Below, one piece after another: positions 1-64,000 of a stretch of 64,000 bases of DNA; the first letter of the stretch is position 1, and every line of letters starts with the position of its first letter. Origin of the DNA: Candidatus Bipolaricaulota bacterium (GTDB lineage Bacteria; Bipolaricaulota; Bipolaricaulia; M55B111). Below the pieces are notes generated by a model that was not told the DNA's origin, searched no databases, and saw nothing but the letters and a program-made list of their open reading frames with translations. The translations under genes and the position numbers were made by a program. Location of the stretch: positions 2,610 to 66,609 of the forward strand of contig JAIPHJ010000006.1 of the NCBI GenBank assembly GCA_021735245.1, written 5' to 3'.

Positions 1-1219
1 AAGCGTAACCCAGCATCTGCGCCGGGTCCTCTATGTTTATCTCTCCCTGATTTAGAGCTACCTTCAGACCTTCCCAGCTCAACCCGTATCGGAAGAGGTT
101 ATTTGCTTTTAGAACCAGGTAACCCCCGTTAGCCTGGTGAAGTGCTCCGGGTTTAATCATCGTAAAGTCAGTCGACATCATGCCGAACTGGGCTTTTTTC
201 TCGACGGCACCGAATAGATTTGGATAGGTAGCATTATCCTCCGTAACGACGGGAGCTCCTTCCGTATCACCGTTGTTGATCAGGACGTTTGCCCGGTATT
301 TGACGAACTGATCCTGATTCGAGGTGATCTGGGCCATCGCCGCCGGCTGACCGCCGGAATTCTGGTTGGTAAACTCGTCTATATTTTCCAGTATGTCCTC
401 TTTGACGTCGTGAAGGAATTCTACCGCCTTTTCGTTTTCCTTATATTTCTCCTGGAGTTTGCGGAACATCGGATCGAGCAGGAACGATATTGCTTCCTTT
501 TTGAGGTTCTGAATTTTCTCGTTCCGTTCCTCTTCGGCCTCCATTACCTGCTGCATCGTCTCCTGGATCCTGGACTGGAGTTCCTCCTGGCGGGCTTCCA
601 GCTCTTCCCTTCTTTCGTCTTCCAGTTCGCTGAATTCCTGCTGATCCATCGGCTCTCCGTCTTCCGCCTTTGGAACAGTATTGAGCCCGAACGGTGTCCT
701 CTGGAGTATGAATCCTTTTTCTGAGGCTTCGTCCTCGAGTTGCTCGAATAAGTCTTTCTTTTTTTGGTTGAATTGCTTGTCGATTGCTTCCTTCCGCTGT
801 TTGTATTCCCCCGTCTCAAACGTATCGGATACCCCGTCTTCCAGGTGCTCCACTAGTTCGTCCATGTCGTCCTTAAACTCGCAACCCTTGCCCGCTTCGA
901 GCTGGAGATACTGGGGCCTATCCGGATTTTCGAAGTTATGAACGTAGCAGATATCGGGTGGCGCCTCTTCTTCCTTGCTTACCTTCTCGAGAAATTTATT
1001 TACCGCGGAATTCTTCCCGGTTCCCGGTTGACCCGCCACGTAGATGTTATAGCGGTTTTCGTCGTCTTTCACTCCCAGTCCCAGTTCGATGGCATCTAAA
1101 GCTCTATCCTGTCCTATTATCTCCTTTAACGGTTCTAGCTCTTCTGTCGTCTCAAAAGAAAAATTATCCGGCGAACAGGTTCTTCTTAAATCTGAACTTC
1201 CAAGTTCTCTTGTCATCAT
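1..1219 (-). CDS. Lon-like AAA+ ATP-dependent protease, N-terminal ~406 codons (gene continues beyond the window start)
   Basis: Not in the ORF track because it has no stop inside the window. My manual minus-strand translation from ATG-ATG at 1219-1214 (AGGAGG at 1224-1229) stays open to base 1: MMTRELGSSDLRRTCSPDNFSFETTEELEPLKEIIGQDRALDAIELGL..YVAGQPGTGKNSAV (Walker A)..KPGALHQANGGYLVL. Resembles LonB-like/COG1067 proteases as I recall them. The + strand ORFs 410-1389 are antisense shadows. Confidence 0.75.
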   Translation of the reverse strand, partial: MMTRELGSSDLRRTCSPDNFSFETTEELEPLKEIIGQDRALDAIELGLGVKDDENRYNIYVAGQPGTGKNSAVNKFLEKVSKEEEAPPDICYVHNFENPDRPQYLQLEAGKGCEFKDDMDELVEHLEDGVSDTFETGEYKQRKEAIDKQFNQKKKDLFEQLEDEASEKGFILQRTPFGLNTVPKAEDGEPMDQQEFSELEDERREELEARQEELQSRIQETMQQVMEAEEERNEKIQNLKKEAISFLLDPMFRKLQEKYKENEKAVEFLHDVKEDILENIDEFTNQNSGGQPAAMAQITSNQDQFVKYRANVLINNGDTEGAPVVTEDNATYPNLFGAVEKKAQFGMMSTDFTMIKPGALHQANGGYLVLKANNLFRYGLSWEGLKVALNQGEINIEDPAQMLGYA

Positions 1220-1274
1220 CAGTCCTCCTTGAGCTAATGTTAAAGGAGGGTACGGGCCAGTTCAATTCGGGTAA

Positions 1275-2597
1275 TCAGCTCTTCCGAACCACGTTGACGC
1301 TATCCAGAGCGAGCGCTGGCGCTTTTAATCCTCCCCCCACCCACTCAGCATCTTTGCCCAGTTCAATTTCTCCTTCCAACAGTTCGTAGACGTTCCCGGC
1401 AATCATCGTATCCTTTACCTTGCCAGTTATTGCCCCGTCTTCTATTTTGTAGGCTACAGAAACGTTATTGGAGAACTCGCCGGAAAGGGTATTACCCTGG
1501 CCCAGCCCCAGTACCTGGTCGACCAGCAAGCCCATGTCTATACTGGAAATAAGTTTCCCCACATTTGTACTCCCGGAGCTTATCGCCAGGGTGGTGGGGC
1601 TAATACTCGGTGGAGATCTGAAGTCGGATCCGCTTATTAAGCCACCTTTAACCCCGTTTCCCGTCGGACGGGTCCCGGCCTGACCCGCAGTTTGAAGATC
1701 GTAGAGGAAACCTTTTACTTTACCATCAGATATTAGTTCCGACCTTTGGGCCGGGTACCCCTCATCGTCGAAACTGCGCCTCGTAGGCGAACCTTCCATT
1801 GAGCCGTAGTCCTCCAGGGTAAAGTTCTCGGCAAAAACATTTTTACCCAGGTCCCCTGTTAGGGGCGAGGTTCCCTGAAATACGTTTTGGCCGTCAAGGC
1901 CGGAAAGCAATGAAACCAGTACGACCAGAGTCCCCCTCGGCGTCAATATCACTGGATAGGTTCCGGACTGAATTTTCGACTCTCTTTCCGCCCACTTGAC
2001 CTTCTGTATTGCTTTTTCCGTCGGCTTATTCAGGTCAAATTGATCCATTTTCTGTGCTACGCACGATTCCCGAAGGGTGAAGATATCGTCTTCCCGGACC
2101 TTTTTTATTTCTAGACCCAGGGAGAGTTTTGTTTTCTCTTCTTCAGTGTCCAGACCGTTAGTATTCGCTATTCTGGTTTTACCCACTGATTTAATTAAAT
2201 CTACGTTTACTTCCAGGTCCGGATCGAAGTCACGTAACCTGGCTATTACCTCTTTTCCGTAGTCAATGAGTGCCTTTGCCGTAAGGTCGGATACTTCCCG
2301 GTCAAATGTATCGACCTCATTGACGTCAGCGGGGCCGGGAAACTCGAATCCCGCTTTCTCGCCGAAACTTGCAGTTTCAGCCGCTCTATCCACTACGCTT
2401 GAACCACCGGCAAGTCTAGTAGTAGTCGAGAAGCCAAGCTTGCCGTCGTTTATAACTCTTAGAGCTGCTCCGGTCGTCTCAACGTGTTTGACGGATTCCA
2501 GCTCCCCCGAGTTAAATTTAACTGGAATCGAGCTGCCCGTCTTCTGAAATACTTCAGCGCTTTCCACTTTTTTGCTCGCCTGGTCCAGGAGTTCCAT
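1275..2597 (-). CDS. pmbA: PmbA/TldE-family metalloprotease partner subunit
   Basis: 440-aa ORF directly downstream of tldD with a 1-nt stop/start overlap (TAATG at 2595-2599). Length and sequence are typical of the PmbA/TldD fold; it lacks the HExxxH motif, as expected for the PmbA partner. Confidence 0.85.
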   Translation of the reverse strand: MELLDQASKKVESAEVFQKTGSSIPVKFNSGELESVKHVETTGAALRVINDGKLGFSTTTRLAGGSSVVDRAAETASFGEKAGFEFPGPADVNEVDTFDREVSDLTAKALIDYGKEVIARLRDFDPDLEVNVDLIKSVGKTRIANTNGLDTEEEKTKLSLGLEIKKVREDDIFTLRESCVAQKMDQFDLNKPTEKAIQKVKWAERESKIQSGTYPVILTPRGTLVVLVSLLSGLDGQNVFQGTSPLTGDLGKNVFAENFTLEDYGSMEGSPTRRSFDDEGYPAQRSELISDGKVKGFLYDLQTAGQAGTRPTGNGVKGGLISGSDFRSPPSISPTTLAISSGSTNVGKLISSIDMGLLVDQVLGLGQGNTLSGEFSNNVSVAYKIEDGAITGKVKDTMIAGNVYELLEGEIELGKDAEWVGGGLKAPALALDSVNVVRKS

Positions 2598-3973
2598 TAT
2601 CTTCCCCCTATCGTAACGTCTTCGATTCTAAGGTGCGGTGAACCGTCAGTAACGGGAAGAGGCATTTGGCCCCCTTTTCCGCAGCCACCGGCTGATCCAA
2701 TGATATCAAGGTCGTTCCCTATTCCCGAGATGTTTTCGAGGGACCTGAAGATATTTCCCGTTAGCACTACGTCCCGCACCATCGGGCCGATCTCCCCGTC
2801 CTCTATTATGAATCCGTGACCCGCGCTGAAGGTAAACTGCTCCAGCTGAGTCTGACCTCCGTAAGCGTCCTTTGCGTATATACCGTGATCGATTGACCCA
2901 ATTAGGTCCTCAAAAGATTTCTCTCCGGCTTCTATATAAGTGTTCGTCATCCGGACTATCGGCTCGTGGCGGTAAGAAATGGCTCGAGCGTTTCCAGTCG
3001 GGTCCTGGCCCATTTTAGCGGCTGTTTCCCTGTTGTGGAGAAAGCTATTGAGCTTTCCGTTCTTTATCAGATAGGTTTTTTGTCTTGGTACACCCTCTTC
3101 GTCGTAAGGGAGATTGCCCCTTCGTCCTTTTATAAAGCCCTCGTCTACCACGTTCAGGCTTTCGGGTCCAAACTTCCTTCCCAGGGTCATTATTTCCTGA
3201 AGTCGGTCGTTTTTGTAGAAATGGTCCGCCTCGCAAAGATGGCCGAAAGCCTCGTGGATAAATACTCCGGCGAGCTTGGGATTGAGTAATACGGTATATT
3301 GCCCGCCTTCTACGGGATCCGCGGATAGAAGTGAAACTGCCTGCGAGGCCACCTCTTCCGCCATTTCTTCCTTTTCCTGTACCAGTTCAAATCCCGCCGC
3401 CTCACCTATACTATCGTGAGCGGTTTGAATGTTGTTTTCATCACCCTTCGCTATAGCAACCAGGGCGAGCGTGACGTCGGGTATCTCCTGGTAAAGTTCG
3501 GTACCTTCGGAGTTTACGTAGTTAAGCTCCCGGAACGAATCGCTGTAGACGGCCCTGGTAGATTCTATACGGTCGTCGTAGTCAAGCATCTTCCGGTTAT
3601 AGTGTTTTACGGTATCACGCTTCTCTTCTAACGACACGTCCCTGAAATCCCTGATCTGGTTTGACCTGATCTCGTCGTTTTCCGGCGGAACTTCTGCAAT
3701 CTTGATTGATTCTTCTAAATTGGAAGAAACCTCCTTGCCTATCTCGTGGGCTTTTTTTGCTTTGTCCGGAATTTCGTCTAAGGAGTTGAACGTCGCAATG
3801 CCCCATCCTCCCTGGACCAGAGTCCGAACGAAGCCCCCTATCTCTTCGGACGAATCTATATTCATCAGTTTGTCTTTTTCGTATTTAACGTTTGTTCGCC
3901 GGGCTTTCTCAATTCTGATTTCAGTGAATTCGCCCTTGCTAACCCTTAAACCTTCTTTAAGTTTTTTGAGCAA
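2597..3973 (-). CDS. tldD: TldD metalloprotease
   Basis: 458 aa with the motif FIHEAFGHLCEADH (HExxxH of TldD). TTG start preceded by GAAGGGGGG. Paired with pmbA. Confidence 0.9.
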   Translation of the reverse strand: MLKKLKEGLRVSKGEFTEIRIEKARRTNVKYEKDKLMNIDSSEEIGGFVRTLVQGGWGIATFNSLDEIPDKAKKAHEIGKEVSSNLEESIKIAEVPPENDEIRSNQIRDFRDVSLEEKRDTVKHYNRKMLDYDDRIESTRAVYSDSFRELNYVNSEGTELYQEIPDVTLALVAIAKGDENNIQTAHDSIGEAAGFELVQEKEEMAEEVASQAVSLLSADPVEGGQYTVLLNPKLAGVFIHEAFGHLCEADHFYKNDRLQEIMTLGRKFGPESLNVVDEGFIKGRRGNLPYDEEGVPRQKTYLIKNGKLNSFLHNRETAAKMGQDPTGNARAISYRHEPIVRMTNTYIEAGEKSFEDLIGSIDHGIYAKDAYGGQTQLEQFTFSAGHGFIIEDGEIGPMVRDVVLTGNIFRSLENISGIGNDLDIIGSAGGCGKGGQMPLPVTDGSPHLRIEDVTIGGR

Positions 3974-4111
3974 GATTCCCCCCTTCTTTTTTAATAAACG
4001 TTAGAGTATTGGTTCGTCACTAACTATAATCAATGTCAACAGTTCGGACAAATTTGGACATAATGAACTATAGAAACCATAAACCATTGCCATAGCGGGA
4101 GGTTAAACGGT

Positions 4112-5074
4112 TTGGAACTCTTTTTGGACTCTTTTCTTGTCGTCGGTCGGGCTTTACTGCGAATATTTTTTCTTGGTCTGGCAGGATTTTTTCTATCCCG
4201 GTTCGGGTGGATTAGCGAAGAGGGATTCGACGAGGTTAGCAAGATAGTTATCTATTTTACGTTACCCGCGTTAATTTTTTCTAACTTCTTTGGTAGTTCC
4301 CATCTCGCCGAAATAACAACCTGGTGGGTTTATCCTCTAGGTATGGCCACGGTGGTTGGTATCGGCGTAATCCTGGGGCTGGTCGTATCCCGGTTTCTGG
4401 ACTGGTCCGAAAGGAGGCAATTTGGTGCTCTGCTGGGGTTTCCCAACACGGGCTACCTGCCCCTTGCACTTGCTGCTGCCCTGGTTGCTCATGTAGACCA
4501 GGCAAAAGCATTCCAGCTGATATTTCTCTTTACGCTTGGGATGACGCCAAATCTCTGGTCGGTAGGGGTCGCGTTAATATCGGGGAAGATAATTGGTGTG
4601 TGGCAATTCGTAAAGAATACCTTTTCTTCTCCGCCCTTTTTTGCAATTCTGATTTCTATAGGTATGGTTCTGCTGGGCTGGCAGGATTTCGTCCCCTCGC
4701 TGGTAGTCGATACCGCCTCTTATGCCGGCGAAGTTACAGTTCCTTTGATAATGATAGTTCTTGGAGGAATGCTGGCTAAAGTAGATAGCGACGCCCGGTC
4801 GTATCCCGGGGCAATAAGTATATTGTTGTTCGTCAAGCTGGTAGCTTATCCGGTCACGGCGCTGGTGGCTATATTTTTCTTTCGTCCGCCTGAATTACTC
4901 GCTTTTGTGCTATTGATCGAAGCCGCCACCCCACCTGCAACCAATCTTGCAGTGATAGGAAAACACTACGGTTCTGATACCGACTTGTTAAATCAGGGGC
5001 TTGTTTATAGTTATTTAGTATCTATGTTTACCATTCCCGTCTTTATTTCACTGTTAAGGTTGGTATACTCCTAG
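4112..5074 (+). CDS. AEC (auxin efflux carrier) family membrane transporter
   Basis: 320 aa, about 10 hydrophobic segments. N- and C-terminal halves are typical of the AEC 'membrane transport protein' family. TTG start; ends in TAG. Confidence 0.7.
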   Translation: MELFLDSFLVVGRALLRIFFLGLAGFFLSRFGWISEEGFDEVSKIVIYFTLPALIFSNFFGSSHLAEITTWWVYPLGMATVVGIGVILGLVVSRFLDWSERRQFGALLGFPNTGYLPLALAAALVAHVDQAKAFQLIFLFTLGMTPNLWSVGVALISGKIIGVWQFVKNTFSSPPFFAILISIGMVLLGWQDFVPSLVVDTASYAGEVTVPLIMIVLGGMLAKVDSDARSYPGAISILLFVKLVAYPVTALVAIFFFRPPELLAFVLLIEAATPPATNLAVIGKHYGSDTDLLNQGLVYSYLVSMFTIPVFISLLRLVYS

Positions 5075-5230
5075 ATAAACCGGGGTTTTGTTTACCGGGT
5101 GAATAATGAACGATGGAACGCCTGGACTAAAGAAATCGCTTGAATCGCGCTATCCCCGCTCATAGGGCGGGGGATTCTGTGAACTATTCTAAATATAAAC
5201 CTGTAGAGGTGAGTTAGGTAACGGTTTACC

Positions 5231-5728
5231 ATGGCGATATTCGGATTAGTTGTATTTCTTATCATAGCGATTTTGGGCCTCGTTGTAATTCCTTTGGGAA
5301 TTCCGGGTACAATTATTATTGCTGGTTCGACAGTAATTGTCGGACTTACCAGCGGATGGCAGGTCATTACTGTTACTAGATTGTTGCTTTTCTTCGGCCT
5401 GGCGGTTGTTGCCGAATTGATTGATCTAGCCCTGGGGATCTTCGGAAGTAGAAGTTTTGGAGCCAGCAAAATTAGCATGGTCGGGGCCTTTATGGGAGGG
5501 TTAGTAGGTGCTTTCCTCGGACTTCCTCTGCCGATCATTGGTAACCTTGTTGGTGCCTTCGTCGGAGCGTTTCTTGGGGCGTTTTTACTGGAATCTTTGT
5601 TTACAGGAGATGTTAACCGGGGCATTAAAAGTGGGTTCGGTGCGTTTTTCGGTAGGGTGATTGGGTCCCTGGTTAAAGTGGCCCTTGGAGTCTCGATAAT
5701 AGTAATGGTCGTATTTGCGGTGGTCTGA
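5231..5728 (+). CDS. DUF456-family small integral membrane protein
   Basis: 165 aa, Gly/Ala/Leu-rich, four hydrophobic helices. The N-terminus MAIFGLVVFLIIAILGLVVIPLGIPGT resembles DUF456 proteins as I recall them. Confidence 0.55.
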   Translation: MAIFGLVVFLIIAILGLVVIPLGIPGTIIIAGSTVIVGLTSGWQVITVTRLLLFFGLAVVAELIDLALGIFGSRSFGASKISMVGAFMGGLVGAFLGLPLPIIGNLVGAFVGAFLGAFLLESLFTGDVNRGIKSGFGAFFGRVIGSLVKVALGVSIIVMVVFAVV

Positions 5729-5807
5729 AGTATTCTTCCCCGGTTGCGGAAGCCTGCAGGACCTAACTTGAGAATAGAATCTTTCAGTTAAAGGAGGTTG
5801 GACTTTA

Positions 5808-6611
5808 ATGGATATGAATAGTTTAAACTTAAAAGATTATAGTTCTTTTTTTGTAGATATGGACGGAGTAATTGTCATGCACGACCAGAGAGTTCCGGGT
5901 TCGGTGGATAGCTTGAGCCAGCTTGCGAATTTTGGTGATATTTACGTACTTTCAAATAACTCCACCAGAACCAGGAAGAGATTCGCAAAAAATTTGGCCG
6001 GCCTGGGAATCGACCTTCCCGCAAGTTCAATAATCAATAGCGCATTCGTCCTCGCTAAGTATTTGCGGGAGCTTAAAGGTGCCACGAAAGCTTTCGTGGT
6101 CGGCGAGGAGGGGCTGGATAAAGAACTGGAATTAATGGGCCACGAGATCGTCCAACCGGCGGAGGCGGAAGTTATTGCGGTCGGGATGGATAGAGATATC
6201 AATTACGACAAGCTCGACGGCGCTCTGTCCGGCTTACTTTCCGGGGCAGAATTCTATGGGACGAACGCTGATAAGACGTTTCCTACGCCCGAAGGACAGT
6301 CTCCCGGTGCCGGGGCATCGGTGGGTGCTGTCAAGGGAATGGGGTTCGAGCCCGAAAGAATTGTCGGTAAACCATCAAGCGTGGCTGCTGAGGTAGCGAT
6401 GGAGGTTGCGGGCACGGATAATCCCGAGGATTGTCTGGTAATAGGTGACAGATTGGAGACGGACATACTGATGGCCGAAAGGGCTGGAATGGATTCCGCT
6501 CTAGTGCTTACGGGTGTAGAAACAAGAGAAAGCCTTAAAGAGAGCGATATAGATCCGAGCTATGTATTTGACGATCTTTGTGAGCTGGTAGCTTCCAGTA
6601 TTTCGGTATAA
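5808..6611 (+). CDS. HAD-superfamily subfamily IIA hydrolase (NagD-like sugar/nitrophenyl phosphatase)
   Basis: 267 aa with motif I FFVDMDGVIV, a later GKP motif (IVGKPS) and a terminal GDRLETDI motif. Confidence 0.8.
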   Translation: MDMNSLNLKDYSSFFVDMDGVIVMHDQRVPGSVDSLSQLANFGDIYVLSNNSTRTRKRFAKNLAGLGIDLPASSIINSAFVLAKYLRELKGATKAFVVGEEGLDKELELMGHEIVQPAEAEVIAVGMDRDINYDKLDGALSGLLSGAEFYGTNADKTFPTPEGQSPGAGASVGAVKGMGFEPERIVGKPSSVAAEVAMEVAGTDNPEDCLVIGDRLETDILMAERAGMDSALVLTGVETRESLKESDIDPSYVFDDLCELVASSISV

Positions 6612-6640
6612 AGGACGATTTTAGATAATTGAGTTAAGTT

Positions 6641-6685
6641 GACGCGGGAGCAATTTCCTCTAAGGAAATTGCTCCCTTGCGCGTC
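6641..6685. terminator. Bidirectional hairpin between the convergent HAD and nrdJ genes
   Basis: GACGCGGGAGCAATTTCC-tctaa-GGAAATTGCTCCC-tt-GCGCGTC. There is a 13-bp perfect inner stem plus an outer GC stem, lying between stop codons at 6609-6611 (+) and 6695-6697 (-). Confidence 0.7.
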
Positions 6686-6694
6686 CAGGCTAAG

Positions 6695-9337
6695 TTAGCT
6701 TATTGAACAGGTACTCCAGCCACACTCTACACATTTATTGCAGCCACCTTCGTGAATTACCTGCCCCCCACAATCCGGGCATTCATCTAGTTCTTCGACC
6801 TGATTAAGCGGGTGGGTGTCGTCGTCTTCCAGAAGGTCCTTGTTCTGTGGTTTGTCGCTCCTTAAGGATTCGGAAAAATTCTGAGTCTCCCAGTATTTAT
6901 CCCCTTCGGGAGTATTGGCGAACTCTTCCTCCAGGAAGTTCTTAACGTAGTCACTGGGCTCTAAGTTTCTTTCCTTGGCGTTTTCTCCATCCATGTTCAG
7001 TACCTGGCGGGATTTCGATCCGTCTCTATAGACGGTAAGTCCCTTCAGACCAAGCTTGTGGGCAAGCATAAAGGCGTTGAGTATATCGTCCGGGGTAGCG
7101 CTGCTTGGCATGTTGATTGTTTTAGAAATGGATGCTGTAACCCAATCCTGCCAGGAAGCCTGAGCCGTGAGGTGGTCCGTGTAATGAATGTCGAGAGCGG
7201 TAACGAATACTTCCTTTAAGTCGTCCGGTATTTCTTCGAGGCCGGCAAGACTCCCGTAGTTCTCGTTTATTTTTTGAAGAAGTTCTTCGCTGTACATTCC
7301 CCTTTCCTTTAAGCGATCCTCGAATACTCCGTTCGCGTAATAGAAGTCACCGGCAGTCACGTTCTTTTCGTAAGCCAGCGAAAACTCCGGTTCTATTCCG
7401 TGAGAGGTGTCTGCGATCATTGATATACTGCCCGTAGGTGCAATGGTGGTGGTCATTCCGTTCCGAATACCGTTTTGCTTGATGGATTCTATTAAGGCGT
7501 CCCAGTCTTTCTGATGTGTTTCTCTTTCGTAGTAGCCGGCAATCGGAATCTCACCTTCCGGATAACTAGATTCCTCGTAAAGCGGGAAGCTGCCTCGCTC
7601 CTTCGCAAGCTCCACGGATTCGTTCATGGAGTAGTAAGAGAGCGATTCAGCGAGTTTTTCCATCTTCTTGTAACCCTGTTCGGAATTGTAGGGAGTGGAA
7701 CTGTCGTAAAGCATATCCGATAGCCCCATTACCCCCAGACCTACCTTTCTGGTAGCCTTCGTAGACTGCTCGATTTTTTCCAGAGGGAAGTTGTTCATGT
7801 CCAGAACGTTATCCAGGAAGCGGGTTGCATTGCGTATTGTTTCTTCGTATTTGTCCCAGTCGAACCCTTCTTCTCCGAGTAATTTGTGAAGGTTGATCGA
7901 GCCCAGATTGCAGGATTCGTATTCGTACAGCGGTTGCTCGCCGCAGGGATTTGTACCTCTAATTTTTCCTTTGGCCGGCTCGAGCACGTTGTATTCATTT
8001 ATCCTGTCGAAGAAAATCATTCCCGGGTCCGCCGATTCCCACGCCGAGTGGGCAATTAGCTCGAGCAAAGCTTTGGGATTCTCGCGGGAGACTACCTGTT
8101 CCGTTCTGGGATTAATCAGTTCGAATTCTGATTTTTCCTCGCTTTTTAGAGACTCCCAGAAACTTTCGACAGTCCCGACGGAGATGTTGAAGTTTTCCAG
8201 CTTGCCTTCCTTCTGTTTTACGTTGATAAAGTCCTTTATGTCGGGATGATCTATATTTATTATGCCCATGTTCGCCCCTCGCCTCTTTCCGCCCTGTTTT
8301 ACTACGTCAGTAACCGTGTCGATAATTCTCATGAAGGATATCGGGCCGGAGGCGACTCCCGAAGTGGAGGCAACGATATCTCCTTCCGGTCTCAAACTCG
8401 AGTAATTTATCCCCACACCGCCTCCACTCTGGAATATCAGGGCTGCATCTTTCGAAGCGTCCATTATTTTTCCCATGTCGTCTTCCATGGGAAGCACGAA
8501 ACAGGCGCTCAACTGACCAAGTCTCGTGCCCGCATTCATCAAAGTGGGGCTATTTGGAAGAAATTTCTGGGTTACCATCATGTCGAAATAGGTTTGCCAG
8601 TCCTGGTGGTATTTGTCGAAGTAACCGTTGTCCATCAGGTCCAGGAATTTCGAAAAGTCCACCTTCATGTGTCCGTCCTCGGCAAGGTTCGAGAAAAGCT
8701 CGGCCATGGACTTGAACGTCCACTGGTTGATCCGGTGGTCGGCGAAATTATACCGATTTCCGTAATCCCGGAACGAGGAAAGATACTTTTTCGTGAGTTC
8801 CCCGGTTACAGAATATCCGCCCTGACGGTCAAACACTCGATCGTCTCTCATCAAGTCGGGAATAGTCACGTTTGTTGCGACCCTTTCGAAGAGTTCCTTC
8901 GGCGACTCTACGATCTTTCCTTCCCCGTCCCTCAGGAGATACCGAGAAGCCAGCACCCGAAGTGCTTTTAGGCTGAATTGTTTTCCGACGCTCCCGATTT
9001 TTGCCCGGTTAAGAAGTTTTTCTTTTTCTCGTCTCTTTTGTCTGTGCTCCTGTCGGTAAAGTATGTACGTTTTTGCAGTCGAGTAATGTCCCTCTTCGAT
9101 TAAAATTTTCTCAACCGTGTCCTGGATGTCTTCTACTTCCGGGAATTCTTCTTCTCCAAATTCCACGTCACCGTATCTTTCCTCCAGGTCCCCGGTTACT
9201 TTTCTTGCTAATTCATCTGCCCGGTTGACAGCTGACGACCCGGAAGCCTGGGCCGCTTTCAATATTGCGTCTCTTATCTTGGCTTGATCAAAATCAACGA
9301 TGGAACCGTCTCGTTTCTTGACTTTTTTTGTTTCCAC
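6695..9337 (-). CDS. nrdJ: Class II (adenosylcobalamin-dependent) ribonucleotide reductase with N-terminal ATP-cone and C-terminal Cys-rich zinc ribbon
   Basis: 880 aa. ATP-cone VKKRDGSIVDFDQAKIRDAILKA; active-site region TNPCGEQPLYEYESCNLGSINL; C-terminal CPDCGGQVIHEGGCNKCVECGWSTC. GTG start with GAGGTGG upstream. Confidence 0.9.
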   Translation of the reverse strand: METKKVKKRDGSIVDFDQAKIRDAILKAAQASGSSAVNRADELARKVTGDLEERYGDVEFGEEEFPEVEDIQDTVEKILIEEGHYSTAKTYILYRQEHRQKRREKEKLLNRAKIGSVGKQFSLKALRVLASRYLLRDGEGKIVESPKELFERVATNVTIPDLMRDDRVFDRQGGYSVTGELTKKYLSSFRDYGNRYNFADHRINQWTFKSMAELFSNLAEDGHMKVDFSKFLDLMDNGYFDKYHQDWQTYFDMMVTQKFLPNSPTLMNAGTRLGQLSACFVLPMEDDMGKIMDASKDAALIFQSGGGVGINYSSLRPEGDIVASTSGVASGPISFMRIIDTVTDVVKQGGKRRGANMGIINIDHPDIKDFINVKQKEGKLENFNISVGTVESFWESLKSEEKSEFELINPRTEQVVSRENPKALLELIAHSAWESADPGMIFFDRINEYNVLEPAKGKIRGTNPCGEQPLYEYESCNLGSINLHKLLGEEGFDWDKYEETIRNATRFLDNVLDMNNFPLEKIEQSTKATRKVGLGVMGLSDMLYDSSTPYNSEQGYKKMEKLAESLSYYSMNESVELAKERGSFPLYEESSYPEGEIPIAGYYERETHQKDWDALIESIKQNGIRNGMTTTIAPTGSISMIADTSHGIEPEFSLAYEKNVTAGDFYYANGVFEDRLKERGMYSEELLQKINENYGSLAGLEEIPDDLKEVFVTALDIHYTDHLTAQASWQDWVTASISKTINMPSSATPDDILNAFMLAHKLGLKGLTVYRDGSKSRQVLNMDGENAKERNLEPSDYVKNFLEEEFANTPEGDKYWETQNFSESLRSDKPQNKDLLEDDDTHPLNQVEELDECPDCGGQVIHEGGCNKCVECGWSTCSIS

Positions 9338-9380
9338 TTTTAGCCACCTCGGTATAAATAAAGTTTATTCATAGCGGGAA

Positions 9381-10322
9381 ATGAAACAAGCTGGGGGTTT
9401 CAGCGGGGGTAGCTTTGTAACCGCGTATGATCCGATAACTCCGAGCATTATATCTCATAGTTTCCTTCTACCGGGAAGTCAAGAACTAATCGAGACTCTG
9501 GCGGTTTTTAACGGAACTGTCACGTCTGATTTGTTTTTAAACGTCGGAAAGTTCGGGGTCGAACCGAAGGGTTTCGCGAACCGTAGTTTCTTGATTTCTC
9601 CCCGTGAAAGGGTTGGTCAGTTGTATCAATCACGACGCTGCTTTACACTTTTCATTAATATGCCTCAGTATTACGTTGAAACCGACGGAAAAATATATCT
9701 GACTGAATCGGGAAAAGTCTTGAAATTTCCCCGTTCGCGGGAGGAAATACCTTTCGAAATCCGGCCAAAATCCAGGATGGTGGTGGAGTCGAAAGAGATT
9801 GTTTATTCGGAGCCGGTTCTCTCTTACCACCCTCAGCAATGGTTAAACAAAGAGGACGTTCCGCTGATGGACGACGTGGATCCTATCGTTAGAAAAGCGG
9901 TAAATTTCTCGCTTCCCCGTCTCGTTGTGGAGGCAGTGATCCGCGATTCGGACAAAGTTTTACTGGTAAAACCCTCGAGAGGGTATAACGAAGATCGCTG
10001 GACTCTGCCCGGGGGGTTCCTGGTTTACGGTGAAACGCCCGCGGAAGCTGTTCGAAGGGAGGTCGAGGAAGAGGTTGGAGCCAAACCGAGTATAGCCGGA
10101 TTGGTTAACGTTTACAGCACAATAGGTGCGGAAAACAGCTATCAGTGGGTAATATTCTACTTCTCTGCCAAAGTTCCCGGCGATCCCGGGGATTTACGAC
10201 CAAACCACGAAATAAAGCAACTGAGATGGTTCGATACTGATGAGGCGGCCGAAGCAATTCATAGCCCCGTGATGCAAAACGGGTTTCGGCAAATATTCGA
10301 CGAGGATAAAGGGACGGCTTAA
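9381..10322 (+). CDS. NUDIX hydrolase (start uncertain: 9381 as in the ORF track, or ATG at 9660)
   Basis: Nudix box GGFLVYGETPAEAVRREVEEEVG in the C-terminal half. The first 93 codons have no recognisable domain and overlap what may instead be the nrdJ leader/promoter region. Confidence 0.75.
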   Translation: MKQAGGFSGGSFVTAYDPITPSIISHSFLLPGSQELIETLAVFNGTVTSDLFLNVGKFGVEPKGFANRSFLISPRERVGQLYQSRRCFTLFINMPQYYVETDGKIYLTESGKVLKFPRSREEIPFEIRPKSRMVVESKEIVYSEPVLSYHPQQWLNKEDVPLMDDVDPIVRKAVNFSLPRLVVEAVIRDSDKVLLVKPSRGYNEDRWTLPGGFLVYGETPAEAVRREVEEEVGAKPSIAGLVNVYSTIGAENSYQWVIFYFSAKVPGDPGDLRPNHEIKQLRWFDTDEAAEAIHSPVMQNGFRQIFDEDKGTA

Positions 10323-10415
10323 CCGAAAAACCACTACCTAAAGCTTCGGAGGCTATCTATCCCAGCTTTTGTTTAATCGGACTCGCTGAGAAAGCGTCCC
10401 CCGCTCTTTAGAACT

Positions 10416-12200
10416 CTATCGGGAATAAAGGCTGTTCTTGAGTAATTTAAAGTCGTTTATAGACGATCTGAGCTCGGATATCCTCTCGGTTAGAGTCGAA
10501 GTGAGATCCGAAATTTCCTCCTGCGTCCTTGCTTTAATTTGTTGAACCGCCCATTTTTTGCTGACCGTTTCTCCGTCGAGGGTCGCTACTTTATCACTCA
10601 TATTCTCTATTTTCTGGTTCAGGGTGGAATTAAACTCGTTCACCCGGCCGGTGAGGTCGTCTCTCGCCCCCTTCAGTAACTCTATTTCCTTTTCGAGATT
10701 GCTCGTCACTTTCGACAGGTCCTGTCTGAGGCCTTTCTGTTTTTCGGTCAAGCTGGCCAGACTTTCGCTGAGCTGGGTTTGGCTGGACTCAATTGAGGTG
10801 ATTCTCTCTTCAATGGACTCGTCCTTTTTCTTTAAATCGGAGACTTTCAGGTCGAGTTCTTCCTCGAACTTATTCAGCCTCTCCTCCAGGCCGGTCTCTT
10901 TGTCCATTGCCTCTTTAATTTTATCCTGGATTTCCTGGTTTGTTTGAGATATTCTTTCAGCCAGTGAATTGGTTCCTTCCTCTAGCTTTTTAATTTCTTT
11001 CGTTACGTTATCGAAAGACGAATCCGTCTTGTTGATGAATTCCGTCAATTTATTCCTCAGTTCGTCGTCTACTTCGTTAAGTTGAGCCAGGCTGTTCTTA
11101 AGTTCCCCGTCTATCTCTTTAATTTGGGTTGATAGTGTCTCGTCACGATTGTTCAACCTGCTTATCTCGTCTTCTATTTTTGCGGCGAATTGTTCGTGGC
11201 TGGAAGATAGGGCGGAGAGTTCGCTTTCCAGATTTTTGACTCTTTTTCGGAGGCTTTCGTTCTTTGTCCTGAGATCGGCCAGTTTTCCCGTTACTTCCTC
11301 TTCTACAGAACTCAGGCTAGCCTTTAGCTCGTCGTTTTCTGCCTGGAGGCTTCCTACCTTTGACTCTATACTTTCGTCCCCCGCCCTGGAAGCCTCTCTT
11401 ACTGCCTTTAGTTGTTCCTGTAAATCTTTGGACAGAGTGGTTAGGTCCTTCGATATAGAGCTAACCTGGCTGATAAGTTCCTTCTGGCTGTCTCTTAGCT
11501 GGCTGTATTCGGTCCTGATTTCCTCGAGTTCCGATCCGAGCTGGTTGTCCGATTTCTCTAGCTTGGAGATCCGGTTCGTAAGTTTTTCCAGTTCAGTTCC
11601 CTGTTCGTTCAGACTACTGGCCAGCTCGCTCGATCTCTTTTCAAGGTCGGATATTTCTGCCAGGAGTTCGCCTTTTAGGGAATCTATGTTGGCCTGGACC
11701 TTCTGGTTGTTTTTACTCAGCCGGGAAAGATCCGATTCGACCTCCCCACGCAGGGTCTTCATCTTCTCCGACAGGTCCGAAGTAAGTTTCTTCAGGCTGG
11801 AATAGTTACCCTTCAGGCCGTCGATTTGGGTGACGGTCGACTTGAGGTCGCTGTCTATATTGTCGACGCGGGCTTCCAGTTTATCGGTCCTTGTCTCTAA
11901 ATTGTTTAACCGATCGGTAACGCTGGCTCTAATTTGCTCCATTTGCGCCTTGAATTGTTCCAGCGAACCTCCCACCCCACCAAACTTTTCGGCCAGCTCC
12001 TGGTTCGTTTGTTTTAGGTTCGTTATGGATTCACCTTGCTCGCTGTTCGTGGACTCTACCCCTCCAATCTTTTCCTGTAAGCTTTCGGTTCTGTCGTTCA
12101 AGGTAGTCAGTCTACCGTTGAAATTAAAACCTACGTACAACAAGCCTCCTATTAGCATGAGAACTGAACCGTAAAGAACAATTTTGCTAAATCTTGTCAT
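10416..12200 (-). CDS. Membrane-anchored long coiled-coil protein (function unknown)
   Basis: 594 aa. It has an N-terminal hydrophobic anchor (IVLYGSVLMLIGGLLYVGF) followed by ~560 aa of E/K/L/S-rich heptad-like sequence with no Pro/Gly breaks. The S/F/L-rich + strand ORFs opposite are its antisense shadow. Confidence 0.6.
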   Translation of the reverse strand: MTRFSKIVLYGSVLMLIGGLLYVGFNFNGRLTTLNDRTESLQEKIGGVESTNSEQGESITNLKQTNQELAEKFGGVGGSLEQFKAQMEQIRASVTDRLNNLETRTDKLEARVDNIDSDLKSTVTQIDGLKGNYSSLKKLTSDLSEKMKTLRGEVESDLSRLSKNNQKVQANIDSLKGELLAEISDLEKRSSELASSLNEQGTELEKLTNRISKLEKSDNQLGSELEEIRTEYSQLRDSQKELISQVSSISKDLTTLSKDLQEQLKAVREASRAGDESIESKVGSLQAENDELKASLSSVEEEVTGKLADLRTKNESLRKRVKNLESELSALSSSHEQFAAKIEDEISRLNNRDETLSTQIKEIDGELKNSLAQLNEVDDELRNKLTEFINKTDSSFDNVTKEIKKLEEGTNSLAERISQTNQEIQDKIKEAMDKETGLEERLNKFEEELDLKVSDLKKKDESIEERITSIESSQTQLSESLASLTEKQKGLRQDLSKVTSNLEKEIELLKGARDDLTGRVNEFNSTLNQKIENMSDKVATLDGETVSKKWAVQQIKARTQEEISDLTSTLTERISELRSSINDFKLLKNSLYSR

Positions 12201-12491
12201 TTACCTCCACCCCTTGGATATCCACGAAATGGACCGGTTTTTACAGGGCCAATTTCCCGAAGCCTCCTTACAAACGAGGTTACAGAAAGGAAAATGAAAC
12301 TACCACTGCCTCTTTCGTCAAAAAACCAATCTTTCTTTTTTGAAAGCTACATGGCAGCTCCACACTAATCTACATTATGTATACTTTGGTCTATTTGTCA
12401 AATATTCCGGTTCCAGAGATGGAATGGCCTCTGTTGAGTCCCGATGAGGGCACGAGTTGGACCTTGAATTTCAACCGAATATCGGCCGGGT

Positions 12492-12526
12492 GAAGATAAA
12501 ATGCCCCGCCGTCAGGACGGGGCATT
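12492..12526 (-). terminator. Rho-independent terminator after the MttB cluster
   Basis: Minus strand reads AATGCCCCG-tcctgacgg-CGGGGCATT followed by TTTATCTTC. The stem is 9 bp perfect (12500-12508 / 12518-12526), 31 nt downstream of the stop at 12557. Confidence 0.75.
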
Positions 12527-12556
12527 GAGTATAATTATCGATGCTGGTAAGGTACG

Positions 12557-13987
12557 CTAAATCAGCGACTTTGCTTCTTCGATGATTTCTTTAAGCTGGT
12601 CGTCCTCTTCTTTCGGTAGTGGTTTTACATCAGATTCTTCTATCAGCTGGTTCGTTAATTCCCTGGCTTTCGTTACGGCAAAGTTCTCTTCCCACTTATC
12701 CTCGCCGATCCTCCGGATCAATTCGGGAGCCATTAATTCTTCCTTGAAGTGTTTGAAGGTGTGGTTTTCCCTCAGGTAATCCCCTCCGTGTTTTACCTGG
12801 TCGATAACCTCTAGTGCAATTGCTTCCTCGTTGGTTGAGAGGTCTTTTACGGTTCGTTTTGCCATACCGGCCAGTTCGTTCGTTAAGGTAAGCAGTTCGA
12901 GACTTCCCACATCTCCGGCTCCGGCAAAGGATAGGTCATGGATCAAATTCTGGCCGCCCAGAATAGCTCCGTAGAGTGAGAGGGCGGACTCGACACCGGC
13001 CTGGTAGTCGAGATCGTAGGAGTTCGTACAGCCTCCCGTGCCGTAGATCGGCATTTCTATCATGCTTCCCCATTGACCCGTCGCCGATTGAAGGATCAGC
13101 ATCTCCGGAGAAAAGTAAGTATTCAGGGCCGTGCGCATGTCCATTACGAGTGGTGAGGCTCCTAGAATAACCGGAGTCCCGGGGTTGTTTAACTGAGCGA
13201 TTACGTTTCCTCCCAGCGACTCAGCGAAGGCCTGGGCGAGAGACCCGGCCAGGGTCATCGGGGCCGTGGCACCTGCTTTTTGAGCCGGGTACCAGAGCAG
13301 AGGCAATCCAACGTCCGTCCACCTCAGGAGGACCTCCAGGTTCTCTTTCCTGAATGTCAACGGCGATACCGGCTCGGCGTACATGGTGACGAGCGGGTTT
13401 TGGGATAGTTTACCTCTGCCTCCCGCTACCACCGCAATCATATCAATTAGCTTGTCGGTTAGCTCTCCCCCGTACCAGTTTACGATAGCCCCGTGTTTAC
13501 TGCTATTGGCCAGTACAGAGTATAGCTGGTAAAAGCCAAGCATCGGGTCGTCGGTAAGGGTGAAGATGGACCAGACCACGTCAATATTCGAAAGCTGGTC
13601 CCCAAGTTTTACGGCATCGGATAAATCGTCCCTTGTGGCCTTTCTTCGCTCTTCCCGGTCGAGGTCGAGTACTGAAGTAGTACCCGTACCGGCAGTAAAG
13701 AACGATTTTTCGTAATCGAGTTCGAATTCGTTGTCACTGTTTCGGGCCCCCATCTTGAATGAAGATGGTGCTTTATCCAGCGAGTCGCTTACGATATCGG
13801 GTGGAATCTTGACAACGTGATTATCGGGGTCCACTCGACAGCCGTTCTCATCGAGAATTTGTCTTGATTTCGGGTCTTCTACCTTAATTCCTTTTTCTTC
13901 CAGGATTCTCATAGCAGCCCGATGGATAGTTTCTACCTGTTCGGGAGAAACTAAACTAAGTTGACCGCCCTTTGTCCCTTTTCGCAC
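12557..13987 (-). CDS. MttB-superfamily (trimethylamine methyltransferase-like) methyltransferase, non-pyrrolysine type
   Basis: 476 aa. The N-terminus LSLVSPEQVETIHRAAMRILEEKGIKVEDPKSRQILDENGCRVD..VKIPPDIVSDSLDKAP follows the conserved MttB/MtgB pattern. There is no internal TAG. Confidence 0.85.
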   Translation of the reverse strand: MRKGTKGGQLSLVSPEQVETIHRAAMRILEEKGIKVEDPKSRQILDENGCRVDPDNHVVKIPPDIVSDSLDKAPSSFKMGARNSDNEFELDYEKSFFTAGTGTTSVLDLDREERRKATRDDLSDAVKLGDQLSNIDVVWSIFTLTDDPMLGFYQLYSVLANSSKHGAIVNWYGGELTDKLIDMIAVVAGGRGKLSQNPLVTMYAEPVSPLTFRKENLEVLLRWTDVGLPLLWYPAQKAGATAPMTLAGSLAQAFAESLGGNVIAQLNNPGTPVILGASPLVMDMRTALNTYFSPEMLILQSATGQWGSMIEMPIYGTGGCTNSYDLDYQAGVESALSLYGAILGGQNLIHDLSFAGAGDVGSLELLTLTNELAGMAKRTVKDLSTNEEAIALEVIDQVKHGGDYLRENHTFKHFKEELMAPELIRRIGEDKWEENFAVTKARELTNQLIEESDVKPLPKEEDDQLKEIIEEAKSLI

Positions 13988-14031
13988 GATAAATCACCTC
14001 TATTGTCCATATTTGACAAAATTTCCAGTTG

Positions 14032-15483
14032 TTATTTGGGTAAGTGAATGTTAAATCGGTCTCTAATTTTTTCGTCGACTTCTTCCGATAGGAGGTTGTC
14101 CTTCGTACTGTCCAGTAGTTTCCTTGCTCGTTTCCTGGCTCGGGCGCGAGTGTCCATTGATCCGTTATTTTCCCAGGTGGTTCTGTCTTCACGATCGACT
14201 ACGCTCGGCTTGTAAAATTCCTCCGACCGGGAGTAATTTACGGTATGTTGCTGGGTAAGAAAGTTATTACCCGGTCCTACCTCTTCGATTACATCCAGGC
14301 CGATCCTATCCTCGTCCACCTCGATTCCCCGGAGAACTCTCAGAGCCATTCCAATAACGTCGTTGTCGATAACGAACTTTTCGTCGGCTACACAGAGCAT
14401 TGACTCCATCATTCCTGCTGCGTGGTGGATATAGTTACCACCTGCAAGTCCGACCTGAAGCATGTTGAGGGCGGCTTCGGCCCCCGCCTGTGTATCGGGC
14501 AATTTGGAGTCACTCTCTCCTGCGTCGGAATATATTGGGACGTCGATGTGGTCTGCCAGTTGAACTGTCGCGACGTTCATCATCCCCGTCTCAGGTGCCC
14601 CCGCCAGGTAGGCCATGTTCTTCATATTGGCCGCAGCCGGGACGGGTCCGTAGAGAACAGGAGCTCCTTCAGAAAACATCTGGGCTAGAGTAATCCCGAA
14701 CAGCACTTCTGCGTGGACCTGAGCAAGCAGGCCCGATAGAGTTGCGGGAGCTGTAGAGCCGGTGACCGGTGCCGTAGATAGGACAACGGGGAGTTCGTAA
14801 TCGGTTATTCTTCTGAGAACTTTTGTAGTTTCCGTATCCAATTTTAACGGGCTTACCATCCAGCTGGTTACGAATGAAATGAAGGGTCGGGCAAGAAATT
14901 CCTCCCTGGAGCCGGCTATTATCGCCCCCATATTTACTATTTCATCAACCTTTTCCGGTCTGGTCACCGATTCCTGAACGTTCTTGAAAGTTCCGGTAAG
15001 GCTTGCGTAGATACTGTTCAGACTCAGGTCCTCCTCGGGCACGTCGGTTGGCACCACGGGAGTTTGAAAGAAGTGAACGTTTTCCAGCTTCTCGACTAGT
15101 CGTGCCAGTCTTGCCTGATCCTCAAGAGTTGGGGGCCGGACCTCCTCGGAATTCAGGTCCAGTATTTTTACAGCCGCTCCCCCCGTCCCGTAGTGAACTT
15201 TTCTGTCCTCAAGGTTTAGGTCGTATTCTTCCTTTCTTCCGTGCAGGGTTACCTTAGACGGGGCAAGTTCGAGGTAATCTCTAACTACCTCCGGTGGCAG
15301 CTTTGCTCGTCCGTTCTTATGGTTGACCCGGGCACCGTTACTATCGAGAATTTCGAGAAATTCGTCCGAATCGACCTTTACACCTACTTTTTTTAACAGT
15401 TTTAAAGCGGATTCGTGGATTAAATCCACCTCGTCATCGCTCAATAATTTAAATTTATCGCCCACTAATCCTGCGTACTTCAT
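14032..15483 (-). CDS. MttB-superfamily methyltransferase, non-pyrrolysine type (second, divergent paralogue)
   Basis: 483 aa. LLSDDEVDLIHESALKLLKKVGVKVDSDEFLEILDSNGARVN..AKLPPEVVRDYLELAP. Full length with no internal TAG. Confidence 0.85.
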   Translation of the reverse strand: MKYAGLVGDKFKLLSDDEVDLIHESALKLLKKVGVKVDSDEFLEILDSNGARVNHKNGRAKLPPEVVRDYLELAPSKVTLHGRKEEYDLNLEDRKVHYGTGGAAVKILDLNSEEVRPPTLEDQARLARLVEKLENVHFFQTPVVPTDVPEEDLSLNSIYASLTGTFKNVQESVTRPEKVDEIVNMGAIIAGSREEFLARPFISFVTSWMVSPLKLDTETTKVLRRITDYELPVVLSTAPVTGSTAPATLSGLLAQVHAEVLFGITLAQMFSEGAPVLYGPVPAAANMKNMAYLAGAPETGMMNVATVQLADHIDVPIYSDAGESDSKLPDTQAGAEAALNMLQVGLAGGNYIHHAAGMMESMLCVADEKFVIDNDVIGMALRVLRGIEVDEDRIGLDVIEEVGPGNNFLTQQHTVNYSRSEEFYKPSVVDREDRTTWENNGSMDTRARARKRARKLLDSTKDNLLSEEVDEKIRDRFNIHLPK

Positions 15484-15509
15484 AATTCCCTCCAGTAATG
15501 TGTTTGGTG

Positions 15510-16955
15510 TTATAGATCGTAGTAAAGCATGAATTCAAACGGGTGAGGCTTGTCGTGGAACAAACTTTCCTCTTCCCGTTTGATCCTTAACCAGTTTTTT
15601 ATCTGAGATTCTTCAAATACATTCCCCCGGAGCAGGTACTCGTGATCGTTCTCCAGCGCGTTCAGAGACGCGCTTAACGACTCCGGAGCGTGTTTAATTC
15701 TTTTTTTCTCGGCTTCCGGTAAATCGTAAACATTTTTCTCTATTGGCCCGTAGCCCCCGTCTCGCGGATTCAGTTCCTTTTCTATTCCATCCAGACCGGC
15801 CATAAGGACTGCAGAGTAGGCTAGATAAGGGTTGCAGGTGGCGTCAATTGTTCTTAGTTCAACTCGCCTCCTGCTGTCGGATTGAACGTATCCCGGAATT
15901 CTTACTGCGGCACTTCTGTTTGACCTGGCGAAGACCAGATCCACCGGAGCCTCCTGTCCCGGAATTAACCTTTTGTAAGAGTTCGTGGTCGGATTGGTAA
16001 ATCCCATAAGACTCTTTCCGTGTTCGAGTAAACCGCCGATGAAATGTAGCGCCAGTTCGCTCAATCCTCCGTATTCTTCGCCCGAAAACAGGTTCTCTCC
16101 GTCCTTTACCATGTACTGGTGGAGATGCATTCCGTTGCCGGGGAAGTCGTTTACCGGTTTGGGCATGAAAGTGGCCGACATACCCGAGAGTTTGGCCATT
16201 ATCCGGGCTATATGTTTTACGTAAAGCGTATTATCGCCGGCGGTCAGAAGGTCGTCAAACCCCACTTCTATCTCCGATTCACCAGCTCCGCCGACCTCGT
16301 GATGGTGGTACTTTACGGGAATCCCCTCCCGTTCCAGAAAGGAAACTATCCTATTTCTCAATTCTATTCCGTCGTCGCCGGGACGAGGAGCGTGGTACCC
16401 ACCTGAGCTGGGCAGGGGGTGAGAAGACTCGTCGTCAGTCTCTGATTTGCTTCGATTGGTCAATTCGGTTGAATCTATCTCGAACCCACCACTGGTAGTT
16501 CCGTAGGAAAACCGGGCGTCGTTGAACAGGTAAAACTCGAATTCCGGGCTAACTAAAAATTCGTTGGCGACTCCGGTTTCTCTTAAATATCTTCTTGCTC
16601 GGGCTATCGTGCTCCGGGGATCGTCGTGAAATCTTCGTCTATTACCGTCTTCGTCGATTCGAAATATGTCACAGATTACACTTAGTACTTCCCCCTCCTC
16701 GGTGAGTTCAAATTTTGCGGTCTCCAGGTCGGGCACCAGGAGCAGGTCGCTATTCTCGACGGTACTGTAACCGTAAGACGAACCGTCAAATCCAATCCCC
16801 CTTGAGAGAAATTCCCTGGAAAAGTTGGATTCCGGAATGGTGATATGCCGCCACTTACCAATCGGGTCGACAACCTTGAAGTCTACGAATTCAGCTCCCG
16901 ATTCTTCGATTTTTCCGCTCAGTTCAACAAAAGAATCCTGGAAATCCTCATTCAT
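15510..16955 (-). CDS. glnA: Glutamine synthetase type I family ligase
   Basis: 481 aa. Motifs: FVDFKVVDPIGKWRHITIP, NPTTNSYKRLIPGQEAPV, SAAVRIPG and a KNVYDLP motif resembling the adenylylation-site region of GSI. Confidence 0.8.
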   Translation of the reverse strand: MNEDFQDSFVELSGKIEESGAEFVDFKVVDPIGKWRHITIPESNFSREFLSRGIGFDGSSYGYSTVENSDLLLVPDLETAKFELTEEGEVLSVICDIFRIDEDGNRRRFHDDPRSTIARARRYLRETGVANEFLVSPEFEFYLFNDARFSYGTTSGGFEIDSTELTNRSKSETDDESSHPLPSSGGYHAPRPGDDGIELRNRIVSFLEREGIPVKYHHHEVGGAGESEIEVGFDDLLTAGDNTLYVKHIARIMAKLSGMSATFMPKPVNDFPGNGMHLHQYMVKDGENLFSGEEYGGLSELALHFIGGLLEHGKSLMGFTNPTTNSYKRLIPGQEAPVDLVFARSNRSAAVRIPGYVQSDSRRRVELRTIDATCNPYLAYSAVLMAGLDGIEKELNPRDGGYGPIEKNVYDLPEAEKKRIKHAPESLSASLNALENDHEYLLRGNVFEESQIKNWLRIKREEESLFHDKPHPFEFMLYYDL

Positions 16956-17039
16956 TCTGCCCCTCCCTCGGCGAATTTTTTAATATTACTGCAGCAGGAC
17001 CGTACTTTCCATCCACTTTCTCCAGAGGTCGGCCCTATT

Positions 17040-18173
17040 TTACTCTATAGTAAAACTCTCTCTGTAGAGTTTTTTGACCTCACTCCGGTCTGGCTGGCGG
17101 GGGTTCGTCTCCGCATTTACGTTTTTGATGGCTCTGTCGACCATTTTGGGCAGGTCCTCTTCGTTTATCTCCACCCGGTATTTCGATAGATCGCGGATTT
17201 CGAACAAGCTTTCGACTTTATCCAGAAAATTCCCTTCCAATCTCCCCTCCAGTTTCTCCAGCCGTTCGGGGACCTCGACTTCGTTGTAATTCAACACGGG
17301 AAGGGTCAGTCTGGCATTGGCCAACCCGTGATTGGTATCGTAGAAGCCGCTTACCTGGTGTGACATTGCGTGGATTAACCCCAGGCCGACGTGTTGCATT
17401 GCAGCCCCTCCTAAAGCACTTGCCAGAGACAGGTCCCCTCTGGCGGTTATGCTGTCCCCGCTTTCCACTGCCTTTTCGAGCGACCTGAAGACAAGTTCCA
17501 TGGCTTTGATCGATAAAATGTCCGAGAGTTCGTTGTTTTTGGAAGAAAAGAAAGCCTCCAGAGCATGGGAAAAAGCGTCAATTCCCGTAAAAAACGTCAG
17601 ATCGGGGGGTAGAGTCAGAGTAAGCTCGGGGTCTATTACTGCGGTTAACGGAGCCATCTCCGGTGAACCTATCGATAACTTCCTGTTCGAGTTGGGATCG
17701 GATATTACCGCCCAGTAATCGACTTCGCTCCCGGTTCCGGACGTCGTTGGAACCGCAAAAAAAGGAACGCAGGGATTCGGTCTTTCCTCCCGTTCATCCA
17801 GCCGGACAATATTGGCTTCGTCATTTGCCAGACATAAACTAATCGTTTTGGTGGCGTCAATAGCACTGCCTCCGCCAAGTCCGATCAGGCAGTCGGGCTG
17901 GAACCCTCGTAAAGCTTCGAACCCTTCGGATATGGTTGATAGGTGAGGATTGCTGGTTACGTTAGAAAAGGACTCGATCTTCTTATCTTCCGATTTTAAT
18001 TGCTCGGTTATTCCTTCTACGAGTCCCAGCTCCAGGATGTCCTCCGTTGTCACTATACCTACGCGCTGGAAATCCCGACTCACGATCTCTTCTACGACCT
18101 GGCTTCTGAGTCCAGGGCCAAACTTTACTTTGGTGGGAAGTATGAAATCGAAGTAGTCTTCTTTCCGGTTCAT
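17040..18173 (-). CDS. Iron-containing (type III) alcohol dehydrogenase
   Basis: 377 aa. GLGGGSAIDATK nucleotide-binding motif and conserved His-rich metal region (HAMSHQVSGFYDTNHG). Confidence 0.85.
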   Translation of the reverse strand: MNRKEDYFDFILPTKVKFGPGLRSQVVEEIVSRDFQRVGIVTTEDILELGLVEGITEQLKSEDKKIESFSNVTSNPHLSTISEGFEALRGFQPDCLIGLGGGSAIDATKTISLCLANDEANIVRLDEREERPNPCVPFFAVPTTSGTGSEVDYWAVISDPNSNRKLSIGSPEMAPLTAVIDPELTLTLPPDLTFFTGIDAFSHALEAFFSSKNNELSDILSIKAMELVFRSLEKAVESGDSITARGDLSLASALGGAAMQHVGLGLIHAMSHQVSGFYDTNHGLANARLTLPVLNYNEVEVPERLEKLEGRLEGNFLDKVESLFEIRDLSKYRVEINEEDLPKMVDRAIKNVNAETNPRQPDRSEVKKLYRESFTIE

Positions 18174-18262
18174 ATCTCACCCCCCTCTGGCAATCCTGAT
18201 ACGATTAAAAAGGGGCCAGAAGTTACCCGGCCCCTTCCTTACGAGCTCTCGTCGGAACTTTT

Positions 18263-19213
18263 CTATCCTTCTATTAAGCCGTGTTCTACCAGGTACTCGT
18301 GGGCTGCTTCGTCGGCGTCCATCTTCTCTATATCAACCATACCGTTCAGAGCCGACCAGGCTTTCTGACTCTTCGACATCCGTTCGGCGGTCCAGTCTTC
18401 TCCTCCGCCCGGGAAGGTGGCGACGAGTTCGTTGAGTATCTCTTCGATCTCGGGGTATTGCTCGAGGACTTTGCTTCGGACGACCGGAGTTAGGTCGTAG
18501 GGCGGATAAAATCGCTTGTTGTCCTGGAGCACAACCCAATCGTGCTCGGCAATTGAGGAGTCCGTGGCAAAAACCATGCCCACGTCCGTTTGTTTGTTCT
18601 CGAGTGCGTTTACGGAAGCGCCGGGAGCACCCGTTTTCAAATGGCTGTTCGCTATCTCAAAGTTGTAATAATCTTCCAGGGCGGGCAGCCCGTCCGGTCG
18701 CTGGGAGTATTCGAAGTCTATAAACGTACTCACCTTGCCGTCGTTCTTCCGGTAAAGTTCCGCCAGGTCGGACATGGTTTTAAGGTCGTGTTCTTCGGCA
18801 AATTCCGGCCACACTGCAAGCGCGTAGGAATTATGGTTCCAGATCGGATCCAGCCAGTTCAAGTTGTTATCCGTCTTGTCAATTGCTTTTACGGCAGCGT
18901 AGAGTGCTTCATGTCCGATGGCTGGGTCGTAGGGATAACCCAGGTGGGTCATCCAGGCCGTACCGGTGTATTCGGCACAGACATCAATGCTGCCGTTTTC
19001 CAGCCCCTTTCTCATTGTCATCGAGGTTAGGTCCGCCTTCAATTGAACGTTGAAACCGTGCTTCTCCAGAACCTGTTTCATCAATTGCCCTATTATGTAT
19101 TGTTCCGTGAAGTTCTTGTTACCGACTACCACCTTTTTGTCCGCTGCGATTGCTCCGAGAAACGTACTCACCAGGAAAAGTGTTACCAGTACGAATACTG
19201 AAAGCTTCTTCAT
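18263..19213 (-). CDS. ABC transporter substrate-binding protein, glycine betaine/choline (OpuBC/OpuCC-like) family
   Basis: 316 aa. Signal peptide MKKLSVFVLVTLFLVSTFLGAIAA, then VVVGNKNFTEQYIIGQLMKQVLEKHGF, typical of OpuAC-fold binding proteins. Confidence 0.85.
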   Translation of the reverse strand: MKKLSVFVLVTLFLVSTFLGAIAADKKVVVGNKNFTEQYIIGQLMKQVLEKHGFNVQLKADLTSMTMRKGLENGSIDVCAEYTGTAWMTHLGYPYDPAIGHEALYAAVKAIDKTDNNLNWLDPIWNHNSYALAVWPEFAEEHDLKTMSDLAELYRKNDGKVSTFIDFEYSQRPDGLPALEDYYNFEIANSHLKTGAPGASVNALENKQTDVGMVFATDSSIAEHDWVVLQDNKRFYPPYDLTPVVRSKVLEQYPEIEEILNELVATFPGGGEDWTAERMSKSQKAWSALNGMVDIEKMDADEAAHEYLVEHGLIEG

Positions 19214-19305
19214 GTTAAAACCTCCTCTATTATTGGAAAGTTGAATTAACTTTGGTCAAAATTTTTCTTAACTAAACCAGTCACCTCCCGTTCTCGTAGT
19301 TTTGG

Positions 19306-20022
19306 TTAACCTTTCTTTAGTCCTCTGGGCGTCATTACCGCCTCGAATCCACCGAGTAGCGTGTCCAGTATTACCGCGAGTGCGGCAGTCGGAGCGGCAC
19401 CCTGGACTATCAGTAGAGGGATCTGAGTGTAAAGGCCAGTTAGGATTATCTTACCCAAGCCCTCTCCCCCGACGAGTACTGCAAGGGTGGCGGTCCCGAC
19501 ACATATCACGGTTGAAGTCCTTATACCGGCCATTATCACCGGTCGGGCGAGGGGCAATTCTATCCTCCAGGCAATTTGAGTGCGCGACATCCCCATGCCT
19601 TTGGCCGATTCGATTATTGCCGGATCGATGTCGCTTATCCCGGCGTAAGAATTTCTCAACACGGGGAGAAGGGAGTAAACAAATAAGGCGATTATCGCCG
19701 AGTTAAAACCGTAACCCAGGATCGGTGCCATTATGGCAATGACCGCCAGGCTTGGTATCGTTTGTCCCACGTTCGCGGCCCCGACTATTGGAGTGGCGAA
19801 TTTTTTCAACCCCGGTCTGGTAACGAATATTCCAAGTGGGACCCCGATACCGATGGCGAGTAACTCCGCTATTCCGACCATCTTAAGATGGTTCCACGTC
19901 TGTCTTCCTATGTCGGAGTAAGTTTTCGGTTGCATGTACTTCAGACTTCCCATCTCAGTAATCCATATCGTCACGCCTATGAAGATACTGAGGAGAATTA
20001 TTAGAACTATTCTTCGTCTCAT
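19306..20022 (-). CDS. ABC transporter permease (OpuBB/OpuCB-like)
   Basis: 238 aa, BPD-type permease with an EAA-like loop (IESAKGMGMSRTQIAWRIELPLA). 4-nt overlap with the ATPase gene. Confidence 0.85.
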   Translation of the reverse strand: MRRRIVLIILLSIFIGVTIWITEMGSLKYMQPKTYSDIGRQTWNHLKMVGIAELLAIGIGVPLGIFVTRPGLKKFATPIVGAANVGQTIPSLAVIAIMAPILGYGFNSAIIALFVYSLLPVLRNSYAGISDIDPAIIESAKGMGMSRTQIAWRIELPLARPVIMAGIRTSTVICVGTATLAVLVGGEGLGKIILTGLYTQIPLLIVQGAAPTAALAVILDTLLGGFEAVMTPRGLKKG

Positions 20023-21158
20023 CTTGGTACCTCAGGGTGTTTTCCACCGCTTTCGGTATAAGTTTCACCGATCAACCCCTGCAGGTCGTTGAAGGTCAAC
20101 AACCCCCTCAAACTGTTGTTCCCGTCGACCACCGGTATGTTCGCAACGTCGCGTTCGAGCATGACAGTCAGGGCGTCTGCGAGATTCGTTCCTATTTCCG
20201 CCGCACCCGTGTCAGTAACCATAGCGTCAGTTACCTTTCCCTGTCCTGTTTCCTCGACGTCTTCCCGATTGATCCAGCCCTTTAGCTTGTTTCCGTTCTC
20301 GACTACTATCAGGTAATTGACTCCTTCTTCCTCCATTATGCGGCCTACGGATTCGAGATCCTGGTCCTCTTTTACAACCCTTGGTGATTCTTTCATGGCT
20401 TCGTCGACCTTCATTAGCCGCAGGCTCTTCAGGGTCCTGTCGCTTCCCACGAAATCCCGGACAAACCTGTTCTTAGGGGCCGCGAGGAGTTCCGCCGGTT
20501 GAGAGTATTGAATTAACTTTCCCTCTTTAAGCAACGCCACTTTGTCCCCCATCTTTATTGCCTCGTTTATGTCGTGGGTGACGAAGACGATGGTTTTTTG
20601 TATCTCGTTTTGAATCTTTAAAAACTCGTCCTGAAGTCTGTCCCTGGTTATTGGATCAATTGCGCCGAACGGTTCGTCCATGAGCATAATCGGGGGATCC
20701 GCTCCGAGCGATCTGGCGACTCCAACTCGCTGTCTCTGCCCGCCGGAAAGCTCCGAGGGATACTTGTCAATAAATTCATCCGGATCCATTCCCATTAAGT
20801 TAAGGAGATTTCTTGCTCTCTCCTTTTTTTCCTCGTCCGACCATTTTTTCAGAGTTGGTACCGTGGCGATGTTTTCACCGACAGTCATGTGAGGGAAAAG
20901 GCCTATCTCCTGTATGGCGTAGCCCATTTCCCGCCTGAGCTCGTTCTCGTCCATTTCCCGGTTGTCGGTGCCGTCGATATAGATGTGGCCTTCGGTGATT
21001 GGAATAAGGCGATTGATCATTTTCATCGTCGTGGTTTTACCGCAGCCCGAAGGACCGAGCAAGACACACAGCTCCCCCTCTTTTATTTCGAAAGTAACGC
21101 CTTTCACCGCTTCCGTGCCGTCCTGATAGACTTTCTTTACGTTCTCTAGTTTTATCAT
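20019..21158 (-). CDS. ABC transporter ATP-binding protein with C-terminal tandem CBS domains (OpuCA/ProV-like)
   Basis: 379 aa. Walker A GPSGCGKTT, signature LSGGQRQRV, Walker B IMLMDEP, and a C-terminal CBS pair. Confidence 0.9.
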   Translation of the reverse strand: MIKLENVKKVYQDGTEAVKGVTFEIKEGELCVLLGPSGCGKTTTMKMINRLIPITEGHIYIDGTDNREMDENELRREMGYAIQEIGLFPHMTVGENIATVPTLKKWSDEEKKERARNLLNLMGMDPDEFIDKYPSELSGGQRQRVGVARSLGADPPIMLMDEPFGAIDPITRDRLQDEFLKIQNEIQKTIVFVTHDINEAIKMGDKVALLKEGKLIQYSQPAELLAAPKNRFVRDFVGSDRTLKSLRLMKVDEAMKESPRVVKEDQDLESVGRIMEEEGVNYLIVVENGNKLKGWINREDVEETGQGKVTDAMVTDTGAAEIGTNLADALTVMLERDVANIPVVDGNNSLRGLLTFNDLQGLIGETYTESGGKHPEVPR

Positions 21159-21820
21159 TTTTTCAACCCTTCCGGTGTAAATTTTTTCTCTGCCAGGGCC
21201 AACAAACCGTCAACCAACAAAGCCAGGACCGAAACGAAAACGGCCCCGGTTATGATCATGTCCGTTCTGGACGTTCTTAGGCCACGAAAAATTGGTACTC
21301 CTAATCCTCTCGCGCCAATAAAGACAGCGATGGTAGCAATACCGATGTTTATAACGACTGCGTTCCGGAGACCGGCCATGATCACCGGTACTGCCAGAGG
21401 AAGTTTGATTTTAAAAAGAATCTGTCTTGGAGTCATACCCATTCCCCTTCCAGCCTCAATCATAGCAGGATCCACTTCCCTGATTGCGGTGTAAGTATTC
21501 CTCAGAATAGGTAATTGTCCGTACAGGATTAAAGCTATGACAGCGGGTAGGAACCCGAGAGATGGTAGGTTTAGGGCTGAGAGCAAGGGCATAAGCAGGC
21601 CGAAGAGGGCCAGACTTGGGATCGTCATCATGATACCCGCCAGGTACAGAACCGTATCCGCGACTTCTTCCCTGCCTTTTCCGGCGATAAATATTCCGAG
21701 CGTTACACCGATGAAAACTGCGAAAGAGTTTGACACGAGGATGAGCCAGAGGTGATCCAGCGTCCAGCTTCCAATTGTGACCCAATGTCCATTAATATAG
21801 TTCCAGACTTCCATTTCCAC
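21155..21820 (-). CDS. ABC transporter permease (OpuBD/OpuCD-like)
   Basis: 221 aa, BPD permease with an EAA loop (IEAGRGMGMTPRQILFKIKLPLA). 4-nt overlap with the ATPase gene. Confidence 0.85.
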   Translation of the reverse strand: MEMEVWNYINGHWVTIGSWTLDHLWLILVSNSFAVFIGVTLGIFIAGKGREEVADTVLYLAGIMMTIPSLALFGLLMPLLSALNLPSLGFLPAVIALILYGQLPILRNTYTAIREVDPAMIEAGRGMGMTPRQILFKIKLPLAVPVIMAGLRNAVVINIGIATIAVFIGARGLGVPIFRGLRTSRTDMIITGAVFVSVLALLVDGLLALAEKKFTPEGLKK

Positions 21821-21870
21821 CCCCTACACACTTCTTTGAATAGTGATCTCTAGTTCAAAACTTAAGCACT

Positions 21871-22593
21871 CTATTCTGCTCCGTCGTAGTTCTTCAGAAA
21901 ATATTTTCTCGGTCCCTCGTAGTGCTCGCGAACTAACTCCTTGGAGGCCCTTACATCCTTTCTTTCCATAGCGTTCAGCAGTTGCCAGTGGAGTTCGTTT
22001 GCTTTTTCTTTATTAGCTTTCCAGTAATTAGCAACTGCCTCCCGTAAAAGTTCGTTGTGCGTTTGTTTCCAAAGACTGCTCATGCTGTTTTTTACAATAG
22101 GGTTTTCTACTGCGTTGGTGATATATAAGTGGAATCTCGCATTTACCTCGTAGGCCTCTTCGTATTTGCCCGAATCCAGGTAGTTCTCCATGTCGTCTAG
22201 AATTTGCCTCAATACACCAAAATCCCTATCTTCAAGGGAGGGTATTGCTTGTTCTATTACGCCCGGTTCGAAGACCTTTCTCGCTTCAAAAACCACCGAC
22301 GGATTTTCGCTTTCTTCTATAACGGGCAGGATTAAAGCTTCTAGTTCTTTGGAGTCCGGCAGATTCTCGATGTAAGTACCCGAACCAGCGTGAGAGCTAA
22401 CTATGTTTAACGCCTGTAACGTTCCGAGAGCCTCCCGGATGGAATTCCTACTGACGCCCATTTGCTCGGCAAGTTCTCGTTCCGGGGGTAGCCTATCTCC
22501 AACCTCGTAATTTCCCTCTATTATAGATCGGAGAATCTGCTCGGAGACTTTTATGAATACCTTTTTTTCTTCTTCTACCTTTTCAAACCCCAT
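21871..22593 (-). CDS. GntR-family transcriptional regulator, FadR/FCD subfamily
   Basis: 240 aa. N-terminal winged HTH (LPPERELAEQMGVSRNSIREALGTLQAL) and a C-terminal all-helical FCD-like domain. First gene of the co-directional cluster. Confidence 0.85.
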   Translation of the reverse strand: MGFEKVEEEKKVFIKVSEQILRSIIEGNYEVGDRLPPERELAEQMGVSRNSIREALGTLQALNIVSSHAGSGTYIENLPDSKELEALILPVIEESENPSVVFEARKVFEPGVIEQAIPSLEDRDFGVLRQILDDMENYLDSGKYEEAYEVNARFHLYITNAVENPIVKNSMSSLWKQTHNELLREAVANYWKANKEKANELHWQLLNAMERKDVRASKELVREHYEGPRKYFLKNYDGAE

Positions 22594-22614
22594 AGAGCCA
22601 CCCCATTTCGGTAG

Positions 22615-22628
22615 ATTGGTTAACCAAT
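22615..22628. promoter_or_regulatory. Perfect 14-bp palindrome ATTGGTTAACCAAT, candidate GntR/FadR-type operator
   Basis: The palindrome lies 22 nt upstream of the GntR start codon and immediately downstream of the predicted -10. It fits the t.GT...AC.a logic recalled for FadR-subfamily operators. Confidence 0.55.
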
Positions 22629-22631
22629 TTC

Positions 22632-22660
22632 ATAATATACCACTTTGGGGTGAGTGTCAA
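22632..22660 (-). promoter_or_regulatory. Sigma70-like promoter of the GntR-headed cluster
   Basis: Minus strand reads TTGACA (22660-22655), a 17-nt spacer, then TATTAT (22637-22632). Confidence 0.55.
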
Positions 22661-22673
22661 AGTCTTTGCGATA

Positions 22674-22942
22674 TCACCAAAACTTGCCGAGGAAGCCCCA
22701 CCGCTTGCTGTGGGGAGGAATCGGCTGTTTTTTGTCCTCCAGCACTCAAACGGGAACTGGTTTTCTTTGAGAGGTTCGATTGCTTGTTTTTAGTTAATCA
22801 TTACCTTTAGACTAATCAAGATACCCGGGTCCGTTTGAGTGCTGGAGGATTGACTGCTGGGTCTTCTTTTGTAAAAGAACAAAGTCCGTAGTTAAACCTG
22901 TTTTTCTACAAGCCCCGTCCCTTGGGGCGTGGTTCTTGACTT
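22674..22942. repeat. Family-A structured intergenic repeat, copy 1 (269 bp)
   Basis: Shares with 56057-56441 the left end TCACCAAAACTTGCCGAGgAAG-CCCC..GGGG-AgGAAT. It also shares a ~140-bp near-identical core with an 18-bp perfect inverted repeat (22736-22753 / 22831-22848, CCTCCAGCACTCAAACGG), and a right-end hairpin followed by TTGACT (22936-22941). Confidence 0.85.
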
Positions 22943-22986
22943 GCTCTAAAACAACTATTATAGCTTAGAAAGAAGGGAATAAGGTC

Positions 22987-23619
22987 TTATGAAAGCAAAA
23001 CGACTTCGCCCCGATTCTTCTCTAACAGACCCTCTTTCTCGAGCTCTCCGAGGCTTCTCGTGACAGTTTCTTTGGTCATTCCCGCCATTTCAGCTAATTC
23101 CTTCCGGGTTAAAAACTTAATAATGCGTTTGTTACCCTTCTTTTCGCCGAGCGGCGCGACTTTATTTAAAATAGAGTATATCCTTTCCTTGGCGGTCAGG
23201 GAAATCTGATTTTCGAGGGTTCTGTCCCTGGATTGGAGTTCGTCCGAGATCATATCCATTACCTGGAGAGCAAGCTCCGGATTATTTAATAGTTGCTCTT
23301 TGAACGAATCCCGGAGGACTTCCTGAAGTGTTGAATCAACCAGCGATTTTGCCGTACAGGGCTGATTGACGACGCTGGATGATAGGTGGTAGGTAGAAAA
23401 AATGTCACCAGGCAGAAGTATCTGATATGTAAGCAAGTTGCCGTTCGTAATTCTCTGTGACTGGGAAACACCTCCGGATTTTATCCGGTAGACTTTGTTG
23501 TCCGGCTCACCTTCCTTGTAAATTGTTTCCCCGTGATCGTAGTTAACCGTGGCTCCTTCGCTCTCGGCGAGGTCGTCGAACAAATTGCCTAGACTTGAGT
23601 ACTGCCTGCCTGAAGTCAT
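22987..23619 (-). CDS. Crp/Fnr-family transcriptional regulator
   Basis: 210 aa. N-terminal cNMP-binding-like beta barrel and a C-terminal HTH (LTRKELAEMAGMTKETVTRSLGELEKEGLL). Confidence 0.85.
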   Translation of the reverse strand: MTSGRQYSSLGNLFDDLAESEGATVNYDHGETIYKEGEPDNKVYRIKSGGVSQSQRITNGNLLTYQILLPGDIFSTYHLSSSVVNQPCTAKSLVDSTLQEVLRDSFKEQLLNNPELALQVMDMISDELQSRDRTLENQISLTAKERIYSILNKVAPLGEKKGNKRIIKFLTRKELAEMAGMTKETVTRSLGELEKEGLLEKNRGEVVLLS

Positions 23620-23631
23620 CTTCTATATTTT

Positions 23632-23708
23632 TGGTGCGCCCGGGAGGATTCGAACCCCCGACCTACGGATCCGCAATCCGTCGCTCTCATCCACTGAGCT
23701 ACGGGCGC
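23632..23708 (-). tRNA. tRNA-Arg, anticodon GCG, CCA encoded
   Basis: The reverse complement folds by hand as GCGCCCG TA GCTC AGTGGATGA GAGC G ACGGA TTGCGGA TCCGT AGGTC GGGGG TTCGAAT CCTCC CGGGCGC A CCA. All four stems pair, with one G.U in the T stem. Confidence 0.9.
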
Positions 23709-23799
23709 TTGATTTCTCGATTCTGAGCTACCGCCCTCGACCATGAACCCGGAAAATCACTAGATTATCGATTTCTCGAGTCGACGGCTAGAGTTCCAA

Positions 23800-24639
23800 A
23801 TGAAGTCGTCTAATCCGTCGTACTCTTTCAACCAAGAAGATGGTACAAAGTTAACCAGAAATGATCAACCGGATGAAAGTGTGGAGGTTGCCGAAGCAAT
23901 TGATCGTTTTTTAAGTGACAAGAGGTTGCAGGGTCTATCAGATAGGACTCTGGACCAGTACGAAGAAGTACTGGGGTGGTTTCATGGTTTTCTGGATGAT
24001 GGAGACGTCTTAATTGACGAAGTTACTGAGGTAACTGTTAAAAAGTACCTGAACGGATTGATATACCGTGGGCTAAAGATCACCACGGTGGCTATCAGAT
24101 TCAGGGTCTTACGCTCTTTCTTCAATTGGACTGAGGGCCGGGCGCTGATAGACAGGTCACCCATGGAAGATATGTAGGAACCGAAGACCCCTAAGAAATT
24201 CCCCTATGTGCTTGATGAAGAGGAGGTAGACCAATTACTCGAGACCGCTAAAGGATATACCAATAAGTGGACGGGAATCCGAGACTATACGATGGTACTT
24301 CTCTTACTGGATGCTGGACTACGGGCAACGGAGATACTGGAAGCAAAAAAGGAGAACCTAAACCTAGAACGCCGTTCTCTCAAGATCCACGGCAAAGGAG
24401 CCAAAGACAGAAAAGTATTTTTCGGCACCCAGGCCCGTAAATGGCTAAAGCAGTGGCTGCAGGTAAGAGAGGATATATCCAATCCCGTCGTGGAGAATAT
24501 ACTATTCGTTGATCTAAATGGTAATCAGATAAAGCAACGAAACCTCACCCGGATTATCAACAGGTTACAGAAGAGAGCTGACCTTCCTGTAGTGCAAGCT
24601 ACTCTACTTAACATGTCATACTCGGTTAATTGCAAATAA
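23800..24639 (+). pseudogene. Tyrosine recombinase/integrase, inactivated (in-frame TAG at 24175-24177 and C-terminal truncation)
   Basis: ORFs 23800-24177 (SAM-like N-domain) and 24208-24639 (start of the catalytic domain with GLRATE and HGKGAKDR) are in the same frame, separated only by one TAG. The reading frame ends before the H-x-x-R and catalytic Tyr region. Confidence 0.75.
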
Positions 24640-24696
24640 ATGCATTTCCACGTATCTTTATATACTCGTTAGGATGTTTGCAGATGGAGGAATATC

Positions 24697-24972
24697 GTGA
24701 GTAAAACAAATAATCCCAACCAAAACAGGATCTCGTTCGAAAAACTCGCTGAAACGAGCCCCACAGCCATTACAGAAGTAGATAAACAAGGTGAAATAGT
24801 ATATGCCAACAGCAGAGCAGAAGAGGTGCTGGGGCTTAAAAAAACCAAGATAACCGAAAGGACTTACGATGACCTCGACTGGAAAATTACTGATTTCGAA
24901 GGAAACGACTTCCCCCCAAGAACTTGCCTTTCGAGATCGTCAAGAGAACGGAAGAACCAGTCTACGACGTAA
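24697..24972 (+). CDS. N-terminal PAS fragment of the downstream HD-GYP sensor (separated by a 1-nt frameshift at a C6AA tract)
   Basis: GTG start with GGAGGA upstream. The PAS core SPTAITEVDKQGEIVYANSRAEEVLGL..YDDLDWKITDFEGNDFPP continues seamlessly in the frame of ORF 24924-27233 (..LPFEIVKRTEEPVYDVRHAIEWPDGERKLLSVNASPLFDEDG). Confidence 0.7.
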   Translation: MSKTNNPNQNRISFEKLAETSPTAITEVDKQGEIVYANSRAEEVLGLKKTKITERTYDDLDWKITDFEGNDFPPRTCLSRSSRERKNQSTT

Positions 24973-27233
24973 GACACGCAATAGAATGGCCTGATGGGGA
25001 ACGGAAATTACTATCAGTAAATGCCAGCCCCCTGTTCGACGAAGACGGTGGATTTGACGGTATGGTGGCGGTCATTGAAGCCATCACCGAGCAATTTAAA
25101 AATCAAAGGAAGCTCGAAGAGAGCAAAAAACGCTACAAACAACTATTCACCGAAACCAATGAAGGGGGTGCCCTCCACGAGCTCATCTATGACGACGAAG
25201 GCAACCCGATTGATTACACGATTCTCGAAGTAAACTCCAACTTTGAGTCGATAATTGGATTAACTGAAGGCGAGGTCAAAGGTAAAAAGGCAACCGAAGT
25301 CTACGATCGAGAGAAACCTCCTTATCTTGACCGTTACGCAGAGGTAGCAATTAATGGAGAACCGACCAGCTTTGAGACCTACTACGAACCACTAGGCAAG
25401 CATTTCAAGATATCCGTCTTCTCTCCGGAGAAGGATAAGTTTGCTACCGTGTTTACCGATATTACGGAACGAAAAGAAGCTAAAGAGAACTTAAAAGAGA
25501 GCGAGCAGCGTTACAGGAGACTTTTCGAGACCGCCCAGGATGGAATGCTGATCCTGAATGCGGATACCGGCAAGATAATAGATGCCAACCCCTTCATCCG
25601 GAACCTTTTAGGTTTTTCCAAACATGAACTGGTAGGTAAACAGCTCTGGCAAATAGGTAAGTTTCAGGATATTGTAGAAAATAGGGATAAGTTCAAAAAG
25701 CTCGTAGAAGAAGGCTACATTCGTTACGAACACCTGCCACTTAAGACAAAAAGTGGAGAAGAAGCTTCGGTCGAATTCGTTAGTAACACTTACGAGGTGA
25801 ACAGTCAAAAGATAGTCCAATGCAACATCAGGGATGTAACCGAACGCAAAGAAGCCAACGAAAAACTGGAGAAAGCAGTAAAGCAGTTCAGACAGGCCTT
25901 CCAGTTTGCCCCGTATCCCATGATGATCCATGCCGAAGATAGTCAGGTTATCGCTATCAACGATGCGTGGTTGGACATAACAGGTTGCGAAGGAGAAGAT
26001 ATTTCCACCATCTCTGATTGGACTGAAAAGGCCTATGAAGAAGCAAAAAATAATGTTACAGAGCATATCGAAAAGCTATACGAGCTTGAAGAACGGTTCG
26101 ACGAAGGCGAATACGAAATCCGGACAAAGGAAGGAGAGACGAGGGTCTGGGATTTCAGCTCCGCCCCGCTTGGCAAGGCAATAGGGGACGAAAGACGTTT
26201 AGTATTGAGCATGGCCGTTGACGTTACCGCACGAAAAAAGGTAATGTCTGAACTGAAAGAAAAAGAAAAAGAGATGTCCGTACTCTTCAACAACCTGCCC
26301 GGAATGGCCTACAGGTGTGAAAACAACAGGGAATGGACTATGAAGTTCGTTAGTCAGGGGGCCAGAGAGCTAACTGGTTACCATCCGGAAGATCTTATCG
26401 ATAACGCTTTGGTTTCATACGGAGAATTAATTGTTCCCGAAGATAGAGATAAAGTATGGAATGAAGTTCAACAGGCTCTTGATTCTGATCAACCCTTTCA
26501 GTTCGAATACAGGATAGAGACCAAGGAAGGGCAGGAAAAATACGTCTGGGAAAGGGGAAGAGGAGTATACACAGATAAAGGTGAATTGAAAAACCTGCAG
26601 GGTTTTATCAGCGATATAACCGAACGCAAAAATGCCCAAAAAGAACTTCGCCAGTCTTTCATAGAGCTTGCCGAGACCACCTCCAGAGTCTTAGGGGTCC
26701 GGGACCCGTACACCGAACAACACGAACAAAGAGTAGCCGAACTCGCACGGGAAGTTGGTAAAAGGATGGGTTTAGGGGATGACAAACTGCTGGGTCTATA
26801 TATTGGTGGTGTGTTACATGACATAGGGAAGATAGTCGTGCCGGAGACCATCCTGACAAAACCCGGCGAGCTAAAAGATGTCGAATGGCAAATGATAAGA
26901 TCACACCCGGAAGTAGGCTACAACCAGATACTGGAAGACACCGACTTCCCATGGCCCGTTGCCGAGATGACGCTCCACCACCACGAACGACTGGACGGTT
27001 CGGGTTATCCGGATGGACTGGAAGAAAATGAACTAACCACCGAAGTCAGGATACTCGGAGCGGTTGACGTGCTAGAAGCGATGAGCACCAGAAGGCCTTA
27101 CAGGGCAGCCAGAACGAAAGAGGAGACCCTTGAAGAGATAAAGAAGGGCAAAGAAGATAAGTACGATCCTAAAGTGGTTGACATACTTACCCAAATGATA
27201 GAAGAGGGAGAGATTCAGTTTGGAGGAAAGTAA
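24924..27233 (+). CDS. Multi-PAS sensor with C-terminal HD-GYP domain (c-di-GMP phosphodiesterase type)
   Basis: 769 aa. Several PAS repeats each end in DITERK/DVTERK. The C-terminal HD-GYP has HDIGKI and HHHERLDGSGYPDGL. The true N-terminus is probably at 24697 (see the previous feature). Confidence 0.85.
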   Translation: MPFEIVKRTEEPVYDVRHAIEWPDGERKLLSVNASPLFDEDGGFDGMVAVIEAITEQFKNQRKLEESKKRYKQLFTETNEGGALHELIYDDEGNPIDYTILEVNSNFESIIGLTEGEVKGKKATEVYDREKPPYLDRYAEVAINGEPTSFETYYEPLGKHFKISVFSPEKDKFATVFTDITERKEAKENLKESEQRYRRLFETAQDGMLILNADTGKIIDANPFIRNLLGFSKHELVGKQLWQIGKFQDIVENRDKFKKLVEEGYIRYEHLPLKTKSGEEASVEFVSNTYEVNSQKIVQCNIRDVTERKEANEKLEKAVKQFRQAFQFAPYPMMIHAEDSQVIAINDAWLDITGCEGEDISTISDWTEKAYEEAKNNVTEHIEKLYELEERFDEGEYEIRTKEGETRVWDFSSAPLGKAIGDERRLVLSMAVDVTARKKVMSELKEKEKEMSVLFNNLPGMAYRCENNREWTMKFVSQGARELTGYHPEDLIDNALVSYGELIVPEDRDKVWNEVQQALDSDQPFQFEYRIETKEGQEKYVWERGRGVYTDKGELKNLQGFISDITERKNAQKELRQSFIELAETTSRVLGVRDPYTEQHEQRVAELAREVGKRMGLGDDKLLGLYIGGVLHDIGKIVVPETILTKPGELKDVEWQMIRSHPEVGYNQILEDTDFPWPVAEMTLHHHERLDGSGYPDGLEENELTTEVRILGAVDVLEAMSTRRPYRAARTKEETLEEIKKGKEDKYDPKVVDILTQMIEEGEIQFGGK

Positions 27234-27235
27234 CG

Positions 27236-30097
27236 ATGGAGTTTACTGACCGTAACTGTCAGGAGTTTATGGAACAGCTACCGGAAGCGGTGTTCCTCGA
27301 GACACTGGAGGGAGATATACTCGACGTCAACAAAGAGGCCTGCGAGCTTCTGGGCTACAGCAAAGAAGAGCTGATCAACCTCGATGTTGAAGATCTGGAA
27401 CCGGAAGATGCCCCAATATTCCTCCCCGATCAAGTTGACGAGGCCACCCGCTCAGGGGAACCACTAAAAACGACTAAAATTAAAAAAGACGGAACAGAAG
27501 TACCTGTAGAGTTGAAGGGCAAAATTCTTGAGATCGAGGGCCAAAAGAGAGTTCTGGTAACCGTCAGGGATATTTCAGAACGGGTGGAGGCAAACGAAGA
27601 ACTCAGAAGAAACAAAGAAAGGTACCAGAGTTACTTCGAAGAACTGGGAGATGCGGTCTTTATAACCAAAGCAGGCGGCGAAGATCATAGCCGGATCCTC
27701 GACGCAAACACGGCAGCGGAAGACCAGACCGGTTACTCCGAGGAAGAACTTATCGGGATGAATTTGCTGGAAAACATCACGGCAGGAGAGCCGCTCGAAA
27801 TGGATTACGAAGAAGCGGACCAAAAACTCTCCCAGGGTGAAACGATAAGTTACACCGAGAAGAAGAGGCGAAAGGGTGGCACTGAATACTGGACCGAGGT
27901 GGTTGTAACCCCTATTGAACACGAAGGTGAGCGGGCAAACCTTTCCATCAACAGGGACATAACTGAACGGATGCAGGTAAAAGACCGGCTCGAACAGTAC
28001 AAAATGGCCGTGCAAGGTTCGGACGATTTAATAGCTACCTGCGACGAAGACTATAACTATATCTTTGCAAACCCGGCCTACAGAAGCTATTACGAAGTAG
28101 GGGAAAAGGAGATACGTAACTATAAATTAGGGGACTTGATCAGCGACCCTGCCTTTGAAAATGAGGTCAAGCCTCGGGTGGACAGGTGCCTGCAGGGTGA
28201 GAGGATAGACTACGAGATGGAACGTACTCATCCTACAAAAGGACCGAGGCAACTAAGGATAATGTACTATCCCCTCAAAAGTGAAGAGGGAATACACGGT
28301 GTAGTAGCGGTCATGAGAGATGTCACGGAAGTAAAAGAGATCGAGAAACAACTTGAAGAAACAAACGAGAGGCTCAGACAGAGCAGGGAAAGGTACAAGC
28401 GTTACTTCGATGAGCTTGGGGATGCAGTATTTATAACCAAAGTTGGCGAAGAAGATCACGGCTCCATTCTGGACGCAAACTCGGCCGCAGAAGACCAGAC
28501 AGGCTACCCCCTAAATGAATTGATCGGAATGAATATCGCAGATGACTTTACGGTGGGCAGGCCGGAGGAGTTAAGTTATGAAGAAATCGATGATAAATTG
28601 TCAAAAGGGGAGACAGTAAGCTTTACCGAAAAGAAGAGAAGAAAAGACGGAAATATCTACTGGACAGAAGTAATGGTCACTCTGATCGAGCACGAAGGAG
28701 ATCCCGCCACGCTTTCCATAAACAGGGATATTACCGAACGTAAGAGAACTGAACAAAAGCTAAAGCAAAGTCAGGAAAGACTACAGCTAGCCCTTGAAGG
28801 AACCGAAGCGGGAATATGGGACTGGAACTTTCAGACAGGGGAAGTAGTCTTTAATGAAAAGTGGGCTGAAATCATCGGCTATACGCTAGAAGAGCTCCAT
28901 CCTGTTACTATGGAAACGTGGGAGGAATTAGCTCATCCTGAGGATCTTAAGCGTTCGGAGGAGCTTCTGGAGAAACACGTTGACGGTGAAACCGAGGTTT
29001 ACGAGTGCGAAGTCCGGGTGAAGCACAAGAACGGGGACTGGATCTGGGTACTGACTCGGGGCAGAGTCGTGGATTGGGACGAGCAAGGGGAGCCGATCCG
29101 AATGGTGGGAACTCATCAGGTTATAACCGAAAGGAAGAAAGTGGAACAGGAGTTAAACGAGGAGCGGGATAAATTAAGACATCTCCATGATGCAGTGGAT
29201 CAGCTGCAACAGCAAAATGACGAAGAAAGTATCCTCCAGACTGCAGTCGAAGTTTCCGAAAGTATCCTAGATTTCGAACTCTGTGCTATCGACCTGATCG
29301 AAGGTGAATATCTCGAAACAAAAGCCATCTCCTCAGGCCTAAGCATTGACCAAACCAGTAAATATAAAATAGGAGAAGGAATTGGTGGATTAACAGCCGA
29401 GCGGGGTGAAACTATCTGGGAAGACGATTTAAGAGAACACCCTGAAGCCAAACCCACGAATAAAGAATTCCGGGCCATTATCAGCGTACCTATTGGTGAG
29501 GTCGGTGTTTTTCAGGTAGTTTCCAAGGAGGTGGGAAGTTTCGACAAAGAGGACGTGGAACTTGCCGAGATCTTATCCAATCACTTGCGGGAGGAAATAA
29601 GTCGAGTCCGTTTAGAAGAAGACCTGCGCCAGCAGGCAATACACGACCCCCTTACCGGGCTTTACAATAGAAGACATTTCAACATAACCCTCGATAAAGA
29701 AGTGGAAAGGTGTGCACGATACGGTCACAACTTGGCCTTCATAATGATTGACGTCAACCGATTTAAGGAAATAAATGATCGTTACTCCCACCAGACGGGG
29801 GATGAAGTGCTCCAGGAGGTCGCAGAACTGCTGCAAGCCAACGTAAGGGATGCAGATACCGTAGTCAGGTACGGTGGCGACGAGTTCCTGATTATGATGC
29901 CCGAGACCAATGGCGAGGCAGATACCACGGTAAAGCGACTCAGGAACAAGATTAAGGAGTGGAACGATGAATCCGATTTGCTGGACTTCCCCCTGACTCT
30001 GGCAATGGGAATATCTCACTGGAGCCCTGAAGAAGATATAGATGTGGAAGCGGCGCTTAAGAAATCGGACATAAATATGTACGGAGACAAGGGTTGA
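27236..30097 (+). CDS. Multi-PAS / GAF / GGDEF diguanylate cyclase
   Basis: 953 aa. PAS repeats, a GAF-like region, and a GGDEF domain with DPLTGLYNRRHF and RYGGDEFLIMMPE. The ATG lies 2 nt after the HD-GYP stop, with GGAGGAAAG inside the upstream gene's end. Confidence 0.9.
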   Translation: MEFTDRNCQEFMEQLPEAVFLETLEGDILDVNKEACELLGYSKEELINLDVEDLEPEDAPIFLPDQVDEATRSGEPLKTTKIKKDGTEVPVELKGKILEIEGQKRVLVTVRDISERVEANEELRRNKERYQSYFEELGDAVFITKAGGEDHSRILDANTAAEDQTGYSEEELIGMNLLENITAGEPLEMDYEEADQKLSQGETISYTEKKRRKGGTEYWTEVVVTPIEHEGERANLSINRDITERMQVKDRLEQYKMAVQGSDDLIATCDEDYNYIFANPAYRSYYEVGEKEIRNYKLGDLISDPAFENEVKPRVDRCLQGERIDYEMERTHPTKGPRQLRIMYYPLKSEEGIHGVVAVMRDVTEVKEIEKQLEETNERLRQSRERYKRYFDELGDAVFITKVGEEDHGSILDANSAAEDQTGYPLNELIGMNIADDFTVGRPEELSYEEIDDKLSKGETVSFTEKKRRKDGNIYWTEVMVTLIEHEGDPATLSINRDITERKRTEQKLKQSQERLQLALEGTEAGIWDWNFQTGEVVFNEKWAEIIGYTLEELHPVTMETWEELAHPEDLKRSEELLEKHVDGETEVYECEVRVKHKNGDWIWVLTRGRVVDWDEQGEPIRMVGTHQVITERKKVEQELNEERDKLRHLHDAVDQLQQQNDEESILQTAVEVSESILDFELCAIDLIEGEYLETKAISSGLSIDQTSKYKIGEGIGGLTAERGETIWEDDLREHPEAKPTNKEFRAIISVPIGEVGVFQVVSKEVGSFDKEDVELAEILSNHLREEISRVRLEEDLRQQAIHDPLTGLYNRRHFNITLDKEVERCARYGHNLAFIMIDVNRFKEINDRYSHQTGDEVLQEVAELLQANVRDADTVVRYGGDEFLIMMPETNGEADTTVKRLRNKIKEWNDESDLLDFPLTLAMGISHWSPEEDIDVEAALKKSDINMYGDKG

Positions 30098-30398
30098 TAG
30101 GTAAACCGTCAGTTTTTATCGCAAATAAAAGCTGCCCTCCTTACCGAACCGGTGTAGACGCCGCACCTTGCTTAAACTTCCGATAATACGTCTTAAAGGT
30201 CCTTGAATATTATTCCCCTCTCAGCTGGATATAATAGGGAGTTTATACCTTCATTCCTACTTACTCTATAATGCCCGTCCAAGGAGGTGATGAGGTGAAA
30301 AAGACAATAGCAACTTTAATGGTCTGTGTCTTTTGTGGCACTCTCGTAACCCCCTTGCTTTAGCCCAAGGGTAAAGTTCGGCCTACCGACGAGGCTAC

Positions 30399-30626
30399 AT
30401 GAAAGGAAAGGAAGCCGCGAATCAGGACATAAACAGGTTGGTTGGGGGTTTTGGGGGAGCACTCTGGGGAGTCTTTGCTTTTTTCTTATCCGGTTGTGGT
30501 TTCACTAACTAGCCACCAAACGCTAGTTTTAGCGCTAGTCCTACAAGCGGAGATGCACCACTAGAAGTATCGTTTGATGCTTCCGGTTCCTCGGATTCTG
30601 ACGGAAGCATAAGTTGCGTTGTGTAA
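30399..30626 (+). pseudogene. Remnant of a lipoprotein with PKD-like domain (in-frame TAG at 30510-30512, truncated)
   Basis: Manual translation gives MKGKEAANQDINRLVGGFGGALWGVFAFFLSGCGFTN* (lipobox-like LSGC), then in the same frame PPNASFSASPTSGDAPLEVSFDASGSSDSDGSISCVV* (start of a PKD-type fold). Upstream, 30295-30363 encodes an orphan signal-peptide-like 22-aa ORF behind TATAAT and AAGGAGG. Confidence 0.4.
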
Positions 30627-30704
30627 CAGGATGAATCTCCTTACCGGGTCCAAATCTCCTTGAAAACTTTCTCTTCACCATGAAAATAAATCGGTGCGTT
30701 TTAA

Positions 30705-31814
30705 ATGGAAGAAAACCTAAAACAGAATTTTCGGTTCACCCTTGAGGAGTTTTCCGGAGCATTCGGGGACTCCATAACCGTGATTCCGCTCCTGATAGGG
30801 ATCGGTATTACAACGGAAGTAGGTCTACCACACCTGCTTCTGTTCTTCGCCGTTTTTCAAATAACCACCGGACTTTTCTATCGCCTGCCGATGCCGGTGG
30901 AACCAATGAAGGCGCTCGCCGGGCTAACAATTGCCGGGACGCTAACTTACGAACAGGCAATCGCGGCAGGGCTTGTGCTTGGTATCATGCTCTTGACCAC
31001 GGGGTCTTTGGGAGTGATGAAATGGCTGGACGAATTAGTCCCGGTTAGCGTGGTTCGGGGAGTTCAGCTCGGACTCGGTTTTCTCCTTCTGCGGACATCT
31101 ATCGGATACATAACTGATAAGGTCTGGCTGTCGTCCGCCGGAATAGGAATAGTGCTGGTCTTCCTCTTCCTGAAGAAAAAATACTCGGCTCCGGACCTTT
31201 CTGCCTTTATTGTCCTCCTGCTGGGAGTAGCCTACGGGGTTTACTTCAACGGAGCGCCTGATATTGCGATTATGGAGCTACCCGAGTTCCATTTCCCGAA
31301 CATGGCTGATTTTCCCAGAGGGGTTGCCCTCGGGGCTTTTCCTCAGTTCTTTCTGAGCGTCGGTAATGCTATACTGGCCACTTCGCTGTTGTTCAGGGAC
31401 TTACTTGACAGAGAGGTCGACCCTGACAGGCTGTCCCAGTCCATGGGGGTTATGTGTATCGTTTCCAGCCTGTTCGGCGGCTTCCCCGCCTGCCACGGAT
31501 CCGGGGGCCTTTCCGGGCAGTACAGGTTCGGGGCCCGGACGGGCGGTTCCAACCTGATCCTGGGGACGGTCTATCTGGGAATAGCGTTAATTGCCGGTTC
31601 GGCAGGGTTTTTAAACTTCTTTCCTCTGTCCGTTCTGGGTGCGCTGCTTGTATTCATCGGCCTCGAGTTGTGCCTGGCGGCGAGTCAAACTGACAAGTGG
31701 CATATAACGCTGACAGTAGGGATAGTCTCGCTGTTCACGAATATAGCTATTGGGTTCGGAGCCGGGTTGGTACTGGGAAAAACAATTAGTTATAAACAAA
31801 AAGTCGAGAAGTGA
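30705..31814 (+). CDS. SulP-related / MOT1-like inorganic anion (sulfate or molybdate) transporter
   Basis: 369 aa, polytopic. The N-terminal FRFTLEEFSGAFGDSITVIPLLIG resembles the conserved start of the MOT1/'putative sulfate transporter' family as I recall it. Confidence 0.6.
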   Translation: MEENLKQNFRFTLEEFSGAFGDSITVIPLLIGIGITTEVGLPHLLLFFAVFQITTGLFYRLPMPVEPMKALAGLTIAGTLTYEQAIAAGLVLGIMLLTTGSLGVMKWLDELVPVSVVRGVQLGLGFLLLRTSIGYITDKVWLSSAGIGIVLVFLFLKKKYSAPDLSAFIVLLLGVAYGVYFNGAPDIAIMELPEFHFPNMADFPRGVALGAFPQFFLSVGNAILATSLLFRDLLDREVDPDRLSQSMGVMCIVSSLFGGFPACHGSGGLSGQYRFGARTGGSNLILGTVYLGIALIAGSAGFLNFFPLSVLGALLVFIGLELCLAASQTDKWHITLTVGIVSLFTNIAIGFGAGLVLGKTISYKQKVEK

Positions 31815-31817
31815 AGG

Positions 31818-31906
31818 TGGCGGAGGAGGTGGGACTCGAACCCACAGGGCCATACGGCCTTACCGGTTTTCGAGACCGGCTCCTTGCCAAATTCGGTCAC
31901 TCCTCC
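31818..31906 (-). tRNA. tRNA-Ser, anticodon CGA, long variable arm, CCA encoded
   Basis: The reverse complement is GGAGGAG TG ACCGAATTTGGCAAGGAGC CGGT CTCGAAA ACCG G TAAGGCCGTATGGCCCTG TGGG TTCGAGT CCCA CCTCCTCC G CCA. It aligns position by position with the class II Ser tRNA architecture. Confidence 0.9.
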
Positions 31907-32166
31907 TTTTCCTGAACTTTATAGTAGCGCTGGAAGTCGCTGAGTTCAACCCGAGCCCTTAATTGATGATTCCGTTATCCCGTTAGTTAGAACTGGCTTT
32001 ACCGGATAGCTGGAAGGGCCGGAATATTTTTCCGGCCAGGGGAAGGACCGGGGTTCCCGATACCCAAAATATCCGGACGTTAACTGTGTTTTTTGTTGTA
32101 AACGGGAACCTGGATTGCTAAAATAATTTGAGTGCAGAGCTTATCTAATTTTTTAACGAGGGGAAG

Positions 32167-33042
32167 ATGTCGATACTGATAGATAGCTCGTCGAACGTCC
32201 TGGTTCAGGGTATTACGGGCGGAGAAGGGAAATTCCATACAGAGCAGATGAAGCAGTACGGTACCGAAGTGGTGGCCGGAGTGACCCCGGGGAAAGGGGG
32301 CGATGGAGTTCTCGGAGTTCCGGTATATAATAGCGTGAAAGAAGCAACTTCCGACCACGAAATCGACGTTTCCGTGATATTCGTTCCGGCAAAATTTGCC
32401 AAGGACGCCATCCTCGAGTCCGTGGACAACGGCGTGGAGCTGGTCGTCTGTATAACGGAAAATATCCCCGTTCACGACATGTCTCAGGTTTACCATTACG
32501 TCGAGAAACATACCGATTCTCAGTTGATCGGTCCCAACTGTCCGGGTGTCATATCGCCCGGAGCGAGCAAAGTCGGTATCCTGCCGGGTGAGGTCTTCGA
32601 AAAAGGAAACATCGGGATTGTTTCCCGAAGTGGAACGTTGACTTACGAGATCTCGTCCGAGCTGACAGATAACGGACTGGGCCAGTCTACGGTCGTGGGA
32701 ATTGGGGGAGATCAAATAGTTGGAACGAACTTCGTCGACGTTCTCGAGGACTTCGACCGGGACCCACAAACAGAACTGATTGTCCTGGTAGGCGAAATAG
32801 GGGGCTCGGAGGAAGAACGCGCCGCGGAATATATCGACGAAAACCTCTCAACGCCGACTGTTGGTTATATCGCCGGGTTCAGGGCCCCTGAGGGAAAGAG
32901 GATGGGCCACGCCGGGGCGATAGTCTCCGGAGAAGAAGGTACCGCAGAAACCAAGGCGAAGGTCCTGGAAGACCACGGTGTTCCGGTAGGCAGAAGCCCC
33001 GTGGAGCTGGCTGAGTTAGCTGCCGAGGCCATGGAATCCTGA
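32167..33042 (+). CDS. sucD: Succinyl-CoA synthetase alpha subunit
   Basis: 291 aa. SILIDSSSNVLVQGITGGEGKFHTEQMKQYGTEVVAGVTPGKGG, and a phosphohistidine loop MGHAGAIV. Confidence 0.9.
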   Translation: MSILIDSSSNVLVQGITGGEGKFHTEQMKQYGTEVVAGVTPGKGGDGVLGVPVYNSVKEATSDHEIDVSVIFVPAKFAKDAILESVDNGVELVVCITENIPVHDMSQVYHYVEKHTDSQLIGPNCPGVISPGASKVGILPGEVFEKGNIGIVSRSGTLTYEISSELTDNGLGQSTVVGIGGDQIVGTNFVDVLEDFDRDPQTELIVLVGEIGGSEEERAAEYIDENLSTPTVGYIAGFRAPEGKRMGHAGAIVSGEEGTAETKAKVLEDHGVPVGRSPVELAELAAEAMES

Positions 33043-33115
33043 GGCGAAAGCTTCTGCTCCCCGCCCGGTCTTGCTTTTGAGAATAAGACCAAATATGACG
33101 AAGGTTTTTTACGAA

Positions 33116-33140
33116 CCCCGGGTTGTTCCGGGGCTTTTTA
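33116..33140 (+). terminator. Hairpin plus T-run downstream of sucD, abutting the sucC stop codon
   Basis: CCCCGG-gttgtt-CCGGGG followed by CTTTTTAATTTTTT. It lies in the 95-bp spacer between the convergent sucD and sucC. Confidence 0.6.
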
Positions 33141-34286
33141 ATTTTTTGAACTCTTTTCTATAACCTCTTTCGCTCCTTCGTCCAGGGACTCTGCGGCGGA
33201 AATACCGTTTTCTTCGAGAATTTTTCGCCCCTGTTTTTCGTTGGTCCCGGTCAGCCTCACGACGAGAGGCAAATCCCCTCCTTTTTCCTCCAGGGCTTTT
33301 ACTATCCCTTTTGCTATTTCGTCACACCGGGTAATTCCGCCGAAGATATTTATGAAGAGGCCCTCGAGACCCTCCTTTTCCGTCACTATTTGATAGGCTT
33401 TTGCCATTAGTTCGGCGTCCGCACCTCCTCCGACGTCGAGGAAGTTCGCCGGCTGCCCTCCTTTCTGATCCAGGACGTCCAGGGTCGCCATTACGAGTCC
33501 CGCTCCGTTACCTATTACCCCTATGGTCCCGTCAAGCTCCACGTACTGTAGCCCGGCGTCGGCCGCTTTTCGCTCCAGCTCCGTTTTGTCCCTTCTTTCC
33601 TCGCCTTTGGGAAGGATCCTCTTTACATCTTCCATCGCGCGACTATCGTCGTCTATCTTTACCTTGGAATCCAGGGCCAGGAGGTCTCCCCCTTTCGTAA
33701 GCGCGACGGGGTTGATTTCAACGAGGGTTGCTCCGTACTTCTGGTAGGCCTGAAAGAGCTTTTCTACCAGGTCGTAAAATCCCTTAAAGACTTTGTCTTC
33801 GATTTCCGCTTCGTAGAGCAACTCCCTTATCATGTATGGCTGTAGACCCATTATGGGGTCGGGCCGAACCTTGTGAATTTTTTCGGGGGTTTCGGCTGCC
33901 ACTTCCTCGATATCTACTCCGCCCTCGACTGAAAAGATGACAATAGGGCCTTTGGTTCCCCTGTCCAGAAGCGCGGAGATGTAGAATTCCTGCTCAATAT
34001 CTACAGGTTCTACCAGCAGGAGTCGAGAGATCTCTTCTCCTTTGAGTTCCGAACCAAGAAGAGAGTTGCTAACCTCCCTGGCTTCTTCGGGACTAGCAAC
34101 TATCTTTATTCCGCCGGCTTTGCCCCTACTACCGACGGGAACTTGAGCTTTCACCACCGCTCTACCGTCCAGCTGGTCGGAGGTAATCCTGTAAGCCTCC
34201 TCGGGTGTTTCAGCTACGGCTCCCTCCGGAACCGTGATCCCCGCTTCCTTCAACAAAAGCCTGCCTTGATATTCCAGTAACCTCAT
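33138..34286 (-). CDS. sucC: Succinyl-CoA synthetase beta subunit (ATP-grasp)
   Basis: 382 aa. MRLLEYQGRLLLKEAGITVPEG and a C-terminal GGIVRCD-like motif (FGGITRCDEIAKGIV). Confidence 0.9.
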   Translation of the reverse strand: MRLLEYQGRLLLKEAGITVPEGAVAETPEEAYRITSDQLDGRAVVKAQVPVGSRGKAGGIKIVASPEEAREVSNSLLGSELKGEEISRLLLVEPVDIEQEFYISALLDRGTKGPIVIFSVEGGVDIEEVAAETPEKIHKVRPDPIMGLQPYMIRELLYEAEIEDKVFKGFYDLVEKLFQAYQKYGATLVEINPVALTKGGDLLALDSKVKIDDDSRAMEDVKRILPKGEERRDKTELERKAADAGLQYVELDGTIGVIGNGAGLVMATLDVLDQKGGQPANFLDVGGGADAELMAKAYQIVTEKEGLEGLFINIFGGITRCDEIAKGIVKALEEKGGDLPLVVRLTGTNEKQGRKILEENGISAAESLDEGAKEVIEKSSKN

Positions 34287-34329
34287 TCGGACCTCCTTTA
34301 ATTAATTCTTCCTGCGAGCTCGAGAACTC

Positions 34330-35871
34330 CTAAAGTATTAACCCGATTAACGGTCTCAACACAAAATAGCCCAGCCCGGTTACGAGAACAAGAGCGATTA
34401 CGTTCAACCCTACCCCGTTTTTGACCATCTGGGGAATAGTTACGTGTCCGGTACCGAATACGATAGCGTTCGGTGGAGTCGCCACCGGAAGCATGAAAGC
34501 CCCCGATACGGCGATTATTGCCGGAACGGCGATGGTTAGAAAGTTGACGCCCATTGCGGAGGCAAGTGGAGCCAGCACCGGAAGCATCATTGCCGCCGTT
34601 CCCGTATTCGAAGTCAGCTCAGTTAGGGACACCATCAGTGCTATCGTTACGAGGAGGAAAACCAGCAAAGGCATGGTGGTAAACCAGTCCAGTTTTTCCG
34701 CCATCCAGGCTGCCAATCCTGTCTTCTCTATCGCACTGGCGAGAGCCAGGCCACCCCCAAATAGGATTAGTGTACCCCAGGGAATTTTTACTGCCCAGTC
34801 CCAGTCGAGCGCGAATTCTCCTTTACTGGCGTTTACCGGAATCAGGAAAAGCAGTATTGCCATAGCCATTCCGATAGTCGCGTCCCCGACCATTGGTAGG
34901 TAAGGGGTGATCAAGAAGCTTCTGATTATCCAGAGGAAAGCGGTTAGCGCAAAAATAATAAGCACCCGCTTCTCTCCTTTACCTATGGGACCAAGTTCCC
35001 GAAGTTTATCCTCTATCAGGTCGCTTCCTCCCGGGATTCGGTCCAGCTCTATTGGGCTGCTGATATTAGTTAAATACCACCAGGCAATCGGTAGCAGAAT
35101 TACCACGATCGGAATTCCCATTATCATCCATTCCAGGAAGGATATACTCTGGTTGAAGTTGCTCTCCCAGAAGGCTACCAGGAGTGCATTTGGAGGGGTC
35201 CCTATTATCGTACCTATGCCACCGATGCTACAGGAATAGGCTATTCCCAGCATCAGAGCTACCCCAAAGTTGGTTTGTAGCTTACCGTCTGCATTCATCT
35301 CCTCCTGGCCGGCGGAGGCGACGTAGGATACGACTGCTAAACCAATAGTAGCCATCATCATGGTTGTCGCAGTATTTGATATCCACATCGATAGAAAACC
35401 ACTGGCAACCATAAACCCGAGGATTAGTCTTTTGGGACCGGTACCTATTGTCCTGATAATGTAAAGCGCAATTCGTTTGTGTAAATCCCACTTCTGCATT
35501 GCCACGGCAATAAGGAAACCTCCCATGAACAGAAATATTAGCCTGTGGCCGTATTGAGAAGCGACTTCACCCGAATCCATTATCCCAAAGGAAGGAAAAA
35601 GGACTAAAGGCAGAAGTGACACGGCAGGTATGGGAAGCGCCTCGCTTACCCACCAGGATGCCATCAATACGGCAATAGCAAGAGTCCTTTTTGCCGCGGG
35701 GCTGTGTATCTCGAAAGGTAAAAACAGGATCAGTCCAAAAAAAATCAACCCTGAGACCAATCCAATTCGCTGTCTTAGGTTATACTTATCGTTAGATTCC
35801 TCATCTTTTATCAAAATCGAATCACCAGTATGTAGAGTATATTTTCCCCAGGAGCCTTTGTTGTCGGACAA
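34330..35871 (-). CDS. DASS/SLC13-family sodium:dicarboxylate (or sulfate) symporter
   Basis: 513 aa, polytopic, with the two hairpin-tip SNT motifs (WISNTATTMMM and LTSNTGTAAMMLP). Confidence 0.85.
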   Translation of the reverse strand: MSDNKGSWGKYTLHTGDSILIKDEESNDKYNLRQRIGLVSGLIFFGLILFLPFEIHSPAAKRTLAIAVLMASWWVSEALPIPAVSLLPLVLFPSFGIMDSGEVASQYGHRLIFLFMGGFLIAVAMQKWDLHKRIALYIIRTIGTGPKRLILGFMVASGFLSMWISNTATTMMMATIGLAVVSYVASAGQEEMNADGKLQTNFGVALMLGIAYSCSIGGIGTIIGTPPNALLVAFWESNFNQSISFLEWMIMGIPIVVILLPIAWWYLTNISSPIELDRIPGGSDLIEDKLRELGPIGKGEKRVLIIFALTAFLWIIRSFLITPYLPMVGDATIGMAMAILLFLIPVNASKGEFALDWDWAVKIPWGTLILFGGGLALASAIEKTGLAAWMAEKLDWFTTMPLLVFLLVTIALMVSLTELTSNTGTAAMMLPVLAPLASAMGVNFLTIAVPAIIAVSGAFMLPVATPPNAIVFGTGHVTIPQMVKNGVGLNVIALVLVTGLGYFVLRPLIGLIL

Positions 35872-36022
35872 TTATTACTCTCTCGAACTTATTACCAGCC
35901 TGCAAAACGAAGTATCGTAAAAGCCGGGTCCCGGATGACGAGTAAGGCCCCAGGATATCAAGATGATAGCAAACGTCACCGGGAATTTGTAGCGTTTGTT
36001 AAACTGCTAACTCGGGGTTAGG

Positions 36023-36613
36023 TTAAAGCTTTTCCAGTTCTTTTTGGAGGTTTTGGTCTATCTCTTCTGAAATATCCCTGTGGATGGACTCCCCCGTTGA
36101 ATCCATCGTTACGAGTAACGGTCCGAATTCTTTTACTCTTAACACCCAGACCGCTTCCGGTACCCCCAATTCTTCTAGATAATGAACGTCTTCGACTTCC
36201 TCGACCGAGCCGGCCATCAGTGATCCGGCTCCTCCCGTAAAGTGGGCGTAAACCCCTCCGTGCTGAACCAGTGCTTCAGATGTCTTTTCACCCATGCCGC
36301 CTTTGCCTACGAAAATCTTCGTCCCGTACTCCTCCATGAACTCGTCTTCGAAGATCTCCATCCTGATGCTTGTTGTTGGACCGGCGGAAACGACCTGCCA
36401 GCTTTCGCCTCGTTTTTTCATTACCGGACCGCAATGAAAGCAGGGATAAGCCGAAAGGTCGAATGGAGCCTCTTTCCCTTTTTTCGCGAGGTCGAGTAAT
36501 TTCTCGTGAGCCGCGTCTCGGGCGGTAAATATCTTGCCCGTAACCTTGAACGGTTCGTTTACCCGGAGATCGGCTACTTCTTCTGGTTTCAAAGGCGTCT
36601 CGAGTATTTTCAT
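36023..36613 (-). CDS. Class I (Fe-S) fumarate hydratase / tartrate dehydratase, beta subunit
   Basis: The track ORF 36023-36679 over-extends. The start is taken at ATG 36613 (MKILETPLKPEEVADL), which overlaps the alpha-subunit stop as ATGA. Motif GKIFTARDAAHEKL. Confidence 0.85.
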   Translation of the reverse strand: MKILETPLKPEEVADLRVNEPFKVTGKIFTARDAAHEKLLDLAKKGKEAPFDLSAYPCFHCGPVMKKRGESWQVVSAGPTTSIRMEIFEDEFMEEYGTKIFVGKGGMGEKTSEALVQHGGVYAHFTGGAGSLMAGSVEEVEDVHYLEELGVPEAVWVLRVKEFGPLLVTMDSTGESIHRDISEEIDQNLQKELEKL

Positions 36614-37494
36614 CTTTCCACCTCCACGATATCTCCTTCCGGGGTTATTCGGAACGAGGTACGCCTGTTTGCCCAGCACTGTGGCGTTATACCCACGGGA
36701 TAGGAGGCTGGGTGTCTGTGGTCGTATTCGATCTTTACGTCCAGAACTGTCGTCTCCCCTCCGACCCCCATCGGCCCTACGCCGAGATTATTTGCTCTTT
36801 GCTTTAGCTCCTCTTCCAGATCCGCTATTTCCTCGTCTTCACGCCGTACACCCACCGGTCTTAATAGAGATTTCTTTGCCAAACTCATCGCTATGGACGC
36901 CGATCCTCCCAGCCCGATTCCGACGACGGTCGGCGGACAGGGCTTCCCTTCCATGGAAGCAATTCTCTTCAGGACCAGCTCCTTTACGCCCTCCAATCCT
37001 TTACCCGGAGTCATCATAGTTAGCTGACTCATGTTCGTACTACCCCCGCCCTTCGGGAGGTATGTAACCCTGAGGTCGGTCCCGTCGGTGATATTCCAGT
37101 TTATCCAGGGGATTGAGCGTCCCGTATTGTCGCCGGGATTCTCTCCGGAGATAGGATGGACAGTATTCGGGCGAATGGGGACTTCTTCGGTGGCGAGCTG
37201 GACGGCCCTCCTGACAGCCTCCTTGATTTCGTCCAGTTGATCGATAGCCGGGTAGTCGGCCCCCAGTTGAACGTAAAAAGTGGGTGTGCCGGTATCCTGA
37301 CATATCGGTATCTCTTCTCTCCGGCCGATATCCACGGCCTCCAGTATCGCGTCCAGCTGGACCCGGGCGCCGTCATCCTCCTTCTCTCGTGCGTCTTTTA
37401 GCGCTGCCAGCGTCGGTTCCGGGAGCGTGGTGACCGACGTTTTAATCGGATCGACCAAATCCCGGGCGAGACTCTCCGGATTCATATCTTTCAC
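36610..37494 (-). CDS. Class I (Fe-S) fumarate hydratase / tartrate dehydratase, alpha subunit
   Basis: 294 aa. CQDTGTPTFYVQLG motif and Cys ligands typical of Fe-S hydro-lyase alpha subunits. Confidence 0.85.
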   Translation of the reverse strand: MKDMNPESLARDLVDPIKTSVTTLPEPTLAALKDAREKEDDGARVQLDAILEAVDIGRREEIPICQDTGTPTFYVQLGADYPAIDQLDEIKEAVRRAVQLATEEVPIRPNTVHPISGENPGDNTGRSIPWINWNITDGTDLRVTYLPKGGGSTNMSQLTMMTPGKGLEGVKELVLKRIASMEGKPCPPTVVGIGLGGSASIAMSLAKKSLLRPVGVRREDEEIADLEEELKQRANNLGVGPMGVGGETTVLDVKIEYDHRHPASYPVGITPQCWANRRTSFRITPEGDIVEVER

Positions 37495-37645
37495 CTCAGG
37501 TATTTTCTGTAATTTTCCATTTTTTAATTATTTTTTTGAAACTTCCCGGTTATTTACTATAACTTGTACTAACAATATTCAAGTAGTTCTTGTTGACCGT
37601 TCGGAAAAAATCCTTTTCAGTCGAAACTGAAGGTTGAAGCCGAAC

Positions 37646-37726
37646 GAGCACGGTTCCACTCTTTCCTCGGTCCTTGCTTTCACACTCCGGGCTTCCCGGA
37701 CCGAGAAATTTCCGACTCGCGTGCTC
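37646..37726. other. Nested three-tier stem structure in the malic enzyme / fumarase spacer
   Basis: Outer stem GAGCACG (37646-52) / CGTGCTC (37720-26). Middle stem CTCGGTCC (37666-73) / GGACCGAG (37698-705). Inner stem CCGGG-ctt-CCCGG (37687-99). Confidence 0.5.
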
Positions 37727-37799
37727 AAACTGTTCTCTTCATGGTAGTGGTTCTCACTACAGGAAGTATTACCCATAAATATTTAATCTCATTCAATTA

Positions 37800-37866
37800 T
37801 AGACATATCCCTCCCTGGAATTACCTGATGCAAGCCTCAGGTAATTCCAGGTTCGGTTAGACATAT
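37800..37866. repeat. Perfect 14-bp hairpin flanked by 9-bp direct repeats (miniature insertion-like element)
   Basis: TAGACATAT (37800-08) .. CTGGAATTACCTGA (37815-28) tgcaagcc TCAGGTAATTCCAG (37837-50) .. TAGACATAT (37858-66). Confidence 0.7.
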
Positions 37867-37949
37867 GCGCCGCTTCGCTGGAATTTTCTCGGTCCGAAAC
37901 CCTCCTCTTGCATCTCAAAAAGCGGGTCGAGCCCCCATCTACTTAATTT

Positions 37950-37977
37950 TAGCAGGCCGGGCCCCCGTGCCCGGTCG
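37950..37977 (-). repeat. Family-B GC-rich hairpin repeat, copy C (minus orientation)
   Basis: The reverse complement CGACCGGGCACGGGGGCCCGGCCTGCTA matches the core CG-N-CCGGGC-R-CGGGG-R-CCCGG-S-CTGCTA seen at 59288 and 60775. Confidence 0.7.
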
Positions 37978-38058
37978 ATAGTTTCGATACCGACCTTCCG
38001 CGCGGACAATGGGAGCCCGCGCTGGTACTGGGACTTAAGTCAATCTCAAAGAAAAGCT

Positions 38059-39414
38059 TTATTCCTCCGGTGGTTCCTCGATCAGTCCCTCTTCCATGGC
38101 ACTCTGGGTCCACTTTCGCGCCTTTTCGATCCTGGATCGGGCGGATTCTTCCAGCTCTTTCTTGGTCAGTTCGTTCCGGGCAATCCCCTGTTCGATTGCT
38201 TTCTGACCAACCGCAACAGCCTGGTTGATAAAGACCTCCCACTCGTCCATCGTGGGTACCACGTAATCTTCCCGGAGGCCCTTCTCCCGAGCTGTCTCTG
38301 CTATGGCGTGAGCCGCAGCTATTGCCATTTCGTCAGTGATGGTCTTTGCATTTACGTCTAAAGTACCGCGGAAGATCCCGGGGAAGCCAATGGAGTTATT
38401 GATCTGGTTTGGAAAGTCCGATCTACCGGTTCCGACGATCCGTGCCCCGGCTTCTTTCGCCTTCCAGGGCCATATTTCCGGAACTGGATTCGCGACGACG
38501 AAGACGATCGCGTCGTCGTTCATCTTTTCTATCCATTCCTTTTTCAACGTGTCCGGTCCCGGTGCGGAAGCGGCAACCAGTACGTCCGTATCGCGAATTG
38601 TTTCTTCCAGACCTCCGGTTCGCCCCTCGCCATTTGTCTTCTTTGCCAGGTCCCACTTGTAAGGGTTGTAGTCCTTGTTTTTCTCGAGATCTTCCCTGCC
38701 TTCGTGAAGGATTCCGGTGCTGTCGGAGATGATTACGTTTTTAGGCGGAACACCTGCAGTAAACATTACCCTGGTTAGCGCGACGTTTGCCGCACCGGCT
38801 CCTATGATAGAGTAAGTTGCCTCTTCCAGGTCTTTACCCACGATTTCGAGCGAATTAATTATTCCGGCCAGTTCTATGGAAGCGGTTCCCTGCTGGTCGT
38901 CGTGCCAGACCGGGATGGTCATCTCTTCTCGTAACGTGTCCAGTATCTCGAAACACTTGGGATTTGCGAAGTCTTCCAGATTAATACCGCCGAAGGAAGG
39001 TTCGAGAATCTTTACCGTTCTAATTATCTCCTCCGGGTCCTCCGTGTCCAGAGTAATTGGGAAGGCGTCCACACCGCCGAGGTACTTGAACAGTAGTGCC
39101 TTTCCCTCCATTACGGGCAAACCCGCCTTCGGCCCTATGTTACCCAATCCAAGGACTCTGGAGCCGTCCGAGACTACTGCGACCATGTTTGCCTTATTCG
39201 TGTGCTCGAAAACCTTTTCCGGGTCCTCGTCTATTTCCCGACACGGTTCGGCCACTCCCGGCGTGTACCAGATACCAAAATCCTCAAAACTCCTGATCGA
39301 ACACTTGGGGTTAGTCTGGATCTTTCCTTTGTAGAAAGGATGTAACCTTAGCGCATCCTCTCCCGGTTTTTCCGCCTTCTCCAGAAGCTCTTCTTCGCTA
39401 AATTCTTCGTCCAT
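38059..39414 (-). CDS. NAD(P)-dependent malic enzyme (short form)
   Basis: 451 aa. LRLHPFYKGKIQTNPKCSIRSFEDFGIWYTPGVAEPCREI and an NAD-binding region IIGAGAANVA. Confidence 0.9.
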   Translation of the reverse strand: MDEEFSEEELLEKAEKPGEDALRLHPFYKGKIQTNPKCSIRSFEDFGIWYTPGVAEPCREIDEDPEKVFEHTNKANMVAVVSDGSRVLGLGNIGPKAGLPVMEGKALLFKYLGGVDAFPITLDTEDPEEIIRTVKILEPSFGGINLEDFANPKCFEILDTLREEMTIPVWHDDQQGTASIELAGIINSLEIVGKDLEEATYSIIGAGAANVALTRVMFTAGVPPKNVIISDSTGILHEGREDLEKNKDYNPYKWDLAKKTNGEGRTGGLEETIRDTDVLVAASAPGPDTLKKEWIEKMNDDAIVFVVANPVPEIWPWKAKEAGARIVGTGRSDFPNQINNSIGFPGIFRGTLDVNAKTITDEMAIAAAHAIAETAREKGLREDYVVPTMDEWEVFINQAVAVGQKAIEQGIARNELTKKELEESARSRIEKARKWTQSAMEEGLIEEPPEE

Positions 39415-39444
39415 GGCTTTACCTCCTTTACTATTTTTTACGCT

Positions 39445-39522
39445 TCACCAAAACTTGCCGAGGAAGCCCCAGGGCGACCCCCGGGGAGGAATTGTCCGGG
39501 TGCGGGGTTGTAGTTATTGACT
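39445..39522. repeat. Family-A repeat, copy 2 (78-bp mini version lacking the inverted-repeat core)
   Basis: TCACCAAAACTTGCCGAGGAAG-CCCCAGGGCGACCCCCGGGG-AGGAATTGTCCGG..TTGACT. It fills the korB / malic-enzyme spacer, and its TTGACT overlaps the last codons of korB. Confidence 0.75.
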
Positions 39523-40380
39523 CTGCAGGTAGTCGTCTGCAACTTCGCAGTAGGTAGGTCTGTCTATGTCGACGAAATTCCCGACAACTATCTCCGCTTC
39601 CGGATCACGTTCTATTTCCGCCTCGCTCGGGTCGGATTCGTGCTTTATGACGGCTCTATTTTGGTAACTTTTCAGCTCGTCAATTCCTTCTCCGAGATCG
39701 TTCTTTCTTCCGTAACCGGTTGGACAGGGAGATAATATCTCGACAAAGGAGAAGCCTTTTTTCGAGAGAGCGTCTTCCATAGCTTGCTGGATCCTTCTGG
39801 CGTGAACGGAAGTCCACCGGGCGACGTAAACCGCTCCCGCGGAAGCGGCCAGGTCGGGAAGGTTAAAAGGATTTTCGTAGTTGCCGTAGGGAGACGTGGT
39901 TGCAGTCGCGCCCCGTGGGGTTGTGGGACCAAATTGCCCGCCTGTCATTCCGAAGTTGTAATTGTTTACGCAGATAACCGTCATATCCAGATTACGTCTT
40001 GCTGCGTGGATAAAGTGGTTGCCGCCGATGGCAAATAGGTCCCCGTCGCCGCTGAATACGGTTACGTTCATTTCCGGGTTGGAGAGTTTTAATCCCGTGG
40101 CGAACGGTATTGCCCGTCCGTGCGTCGTGTGGTAAGAATCCGTCTCGAAATAACCCGCCGCCCTTCCGGAGCAACCTATCCCGGATACTACACCGATATC
40201 GTCTATCGGAATCTCGAGTTTCTCGTAAGCGTTCGTAAGGCTCGTCACGGCGGATCCAAGACCACAGCCGGAACACCAGATGTGCGGTAACCTTTCCTCT
40301 CTGAGGTATTTGGTTGCGGGATGTTCGGCCGACGTTAATTCTGGTTTTACTTCTTCTTTTTGCTTGAGTTCTGTCGTCAT
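39514..40380 (-). CDS. korB: 2-oxoacid:ferredoxin oxidoreductase beta (TPP-binding) subunit; 2-oxoglutarate specificity inferred from context only
   Basis: 288 aa. WCSGCG, GIGCSGR and SGDGDLFAIGGNHFIHAARRN motifs. Confidence 0.85.
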   Translation of the reverse strand: MTTELKQKEEVKPELTSAEHPATKYLREERLPHIWCSGCGLGSAVTSLTNAYEKLEIPIDDIGVVSGIGCSGRAAGYFETDSYHTTHGRAIPFATGLKLSNPEMNVTVFSGDGDLFAIGGNHFIHAARRNLDMTVICVNNYNFGMTGGQFGPTTPRGATATTSPYGNYENPFNLPDLAASAGAVYVARWTSVHARRIQQAMEDALSKKGFSFVEILSPCPTGYGRKNDLGEGIDELKSYQNRAVIKHESDPSEAEIERDPEAEIVVGNFVDIDRPTYCEVADDYLQSQ

Positions 40381-41522
40381 AACAAAGCCTCCAGGCTTTC
40401 GAGAATCTGGTCTGGTTCGTGCAAACCTCCGCCGGGATGAGGTACTAGCTTTACTTCGGCATTGCCCGCGGTTGCTCGTTCGACTTCCCTGACCATCTGT
40501 CCCAGGTTGATTTCGGGAACGACTATTCCTTTTACCTGTTTACTAAATTCTTTTATCCTGTCGTCCGGGAAGGGCCATACAGTTACCAGTCGAACTATAC
40601 CTGCCTTTATTCCCTTTTCCCTTGCTCGTTTGTATGCCCCCATAGCCGTTCTAAACGCCATCCCGTAGGATACAATCAGTACTTCGGCATCTTCTATACC
40701 TATCGTTTCGATTTCCACGATATCGTCCTTGTTCTTCTCTACCTTATCAACGAGCCTTCCGACCTTCTCTTGTTGAGTTTCTACGTCGAGCTGGGGGTAA
40801 CCCTGTTGATTGTGGGTGAGGCCGGTTACGTGAACTCTGTATCCCTCTCCTGCCGAGGCCATGTGAGGCACCAGGTCCTCGTCAGGTTCGTAAGGTTTGA
40901 ATTCGTCGGGGTCTACTTCGGGCTTCCGACGGGGATAGATTTCGACTTTGTTTTCGTCGATCTCCACCCGTTCTCGCATGTGACCGATTTTCTCGTCGGC
41001 CATCACGAAGACGGGCATCATGTACTGTTCGGCTTTGTTAAATGCCTTTACCGTGAAGTCGAACATTTCCTGGGGGGACGTGGGTGCGTAGGCGATTACT
41101 CCGTAATCTCCATGAGATCCCCATTGTGCTTGCATCATGTCTCCTTGCCCAACTGCCGTTGGTAGACCCGTGCTTGGAGAACCCCGCTGAATATTTGCGA
41201 TAACGCAGGGAGTTTCCGTCATCATACCCAGCCCTATGTTCTCCATCATTAATGAAAAACCGGGACCGGAGGTCGCGGTCATCGATCTGGATCCACCCCA
41301 GGAACCGCCGAGAACGGCGGCAATTGAACTCAGCTCGTCCTCCATCTGGATGAACCTGCCGCCGACTTCGGGCATCCTCTTCGACATCCTTTCCGCTATC
41401 TCGGACTGAGGCGTTATCGGGTATCCGGCGAAGAACCTGCAGCCAGCAGCAAGAGCCCCCTCGGCACAGGCTTCGTCACCGTTCATGAAGTGTTTACCCG
41501 TCATCATGGCTTCGTCACTCAT
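40377..41522 (-). CDS. korA: 2-oxoacid:ferredoxin oxidoreductase alpha subunit
   Basis: The track ORF (to 41582) over-extends. The start is taken at ATG 41522 (MSDEAMMTGKHFMNGDEACAEGA) behind AGGAGGGG, overlapping the korD stop by 8 nt. Confidence 0.85.
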   Translation of the reverse strand: MSDEAMMTGKHFMNGDEACAEGALAAGCRFFAGYPITPQSEIAERMSKRMPEVGGRFIQMEDELSSIAAVLGGSWGGSRSMTATSGPGFSLMMENIGLGMMTETPCVIANIQRGSPSTGLPTAVGQGDMMQAQWGSHGDYGVIAYAPTSPQEMFDFTVKAFNKAEQYMMPVFVMADEKIGHMRERVEIDENKVEIYPRRKPEVDPDEFKPYEPDEDLVPHMASAGEGYRVHVTGLTHNQQGYPQLDVETQQEKVGRLVDKVEKNKDDIVEIETIGIEDAEVLIVSYGMAFRTAMGAYKRAREKGIKAGIVRLVTVWPFPDDRIKEFSKQVKGIVVPEINLGQMVREVERATAGNAEVKLVPHPGGGLHEPDQILESLEALL

Positions 41523-41790
41523 TTGTCCCCTCCTTTTCGTCCCATATCGCGAAGTCCGGGCATATGATGCTGCAGAACCCACAGTTCACGCACTTATCTA
41601 TTGCCGTTGGTTCTGGCGGATGGTATCCCTTCTCGTTAAATCCCGCCGATTCCTCGAGTACTTCCTGAGGGCAAAATTCAATGCAGTATCCGCATCCCTT
41701 GCAGTAGTCTTCTCTTATGTAAATATATCCTTTGTCCGTAGGCCATTTTTCGGTAGCCTTTTCCTTTTCTATTTCTGTACTCATATTCAC
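41515..41790 (-). CDS. korD: 2-oxoacid:ferredoxin oxidoreductase delta subunit (2x[4Fe-4S] ferredoxin)
   Basis: 91 aa. CKGCGYCIEFCP and CVNCGFCSIICP. Confidence 0.85.
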   Translation of the reverse strand: MNMSTEIEKEKATEKWPTDKGYIYIREDYCKGCGYCIEFCPQEVLEESAGFNEKGYHPPEPTAIDKCVNCGFCSIICPDFAIWDEKEGTNE

Positions 41791-41818
41791 CCTTTAATTA
41801 AATGTAATGTAATAAGTT

Positions 41819-43498
41819 CTATAATACATCAATGGATCTAGACAGTGTCTCCTCGCCCCTGTACTCAGGAACCAGCATCGGAGACTTTCTCTTCTCGTCA
41901 ACCCCCGCATTATCGAGCTGGTCGGTGTATTTTTTGGCGTGATCCAGCGTCAGCTCGCCCCAGCCGGTCTCCCTGGCTCTCTTCGCCGCTGCGATTCCGG
42001 CACGCTTGCCAAATACGTTGTAATCCAGCAGTGAGTTCCCCATCAGTCGGTTCTTTCCGTGAACACCGCCTTCTACTTCCCCCCCGGCGAACAGACCTTC
42101 CACAGCCGTTCGTCCTTCGTCGTTTATCTCTATCCCTCCATTCTGATAGTGAAGTGTGGGGAACACTAGCAGCGGATCTTCCGTGGGATCGATTCTGAAC
42201 CGGGTGTAAAGCCTGTGGATGTAAGCGAGATTGTCTTCAAACGTTCCTTCTCCGTGTAATATGTCGATCATCGGCGTGTCGAGCCATACTCCCTTCATGC
42301 CGGTAGGCGTTTCTACCCCGTTATTTCTACCGTAGCATTCCCTGATCAATGCACCCGCCTCGACGTCTCTTGGCTCGAGGTTGTAGACGAAAGCATCTCC
42401 TTCGCGATTAACCGGTATCGCCCCGGAACCCCGAACTTTCTCAGTCACCAGCAGGCCGACGATTTGTTCGGGGAAGGCCGCGCCGGTGGGGTGGTACTGA
42501 ACTGAATCCATGTCCAGAAGGTTTGCTCCCGCCCTGTAAGCCATAACCAGGCCGTCTGCCGTTGCGCCGTAATGGTTCGTGGTCGGGAATTCCTGAATGT
42601 GTAATCGGCCAAATCCACCGGTCGCCATTACCACGGATTTTGCTCTGACGACGTAGTACTGGTCCGTTTCCAGGTTGTATAATAACGCCCCTGTGATTGT
42701 ACCGTCGGAATCGGTCAACAGCTCTACTGCCGGGGAAAATTCTACCACGGGAACGTCCCTGTTTCTCGCTTCGTCTCTTATGGTCCGCATTAGCTCCATT
42801 CCGGTGTAATCCTTTGCCGAGTGAAGTCTTTTCCTCGAAGTTCCTCCCCCGTGGAGAGTCTTCATGGAACCGTCCTCGTTCTTGTCATACATCACTCCGA
42901 GGTCCTCGTGCCAGTTCAGGATTTCCGGAGCGTCTTTGGCAAGTGCCCGGGCCAACTCCGGCTTGTTTGCGAAGTGGCCTCCACCGATTACGTCCAGGAA
43001 ATGCGCCGCCGGACTGTCGTTTTCCCTGTCGGCAGCTTGAATTCCACCCTGGGCCATCATCGAATTGGCGTCTCCGTGTCGTAACTTGGTGGCGATGAGT
43101 ACGTCCTCCGGGTCGATGCCTTCCTTGATTGCCCAGAGGGAAGCCACAGTACCTGCTCCGCCCCCGCCAATAACCAGTACGTCTACCTCGTAATCTACTT
43201 TGGTCAGGTCGACTTCCGAAGGATCGACGGCGGGATAAGCCTCCAGCAGGTCGGCAAGCTCCAGCGGCATCTCGTCGCCGCGATTGGGGCCCACCTTCAG
43301 GGACCGCATTCCCTCTTCCTTGTAATCGGGGTGGAAATTGTTCAATACCTCATCCCGTTCGTCCGGGTCCATCATGTCTACTTCCTTCTCGAGCCTTTCT
43401 TCTCGAGTTTCTTCTACCTTCTTTATGGACTCCCGCATCGATTCGGAATAAGGGTCCTCTTCTGCGCTGTCGTTACGATTCAATTTCCCGGTTCTCAT
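41819..43498 (-). CDS. Fumarate reductase/succinate dehydrogenase-type FAD flavoprotein (FrdA/TfrA-like)
   Basis: 559 aa. Dinucleotide fold VDVLVIGGGGAGTVASLWA, SVQYHPTG, and HGKNRLMGNSLLDYNVFGKRAG (compare SdhA HGANRLG.NSL). The start could alternatively be ATG 43438. Confidence 0.75.
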   Translation of the reverse strand: MRTGKLNRNDSAEEDPYSESMRESIKKVEETREERLEKEVDMMDPDERDEVLNNFHPDYKEEGMRSLKVGPNRGDEMPLELADLLEAYPAVDPSEVDLTKVDYEVDVLVIGGGGAGTVASLWAIKEGIDPEDVLIATKLRHGDANSMMAQGGIQAADRENDSPAAHFLDVIGGGHFANKPELARALAKDAPEILNWHEDLGVMYDKNEDGSMKTLHGGGTSRKRLHSAKDYTGMELMRTIRDEARNRDVPVVEFSPAVELLTDSDGTITGALLYNLETDQYYVVRAKSVVMATGGFGRLHIQEFPTTNHYGATADGLVMAYRAGANLLDMDSVQYHPTGAAFPEQIVGLLVTEKVRGSGAIPVNREGDAFVYNLEPRDVEAGALIRECYGRNNGVETPTGMKGVWLDTPMIDILHGEGTFEDNLAYIHRLYTRFRIDPTEDPLLVFPTLHYQNGGIEINDEGRTAVEGLFAGGEVEGGVHGKNRLMGNSLLDYNVFGKRAGIAAAKRARETGWGELTLDHAKKYTDQLDNAGVDEKRKSPMLVPEYRGEETLSRSIDVL

Positions 43499-44162
43499 AT
43501 CTTTCTCTCAGTTCCTCCTCTGGCAGGTTGACCAGTTCTTCTAATTCGTCGTCAAACACGCCGTTATTAATTTCTTCAACTCTTTCCTTCAGGTGCTCGG
43601 ATTCCGGCGCCTGATATCGTCCGTAGATCCTCCGGGCGAGTTGCCCCACGTGGTGGTGAGGAATCTCGGCCGGGCAGCGGGCAGCGCAAAGACCGCACTG
43701 TATGCAGTCAAAGGATAATTCGGCTACTTCCTTAACGTTCCCCCTTATAGCTTCGTTAACGAAATCCATAACCTCCAGGTCCTGAGGGCACGTCTTCGTA
43801 CAGGTATTGCACGAAACACATCTTGCCAGCTCCGGATAGAGGTCGAGCAAAGGATTGTTCGATATCTCCAGCTCTTCCAGGTCGTATTGCTTTCTCCCGG
43901 CCGGAGTAAACGGTAGTTGAGTCAAGTACATGCCGTCCTGGACAGTCGTCTGGCAGGCCAGGTCGGTGTGGAGCTTGTAATCGCCCTCCAATCTGTAAAT
44001 CGTAGAGCAGGCACCGCAAAAACCCCCTCGGCACCCTACCCCTCGGATATATTGATAACCGCTGTACTCCATCGCCTTCATTATCGTCAAACCTCTGGGG
44101 ACCTCGTACTTCTTCCCCATTATGAATATTTCCAGGGTTTCGGTTTCCGGTTTATCAAGCAC
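43473..44162 (-). CDS. Fumarate reductase/succinate dehydrogenase-type iron-sulfur subunit (FrdB-like)
   Basis: 229 aa. N-terminal plant-type 2Fe-2S spacing CRGGFCGACS..C, then CVSCNTCTKTCP and CIQCGLCAARCP. Confidence 0.75.
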   Translation of the reverse strand: MLDKPETETLEIFIMGKKYEVPRGLTIMKAMEYSGYQYIRGVGCRGGFCGACSTIYRLEGDYKLHTDLACQTTVQDGMYLTQLPFTPAGRKQYDLEELEISNNPLLDLYPELARCVSCNTCTKTCPQDLEVMDFVNEAIRGNVKEVAELSFDCIQCGLCAARCPAEIPHHHVGQLARRIYGRYQAPESEHLKERVEEINNGVFDDELEELVNLPEEELRERYENREIES

Positions 44163-44166
44163 GATA

Positions 44167-45063
44167 TCACCTCTCGCTGCCCGCTTTAGTCTTTAATTCG
44201 AGAACTTCTCTCGGATCTATCGCGTGTTCGGCGAACTTGTTAACTTCTGGGTACCCAAACGCGATCGCCATCAATTGAGTGAAGTAAATAACCGGCACGG
44301 GTTTATGATTCGGAGCTACTTCGAGTAAATCGGACTGTCTGCTGTCCAGGTTGAAATGGCAGAGAGGACAGGCCGTAATGATGACGTCTGCTCCGGATTT
44401 TTTCGCCCCGGCGGTAATAGTTTGAGTCTTGTTTAAAACCATTTCCTCGTTGTCGACGGTATTATAGGAGCCGCAGCATTCCGTTTCGTAAGGAAAATCC
44501 ACTGGGGTTCCCCCAAGGCTCTCCACCAGTTCGTCGAATACAGTAGGATCGTGGGGATCGTCTAGACCGATCTCTTTTGGCCTGGTAAGCATACAGCCGT
44601 AGTAAGGAGCTACGTTTAGACCTTCCAGAGGGTTAACGACCCGGTCTCGTACCTCACCCCAGCCAAGGTCGTCGCGGAGTAACTCCAGGTAATGATGGAC
44701 TTCTACGCTCCCTTCGTAATCGTTCTCCTGGTCCATGAAGTTGTTTATCTTGTCTCTCTTGTCCTCTTCTCCCCTTACAAGCGAGTTCGCCCGTTTGAGG
44801 GTATTGTCACACATCGAACATAACGTGTACAGTTCGTCCGATCCCTCGTCGCGAGCCCTGATCAGGTTTCTGATCGGGCCAAGCTGTTTCATAAGGTTAT
44901 CATCGGTCAGGGAATATACCGTTCCACAGCAGTTCCATCGGGAAAGTTCTTTTAGGTTTACGCCCATCTCTTCCGATACCTTCAACGCGGAATCTTCAAA
45001 GCTTTTCGCGGCCTCTTTTAAGCTGCAACCCGGGTAATAAGCAATATCTCTCATTTCTATCAA
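44167..45063 (-). CDS. HdrB-like protein with two CCG (Cys-rich) domains
   Basis: 298 aa. YYPGCS..WNCCGT and YYGCM..ECCGS..CPLCHFNL patterns, as in HdrB/SdhE/TfrB C-terminal domains. Confidence 0.8.
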   Translation of the reverse strand: MIEMRDIAYYPGCSLKEAAKSFEDSALKVSEEMGVNLKELSRWNCCGTVYSLTDDNLMKQLGPIRNLIRARDEGSDELYTLCSMCDNTLKRANSLVRGEEDKRDKINNFMDQENDYEGSVEVHHYLELLRDDLGWGEVRDRVVNPLEGLNVAPYYGCMLTRPKEIGLDDPHDPTVFDELVESLGGTPVDFPYETECCGSYNTVDNEEMVLNKTQTITAGAKKSGADVIITACPLCHFNLDSRQSDLLEVAPNHKPVPVIYFTQLMAIAFGYPEVNKFAEHAIDPREVLELKTKAGSER

Positions 45064-45443
45064 CCGGTCTTTTTCCGGAGATTGCTAACCAGAGCTATTT
45101 CGGGTAGGTCCTTGGTCTCTAGTTCGTTTAGATCGACCCTGTCCAAATTTTTTCTCAGGCTGATTTCCCTCATTGCCTCCATTATCGCCGGTACGTCGTT
45201 GCCCTTCGGGCAATCAACTTCGCAGCTAAGACAGGAGGCGCAGGTCCAGGGGGTGTTGGAATCCAGGACGGATCCGTCGCCCATCTGAACCTTTCTAAGA
45301 ACCTGATTGGGCAATTGATCCATTTCTTCGGTAAACGGACACCCGGCGGAACACTTACCACATTGGTAGCAGGAAAATATATTTTCCCCGCTCAGTTCTT
45401 CTACTTCTGCCGTGAGGTCACGGTCGGAATTGGTTAAGTCCAT
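45060..45443 (-). CDS. HdrC-like 2x[4Fe-4S] protein
   Basis: 127 aa. CYQCGKCSAGCP and CASCLSCEVDCP. ATGA overlap with the HdrB-like gene; GGAGG RBS. Confidence 0.8.
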   Translation of the reverse strand: MDLTNSDRDLTAEVEELSGENIFSCYQCGKCSAGCPFTEEMDQLPNQVLRKVQMGDGSVLDSNTPWTCASCLSCEVDCPKGNDVPAIMEAMREISLRKNLDRVDLNELETKDLPEIALVSNLRKKTG

Positions 45444-45652
45444 ATTGCCTCCGGTTTTTCCTAATTGAGCTTACCTGGTAATCGTTCGATAAAACCGCAG
45501 GTGATTTCCCCAGCGAGGAAATCACTGCTTCCGATCTCGGCCTCGCTCTCCGCCCTTTCAGAGAAAGGGTGGAATCGTGCCCGCTCGGCCTCCGATAGGA
45601 TTTTCCTGAACGATCACCAGGTGAGCTAGTTATAGTTGTTGATACACCTTTA
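45444..45652 (-). other. 209-nt hairpin-rich spacer inside the operon (between mvhA and the hdrC-like gene)
   Basis: A long-range 19-bp stem pairs 45469-45487 with 45608-45626 (17 Watson-Crick pairs, 1 wobble, 1 mismatch). Inside it are perfect hairpins at 45501-45525 (9 bp) and 45553-45569 (7 bp), plus the direct repeat CTCGGCCTC at 45536 and 45584. Confidence 0.6.
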
Positions 45653-47110
45653 TTACCTTTCAATTTCTTTTATTAATTCTCCTTCCGAATCGTAGATGCT
45701 CAAACCAACGTTCAACCCACCGTCAACGCTGTGAGTCGCGCAGGCAAGGCAGGGATCGTAGGGTCGAAAACCCATTTCTACCTGATTTAGCACCTGTTCG
45801 TCGTTCATTCCGTCATCCAGAGCTTCGAGAGCTGCCTGTTTTATCGAGATGGAAAGAGCCGCGCTGTTGCTAGTAGTGGGAACGATCATGTTTGCACTCT
45901 CTACCAGACCTTCATCGTCCAAATTGTAACCGTGTATGAGCGTTCCCCGAGCGGCTTCAATCACTCCAACTCCCTCGCCGGGCTCTTCGACGGGGGACCT
46001 GAGGTCATCACTCGTTATTCCTTCTTTGGACGCCAGTTTGTTAATCCTCTCCGCGGCCTGGACCATTTCTATCAGCCTTGCCCAGTGGTAGGCGTAAGTC
46101 TGGTGAACGGGAGTACCGTCGAAATGATCGACGTACCTCTCGTACTCTTCCTGGGCGAGGTCCGTTTTCATTCCTTCCGCAACGTTTAGCCTCGCCAGCG
46201 GCCCGACCCTAAATACCCCGCTATCTTCCCCGGCCTGGAAATCCTTCCAGCCAACTTCTTTCAGGTAGGGGAATTTAACGTAAGTCCAGGGTTCGACCCT
46301 TTCTTCGAGCAGGTCCATTGCCTCCGAAGTCTCGGTTCTAAGGAATTCTTCCCCCGCTGGATCGACTACCCTGATGTCTCCGTCGTAGAACGAGACCTCA
46401 CCCCGATCGCCGACCAAGCCCATGTAGTAGGAGTTAAGCGAGTATTCCCGGTCGTCGACTAACGAACCGAACTTTTCCGTATCGATTACTTTCTCGCGGA
46501 ACAAATCCAGGGTTTCCCGGGCGAAGTCGAGCGCTGACTCGCCTATCGAGATCAATTTATCTTTTTCTTCCGGGGTTATTCCCTGAGATAGGCCACCCGG
46601 TACTCCCGTGACGGGATGAACCTGGTGTCCGCCAATTATTTCGATCGCTTCGTGGGCTAACCTGCGGGTACTGATAACCTTCTTTCCTGCCTCCTCCCCC
46701 AGTGCATTAATTACGCCAACTATGTTTCTTTCCGCCTTTTTTCCGTCCTCTACCAGGAAGTCAGGCCCTCCGAGGTAAAACAGATGGAGCAGGTGGTCGG
46801 CAAATATGTAGGAGTTATAAAGTAGCTCTCTGAGGTCCAGGGCAGTACGAGGGGGAGCAGTCGAAAACGCTGCGTCAAGGGCCTTGGTCGAGGCGAAATG
46901 GTGAGCTTCCGGGCATACCCCGCATATCCTTTCCGTAATTCTGGGCATTTCTTCCCCCTTCCGCCCCCGGGAGAACTCCTCGAATCCCCTGAGTTCGGGA
47001 ACCTGAAGAACGGCGTCTTCCGGCATGCCGTTCTCGTCCAGGAAGATTTCTATCTTTCCGTGCCCCTCCAGCCTGGTAATTGGATCGATGGATATCTTAC
47101 GTTCGGTCAT
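45653..47110 (-). CDS. mvhA: [NiFe] hydrogenase large subunit, Mvh/F420-non-reducing type
   Basis: 485 aa. N-terminal RLEGHGKIEIF and RICGVCPEAHH (CxxC). C-terminal DPCLACATH Ni-ligand motif. Confidence 0.85.
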   Translation of the reverse strand: MTERKISIDPITRLEGHGKIEIFLDENGMPEDAVLQVPELRGFEEFSRGRKGEEMPRITERICGVCPEAHHFASTKALDAAFSTAPPRTALDLRELLYNSYIFADHLLHLFYLGGPDFLVEDGKKAERNIVGVINALGEEAGKKVISTRRLAHEAIEIIGGHQVHPVTGVPGGLSQGITPEEKDKLISIGESALDFARETLDLFREKVIDTEKFGSLVDDREYSLNSYYMGLVGDRGEVSFYDGDIRVVDPAGEEFLRTETSEAMDLLEERVEPWTYVKFPYLKEVGWKDFQAGEDSGVFRVGPLARLNVAEGMKTDLAQEEYERYVDHFDGTPVHQTYAYHWARLIEMVQAAERINKLASKEGITSDDLRSPVEEPGEGVGVIEAARGTLIHGYNLDDEGLVESANMIVPTTSNSAALSISIKQAALEALDDGMNDEQVLNQVEMGFRPYDPCLACATHSVDGGLNVGLSIYDSEGELIKEIER

Positions 47111-48092
47111 TCTCGCCTCCCTCGGAAACTTTTCCGCCGAAGATCGAATTCGAAAGTGAAAAGGTGTAAAAAGTCCCTATTGGATCCGGAAGGTTGCTCA
47201 ATAGTTCCTTTTCCCGTTCCAGGGCTTGACCTTCCTCCCCAAGTTGAAGTACGGAGGCCAGGCTGTTTAGCATCTCCGTGCCCTGATCCTCGACCTTCGG
47301 AGGTGGGCCAAAACAACCCTTACAGGGCATATTTACCGCCGGACAACTACCGTCACAACCGCTCCTTGTTACAGGTCCCATACAAATTATCCCCTGATCG
47401 AGCAAGCACCTGTCGGGATCTATCTCTACTTCCTGAGGTCTTACCAGTTCATCTATCGTTTCCCGATTCCACTCTCTCGAACACTCGTCACAGACCGTCT
47501 TGCTTCCCGCTACGACTGATCCTTTCTCGGGTAACTCTCCCTTTACTAAAAGGTCGAGAAAATCCTCGGTAAGATCGGGAGGAGGCGGGCAACCGGGAAC
47601 CGTGTAATCTACGTCGACCACCCGATCCAGGTTTCTTACCCTCTCCTGAAGCCCCGGCAGGTTCAGTGTTTGTCCGTCTTTTTTCGTCGATTCTCGAGGG
47701 GTGATGCCATCGGGGTTGTTGCTCGTTGGGGTTCCTCTGTAGACCGTATCGAACAATTCTTTTTTTTCGCTCATGTTTGCCATACCCGGGATTCCGCCCT
47801 GGTGGGCGCAGGACCCGTAGGCAACGAGCAGTTCGGACTTTTCTCTCAACAGTTCGGCTATCTCTTCGTTTTCGGTCGTCCTGATACCTCCGTTAAAGAA
47901 GGTCAGGTCGAGTTCGTTTTTTCCGTAGCCTTTTAGATCGTCGTACTTGAAATCCGTCGCTGCTGGCCAAAAAGCAATATCGGCGTAATCGAGCAGGTCC
48001 AGTATTCTTTCGTGCAACCCTAATAACGCAACGTCACAGCCCCCACATGAAGCAGCCCAGTAGGCGCCTATTTTCTTCTTATTCTTGGGCAT
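47097..48092 (-). CDS. mvhG: [NiFe] hydrogenase small subunit, cytoplasmic (no twin-arginine signal)
   Basis: The track ORF (to 48155) over-extends into mvhD. The start is taken at ATG 48092 (MPKNKKKIGAYWAASCGGCDVALLG). The C-terminal half has further Fe-S Cys clusters. 14-nt overlaps on both sides. Confidence 0.8.
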   Translation of the reverse strand: MPKNKKKIGAYWAASCGGCDVALLGLHERILDLLDYADIAFWPAATDFKYDDLKGYGKNELDLTFFNGGIRTTENEEIAELLREKSELLVAYGSCAHQGGIPGMANMSEKKELFDTVYRGTPTSNNPDGITPRESTKKDGQTLNLPGLQERVRNLDRVVDVDYTVPGCPPPPDLTEDFLDLLVKGELPEKGSVVAGSKTVCDECSREWNRETIDELVRPQEVEIDPDRCLLDQGIICMGPVTRSGCDGSCPAVNMPCKGCFGPPPKVEDQGTEMLNSLASVLQLGEEGQALEREKELLSNLPDPIGTFYTFSLSNSIFGGKVSEGGENDRT

Positions 48093-48495
48093 TGCTAAAC
48101 GGCCCCGGTCCAAGTTCTTTAATTTCGGCAGTAAAGTCCTCCACGGTGCGGGCAAACTTTTCCCCCTCCGTAGCCGAAATCCATTCCAGCCTGACCCTAT
48201 CCGGATTCAGGCCGAAGTCCTCAAGAACGTGTTTCAGCAGGGCCACTCGCCTCCAGGTTTTGTAATTACCGCTTGTATAATGACAGTCCCCGGGATGACA
48301 GCCGCTTACGAGGACGCCGTCCGCACCGTCCTTTAACGCTTTGACAATGTGATTGACGTCTATTCTGCCCGAACAATTTACTGTAATCGGTACGAGGTTC
48401 GAGGGATAGCTCTCTCTGCTTACCCCGGCCAGGTCAGCTCCCGCGGAAGAACACCATTTACAGAGAAAACCAACCAATTTGGGTTCAAAATCCAT
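48079..48495 (-). CDS. mvhD: Methyl-viologen-reducing hydrogenase delta subunit (MvhD/FlpD)
   Basis: 138 aa. KLVGFLCKWCSSAGADLAG..VNCSGRID..VLVSGCHPGDCHY, the conserved MvhD Cys pattern. Confidence 0.85.
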   Translation of the reverse strand: MDFEPKLVGFLCKWCSSAGADLAGVSRESYPSNLVPITVNCSGRIDVNHIVKALKDGADGVLVSGCHPGDCHYTSGNYKTWRRVALLKHVLEDFGLNPDRVRLEWISATEGEKFARTVEDFTAEIKELGPGPFSNAQE

Positions 48496-48497
48496 GG

Positions 48498-50459
48498 TTA
48501 ATCACCGATGTGAGCGTGGATCATTTCCGTCAGTTGTTCATCCGTTAAGTTCCTTAAATTTAACGCGTTGGTCGGGCATCCGGAAGCACAGGTTCCACAG
48601 CCCTCGCAGAGTATCTCGTTTACCTCGGCAACGCCCTGAGAGTTTATTTCGAGGGCGTCGTAGGGGCACTGGCCGACGCATAATCCACAGCCGCTACAGA
48701 GATCTTCGTCTATTTCGACTACTTGTGGGTCGTGAGATATCTTCGGCTTGGCCAGTAGGTCTATGGCCTTGGCCGCGGCACCGCTTCCCTGCGAAACGGA
48801 ATCCGGAATGTCTTTTGGTCCCTGACCCGTTCCTGCAAAGAAGACGCCTCCGGTTAGACTCTCCACCGGCCTCAACTTGGGGTGAGCTTCCTTGAAGAAA
48901 CCGTTAGCGCCGAGGTTCAAGTTCAACTTTTTGCTCGTTTCGTCAGTTCCCTCGGATGGAACTACCGACTGAGCCAGGACGACGAGGTCGGCATCGATCT
49001 CCACTCTCTCGCCGGCTATCTCGTCCAAACCCCATATTCTCATCTTTCCGTCGGCTCTCTTTAGCTTCGATACCTTTCCTTTGAGGTAAAGGACTCTGTC
49101 CTCCTCCCGGACGTCCTGAATGAACTCTTCGTAATTCTTTCCACCCGCCCGGATATCTATGTAGAACACGTATGCATTACCCTCGGGAACGCTTTCCTTA
49201 TATAATTTTGCATGTTTTGCAGTGTACATGCAGCAGATTTTCGAACAATAAGAATTGTGATTTTCCGGGTCCCGGGATCCGGAACACTGGATGAAGACCA
49301 CGTTCTCCGGTATTTTACCGTCGGAAGGCCTCCGAACTACTCCACCTGTCGGGCCGGTCGCCGAAAGTAGCCTCTCAAACTGGAGTCCGTCGATTACGTC
49401 CTCGTACTTCCCGTAACCGTATTCTCCCATCTCCTCTTTCGGATAGAGGTCGTATCCCGTTGCTACTATTATTGCCCCGAATTCCTCCTCCAAGTACTCG
49501 GAACTCTGGTCGAAATCTATTGCGTCGGCGTCGCAGGCTTCGGAACACTCGCTGCACCTTAGCGGATTCAGGCCGAGACACGAGTCCGTATCCAGAGTGT
49601 AAGAGGATGGAATCGCCTGAGAAAACGGGATATTTATTGCCTTGCGGGTCTCGAGACCCTGGTTGAACTCGTCGGTTACTTCCACCGGACAGGCGTCCTC
49701 GCAGTCCCCGCAGAGGTTGCAGGCGTCCTCGTCAACATAGGTGGGTTTCCTCTCTATTTGAGCACTGTAATTTCCCACGTAGCCAGAAATATCTTTTACC
49801 TCGCTGTAGGCCATCAGTTCAATATTCGGGTGCTGATTTAATTCAACCATTTTGGGAGTCAGAATACACTGAGAACAGTCCAGCGTGGGGAAAGTCTCGG
49901 ACAGCTGGGCCATGTGCCCACCGATGGTAGGTTCTTTTTCAACCAAAATTACCTCGTTACCGGCTTCGGCCACGTCCAGTGCGGCCTGAATCCCCGCTAT
50001 TCCTCCGCCGATAACCAGGCATTTGGCTGAGTGTTCTCGCTCCACGGGCTCCATTGAGACGTTCCTCTTTACTTTTTCCACTGCCCCTTTAATTATTTTG
50101 AGTGCCTTTTGGGTGGGCCTGTCGCCGGCTTCGCCGTGAACCCAGGAGCACTGTTCTCTTATATTGGCTATCTCGCACTGATATCGATTCAACCCGACGT
50201 CCTCTACCGCTCCCCGGAAAGTATCTTCGTGCATCGAGGGGGAGCAGGCTGCAACGACGACCCCGGTCAAGTTCTCTTCCTCGATTGCCTCCTTTATTTT
50301 GTTCTGGCCGGGGTCAGAGCACATGTACTCGTAGTCGGTACTAAATGAGACGTTGTCGTAACCGATGATCTCTTCTGCCAGGTCCGATACGTCAACCGTT
50401 CCCGCGATGTTTTCTCCACAGTGGCAGATAAAGACACCGATCCTTGGCTTAATAGCCAT
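48498..50459 (-). CDS. hdrA: HdrA-like FAD/Fe-S flavoprotein (electron-bifurcating subunit type)
   Basis: The track ORF (to 50519) over-extends into korG. The start is taken at ATG 50459 (MAIKPRIGVFICHCGENIAG) behind GGGAGG. FAD fold VIGGGIAGIQAALDVAEAG, inserted ferredoxin domains (CNLCGDCEDACP, CSECSEACDADAI) and a C-terminal CSGCGLCVGQCP / CEGCGTCASGCP. Confidence 0.85.
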   Translation of the reverse strand: MAIKPRIGVFICHCGENIAGTVDVSDLAEEIIGYDNVSFSTDYEYMCSDPGQNKIKEAIEEENLTGVVVAACSPSMHEDTFRGAVEDVGLNRYQCEIANIREQCSWVHGEAGDRPTQKALKIIKGAVEKVKRNVSMEPVEREHSAKCLVIGGGIAGIQAALDVAEAGNEVILVEKEPTIGGHMAQLSETFPTLDCSQCILTPKMVELNQHPNIELMAYSEVKDISGYVGNYSAQIERKPTYVDEDACNLCGDCEDACPVEVTDEFNQGLETRKAINIPFSQAIPSSYTLDTDSCLGLNPLRCSECSEACDADAIDFDQSSEYLEEEFGAIIVATGYDLYPKEEMGEYGYGKYEDVIDGLQFERLLSATGPTGGVVRRPSDGKIPENVVFIQCSGSRDPENHNSYCSKICCMYTAKHAKLYKESVPEGNAYVFYIDIRAGGKNYEEFIQDVREEDRVLYLKGKVSKLKRADGKMRIWGLDEIAGERVEIDADLVVLAQSVVPSEGTDETSKKLNLNLGANGFFKEAHPKLRPVESLTGGVFFAGTGQGPKDIPDSVSQGSGAAAKAIDLLAKPKISHDPQVVEIDEDLCSGCGLCVGQCPYDALEINSQGVAEVNEILCEGCGTCASGCPTNALNLRNLTDEQLTEMIHAHIGD

Positions 50460-50460
50460 G

Positions 50461-51021
50461 TTACCTCCCGGTAATTTTTTCTTTGACCAGCTCCGATCCG
50501 TATTCGTACCCACTTTCAAACGCTCGCTCGTTTAGGTCTTCGGTGCCTTCGGGTACGGACGAGAGAACGGACTCTTTCATCTTTGCCCTGTCTACGGCTT
50601 CCGTTATAGCTACCAGGGCGCCTAACATGACTACGTTGGCGACTATTTTATGTCCCAGATCTTCCGCGATCTTTGTGGCGGGTACCTGGTACTGTTTTAC
50701 CCCCCCGGGTTGCTCATCTTCTTCAACCAGATCTTTTTCCAGCAACATAATTCCGCCGTCCTGAATTTGATCGCTGTATTTCTCGTAAGCTTCCTGGGAC
50801 ATCAGGACAAGAATTTCGGGAACCGTGATCTGTGGGTAATCGATCTTTTCGTCTTCAATAACTACGTCGGCGCTGCAGGCTCCGCCTCGTGCTTCGGGCC
50901 CGTAAGATTGGATCAGTACAGCGTTTTTGTCTTCGAAGATAGACGCTGCCTTTCCCGTCATGTTTCCCGCGGATATTATTCCCTGGCCCCCGAAGCCGCC
51001 AAATCTTATTTCCTTCCTCAC
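50461..51021 (-). CDS. korG: 2-oxoacid:ferredoxin oxidoreductase gamma subunit
   Basis: 186 aa. IRFGGFGGQGIISAGNMTGKAA..QSYGPEARGGACSADVVI, a typical gamma subunit. First gene of the 12-gene unit. Confidence 0.85.
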   Translation of the reverse strand: MRKEIRFGGFGGQGIISAGNMTGKAASIFEDKNAVLIQSYGPEARGGACSADVVIEDEKIDYPQITVPEILVLMSQEAYEKYSDQIQDGGIMLLEKDLVEEDEQPGGVKQYQVPATKIAEDLGHKIVANVVMLGALVAITEAVDRAKMKESVLSSVPEGTEDLNERAFESGYEYGSELVKEKITGR

Positions 51022-51261
51022 TTTACCACCCTCTATACCTCGATTTGTCCTCTTGATTTCTTTTTAAGATAGTATCGGTCCGAAGATTCTCGTTCCATGA
51101 TCAAAATCAACCAGTAAGCTGATTAAACTCAATTTAGACCGCGAGCACGAATTGCTTTTATTGACTTACGGAGAATACCCCGTACTCTGGACGGAGATGA
51201 GTTCGGAAATTCGTATTTAAATTGAAATCGAGGCGGCAAAGCCATGAATCGGGCGTAATTT

Positions 51262-51289
51262 CCCGCCCGGAAGGGCGGGGTAGTTGACT
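51262..51289. repeat. Solo right-end module of the family-A repeat (GGAA-loop hairpin + TTGACT)
   Basis: CCCGCCC-GGAA-GGGCGGG-gtag-TTGACT matches 56414-56440 (CCGCCC-GGAA-GGGCGG-agaaa-TTGACT). Confidence 0.6.
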
Positions 51290-51517
51290 CTCTTTAATTC
51301 GATAAGCCGTATGGCTCCGGGTGTTCCGGATCTTTTGGTACAGCGAACCGATAAGCTGCGATCGCCGAATATTGTGGAATGGTAATTAAGGTAGGTGGAT
51401 AAACCGTAGTTCGAAACTAATTAAGAACCCCCAGGATTTTTCCCGGGGGTAATGAAAATCTTCGACAAGTTTTATCGTCTGGAGCGAAGGTCCTGTTTAA
51501 GTTAGTATTTAATCCAA

Positions 51518-52129
51518 TTAATTGGTGAACACGGAATTCGATATGTTCCGGTTTACCCTGATATCGTAGACCCTTGCGGTTCCGTTTTCGTCCTCCACCC
51601 TGAACTCCTCACCTTCCATCTCCTGCCATTCCTTGACTCTATAGGTGAGATACCGGTCGGCCCTGTTTTGCCACATCTGAGTGAAGGCAAGTCCGGTAAA
51701 GTAAGTCCATTCGCTGGAGGAATAATCATTCACCCATCCTTCGTTCGTGCTACCCTTTAAAATGATGGTCATTTCGGCCCCGTCGTCCCTGGTGGAATCG
51801 ATTCGGATGTCCTCGGTCTCGGTCTCGGGTTGTCTTACCCTGAACCTGTGAGTGTAGCTTTCATCATCCGTGGTTACGTCAACTTTGAAGTCCAGGCTCG
51901 TAACGTTACCTGACAGGTCCGACTTATCTTCTTGCTTGGAGGTAACTCCAGTATCTTTCTGGTCTAACTGGGTTTCTTTATACTGCTGGCTTTCCTCGGG
52001 TGTCCGTTCCACGGTCGGCTGTCCTAATTCTGCCCGGGGAACCATTTGGGTGTCCATTAAAGTGCCACTGACCAGGGCAACTCCTACCACCAATCCCGCC
52101 ACCATTAATAACAACAACACCTTATCCAT
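51518..52129 (-). CDS. Hypothetical exported/membrane-anchored protein
   Basis: The track ORF (to 52303) overlaps the S41 peptidase gene. The start is taken at ATG 52129 (MDKVLLLLMVAGLVVGVALVSG) behind GGGAGG. The acidic mature part has no recognisable motif. Confidence 0.5.
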   Translation of the reverse strand: MDKVLLLLMVAGLVVGVALVSGTLMDTQMVPRAELGQPTVERTPEESQQYKETQLDQKDTGVTSKQEDKSDLSGNVTSLDFKVDVTTDDESYTHRFRVRQPETETEDIRIDSTRDDGAEMTIILKGSTNEGWVNDYSSSEWTYFTGLAFTQMWQNRADRYLTYRVKEWQEMEGEEFRVEDENGTARVYDIRVNRNISNSVFTN

Positions 52130-52248
52130 ACTGCATACCTCCCTTTCCCACGATACTAAACTTTTTGAAATTTTTTCGCAAAGATAAGTTCGGATAGAGT
52201 GGGTTCCGGGATATTGGCGGTATAGCGAAAGCGCTGCTCCCGTAGCTT

Positions 52249-53409
52249 TTAACCTTCCTCCTTGCCTGGAGGCATGAGCTGGCCCCGATTTTCCTTTATC
52301 CACTCTATTGCCCTGGTTAGATCTCCGCTCCGGTCTTCCGATTTTATGTCGGGGGTAAGCCCTTTTTCGTTCAGCCTGGACCCTCCCGGGGTCAGGTATT
52401 CGGCTGAAGATAGTTTTACTCTTATTCCCCGGCCCACGTTGTGGGTCGTCTGGACGAGACCCTTCCCGAAGCTGCGCCGTCCGACCAGTATTCCCATTCC
52501 CTGGTCCCTAATGGCTCCCGCTACGAGTTCCGAAGCGCTTGCCGTCCCGTCGTTTATCAGCACCACCAGCGGCAAATTCGGGTTGGAATTACCCCTGGAT
52601 TCGTATTTTCGGACCCCGTCCCGACCGACCGTTTTTGTTATTAAACCACTATCCACGAACTGACTGGCTACTTTAATGGCAGAGTTAAGCAAGCCACCGG
52701 AATTATTCCGCAGGTCAAGTACGTAGCCGGAAAGTTTCTCGCTCTCGATACTATTAAAGACTTTTTCTAGTTCTTGGGCCGTTTGCTGGTTAAACAGGTT
52801 AATGTCGATCAGAGCTATCTTATCATCTTCAAGCAGCGTCAATTCCACGGGAGTGATTTCTATCTTCTCCCTTATCAGGCTGATCGTTTCTTCGCTGTCG
52901 TCCGGGTGCCTTATCGTAATCCGTACTGTCGTACCTCGTTCTCCTTTCAGGGCGTCGAATACTTCCCTGAAGTTCATGGGTTCCGTAGATTTTTCGTCGA
53001 CACTGAGGATCACGTCTCCAGACCTTAAATCATTACGCGAAGCCGGCGTATCCGGAAACACTGAAACTACTCTAACGCGGTCGTCGGATTTTTCAATTTC
53101 CATACCTATTCCCACGTAGTTTCCTTCTTGCCTTTTACGGTACTCTTTGTATTCTTTTTTCGAGTAGACGTCGTTGTACTCGTCAGGTAACTGGTTCAGC
53201 ATTCCCTCTATTGCGCCCCGAATTAATTCTTCCTTATCGATTGACTCGCTGTCGTAGTAATTACTCAGGATTAGTTCGTAAGCTTCCCGGACCGGTTTCA
53301 ACTCCTCATTTACCGACCGGCGATCTTCCCCGGGTACCTGGGTTGTGAGACAGACCAAGAGGACAACCGGTATGAGAAAAACCCATTTGCTTCTGGAGAT
53401 TTTGTTCAC
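52249..53409 (-). CDS. S41-family C-terminal processing peptidase with PDZ domain
   Basis: The start is taken at GTG 53409 (AAGGAGGA 7 nt upstream; MNKISRSKWVFLIPVVLLVCL signal). PDZ region GDVILSVDEKS. Catalytic region NSGGLLNSA and ASASELVAGA..FGKG. Confidence 0.85.
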   Translation of the reverse strand: MNKISRSKWVFLIPVVLLVCLTTQVPGEDRRSVNEELKPVREAYELILSNYYDSESIDKEELIRGAIEGMLNQLPDEYNDVYSKKEYKEYRKRQEGNYVGIGMEIEKSDDRVRVVSVFPDTPASRNDLRSGDVILSVDEKSTEPMNFREVFDALKGERGTTVRITIRHPDDSEETISLIREKIEITPVELTLLEDDKIALIDINLFNQQTAQELEKVFNSIESEKLSGYVLDLRNNSGGLLNSAIKVASQFVDSGLITKTVGRDGVRKYESRGNSNPNLPLVVLINDGTASASELVAGAIRDQGMGILVGRRSFGKGLVQTTHNVGRGIRVKLSSAEYLTPGGSRLNEKGLTPDIKSEDRSGDLTRAIEWIKENRGQLMPPGKEEG

Positions 53410-53484
53410 GGTTTCATCCTCCTTGAACAAGTTTATTGGATCGATAATCCCGGTTCCCTGTTAGAACCAGAAACTAAGACCTTT

Positions 53485-54909
53485 CTACTGACTCCCCCGC
53501 TTCGGGGAAACCCAGCCCCCTGTGTGGCCGATCAAGAACCTGTAAGTCGCCCAGACCCGTGCCATTACTGTGAACTGACGGTAGCCAAATTGTTCAAAGA
53601 CCGAGGCAGCAAAGAGTTTTAGCAGATCTGAAATATTCTCGTATCGTCTAAACGAGATATCGCTCATAACTATGGCTCCAATTGACATGAAGATGTGGAG
53701 CAAGAATGCTATGAAGAACCATAATAGAAAGGCAGATAGGCTCAGGGCACCAAGGAAATAGGATACCCCGAACACTACCAGGCCAAATAGTTCCATTAAT
53801 GGTCCCAGTGCCTCGAAAAACAACAAGTTAGGCAAAGCTATGAGACCAAAAGCACCATAGCTAAGTTTACCCAGGTGGTCTTTAAATTCCCATAGGCCTT
53901 CCAGCAAGCCCTGGTGCCACCGGACCCTTTGATGCCAGAGGCCCGTCCATTTTTCAGGAACTTCTGTCCAGGCTAGTGGCTCCGTGGCGTACATCGGGGG
54001 ACTACCCCCACCTTTTTCTCTTAGCCAGGAAAAAAGCTTGAGAAATACTTTGAGATCCTCCGTAATGGTATCTACGGGGAAACCTTCAACTGCGATTAGC
54101 GCTCTGCGCCAGAAAAAGGAAAAAGCCCCGGAGAGTAGAGGTAGAGCGTTCATCGTCGCTAATCCCCGTCTTCCGTAATAAAAACTCCGGAGATATTCTA
54201 CAGCCTGGGCTTTACCTATTGAGCTCTTTGGGGGATGAATCTCCATTCCCCCATCTTCCTTTAATATACAGCCGTTAATTGGTTTTACCGCTCCCCCAGC
54301 AACCATCACTGGCCTGTTGAGGTCCGTTATATCTCGCATTAAGAGATGTATACCCTTTGAATCAAGGAAAGTGTCGGCGTCGGTGGTAGCCACAAACGCG
54401 TTGGATGCGTACGTCAACCCTACGTTTAGGGCGTCGGCTTTTCTTTCGATCTCGTTTTCCTTACGGACCACTTTTAGCTGAGGGTTTGTGGGGGAATTGT
54501 AAATGCCGGTGACGTCGCCAAATGTGGTCACGGCGTTGCTGGCATCAGTTTTAGGCTCATCGGCGGAGGGCTCCAGCTCGAAAGCTTCCTTCAATTCGCC
54601 AAAAGTATCGTCACTCGAGCCGTCTTCCACCACTATCACTTCCAGGTTAGGATAATCGAGGGAAAGCGCCTGTTTGGTCGAACCCACTATCACGGATTCC
54701 TCGTTATAGGCCGGGATAATTATGGTAACTCCAGGTTGGCGCGGGGTGATATCTTCTGCGTACGCCCCGGCGCGTCCGCGAAATGCCGCCTGTCGAACAC
54801 CAATTAACCCCAAAGAGAACTTAACTAACTGGAAAAGTGTATTTAGGACAAAATAGGAAAGAATAGCCCACTGGATTAGAACCAACACGTTTCTGACGAG
54901 AGATATCAT
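53485..54909 (-). CDS. Processive family-2 glycosyltransferase (PgaC/IcaA/NodC-like polysaccharide synthase)
   Basis: 474 aa. N-terminal TM, IIIPAYNEE, DADT (DxD), QRVRWHQG (Q-x-x-RW), and C-terminal TM bundle. Confidence 0.85.
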   Translation of the reverse strand: MISLVRNVLVLIQWAILSYFVLNTLFQLVKFSLGLIGVRQAAFRGRAGAYAEDITPRQPGVTIIIPAYNEESVIVGSTKQALSLDYPNLEVIVVEDGSSDDTFGELKEAFELEPSADEPKTDASNAVTTFGDVTGIYNSPTNPQLKVVRKENEIERKADALNVGLTYASNAFVATTDADTFLDSKGIHLLMRDITDLNRPVMVAGGAVKPINGCILKEDGGMEIHPPKSSIGKAQAVEYLRSFYYGRRGLATMNALPLLSGAFSFFWRRALIAVEGFPVDTITEDLKVFLKLFSWLREKGGGSPPMYATEPLAWTEVPEKWTGLWHQRVRWHQGLLEGLWEFKDHLGKLSYGAFGLIALPNLLFFEALGPLMELFGLVVFGVSYFLGALSLSAFLLWFFIAFLLHIFMSIGAIVMSDISFRRYENISDLLKLFAASVFEQFGYRQFTVMARVWATYRFLIGHTGGWVSPKRGSQ

Positions 54910-54926
54910 CTGATTTCTAACTAGTT

Positions 54927-55925
54927 CTAACTCCTGGAGTGCAGTTCGTCAACCTCTCTCCTGGCTCGGGGCGACCCCTCTCTTTTTACTTTATCGAGGT
55001 AAGAATTCGGGGAAGAACATTTGGCTAGTAGTCTCACTGCCCATAACTGGACGAAATCTACCTCTACTCCAATTGCATCCTTTGCCAATGGTACCAGGCC
55101 CGTGAGACCATGTTTCGCGGCCACGCCAAGTATTCTAGCTTTTATCTCGTTATTCGCATTTTTCCAAAGAGTCCTAAGACGCTCTTCCAGGGATTCTTTA
55201 ACTTCGGGAGCTACCTCCTCGACCTCTTTGAAAAACATCAGGAAAAGCAGCTGAAGGTTAGGAGGGGAATAGGAGGTCAGGTAGTCCATAGCTAATTCCT
55301 GGGTCTTTTGACCCCGCTGAGAAAGAGCCCCTATAATCGGTTGATTGAAAGCCCTGTCGTTAATCTCGTACCTTTCGGCGAGGGAAGCCATCTCTGAAAC
55401 CAGTACCTGATCGGCGTTGTGCCCGGGCCAGTAACTTAAAGCGTGAATAGCCGCAGTCCACTGCCAGCTACCGTGCTTATCCAACCACTTTAAGCTGGTT
55501 TTCCATCCTTTATCCAATCCCAGCGCGCTTGCGACGACCAGCAAGCCGTAGTCTTTTTCTTGTTCCTCAATCTTGACGTCAGCCAGTACTTCACCGAAGT
55601 TTAATTCCTCCAGGTGGGTAAGTATTGCTTCCTTTTCCTCTTCTCCGGAGTTACTTAAAAGATCAAAAACTACCTTGGTAGTTTTTCTGGGATTTTCGGA
55701 AAGCAGTTTCACTTCTGGTTGACCCGTCAGTGGTTGACCCGTCAGAATTCGCCTGATCCTATTGGTTAGTTCGTCGCCCTGGGAAAGTCTCTTTTGTCTT
55801 AACCACCGGTGAAGTATCCAGGACAAGAACAGTACTATCAAAACAACCAAAGTAGTGCCTATATAAAATATCGGCTGTGTTGAGTACCGTTCGAGTATTG
55901 TTTTTATCTGTGTTGTAAATCTCAT
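54927..55925 (-). CDS. Membrane-anchored alpha-helical (HEAT/ARM-like) protein, unknown function, upstream partner of the GT2 synthase
   Basis: 332 aa. One N-terminal TM (IFYIGTTLVVLIVLFLSWIL) and a helical-repeat-looking remainder. It lies 17 nt upstream of the GT2 gene. Confidence 0.45.
   Translation of the reverse strand: MRFTTQIKTILERYSTQPIFYIGTTLVVLIVLFLSWILHRWLRQKRLSQGDELTNRIRRILTGQPLTGQPEVKLLSENPRKTTKVVFDLLSNSGEEEKEAILTHLEELNFGEVLADVKIEEQEKDYGLLVVASALGLDKGWKTSLKWLDKHGSWQWTAAIHALSYWPGHNADQVLVSEMASLAERYEINDRAFNQPIIGALSQRGQKTQELAMDYLTSYSPPNLQLLFLMFFKEVEEVAPEVKESLEERLRTLWKNANNEIKARILGVAAKHGLTGLVPLAKDAIGVEVDFVQLWAVRLLAKCSSPNSYLDKVKREGSPRARREVDELHSRS
55716..55745. repeat. Perfect 15-bp tandem duplication inside the CDS (encodes LTGQP-LTGQP)
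   Basis: TGGTTGACCCGTCAG occurs twice back to back (55716-55730, 55731-55745). Confidence 0.9.
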
Positions 55926-56056
55926 ATCGAATCCCTAATTCAGAGTTGAGAAAACTATTCACTACTATAATTATACCTAATTTCTCAACTGTTAGACATT
56001 TTCATATAGGTATTAAAAATAGAAAAAATTTTTATTTAGTTCTTTTATATATACTG

Positions 56057-56441
56057 TCACCAAAACTTGCCGAGTAAGCCCCGGGGAACCCCACTGCTGG
56101 GTGTAGGGGTCCCCAAAGTCGAGGACGCTGGAAGTGGCTTCGGCCAGGTCTACGAAGGATTTACGGAGGGTTTACCAATACTAGCTGAGAACCCCCAGGG
56201 CACCCCCTGGGGATGAATCAGCTGGTTTTTGGTCCTCCAGCACTCAAACGGGAACTGGTTTTCTTTGAGAGGTTCGATTGCTTGGTTTTAGTTAATCATT
56301 ACCTTTAGACTAATCAAGATACCCAGGTCCGTTTGAGTGCTGGAGGATTGACTGCTGGGTCTCGTGTTTTTGAAGTACTTAGCTGTTAGTTATAAAGGGG
56401 TTTTCTACATACCCCGCCCGGAAGGGCGGAGAAATTGACTG
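56057..56441. repeat. Family-A structured intergenic repeat, copy 3 (385 bp, expanded)
   Basis: It has the same ends and the same 18-bp inverted repeat core (56234-56251 / 56329-56346) as copy 1. A ~130-nt multi-hairpin insertion sits inside the CCCC..GGGG stem, including GGC-TTCG-GCC and CCCCAGGG-cacc-CCCTGGGG. Right-end hairpin CCGCCC-GGAA-GGGCGG (56414-29) + TTGACT (56435-40). Confidence 0.85.
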
Positions 56442-56482
56442 GGAATGACAATTATTTCTGCCTGTTCGATTCGTTTTTCCAG

Positions 56483-57439
56483 CTAGATTCTTACAAACAA
56501 ATTTTCGAGATCGTATCTGGACGGGATAATCTCCTGCCGGAGGCTGTATTCCTGCAATTTGTCGAAAACTCGAAGATTCTCCTCGGTTAGTCCGTACGAC
56601 CAGGGTGATCCCCCGAACAAGGACTGTTCCTCCTCGAGATACTTGCGAGCCCAGACCAGTGCTTGCGTCCTGGGGTCTTCGAGCTTTTTTAAGCCAATAT
56701 CCCTGGACTTTTTAAAAGCCTCGTAAATACTTTCTGCCGCCCAGGGGGCCTTCTCCAGAACTTTGTCTCGAATTACTATCGCATGCATTAGAGGGAAAAT
56801 TCCGGTCTCTCTGTAATAATTCTTCTCCTCCTGGAAGGGGTTTTCGAAAATGCGCTCGCAGCCCTTGCCCCTCTTAACTGAGTCGAGAAGTGCAGGATAG
56901 AAAGCCCCCTGAAGGTACCCCTCCGATAACATCTCTTCTAGGTTTCGGTCTTCCGGTATCTTGTGAATGTCGAATTTTCCTGAAAGCTCCAGCGGGACAT
57001 CCTCCGGGGCTCTTCTATACCAGGTGACGCTTTCAAGATCTAACCCGTATTCCTCACTTGCTATTCCCCGCATCCATATTCCGGCCGTGGTCTGCCACGT
57101 ATTTAGGCCGACCTTCTTTCCGGTGAGATCTCCCGGGTCCTCTATAGAGGTATTGGAGCTTTTGAACATATAAGAGTGGCGGAAGTGCCGGTGGGGGAAG
57201 ACCGGAATTGCGGTGAACGGATGGTCGTCCGGTATTGACCGGGATGCAAGATACGAACCCAGGGAAAGTTCGCAGACGTCGAATTCGGTTTCCCGGATCA
57301 TTCGCCAGTGTCGTTCCGGCGCGTAAGGGGTTGATACCTCCCAGTCGATCCCCTCGGGCTTTACCTCTCCGGTTTGAATCGGCCGGGTAATTTCGTGATC
57401 GCCGCACGCTAAAGATAATTCGAGGTCATTTCGAGACAT
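56483..57439 (-). CDS. Periplasmic-binding-fold protein of the PhtD / NMT1-like family (annotated in relatives as 4,5-dihydroxyphthalate decarboxylase)
   Basis: 318 aa with no signal peptide. N-terminal LELSLACGDHEITRPIQTGEVKPEGIDWEV..FDVCELSLGSYL is the pattern I recall for PhtD-like proteins. Confidence 0.55.
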   Translation of the reverse strand: MSRNDLELSLACGDHEITRPIQTGEVKPEGIDWEVSTPYAPERHWRMIRETEFDVCELSLGSYLASRSIPDDHPFTAIPVFPHRHFRHSYMFKSSNTSIEDPGDLTGKKVGLNTWQTTAGIWMRGIASEEYGLDLESVTWYRRAPEDVPLELSGKFDIHKIPEDRNLEEMLSEGYLQGAFYPALLDSVKRGKGCERIFENPFQEEKNYYRETGIFPLMHAIVIRDKVLEKAPWAAESIYEAFKKSRDIGLKKLEDPRTQALVWARKYLEEEQSLFGGSPWSYGLTEENLRVFDKLQEYSLRQEIIPSRYDLENLFVRI

Positions 57440-57540
57440 AGTTAGGATATTCCTCCTGCTTAACTCTGAACTGTTAGAGTGTAAACCATTATTACATTTT
57501 AATTACAATGGGAGACGCCAGAAACCAGCTTTTCTCCAGA

Positions 57541-58002
57541 TCAGTCAATGCTTACTATCATTTCGACCTCGATCGGGATATTGCCGGGGAGGTCGGACGT
57601 TCCCAGAGCGGACCGAGCGTGCCTGCCGTGCTCGCCGAAGATTTCCTGGAGAAGCTCCGAGGCACCGTTAACGACGGCCGGCTGTCTGTCGAATCCGGGA
57701 GCACTGCTGACGAAACCGCGAACTTTTACGATTTTATCGATTTTGTTAAGGGAACCTATTTCAGACTTTATTTCGGCCAGACAGTTTAAGGCGCTGACTC
57801 TGGCCGCTTCGTATCCTTCTTCCACTGTCAGGTCCGACCCGACTTTACCCAGGTGAACGAACTCGTCGCCTTTCTTGGGACCCTGCCCGGAACAGAAGAC
57901 CAGGTTTCCGGCTCTCCTCGCGGGTATATAAGAACCAACCGGTTCTGGCGGTTCTGGTATTTTGATCCCCAGCTCTTCAATTCTACCTTCGTAATTATCC
58001 AT
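57541..58002 (-). CDS. RidA/YjgF/RutC-family reactive-intermediate deaminase
   Basis: 153 aa. GSYIPARRAGNLVFCSGQGP and a C-terminal P..I.VE motif (LPGNIPIEVEMIV). Confidence 0.8.
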   Translation of the reverse strand: MDNYEGRIEELGIKIPEPPEPVGSYIPARRAGNLVFCSGQGPKKGDEFVHLGKVGSDLTVEEGYEAARVSALNCLAEIKSEIGSLNKIDKIVKVRGFVSSAPGFDRQPAVVNGASELLQEIFGEHGRHARSALGTSDLPGNIPIEVEMIVSID

Positions 58003-58239
58003 TAATAATCACTCCCGTTTAAACTTTAGTATACCGATTATTTAATTATTTTGACAGATTCCGGGCAGCAATTAAACTCCTGGCGACCAACAGGTTTATT
58101 ATGAAATCTTTTGACGAAATCGCTTCAGGAACTACACAATTGTCGGTTTTTTACTGGCGTGATAAATTCTCTCAATTATAGTTGTGAACCTGATTAAACC
58201 GGAGTATAATGGATGGCCTAATTCTATAAGGAGGCGCTA

Positions 58240-58824
58240 ATGGAAATCAAAACGAATCAAGTTGTTACGGTTTTGCTGGTCACGGTTGCACTGGTTTTTA
58301 CAGTAGTAAACTCCTATGGAGCAACATGGGAGCCGTTTCAATTCCGGGGGAACGAACGCTACAGCTTCGAGGTTACGTGGGAAGGCTCCGAGGGGGAGGA
58401 GAGTTCGATATACGAATTTCAAATAATAGAGGATAACGACGGAGGGTATACAGCTAGGTTCATTTCCGAGGTAAAATTATCTTCATCGGACGAGCTTACC
58501 GGGGACCTCGTTTACGGTTCCTGGAGCGGTTACGGAGTCCCGATAGGTTATCTTCTGGTCAACCCCGTATACTCGATGATGTTCGGCGAGCTCGATCTGA
58601 AAGTAGGGGAGAAGATGAGCTTCTACGGCCAGGGCAGAATGGAGGTCGTCGGTACTGAAACGGTTGCCGGCCGAAAGGGCTTCCTCTGTAAATTAACCGA
58701 CGACGAGGGCCTGTTGGGCGAATGGGTAATCGACCCCGACCTCGCTCTGCCTTTGAGGAGTAAAATGTACGAATCCAGCGGGTTTGACGGAGCGGTCGAG
58801 CTCGTAGAATACGAAAGGTTATAG
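58240..58824 (+). CDS. Hypothetical exported protein
   Basis: 194 aa with an N-terminal signal/anchor VVTVLLVTVALVFTVVNSYG. No recognisable motif. Confidence 0.5.
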   Translation: MEIKTNQVVTVLLVTVALVFTVVNSYGATWEPFQFRGNERYSFEVTWEGSEGEESSIYEFQIIEDNDGGYTARFISEVKLSSSDELTGDLVYGSWSGYGVPIGYLLVNPVYSMMFGELDLKVGEKMSFYGQGRMEVVGTETVAGRKGFLCKLTDDEGLLGEWVIDPDLALPLRSKMYESSGFDGAVELVEYERL

Positions 58825-59005
58825 AAAGATTAGACTCAGGAGTCGGATTGGTAATCGGACGATTGTTCGTTTTTATCTGTTGGTTGCAGGACAGTCCGAC
58901 TCGAATTACAGAGACCTTATAGGCTTTCAATAAACCCGGTCTTTAATTTCTTTCCCTCGCAACGGATATGTCTTTGCGTGCTTAATAGAAAATCAACCGG
59001 TGTAG

Positions 59006-59272
59006 TTAGAGAGTTTCGAGCTTCTCTTTCACCAGAGACTTCAAGAGGTACCGGTGACAGTGTTTGTCCTCGCCTTCGTAGCAAATTAACAGAACATCCT
59101 TTCCTTCGGCAACTTTTTCGGTAATCTTCTGGAGCCGGGCCTGGCTCTCTGGATTCTCTATTTCCTCCAGGAAGATCCCTTTATATTCTTCCCAGTCGGA
59201 TCTCTCCGTTCTTCCTTTTGTTAAGTAGTTCTTCCTAAAACAGGAGAAGGGGTCCCTGTGCCCCGTTAGTCC
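59006..59272 (-). pseudogene. DUF488-family gene remnant (C-terminal ~88 codons only, no start codon)
   Basis: Manual minus-strand translation between stops gives GLTGHRDPFSCFRKNYLTKGRTERSDWEEYKGIFLEEIENPESQARLQKITEKVAEGKDVLLICYEGEDKHCHRYLLKSLVKEKLETL*. The LLCYE..CHR ending is the DUF488 signature as I recall it. No Met/Val/Leu start is present, so it is absent from the ORF track. Confidence 0.6.
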
Positions 59273-59287
59273 CTATATCAACCAAAC

Positions 59288-59323
59288 GCCCGGGCACGGG
59301 GACCCGGGCTGCTATTCTTTTTT
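59288..59323 (+). repeat. Family-B GC-rich hairpin repeat, copy A
   Basis: GCCCGGG-cacgggga-CCCGGGC-TGCTATTCTTTTTT. The core is shared with 60775-60808 and (inverted) 37950-37977. Confidence 0.75.
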
Positions 59324-59381
59324 AAACGTAGGAAATCGTGCGGCTTATCTCTTACATATGTAAAAACTCTGCTGGTGAAAC

Positions 59382-60497
59382 TTACTGTAATTCTTCGGTT
59401 ACCTCTTTTACGTCCTGGGCTTTTTCTTCGTCCAGAAGTATTTTACTAGCTCCACCGGTTTCGAAATCTAATTCTTTCAAATCGATTTTCCTGATCCGTC
59501 TGTTGTACATGGTGTGGAAGTAAGTAACCAGGTTATTTGTATCGTGGGCTACTGTCCATTGGGTATCCGATGGAAGGGCGGGGGTCTGTCCGTTACTGCT
59601 AGTGCCTTCACCCTGGTTCGCGGGGACGTTAAAGCTATCCATTATTCTGAAAAACTGGTTAACCGTATCGAAGCCGCCTTCCGTTTTTCTTGAAACCTCC
59701 TTCAGTACCGTTGCCCGGACGAACCTTGATGGTGCAGTGTAATCGCCGGGAAGACCGAGCAGGCCGGAACCGGATGCCAGAGGAGTAATTTCCAGGTCTC
59801 CCCAGGTTTTCTTTTCGAATGGGTCGTTCGATAGGTACCCGTAGTTTCTGAGGTTCTGCAGGTGCCAGTCGAAGGTCGGGTTGTTGGTAATTACTCCTAC
59901 TGGATTGTCGAAGATTTTTTGTTTACCGTCGGTGAACTCGATGACGAGTGAATCCCCGCTCGATTCTACGATCATAAGGTGCAGCGGCGCTACTTTGTTT
60001 AGCGTTGGGTCAACTACCGATACCACCCTTACGTCTTTCATTCCTTCCCGAACCTCCGAAATACTGGAGAAGCTGGAAAGAACGTAGGGCAAAACGTCGG
60101 TCGGAGCCATGCTTTTGTCGGAAATACTCGGGTCGTAGTCCCCGTATTCGGCGAACCCCGTATGGTAAAATACCCCACCCGCAAGACCCGCTTCGTTCAT
60201 TCCGTCACCAGCCGTCCTATCCGCTAATTCTATTCCCAAAAAGCCGTACTCACTTTTCCAGGAAATACCGTTTTTTCCTTCGGGAGTGGTTCCCTGAAAC
60301 TCTTTCCCCTTTGGGTAAACGACCGCCCTGGCGTGCCAGTCAAACGCTCCCCACTCCATTGTCCTTCCGTAGACTGCAGTGCCGTCCTCCCCTTCCAGAA
60401 CTATCCCGGTACACCCTGACGCTGTGTATCCAATAAGTGGAAGTAGGAAAATTACAAATATCAATGCTGGTAAGATCCGGCTGTTGTTTCTCTTCAT
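59382..60497 (-). CDS. Choloylglycine hydrolase / linear amide C-N hydrolase (Ntn) family protein, secreted
   Basis: 371 aa. A signal peptide is followed by the nucleophile Cys in ASGCTGIVLEGEDGTAVYGRTMEW. Confidence 0.85.
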   Translation of the reverse strand: MKRNNSRILPALIFVIFLLPLIGYTASGCTGIVLEGEDGTAVYGRTMEWGAFDWHARAVVYPKGKEFQGTTPEGKNGISWKSEYGFLGIELADRTAGDGMNEAGLAGGVFYHTGFAEYGDYDPSISDKSMAPTDVLPYVLSSFSSISEVREGMKDVRVVSVVDPTLNKVAPLHLMIVESSGDSLVIEFTDGKQKIFDNPVGVITNNPTFDWHLQNLRNYGYLSNDPFEKKTWGDLEITPLASGSGLLGLPGDYTAPSRFVRATVLKEVSRKTEGGFDTVNQFFRIMDSFNVPANQGEGTSSNGQTPALPSDTQWTVAHDTNNLVTYFHTMYNRRIRKIDLKELDFETGGASKILLDEEKAQDVKEVTEELQ

Positions 60498-60774
60498 CTT
60501 GGTCTCCTTGTGTGATTTAAAACACCTATTTTTCGCAAATTAGAATCCTAACTGTCCAACACCTAATTATACGATAAAGGGCGATAGATAGCTTGTAGAA
60601 AGAATTTAACGCTAAAGCAACAACTGGAAGGTGAGGAATTGTTGTTTGTGCAAGTTATCGCCTCGGCACGAGGACCGAGACTGCTTTGTGATTTAAGTTC
60701 CGGGTTGCTAAGTTCGTTTAAAATTAGCTTTCCGTAGGTCCATGCGCTCAGTATACTGGAAATCCAAACCAATC

Positions 60775-60808
60775 GTCCGGGCGCGGGGACCCGGGCTGCT
60801 ATATTTTT
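60775..60808 (+). repeat. Family-B GC-rich hairpin repeat, copy B
   Basis: GTCCGGG-cgcgggga-CCCGGGC-TGCTATATTTTT. The stem is kept by a T.G pair where copy A has C-G. Confidence 0.75.
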
Positions 60809-60847
60809 CAAATTCAATCTTTTGGCTCGATTGCTAAAACTGATTGG

Positions 60848-62077
60848 TCAGCTTACATCATCTTTAACTGGACTATTTGAACTTCCAACGTAGAAAATGA
60901 CGGGTATGGTGGTCATAATCACGAATATAAAGACCAAGAAACTCCACCTGAATCCGATATTGTCGATCAAAGTCCCGAGCAGGCTGGGACCGACGGCGCC
61001 AAATACTGTCAAGCTAACGGCAAAGAGCCCGTATAGCAGGTCAACTGATTCGGCGGGAGCACTATCCAGAAGGTTCGCGTGCATTACCGTATATAGTCCG
61101 CCTCGGGACGGCGCGATCAGGAAAATCCCGAGAGCGAGAGCCCAGAGCCCTGGAACCTGAGAAAAAAGGATTAATCCCAGCAGCACCAACCCGACCTGAA
61201 ATAAAAACGTCCAGCGAAACCCTTTACGGTCAACCACTCCGCCGGATAAGGTCTTACCCACTATCACCAGACCCATAAAGGCTACGTAAACGATATTTCC
61301 GAATCCTTCGGTAAACCCTCTGCCCTTGACTACGTAGGCGGGAATGAAGTTCTGAACCCCGAGGGCAAAAATACTTACCGGAATTATCAGTGTTACCATC
61401 TGCAAAAAGACCGGACAGTTCTTGGCCTCCTTTAACGCGCGGGCAATCTTGCGGGACGGGGAGAAGGCCTCTTTGGTGTCGGTTTTTCCTTCTCGGCCCG
61501 GAGAGCGGTAGAGAAAGTAGAAGACGATTGAAGCCAGGAATAAGAAAACCCCAATCAGACCAGCGGTGTATCTCCAGCCTCCCAGCAGGTTGCTTATCCT
61601 TACAATCCCGTAGGCCCCAAGGGCAGAAAGCGGAAATATTGCATCATATAGCCCCACGAATTTACCGCGCCTTTCCGGAAAAAGACTCGAAACGGCTGCA
61701 AATCCTGCAGGAATGAATAAACCCTGTCCCAGGCCTGCAATGAAAATGAACAGAGAAATAGACCAATAGCTCGGGGAGAAGGCAAAACCGATCATGCCCA
61801 GGACCATCAGAAAACCGGGATAACGTACAAACAACTCCCGGCCGTAGTGGTCTGCGGCGAAGCTTTCAACGAACTTCCCCAGGGAGTTGGCTGCCAGTAA
61901 AATCGTATAAAGTAAGCCCGCCAGGCTGTGAGAGATGTTCAAGCTTCGCTCCAGGGGGAGTGTTAGGAGGGGAAAAGAGGTAATAATTAGGGATGCCCCG
62001 AAAAATACCAGGGCCAGTAAGGAAAAAGACAGAATCTTTGACGTCTCTGTATCTTTCATTGCTTCACCATTTGGCAT
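60848..62077 (-). CDS. MFS transporter
   Basis: 409 aa, about 12 hydrophobic segments, with a loop 2-3 motif-like DHYGRE. Confidence 0.8.
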   Translation of the reverse strand: MPNGEAMKDTETSKILSFSLLALVFFGASLIITSFPLLTLPLERSLNISHSLAGLLYTILLAANSLGKFVESFAADHYGRELFVRYPGFLMVLGMIGFAFSPSYWSISLFIFIAGLGQGLFIPAGFAAVSSLFPERRGKFVGLYDAIFPLSALGAYGIVRISNLLGGWRYTAGLIGVFLFLASIVFYFLYRSPGREGKTDTKEAFSPSRKIARALKEAKNCPVFLQMVTLIIPVSIFALGVQNFIPAYVVKGRGFTEGFGNIVYVAFMGLVIVGKTLSGGVVDRKGFRWTFLFQVGLVLLGLILFSQVPGLWALALGIFLIAPSRGGLYTVMHANLLDSAPAESVDLLYGLFAVSLTVFGAVGPSLLGTLIDNIGFRWSFLVFIFVIMTTIPVIFYVGSSNSPVKDDVS

Positions 62078-62385
62078 AGTGATTTAAGATTAGCCGAAAC
62101 CTCGCTGCAGGAGTGGTGGTATACTCATCCTCGGTCTTTTATTTTCGCGGAAGGTTCCCAGCAATATTACCTTAACAGCACGAATACTTACAGGCTGTTT
62201 GAAAGTTAAGGATAGCTGGCTTCAGTGAAAAGTTCAATTGGGTCTCTTGAAATTGGCCCGTCAGTGCAGGCGTGGGGTTTGCGATTGTCGATATCGCAAA
62301 TTTTTGCCAGGGGATGAACCATTGGGAGCTACTAAACTGCTCACGGGTCTTTTCCTGGTGGGAGTTACAACCGGGCGGTTCTGGC

Positions 62386-63039
62386 TTACAGGGAATAGGG
62401 TCGGTCCAAAAACCTGAACGTGGAAGCGATCCCGCTGAAAACGTTTGCCTGGCTTCGGTCGAAATCGGGTGGCGGGGAATCAAAAACTCCGGGATTTATG
62501 GAATGCAGGACGAAGTCCAGGACGAAGCGACTGTTTCCTTCAACAGTTGAATATATTGTATGCTCGTAAAGGTGGCCGGCGGCACCTTCTTCGAACTCTT
62601 TTTTGTCGAACGTCCGGTCGTTGATAGAAACTTCTTTACCGGGCTCTTCCCCCGGAGTAGTATCAGGATTCCTTTCGGAAACCTTTTCTACTTTTACCAG
62701 GAAAAACTTCTCCTGCAAAAGAGTTTCCCCTGTAACTGGTAGGTCTACCCTGACCTTCCTCTGGTGCGTATCGCTGTAAGTTTGGACCCGCCCGGCTGGT
62801 GGATACTTGAATCCGAACCCGTGTGCTTCGCTCCTAAAAGTTTTCCATTCGGACAATTCTGCAGCGGGGAAACTTGCCTTCATTAAACTACAGGACGGAC
62901 ATTGTAGCTCTTCTGCGATGACGGGTATTGCCCCGAAGGTGGGTTCAATACGGAACTGGAAATTGATGAATGGTCCCCCTGACACAATCAGGAGTACCGT
63001 AAAGAATAGAACGAATAATCCCGAAACTCTATCGGTCAT
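62386..63039 (-). CDS. Hypothetical exported protein
   Basis: 217 aa with an N-terminal anchor GLFVLFFTVLLIVSGG. No recognisable motif. Confidence 0.5.
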   Translation of the reverse strand: MTDRVSGLFVLFFTVLLIVSGGPFINFQFRIEPTFGAIPVIAEELQCPSCSLMKASFPAAELSEWKTFRSEAHGFGFKYPPAGRVQTYSDTHQRKVRVDLPVTGETLLQEKFFLVKVEKVSERNPDTTPGEEPGKEVSINDRTFDKKEFEEGAAGHLYEHTIYSTVEGNSRFVLDFVLHSINPGVFDSPPPDFDRSQANVFSGIASTFRFLDRPYSL

Positions 63040-63082
63040 AGAATATCAAATTGGATAACTAGAACGGTTCAGTCGATCCCTG

Positions 63083-63562
63083 CTAGAGGTCTATAAGTTC
63101 CGGGTTGGCCACCCGGATTAACTCTTCCGGCGCAATCGGAAAGACGGTGTTTGGAGTTCCGGCCGCCGCCCATATGGTATCGAAAGACTTCAGGCTGGTG
63201 TCCAGAAATATCCCGGGGTCGGATTCGTGGGCAAATGGAGGGACGCCGCCGATACCCCAGCCTAGCCTCTCCTTCACTTCGTCCGGATTTGCAGGCCTTA
63301 CGTCTTCCGGGGTAACTCCGATTTTCTCGGCGAGCTCCTCTTCGCCGACATAGTTTACCCCGCTTGTAATTACTACGACTAGTTCGTTTCCTGCCTTCAT
63401 TACTATGCTTTTTGCTATCTGTGCTACCTCGCAGCCGATGGCTTCCGCGGCGTCCGCTGCAGTCTTAGTCCCCTCGTCGAACTCCTTCAACTCGAGATCC
63501 AGGTTAAATTCTTCGCTAACGGTGTCTTTGAATTTTTCTGCCGTGGGATGCAACTCAATCAC
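63083..63562 (-). CDS. YbaK/EbsC-type aminoacyl-tRNA editing (deacylase) domain protein
   Basis: 159 aa. AKSIVMKAGNELVVVITSG..GGVPPFAH pattern of the YbaK/ProRS-INS fold. Confidence 0.8.
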   Translation of the reverse strand: MIELHPTAEKFKDTVSEEFNLDLELKEFDEGTKTAADAAEAIGCEVAQIAKSIVMKAGNELVVVITSGVNYVGEEELAEKIGVTPEDVRPANPDEVKERLGWGIGGVPPFAHESDPGIFLDTSLKSFDTIWAAAGTPNTVFPIAPEELIRVANPELIDL

Positions 63563-63801
63563 CTCGATAAAAAATATCTTGTTAATCGGAAAAACTCAAT
63601 TAATGCTACACTTATTGTTTTGATTAATTATTTTTAATTGTAGCATTTCGAGCCCTCACTCTCTGTTGAGCGGCCGGAGACGATACTTTCGGACGGGCTA
63701 GTTATTTTTAGGGGTATAGAGGTTTTGTAGAGGAAAGCTTTGGCTTTCCATAATCTCTGGAAGTCTAAAAGACTTCCTCTATCTCAGAGAGTTATAACTA
63801 T

Positions 63802-64000
63802 ATGACTGGATTTGTAGTTCCATGCCGGCCCGCTATAGGTGACATTTCCGCTGGTGGCGGCGATAATCGATAAAGGTGTCCGTGTTCTGAACATCTTGGT
63901 CTTCCTATCGGCCTGGCCCTATATCAAGATCCCCAGGAGATGATAGAAATGCAGTTTCTCGGACCTGGCTTCTTGGCCATGGGCCGATACTGGCCATCTT
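63802..64000 (+). pseudogene. Possible ArsP/'predicted permease'-family gene with two compensating frameshifts (runs off the window)
   Basis: Three overlapping frame segments read as follows. MTGFVVPCRPAIGDI (frame of 63802). Then VTFPLVAAIIDKGVRVLNILVFLSAWPYIKIP (63839-63940). Then back to the first frame, QEMIEMQFLGPGFLAMGRYWPS. The middle segment resembles the ..PLA.GL..KGV..G.alAFL.AAP.INP.. core I recall for this family. Confidence 0.3.

Follow-up and report, generated by a model that had tools for sequence, protein, structure and literature searches.

Copy 3 and related units in the window

The window, i.e. the whole stretch of 64,000 nucleotides that was analysed, holds three units of a repeat that is called family A in this report. 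They start with TCACCAAAACTTGCCGAG[G/T]AAGCCCC at positions 22674 (copy 1), 39445 (copy 2) and 56057 (copy 3). When up to three mismatches to the left-end pattern are allowed, the window gives these three matches, and none of 100 shuffles gives any match. A fourth piece, which resembles a right end, is located at 51262. All family-A units of the window lie in gaps between minus-strand genes.

22674..22941, plus strand: copy 1; the element proper spans 22678-22940 (263 nt) and is absent from the orthologous spacer of relatives
39445..39522, plus strand: copy 2, a deletion derivative consisting of the left end, H1, a remnant of H4 and TGAC followed by T
51168..51289, plus strand: related element without a canonical left end, which ends with CCCGCCC-GGAA-GGGCGGG and GTAGTTGACT
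56057..56440, plus strand: copy 3, whole unit of 384 bases, including TCAC of the left flank and the conserved T after the right site

Copy 1 is intact by the guide rule described below, with the pairs TCAC/GAAG and CAAG/TGAC. Copy 2 fills the spacer between korB and the malic enzyme gene. Its right hairpin is lost, and its right tail provides the stop codon of korB together with the two codons before it. Copy 3 is composed of the following parts.

56057..56060, plus strand: TCAC, putative left cleavage/target tetranucleotide (C_L), formally part of the flank in the IS608 model
56061..56078, plus strand: outer canonical left end CAAAACTTGCCGAG with the guide TAAG (56075-78)
56079..56171, plus strand: copy-3-specific DNA of ~93 nt, predicted by folding to form several hairpins, without a homologue in the loci compared
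56172..56192, plus strand: inner variant left end, TTAC followed by CAATACTAGCTGAGAAC, of the L' sub-family that is also seen in L006 and L009
56193..56212, plus strand: H1, the left subterminal hairpin, CCCCAGGG-CACC-CCCTGGGG
56213..56233, plus strand: 3' half of the left arm, ATGAATCAGCTGGTTTTTGGT, which pairs with the inner left end
56234..56346, plus strand: H2, a long hairpin with 18-bp stems (56234-51 and 56329-46), two substitutions apart from copy 1
56347..56411, plus strand: right module up to the right guide (profile match 56350-56439, E 7e-7)
56412..56431, plus strand: H4, the right subterminal hairpin, CCCCGCCC-GGAA-GGGCGGAG
56436..56439, plus strand: TGAC, putative right cleavage tetranucleotide (C_R), separated from the base of H4 by 4 nt

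The elements that the preliminary description had listed for copy 3 are present in the sequence. These are the left end TCACCAAAACTTGCCGAGTAAG (56057-56078), the 18-bp inverted repeat formed by CCTCCAGCACTCAAACGG (56234-51) and CCGTTTGAGTGCTGGAGG (56329-46), and the right-end hairpin with TTGACT. H4 is followed by AAATTGACT, which ends at 56440 with the T of the conserved position +1. The reported near-identity to copy 1 holds as well, with only two substitutions across the ~130-nt H2 core. Furthermore, the small hairpins GGGG-aa-CCCC (56083-92) and GGC-TTCG-GCC (56136-45) are found within the copy-3-specific stretch, and CCCCAGGG-cacc-CCCTGGGG is found at 56193-212.

The arrangement of these parts differs from the one proposed earlier. 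The extra DNA of copy 3, given before as ~130 nt, measures ~114 nt. It had been described as an expansion inside the conserved CCCC..GGGG stem, but it is located 5' of an intact arm and not within the H1 stem. The hairpin CCCCAGGG-cacc-CCCTGGGG, which had been assigned to the insertion, is an ordinary H1 with its own variant left end (TTACCAATACTAGCTGAGAAC, 56172-92) and its own 3' partner; ten other copies carry the same H1 hairpin type. In this partner, TCAGCT pairs with AGCTGA and TTGGT with ACCAA of the inner left end. Compared with the usual GCCGA/TCGGC, the stem AGCTGA/TCAGCT shows compensatory changes.

A profile of the left module matches copy 3 twice, at 56057-93 (E 2e-11) and at 56174-231 (E 1e-12). 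These two matches indicate that two left-end modules are arranged in tandem in copy 3, namely a canonical left end with ~93 unique nucleotides, followed by an intact variant arm of a sister sub-family. No homologue of the ~93 nt was found among the family-A loci compared. In the minimum free energy fold, TCGGC (56140-44) of this stretch can pair with GCCGA (56069-73) of the outer left end. The outer part was also considered as a complete degenerate element. This was not supported, as the right-module profile finds only 8 nt there.

Distribution and modular architecture of family A

Further copies were collected by an exact-match scan for the left end in one genome per species and in metagenome contigs. 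The left end is present at 54 loci in 13 species-level genome bins, which are labelled Bipolaricaulota or mislabelled Thermotogae, and the metagenome scan added 26 contigs. To our knowledge, Bipolaricaulota is a candidate phylum that had no cultured representative until very recently. Up to 18 matches occur within one fragmentary bin, and many matches are located at contig ends. No match was found in the viral contigs scanned. One 2-kb contig with the left end is binned as Hadarchaeota. Several of the carrier bins are named after hypersaline sites, e.g. the Great Salt Lake.

Family-A units range from 51 to 384 nt. Side-by-side comparison of the copies showed sharp boundaries and unrelated flanks. 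All copies are intergenic, and the gaps are often operon-like, as in the case of the spacer between korB and the malic enzyme gene. There is no open reading frame between the ends in any of ~100 copies. Comparison of copies and flanks revealed neither inverted termini nor a target duplication for the whole unit: the terminus TCACCAAAAC... is not the inverted counterpart of ...TTGACT, and the flanks have no repeated bases.

The order of parts in the family is TCAC followed by CAAAACTTGCCGAG-GAAG, H1, a long H2, CAAG, H4, a 4-nt spacer and TGAC followed by T. After H1, AGGAATCGGCTGGTTTTTG pairs back to the left end, so that a three-part arm is formed. H1 and H4 are hairpins of the same kind (CCCC-N4-CTTG-N4'-GGGG after AAG) and are identical to each other in L038. 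H2 is a long hairpin with stems of 15-20 bp and belongs to several sequence types across the copies. The right module comprises ~60 nt before H4 and ends with CTACAAG, after which H4, the spacer, TGAC and T follow. As a whole, the conserved right module measures ~90 nt and ends exactly at the putative cleavage site.

Between the ends, the modules are reshuffled, inverted, deleted or duplicated from copy to copy. H2 is absent from some copies, and in L007, L025 and L027 a second H2-like hairpin is located between the left end and H1. The H2 interior occurs in both orientations, with 99% identity between L004 and the inverted sequence of L010 and 97% between L089 and L075. Copies 1 and 3 share the H2 core described above, while their end modules are much more diverged. 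The smallest unit of 51 nt consists of the left end, one hairpin and the right tail; such minimal single-hairpin units of 51-59 nt are found in L005, L028, L047, L085 and L036. Outside family A, no inverted repeat of the H2 type was found in the searched sequence. All nine apparent solo matches are in or beside family-A sequence, which mostly represents copies with diverged or missing left ends. In L069, two family-A units form a tail-to-tail dimer. One intergenic gap is occupied in two species, by one sub-type in L008 and by another in L048.

The alignment confirms that the short end stems co-vary, as had been suggested from the copies of the window. H1 is paired to 96% across 30 distinct left arms, with changes on both sides in four of its eight pairs (stem variants include CCCCAGGG, CCCCACAG and CCCTGCAG). 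Slid controls of H1 are only 36-55% paired. In 18 distinct right hairpins, 95% of the H4 cells are paired and three of eight pairs are changed on both sides. The plus strand folds better than the minus strand in 36 of 46 distinct complete copies and has more internal G-U pairs (193 versus 131), both counts coming from copies that are not independent. In the end hairpins, G-T exceeds A-C clearly in H4 (18 versus 3), with no such excess in H1 (3 versus 7).

With respect to neighbouring genes, the elements occur in both orientations but are antisense at a ratio of ~2:1, which speaks against a role inside the transcripts of these genes. By our own derivation, IS608-like targeting of the lagging strand would predict the opposite orientation bias if the genes were co-oriented with replication. 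The GC skew of the window follows the coding strand and is uninformative on the direction of replication.

A putative guide and cleavage code at the ends

The two ends of IS608 each carry a subterminal hairpin to which TnpA binds, and four guide bases located 5' of each hairpin read the cleavage tetranucleotides (PMC3201880 and PMC5934647). The left site, TTAC, lies outside the IS at a distance of 19 nt 5' of its hairpin; the right site, TCAA, is found 10 nt 3' of its own (PMC3201880). Guide base 2 is the partner of C-4 and guide base 1 that of C-3; A-2 remains without a pairing partner and forms a bond with T-4, and an A of the guide is inserted into the protein (PMC3201880 and PMC5934647). 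From both IS608 ends as given there (AAAG/TTAC and GAAT/TCAA), we infer that C-1 pairs with guide base 4. For ISDra2, target position +1 has been described as paired with the equivalent guide base (A).

The boundaries of family A follow this rule at both ends. The left guide GAAG predicts TCxC, and TCAC is seen; the right guide CAAG predicts TGxC, and TGAC is seen. As in IS608, position -4 is T, position -2 (the x of both predictions) is A, and the third guide base is A. The left and right ends differ from each other exactly at the pairing positions (G:C versus C:G). C_L is located 18 nt 5' of H1, close to the 19 nt of IS608, whereas C_R ends 8 nt 3' of H4 compared with 10 nt in IS608 (IS608 distances from PMC3201880).

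TCAC precedes CAAAAC in all sampled copies. The invariance of CAC in the boundary and of AAG in the left guide is partly ascertainment, because the search pattern fixed these bases; TGAC was fixed by the regular expression in the same way. Among the positions left free by the search, G is found as the first guide base in 70 of 77 distinct left ends and T as the first boundary base in 74 of them, and 27 of 32 right ends have the guide CAAG. Furthermore, a profile search with the left arm revealed variants in which guide and boundary are changed together, namely TTAC/AAAG (L069 and L003) and TTAC/AATG (L006 and L009). It also found copies with a single mismatch between guide and boundary, which look like products of decay. 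TGAC is directly followed by T in 48 of 52 copies. This fits a pairing of target position +1 with a guide A, by analogy to ISDra2. With boundaries that obey the IS608 guide rule, the element proper would correspond to CAAAAC...TGAC and its target would likely be TCAC^T.

In copy 3, all three sets of guide and cleavage site are mismatched (TAAG/TCAC, GAAC/TTAC and CATA/TGAC). In the outer guide, the first base of the family guide GAAG is changed from G to T and mismatches position -3 of C_L. The inner guide is damaged, with GAAC instead of the expected AATG, and the right guide is CATA (56408-11) instead of CAAG. These mismatches suggest that copy 3 is a rearranged, decayed composite and probably an immobile relic.

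Mobility and origin of family A

Presence and absence among relatives, which the preliminary description had raised, was observed for copy 1. In the relatives L095-L099 (GntR 91-92% identical), the CRP-GntR spacer at this site has 129 nt compared with 393 nt in the window. The difference of 264 nt corresponds to an element of 263 nt. Homology to the relatives extends up to ~20 nt from the left end and is found again ~30-40 nt past the right end, and the sequence of the relatives has diverged so far at the junction that the ancestral target is no longer readable. The korB-malic enzyme spacer lacks copy 2 in the relatives L058-L068 (94, 93 and 85% identity). Additionally, L026 contains a copy nearly identical to copy 1, with flanks that have no similarity to the window. 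Dispersed near-identical copies and presence/absence at an orthologous site are what would be expected of a mobile element.

Reconstructed empty sites were found in none of the sequences searched, and no clean empty site with TCAC^T was recovered. Look-ups of the exact proteins of flanking genes gave only the window's own sample, with contigs broken in the element; contigs of this sample break inside copy 3. For copy 3, the homologues of the adjoining gene are too distant (at most 76%) to give an orthologous site.

We consider it rather probable (about three in four) that family A consists of mobile elements of the IS200/IS605 type that are neither coding nor autonomous and resemble palindrome-associated transposable elements (PATEs). 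PATEs are non-autonomous derivatives of IS200/IS605 or IS1341-type elements in haloarchaea and other prokaryotes. They are short, non-coding, intergenic and present in multiple copies, have IS200/IS605-like ends with palindromes and occur in halophiles. Family A shares the short length, the lack of coding capacity, the presence in multiple copies, the IS200/IS605-like ends with palindromes, the intergenic location and the halophilic hosts. It differs in being another sequence family from a different phylum, the Bipolaricaulota, and in its extreme module shuffling, with units of 51-384 nt and a central hairpin in either orientation. We know of no parental IS with ends that match family A.

From the ends of the copies, we infer a Y1 transposase acting in trans and a single-strand pathway. 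One strand, the plus strand as written, would fold a subterminal hairpin at each end. A Y1 (HUH) TnpA supplied in trans would bind H1 and H4. The guide GAAG would pair with TCAC of the left flank and the guide CAAG with TGAC at the right tip, and the element would be excised as a single-stranded circle. This circle would then be pasted 3' of a new TCAC, preferably at TCAC^T, without target duplication.

IS608 and ISDra2, members of the IS200/IS605 family, transpose by single-strand peel-and-paste with a Y1 HUH TnpA. Family A and these elements have in common the asymmetric ends without inverted termini, the lack of target duplication, subterminal hairpins that are located on one and the same strand at both ends, a right site a few nucleotides 3' of the right hairpin and a preference at target position +1. 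There are also differences. No tnpA or tnpB is located between the ends in ~100 copies of family A, and its body consists of large modular hairpins. The stems of family A are near-perfect, with 8 bp and a CTTG loop, whereas those of IS608 are imperfect palindromes with an extrahelical T. The targets differ as well, with TCAC(T) in family A, TTAC in IS608 and TTGAT in ISDra2.

A candidate transposase was searched for in the window and in ~100 Bipolaricaulota loci (~0.7 Mb), which cover parts of genomes. Using phmmer with an IS200 TnpA query, nothing resembling TnpA was found in this sequence. A single weak match was dismissed as an off-frame artefact inside dnaN. Scanning ~0.7 Mb of Bipolaricaulota sequence for the motif HUH...YxxxQ and for TnpB-like reading frames with a C-terminal zinc ribbon gave zero matches in both cases. 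When all reading frames of the loci were clustered, the recurrent neighbours were only ABC ATPases and ordinary tyrosine recombinases, without consistent linkage.

The preliminary description had left the choice between structured RNAs and transposon ends that are recognised as single-stranded DNA. The latter is supported by the asymmetric ends without inverted termini or target duplication, the co-varying subterminal hairpins, the IS608 pairing rule and the presence/absence of copy 1. The former would regard the repeats as small RNA genes or as cis-acting stabilisers, terminators or leaders, with copy 3 as an expansion-segment variant. Co-varying end hairpins would be expected of such RNAs, as would folds far more stable than shuffles (z = -6.2 for copy 3 and -5.4 for copy 1), the better folding of the plus strand and the intergenic, often operon-like location of all copies. 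H4 followed by TTCTT is also weakly terminator-like. Nevertheless, this reading is quite improbable. In Rfam 15, the repeats have no match at the gathering score, and at E values up to 5 only generic long-hairpin matches far below the threshold are obtained. Both orientations to the neighbours occur at ~2:1, and the strand that folds better is mostly antisense to the flanking genes. A scan revealed no conserved promoter in the flanks and none inside the element; an internal promoter spotted by eye, TTGACT-16-TAAAAG, was dropped because the scanner did not call it. Moreover, the length varies between 51 and 384 nt, entire modules are lost, inverted or duplicated, the repeat is absent from orthologous sites of close relatives, contigs break inside it, and the match of the boundary tetranucleotides to the guides would be left unexplained.

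Less improbable, but still unlikely, is a repeat of the REP/BIME or BOX type that is kept by the host and spread by a domesticated RAYT (TnpA-REP) or by recombination or gene conversion. REP/BIME (with RAYT), the pneumococcal BOX and the enterobacterial ERIC are intergenic, hairpin-forming, abundant and mosaic, with variable module numbers; in REP/BIME, a guide-like tetranucleotide beside the hairpin is read by a Y1 enzyme. The minimal single-hairpin units of 51-59 nt with conserved flanks resemble such repeats. So do the mosaic modules, with the H2 core shared by copies 1 and 3 (two substitutions) while their ends diverge, the tail-to-tail dimer in L069, the gap filled by different sub-types in L008 and L048, and the lack of a visible autonomous partner. 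However, the REP layout is a single ~35-nt palindrome with a GTAG tetranucleotide, usually in inverted pairs, and the RAYT gene is flanked by REPs. In family A, in contrast, the left end differs from the right end, and either end has a guide and a cleavage site of its own; this is the layout of IS200/IS605 and not of REP. No RAYT gene was seen in ~0.7 Mb with TnpA probes. Mechanistically, this reading overlaps the preferred one, since the same enzyme superfamily is involved. A miniature element of another class (DDE, IS91 or IS110), or nested miniature elements with an independent H2, is the least probable of the alternatives and very improbable in itself. The 15-20 bp terminal inverted repeats of H2 and its occurrence in both orientations point in this direction, as does its additional location in L007, L025 and L027, where it stands between the left end and H1. 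Against this stand the absence of inverted termini and of target duplication for the whole unit, and the diverse flanks, unlike the specific targets of IS110. H2 as an independent miniature element was rejected because no solo copy exists in the searched sequence, where H2-type repeats are confined to family A; no duplication flanks H2.

One further possibility concerns the role of the right module. The family would persist and spread without a cognate IS in at least a dozen Bipolaricaulota species, and the ~90-nt right module would be a stand-alone guide scaffold similar to an omega-RNA or have another hairpin-dependent function for the host or for a nuclease of the TnpB/IscB type. We regard this as hardly likely. 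If it were true, a replicative step primed by a hairpin, and not simple recombination, would underlie the flip-flop of the central hairpin.

The copy that had attracted attention, copy 3, is probably a rearranged relic and not a new RNA. The IS608 guide/cleavage code can be read directly from the consensus sequences of repeats, and orphan hairpin repeats can be assigned in this way to a single-strand transposition pathway without a transposase in view. For an abundant repeat of a candidate phylum, exact boundaries, a likely target (TCAC^T) and the distinction of intact from dead-looking copies are now given. As copy 2 illustrates, such elements can rewrite the ends of genes, which is relevant to annotation. 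Family A also accounts for where assemblies of these genomes break.

Setting of copy 1

Two features lie near copy 1, the family-A unit in the CRP-GntR spacer.

22632-22660, minus strand: promoter of the GntR gene, sigma-70-type, near-consensus (TTGACA-17-TATTAT)
23632-24639: tyrosine-recombinase gene, broken into two ORFs and truncated at the C-terminus

The promoter, which is kept in relatives, lies just beyond the left end of copy 1, and the insertion is directly upstream of it. The split tyrosine-recombinase gene, which adjoins a tRNA-Arg (GCG), is ~860 nt away from copy 1 and looks like a relic of an integrated element. Across the other loci, no consistent linkage between tyrosine recombinase and family A was found.

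Relatives and arrangements of family A

51168-51289: family-A-related element; an H1-like hairpin (H1 being the left subterminal hairpin) is followed by ATGAxT and by a family-A-like right hairpin with TTGACT

This element is without the canonical, TCAC-initiated left end. Compared with it, positions 2152-2252 of the fetched locus L039 show 81% identity.

Other fetched loci show further arrangements. In L069 (354-~1170), two family-A copies are fused tail-to-tail via the right hairpin and form a long, perfect-looking palindrome, similar to the REPIN arrangement. L077 and L093 have the left flank and the element in common whereas their right flanks differ, which suggests either that copies recombined or that the assembly is chimeric. 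The flanks of L008 and L048, derived from two species, are 72% identical, and the same gap holds different element sub-types.

Other repeats and matches in the window

59280-59321, 60652-60693 and 60767-60808: second hairpin repeat family; the unit is CCCGGGCACGGGGACCCGGG followed by CTGCTATTCTTTT
25452-28761: seven units of 41 nt each, with 61-80% identity to the reference copy
14418-14517, minus strand: match to Rfam PYLIS_3 (mttB pyrrolysine insertion sequence), 39.4 bits

The second hairpin repeat family has no relation to family A; resembling units are present in two fetched loci, L094 and L039. The 41-nt units are spaced by ~360-960 nt, and the majority are inside a single very long ORF (~970 aa). 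The pattern looks like that of a sensor protein with recurrent domains and not like a DNA repeat. The PYLIS_3 match barely exceeds the gathering score of 38. Because the matched stretch starts with GAG instead of UAG, it is probably part of a non-pyrrolysine MttB-family gene rather than a recoding signal.

Copy 2 and the end of korB

39514-39522: right tail of copy 2, TTATTGACT

Copy 2 is the family-A unit in the korB-malic enzyme spacer, and its right tail provides korB with the final two codons as well as the stop codon. Since KorB terminates with SQ* here and with GK* in relatives, copy 2 has rewritten the end of this gene.
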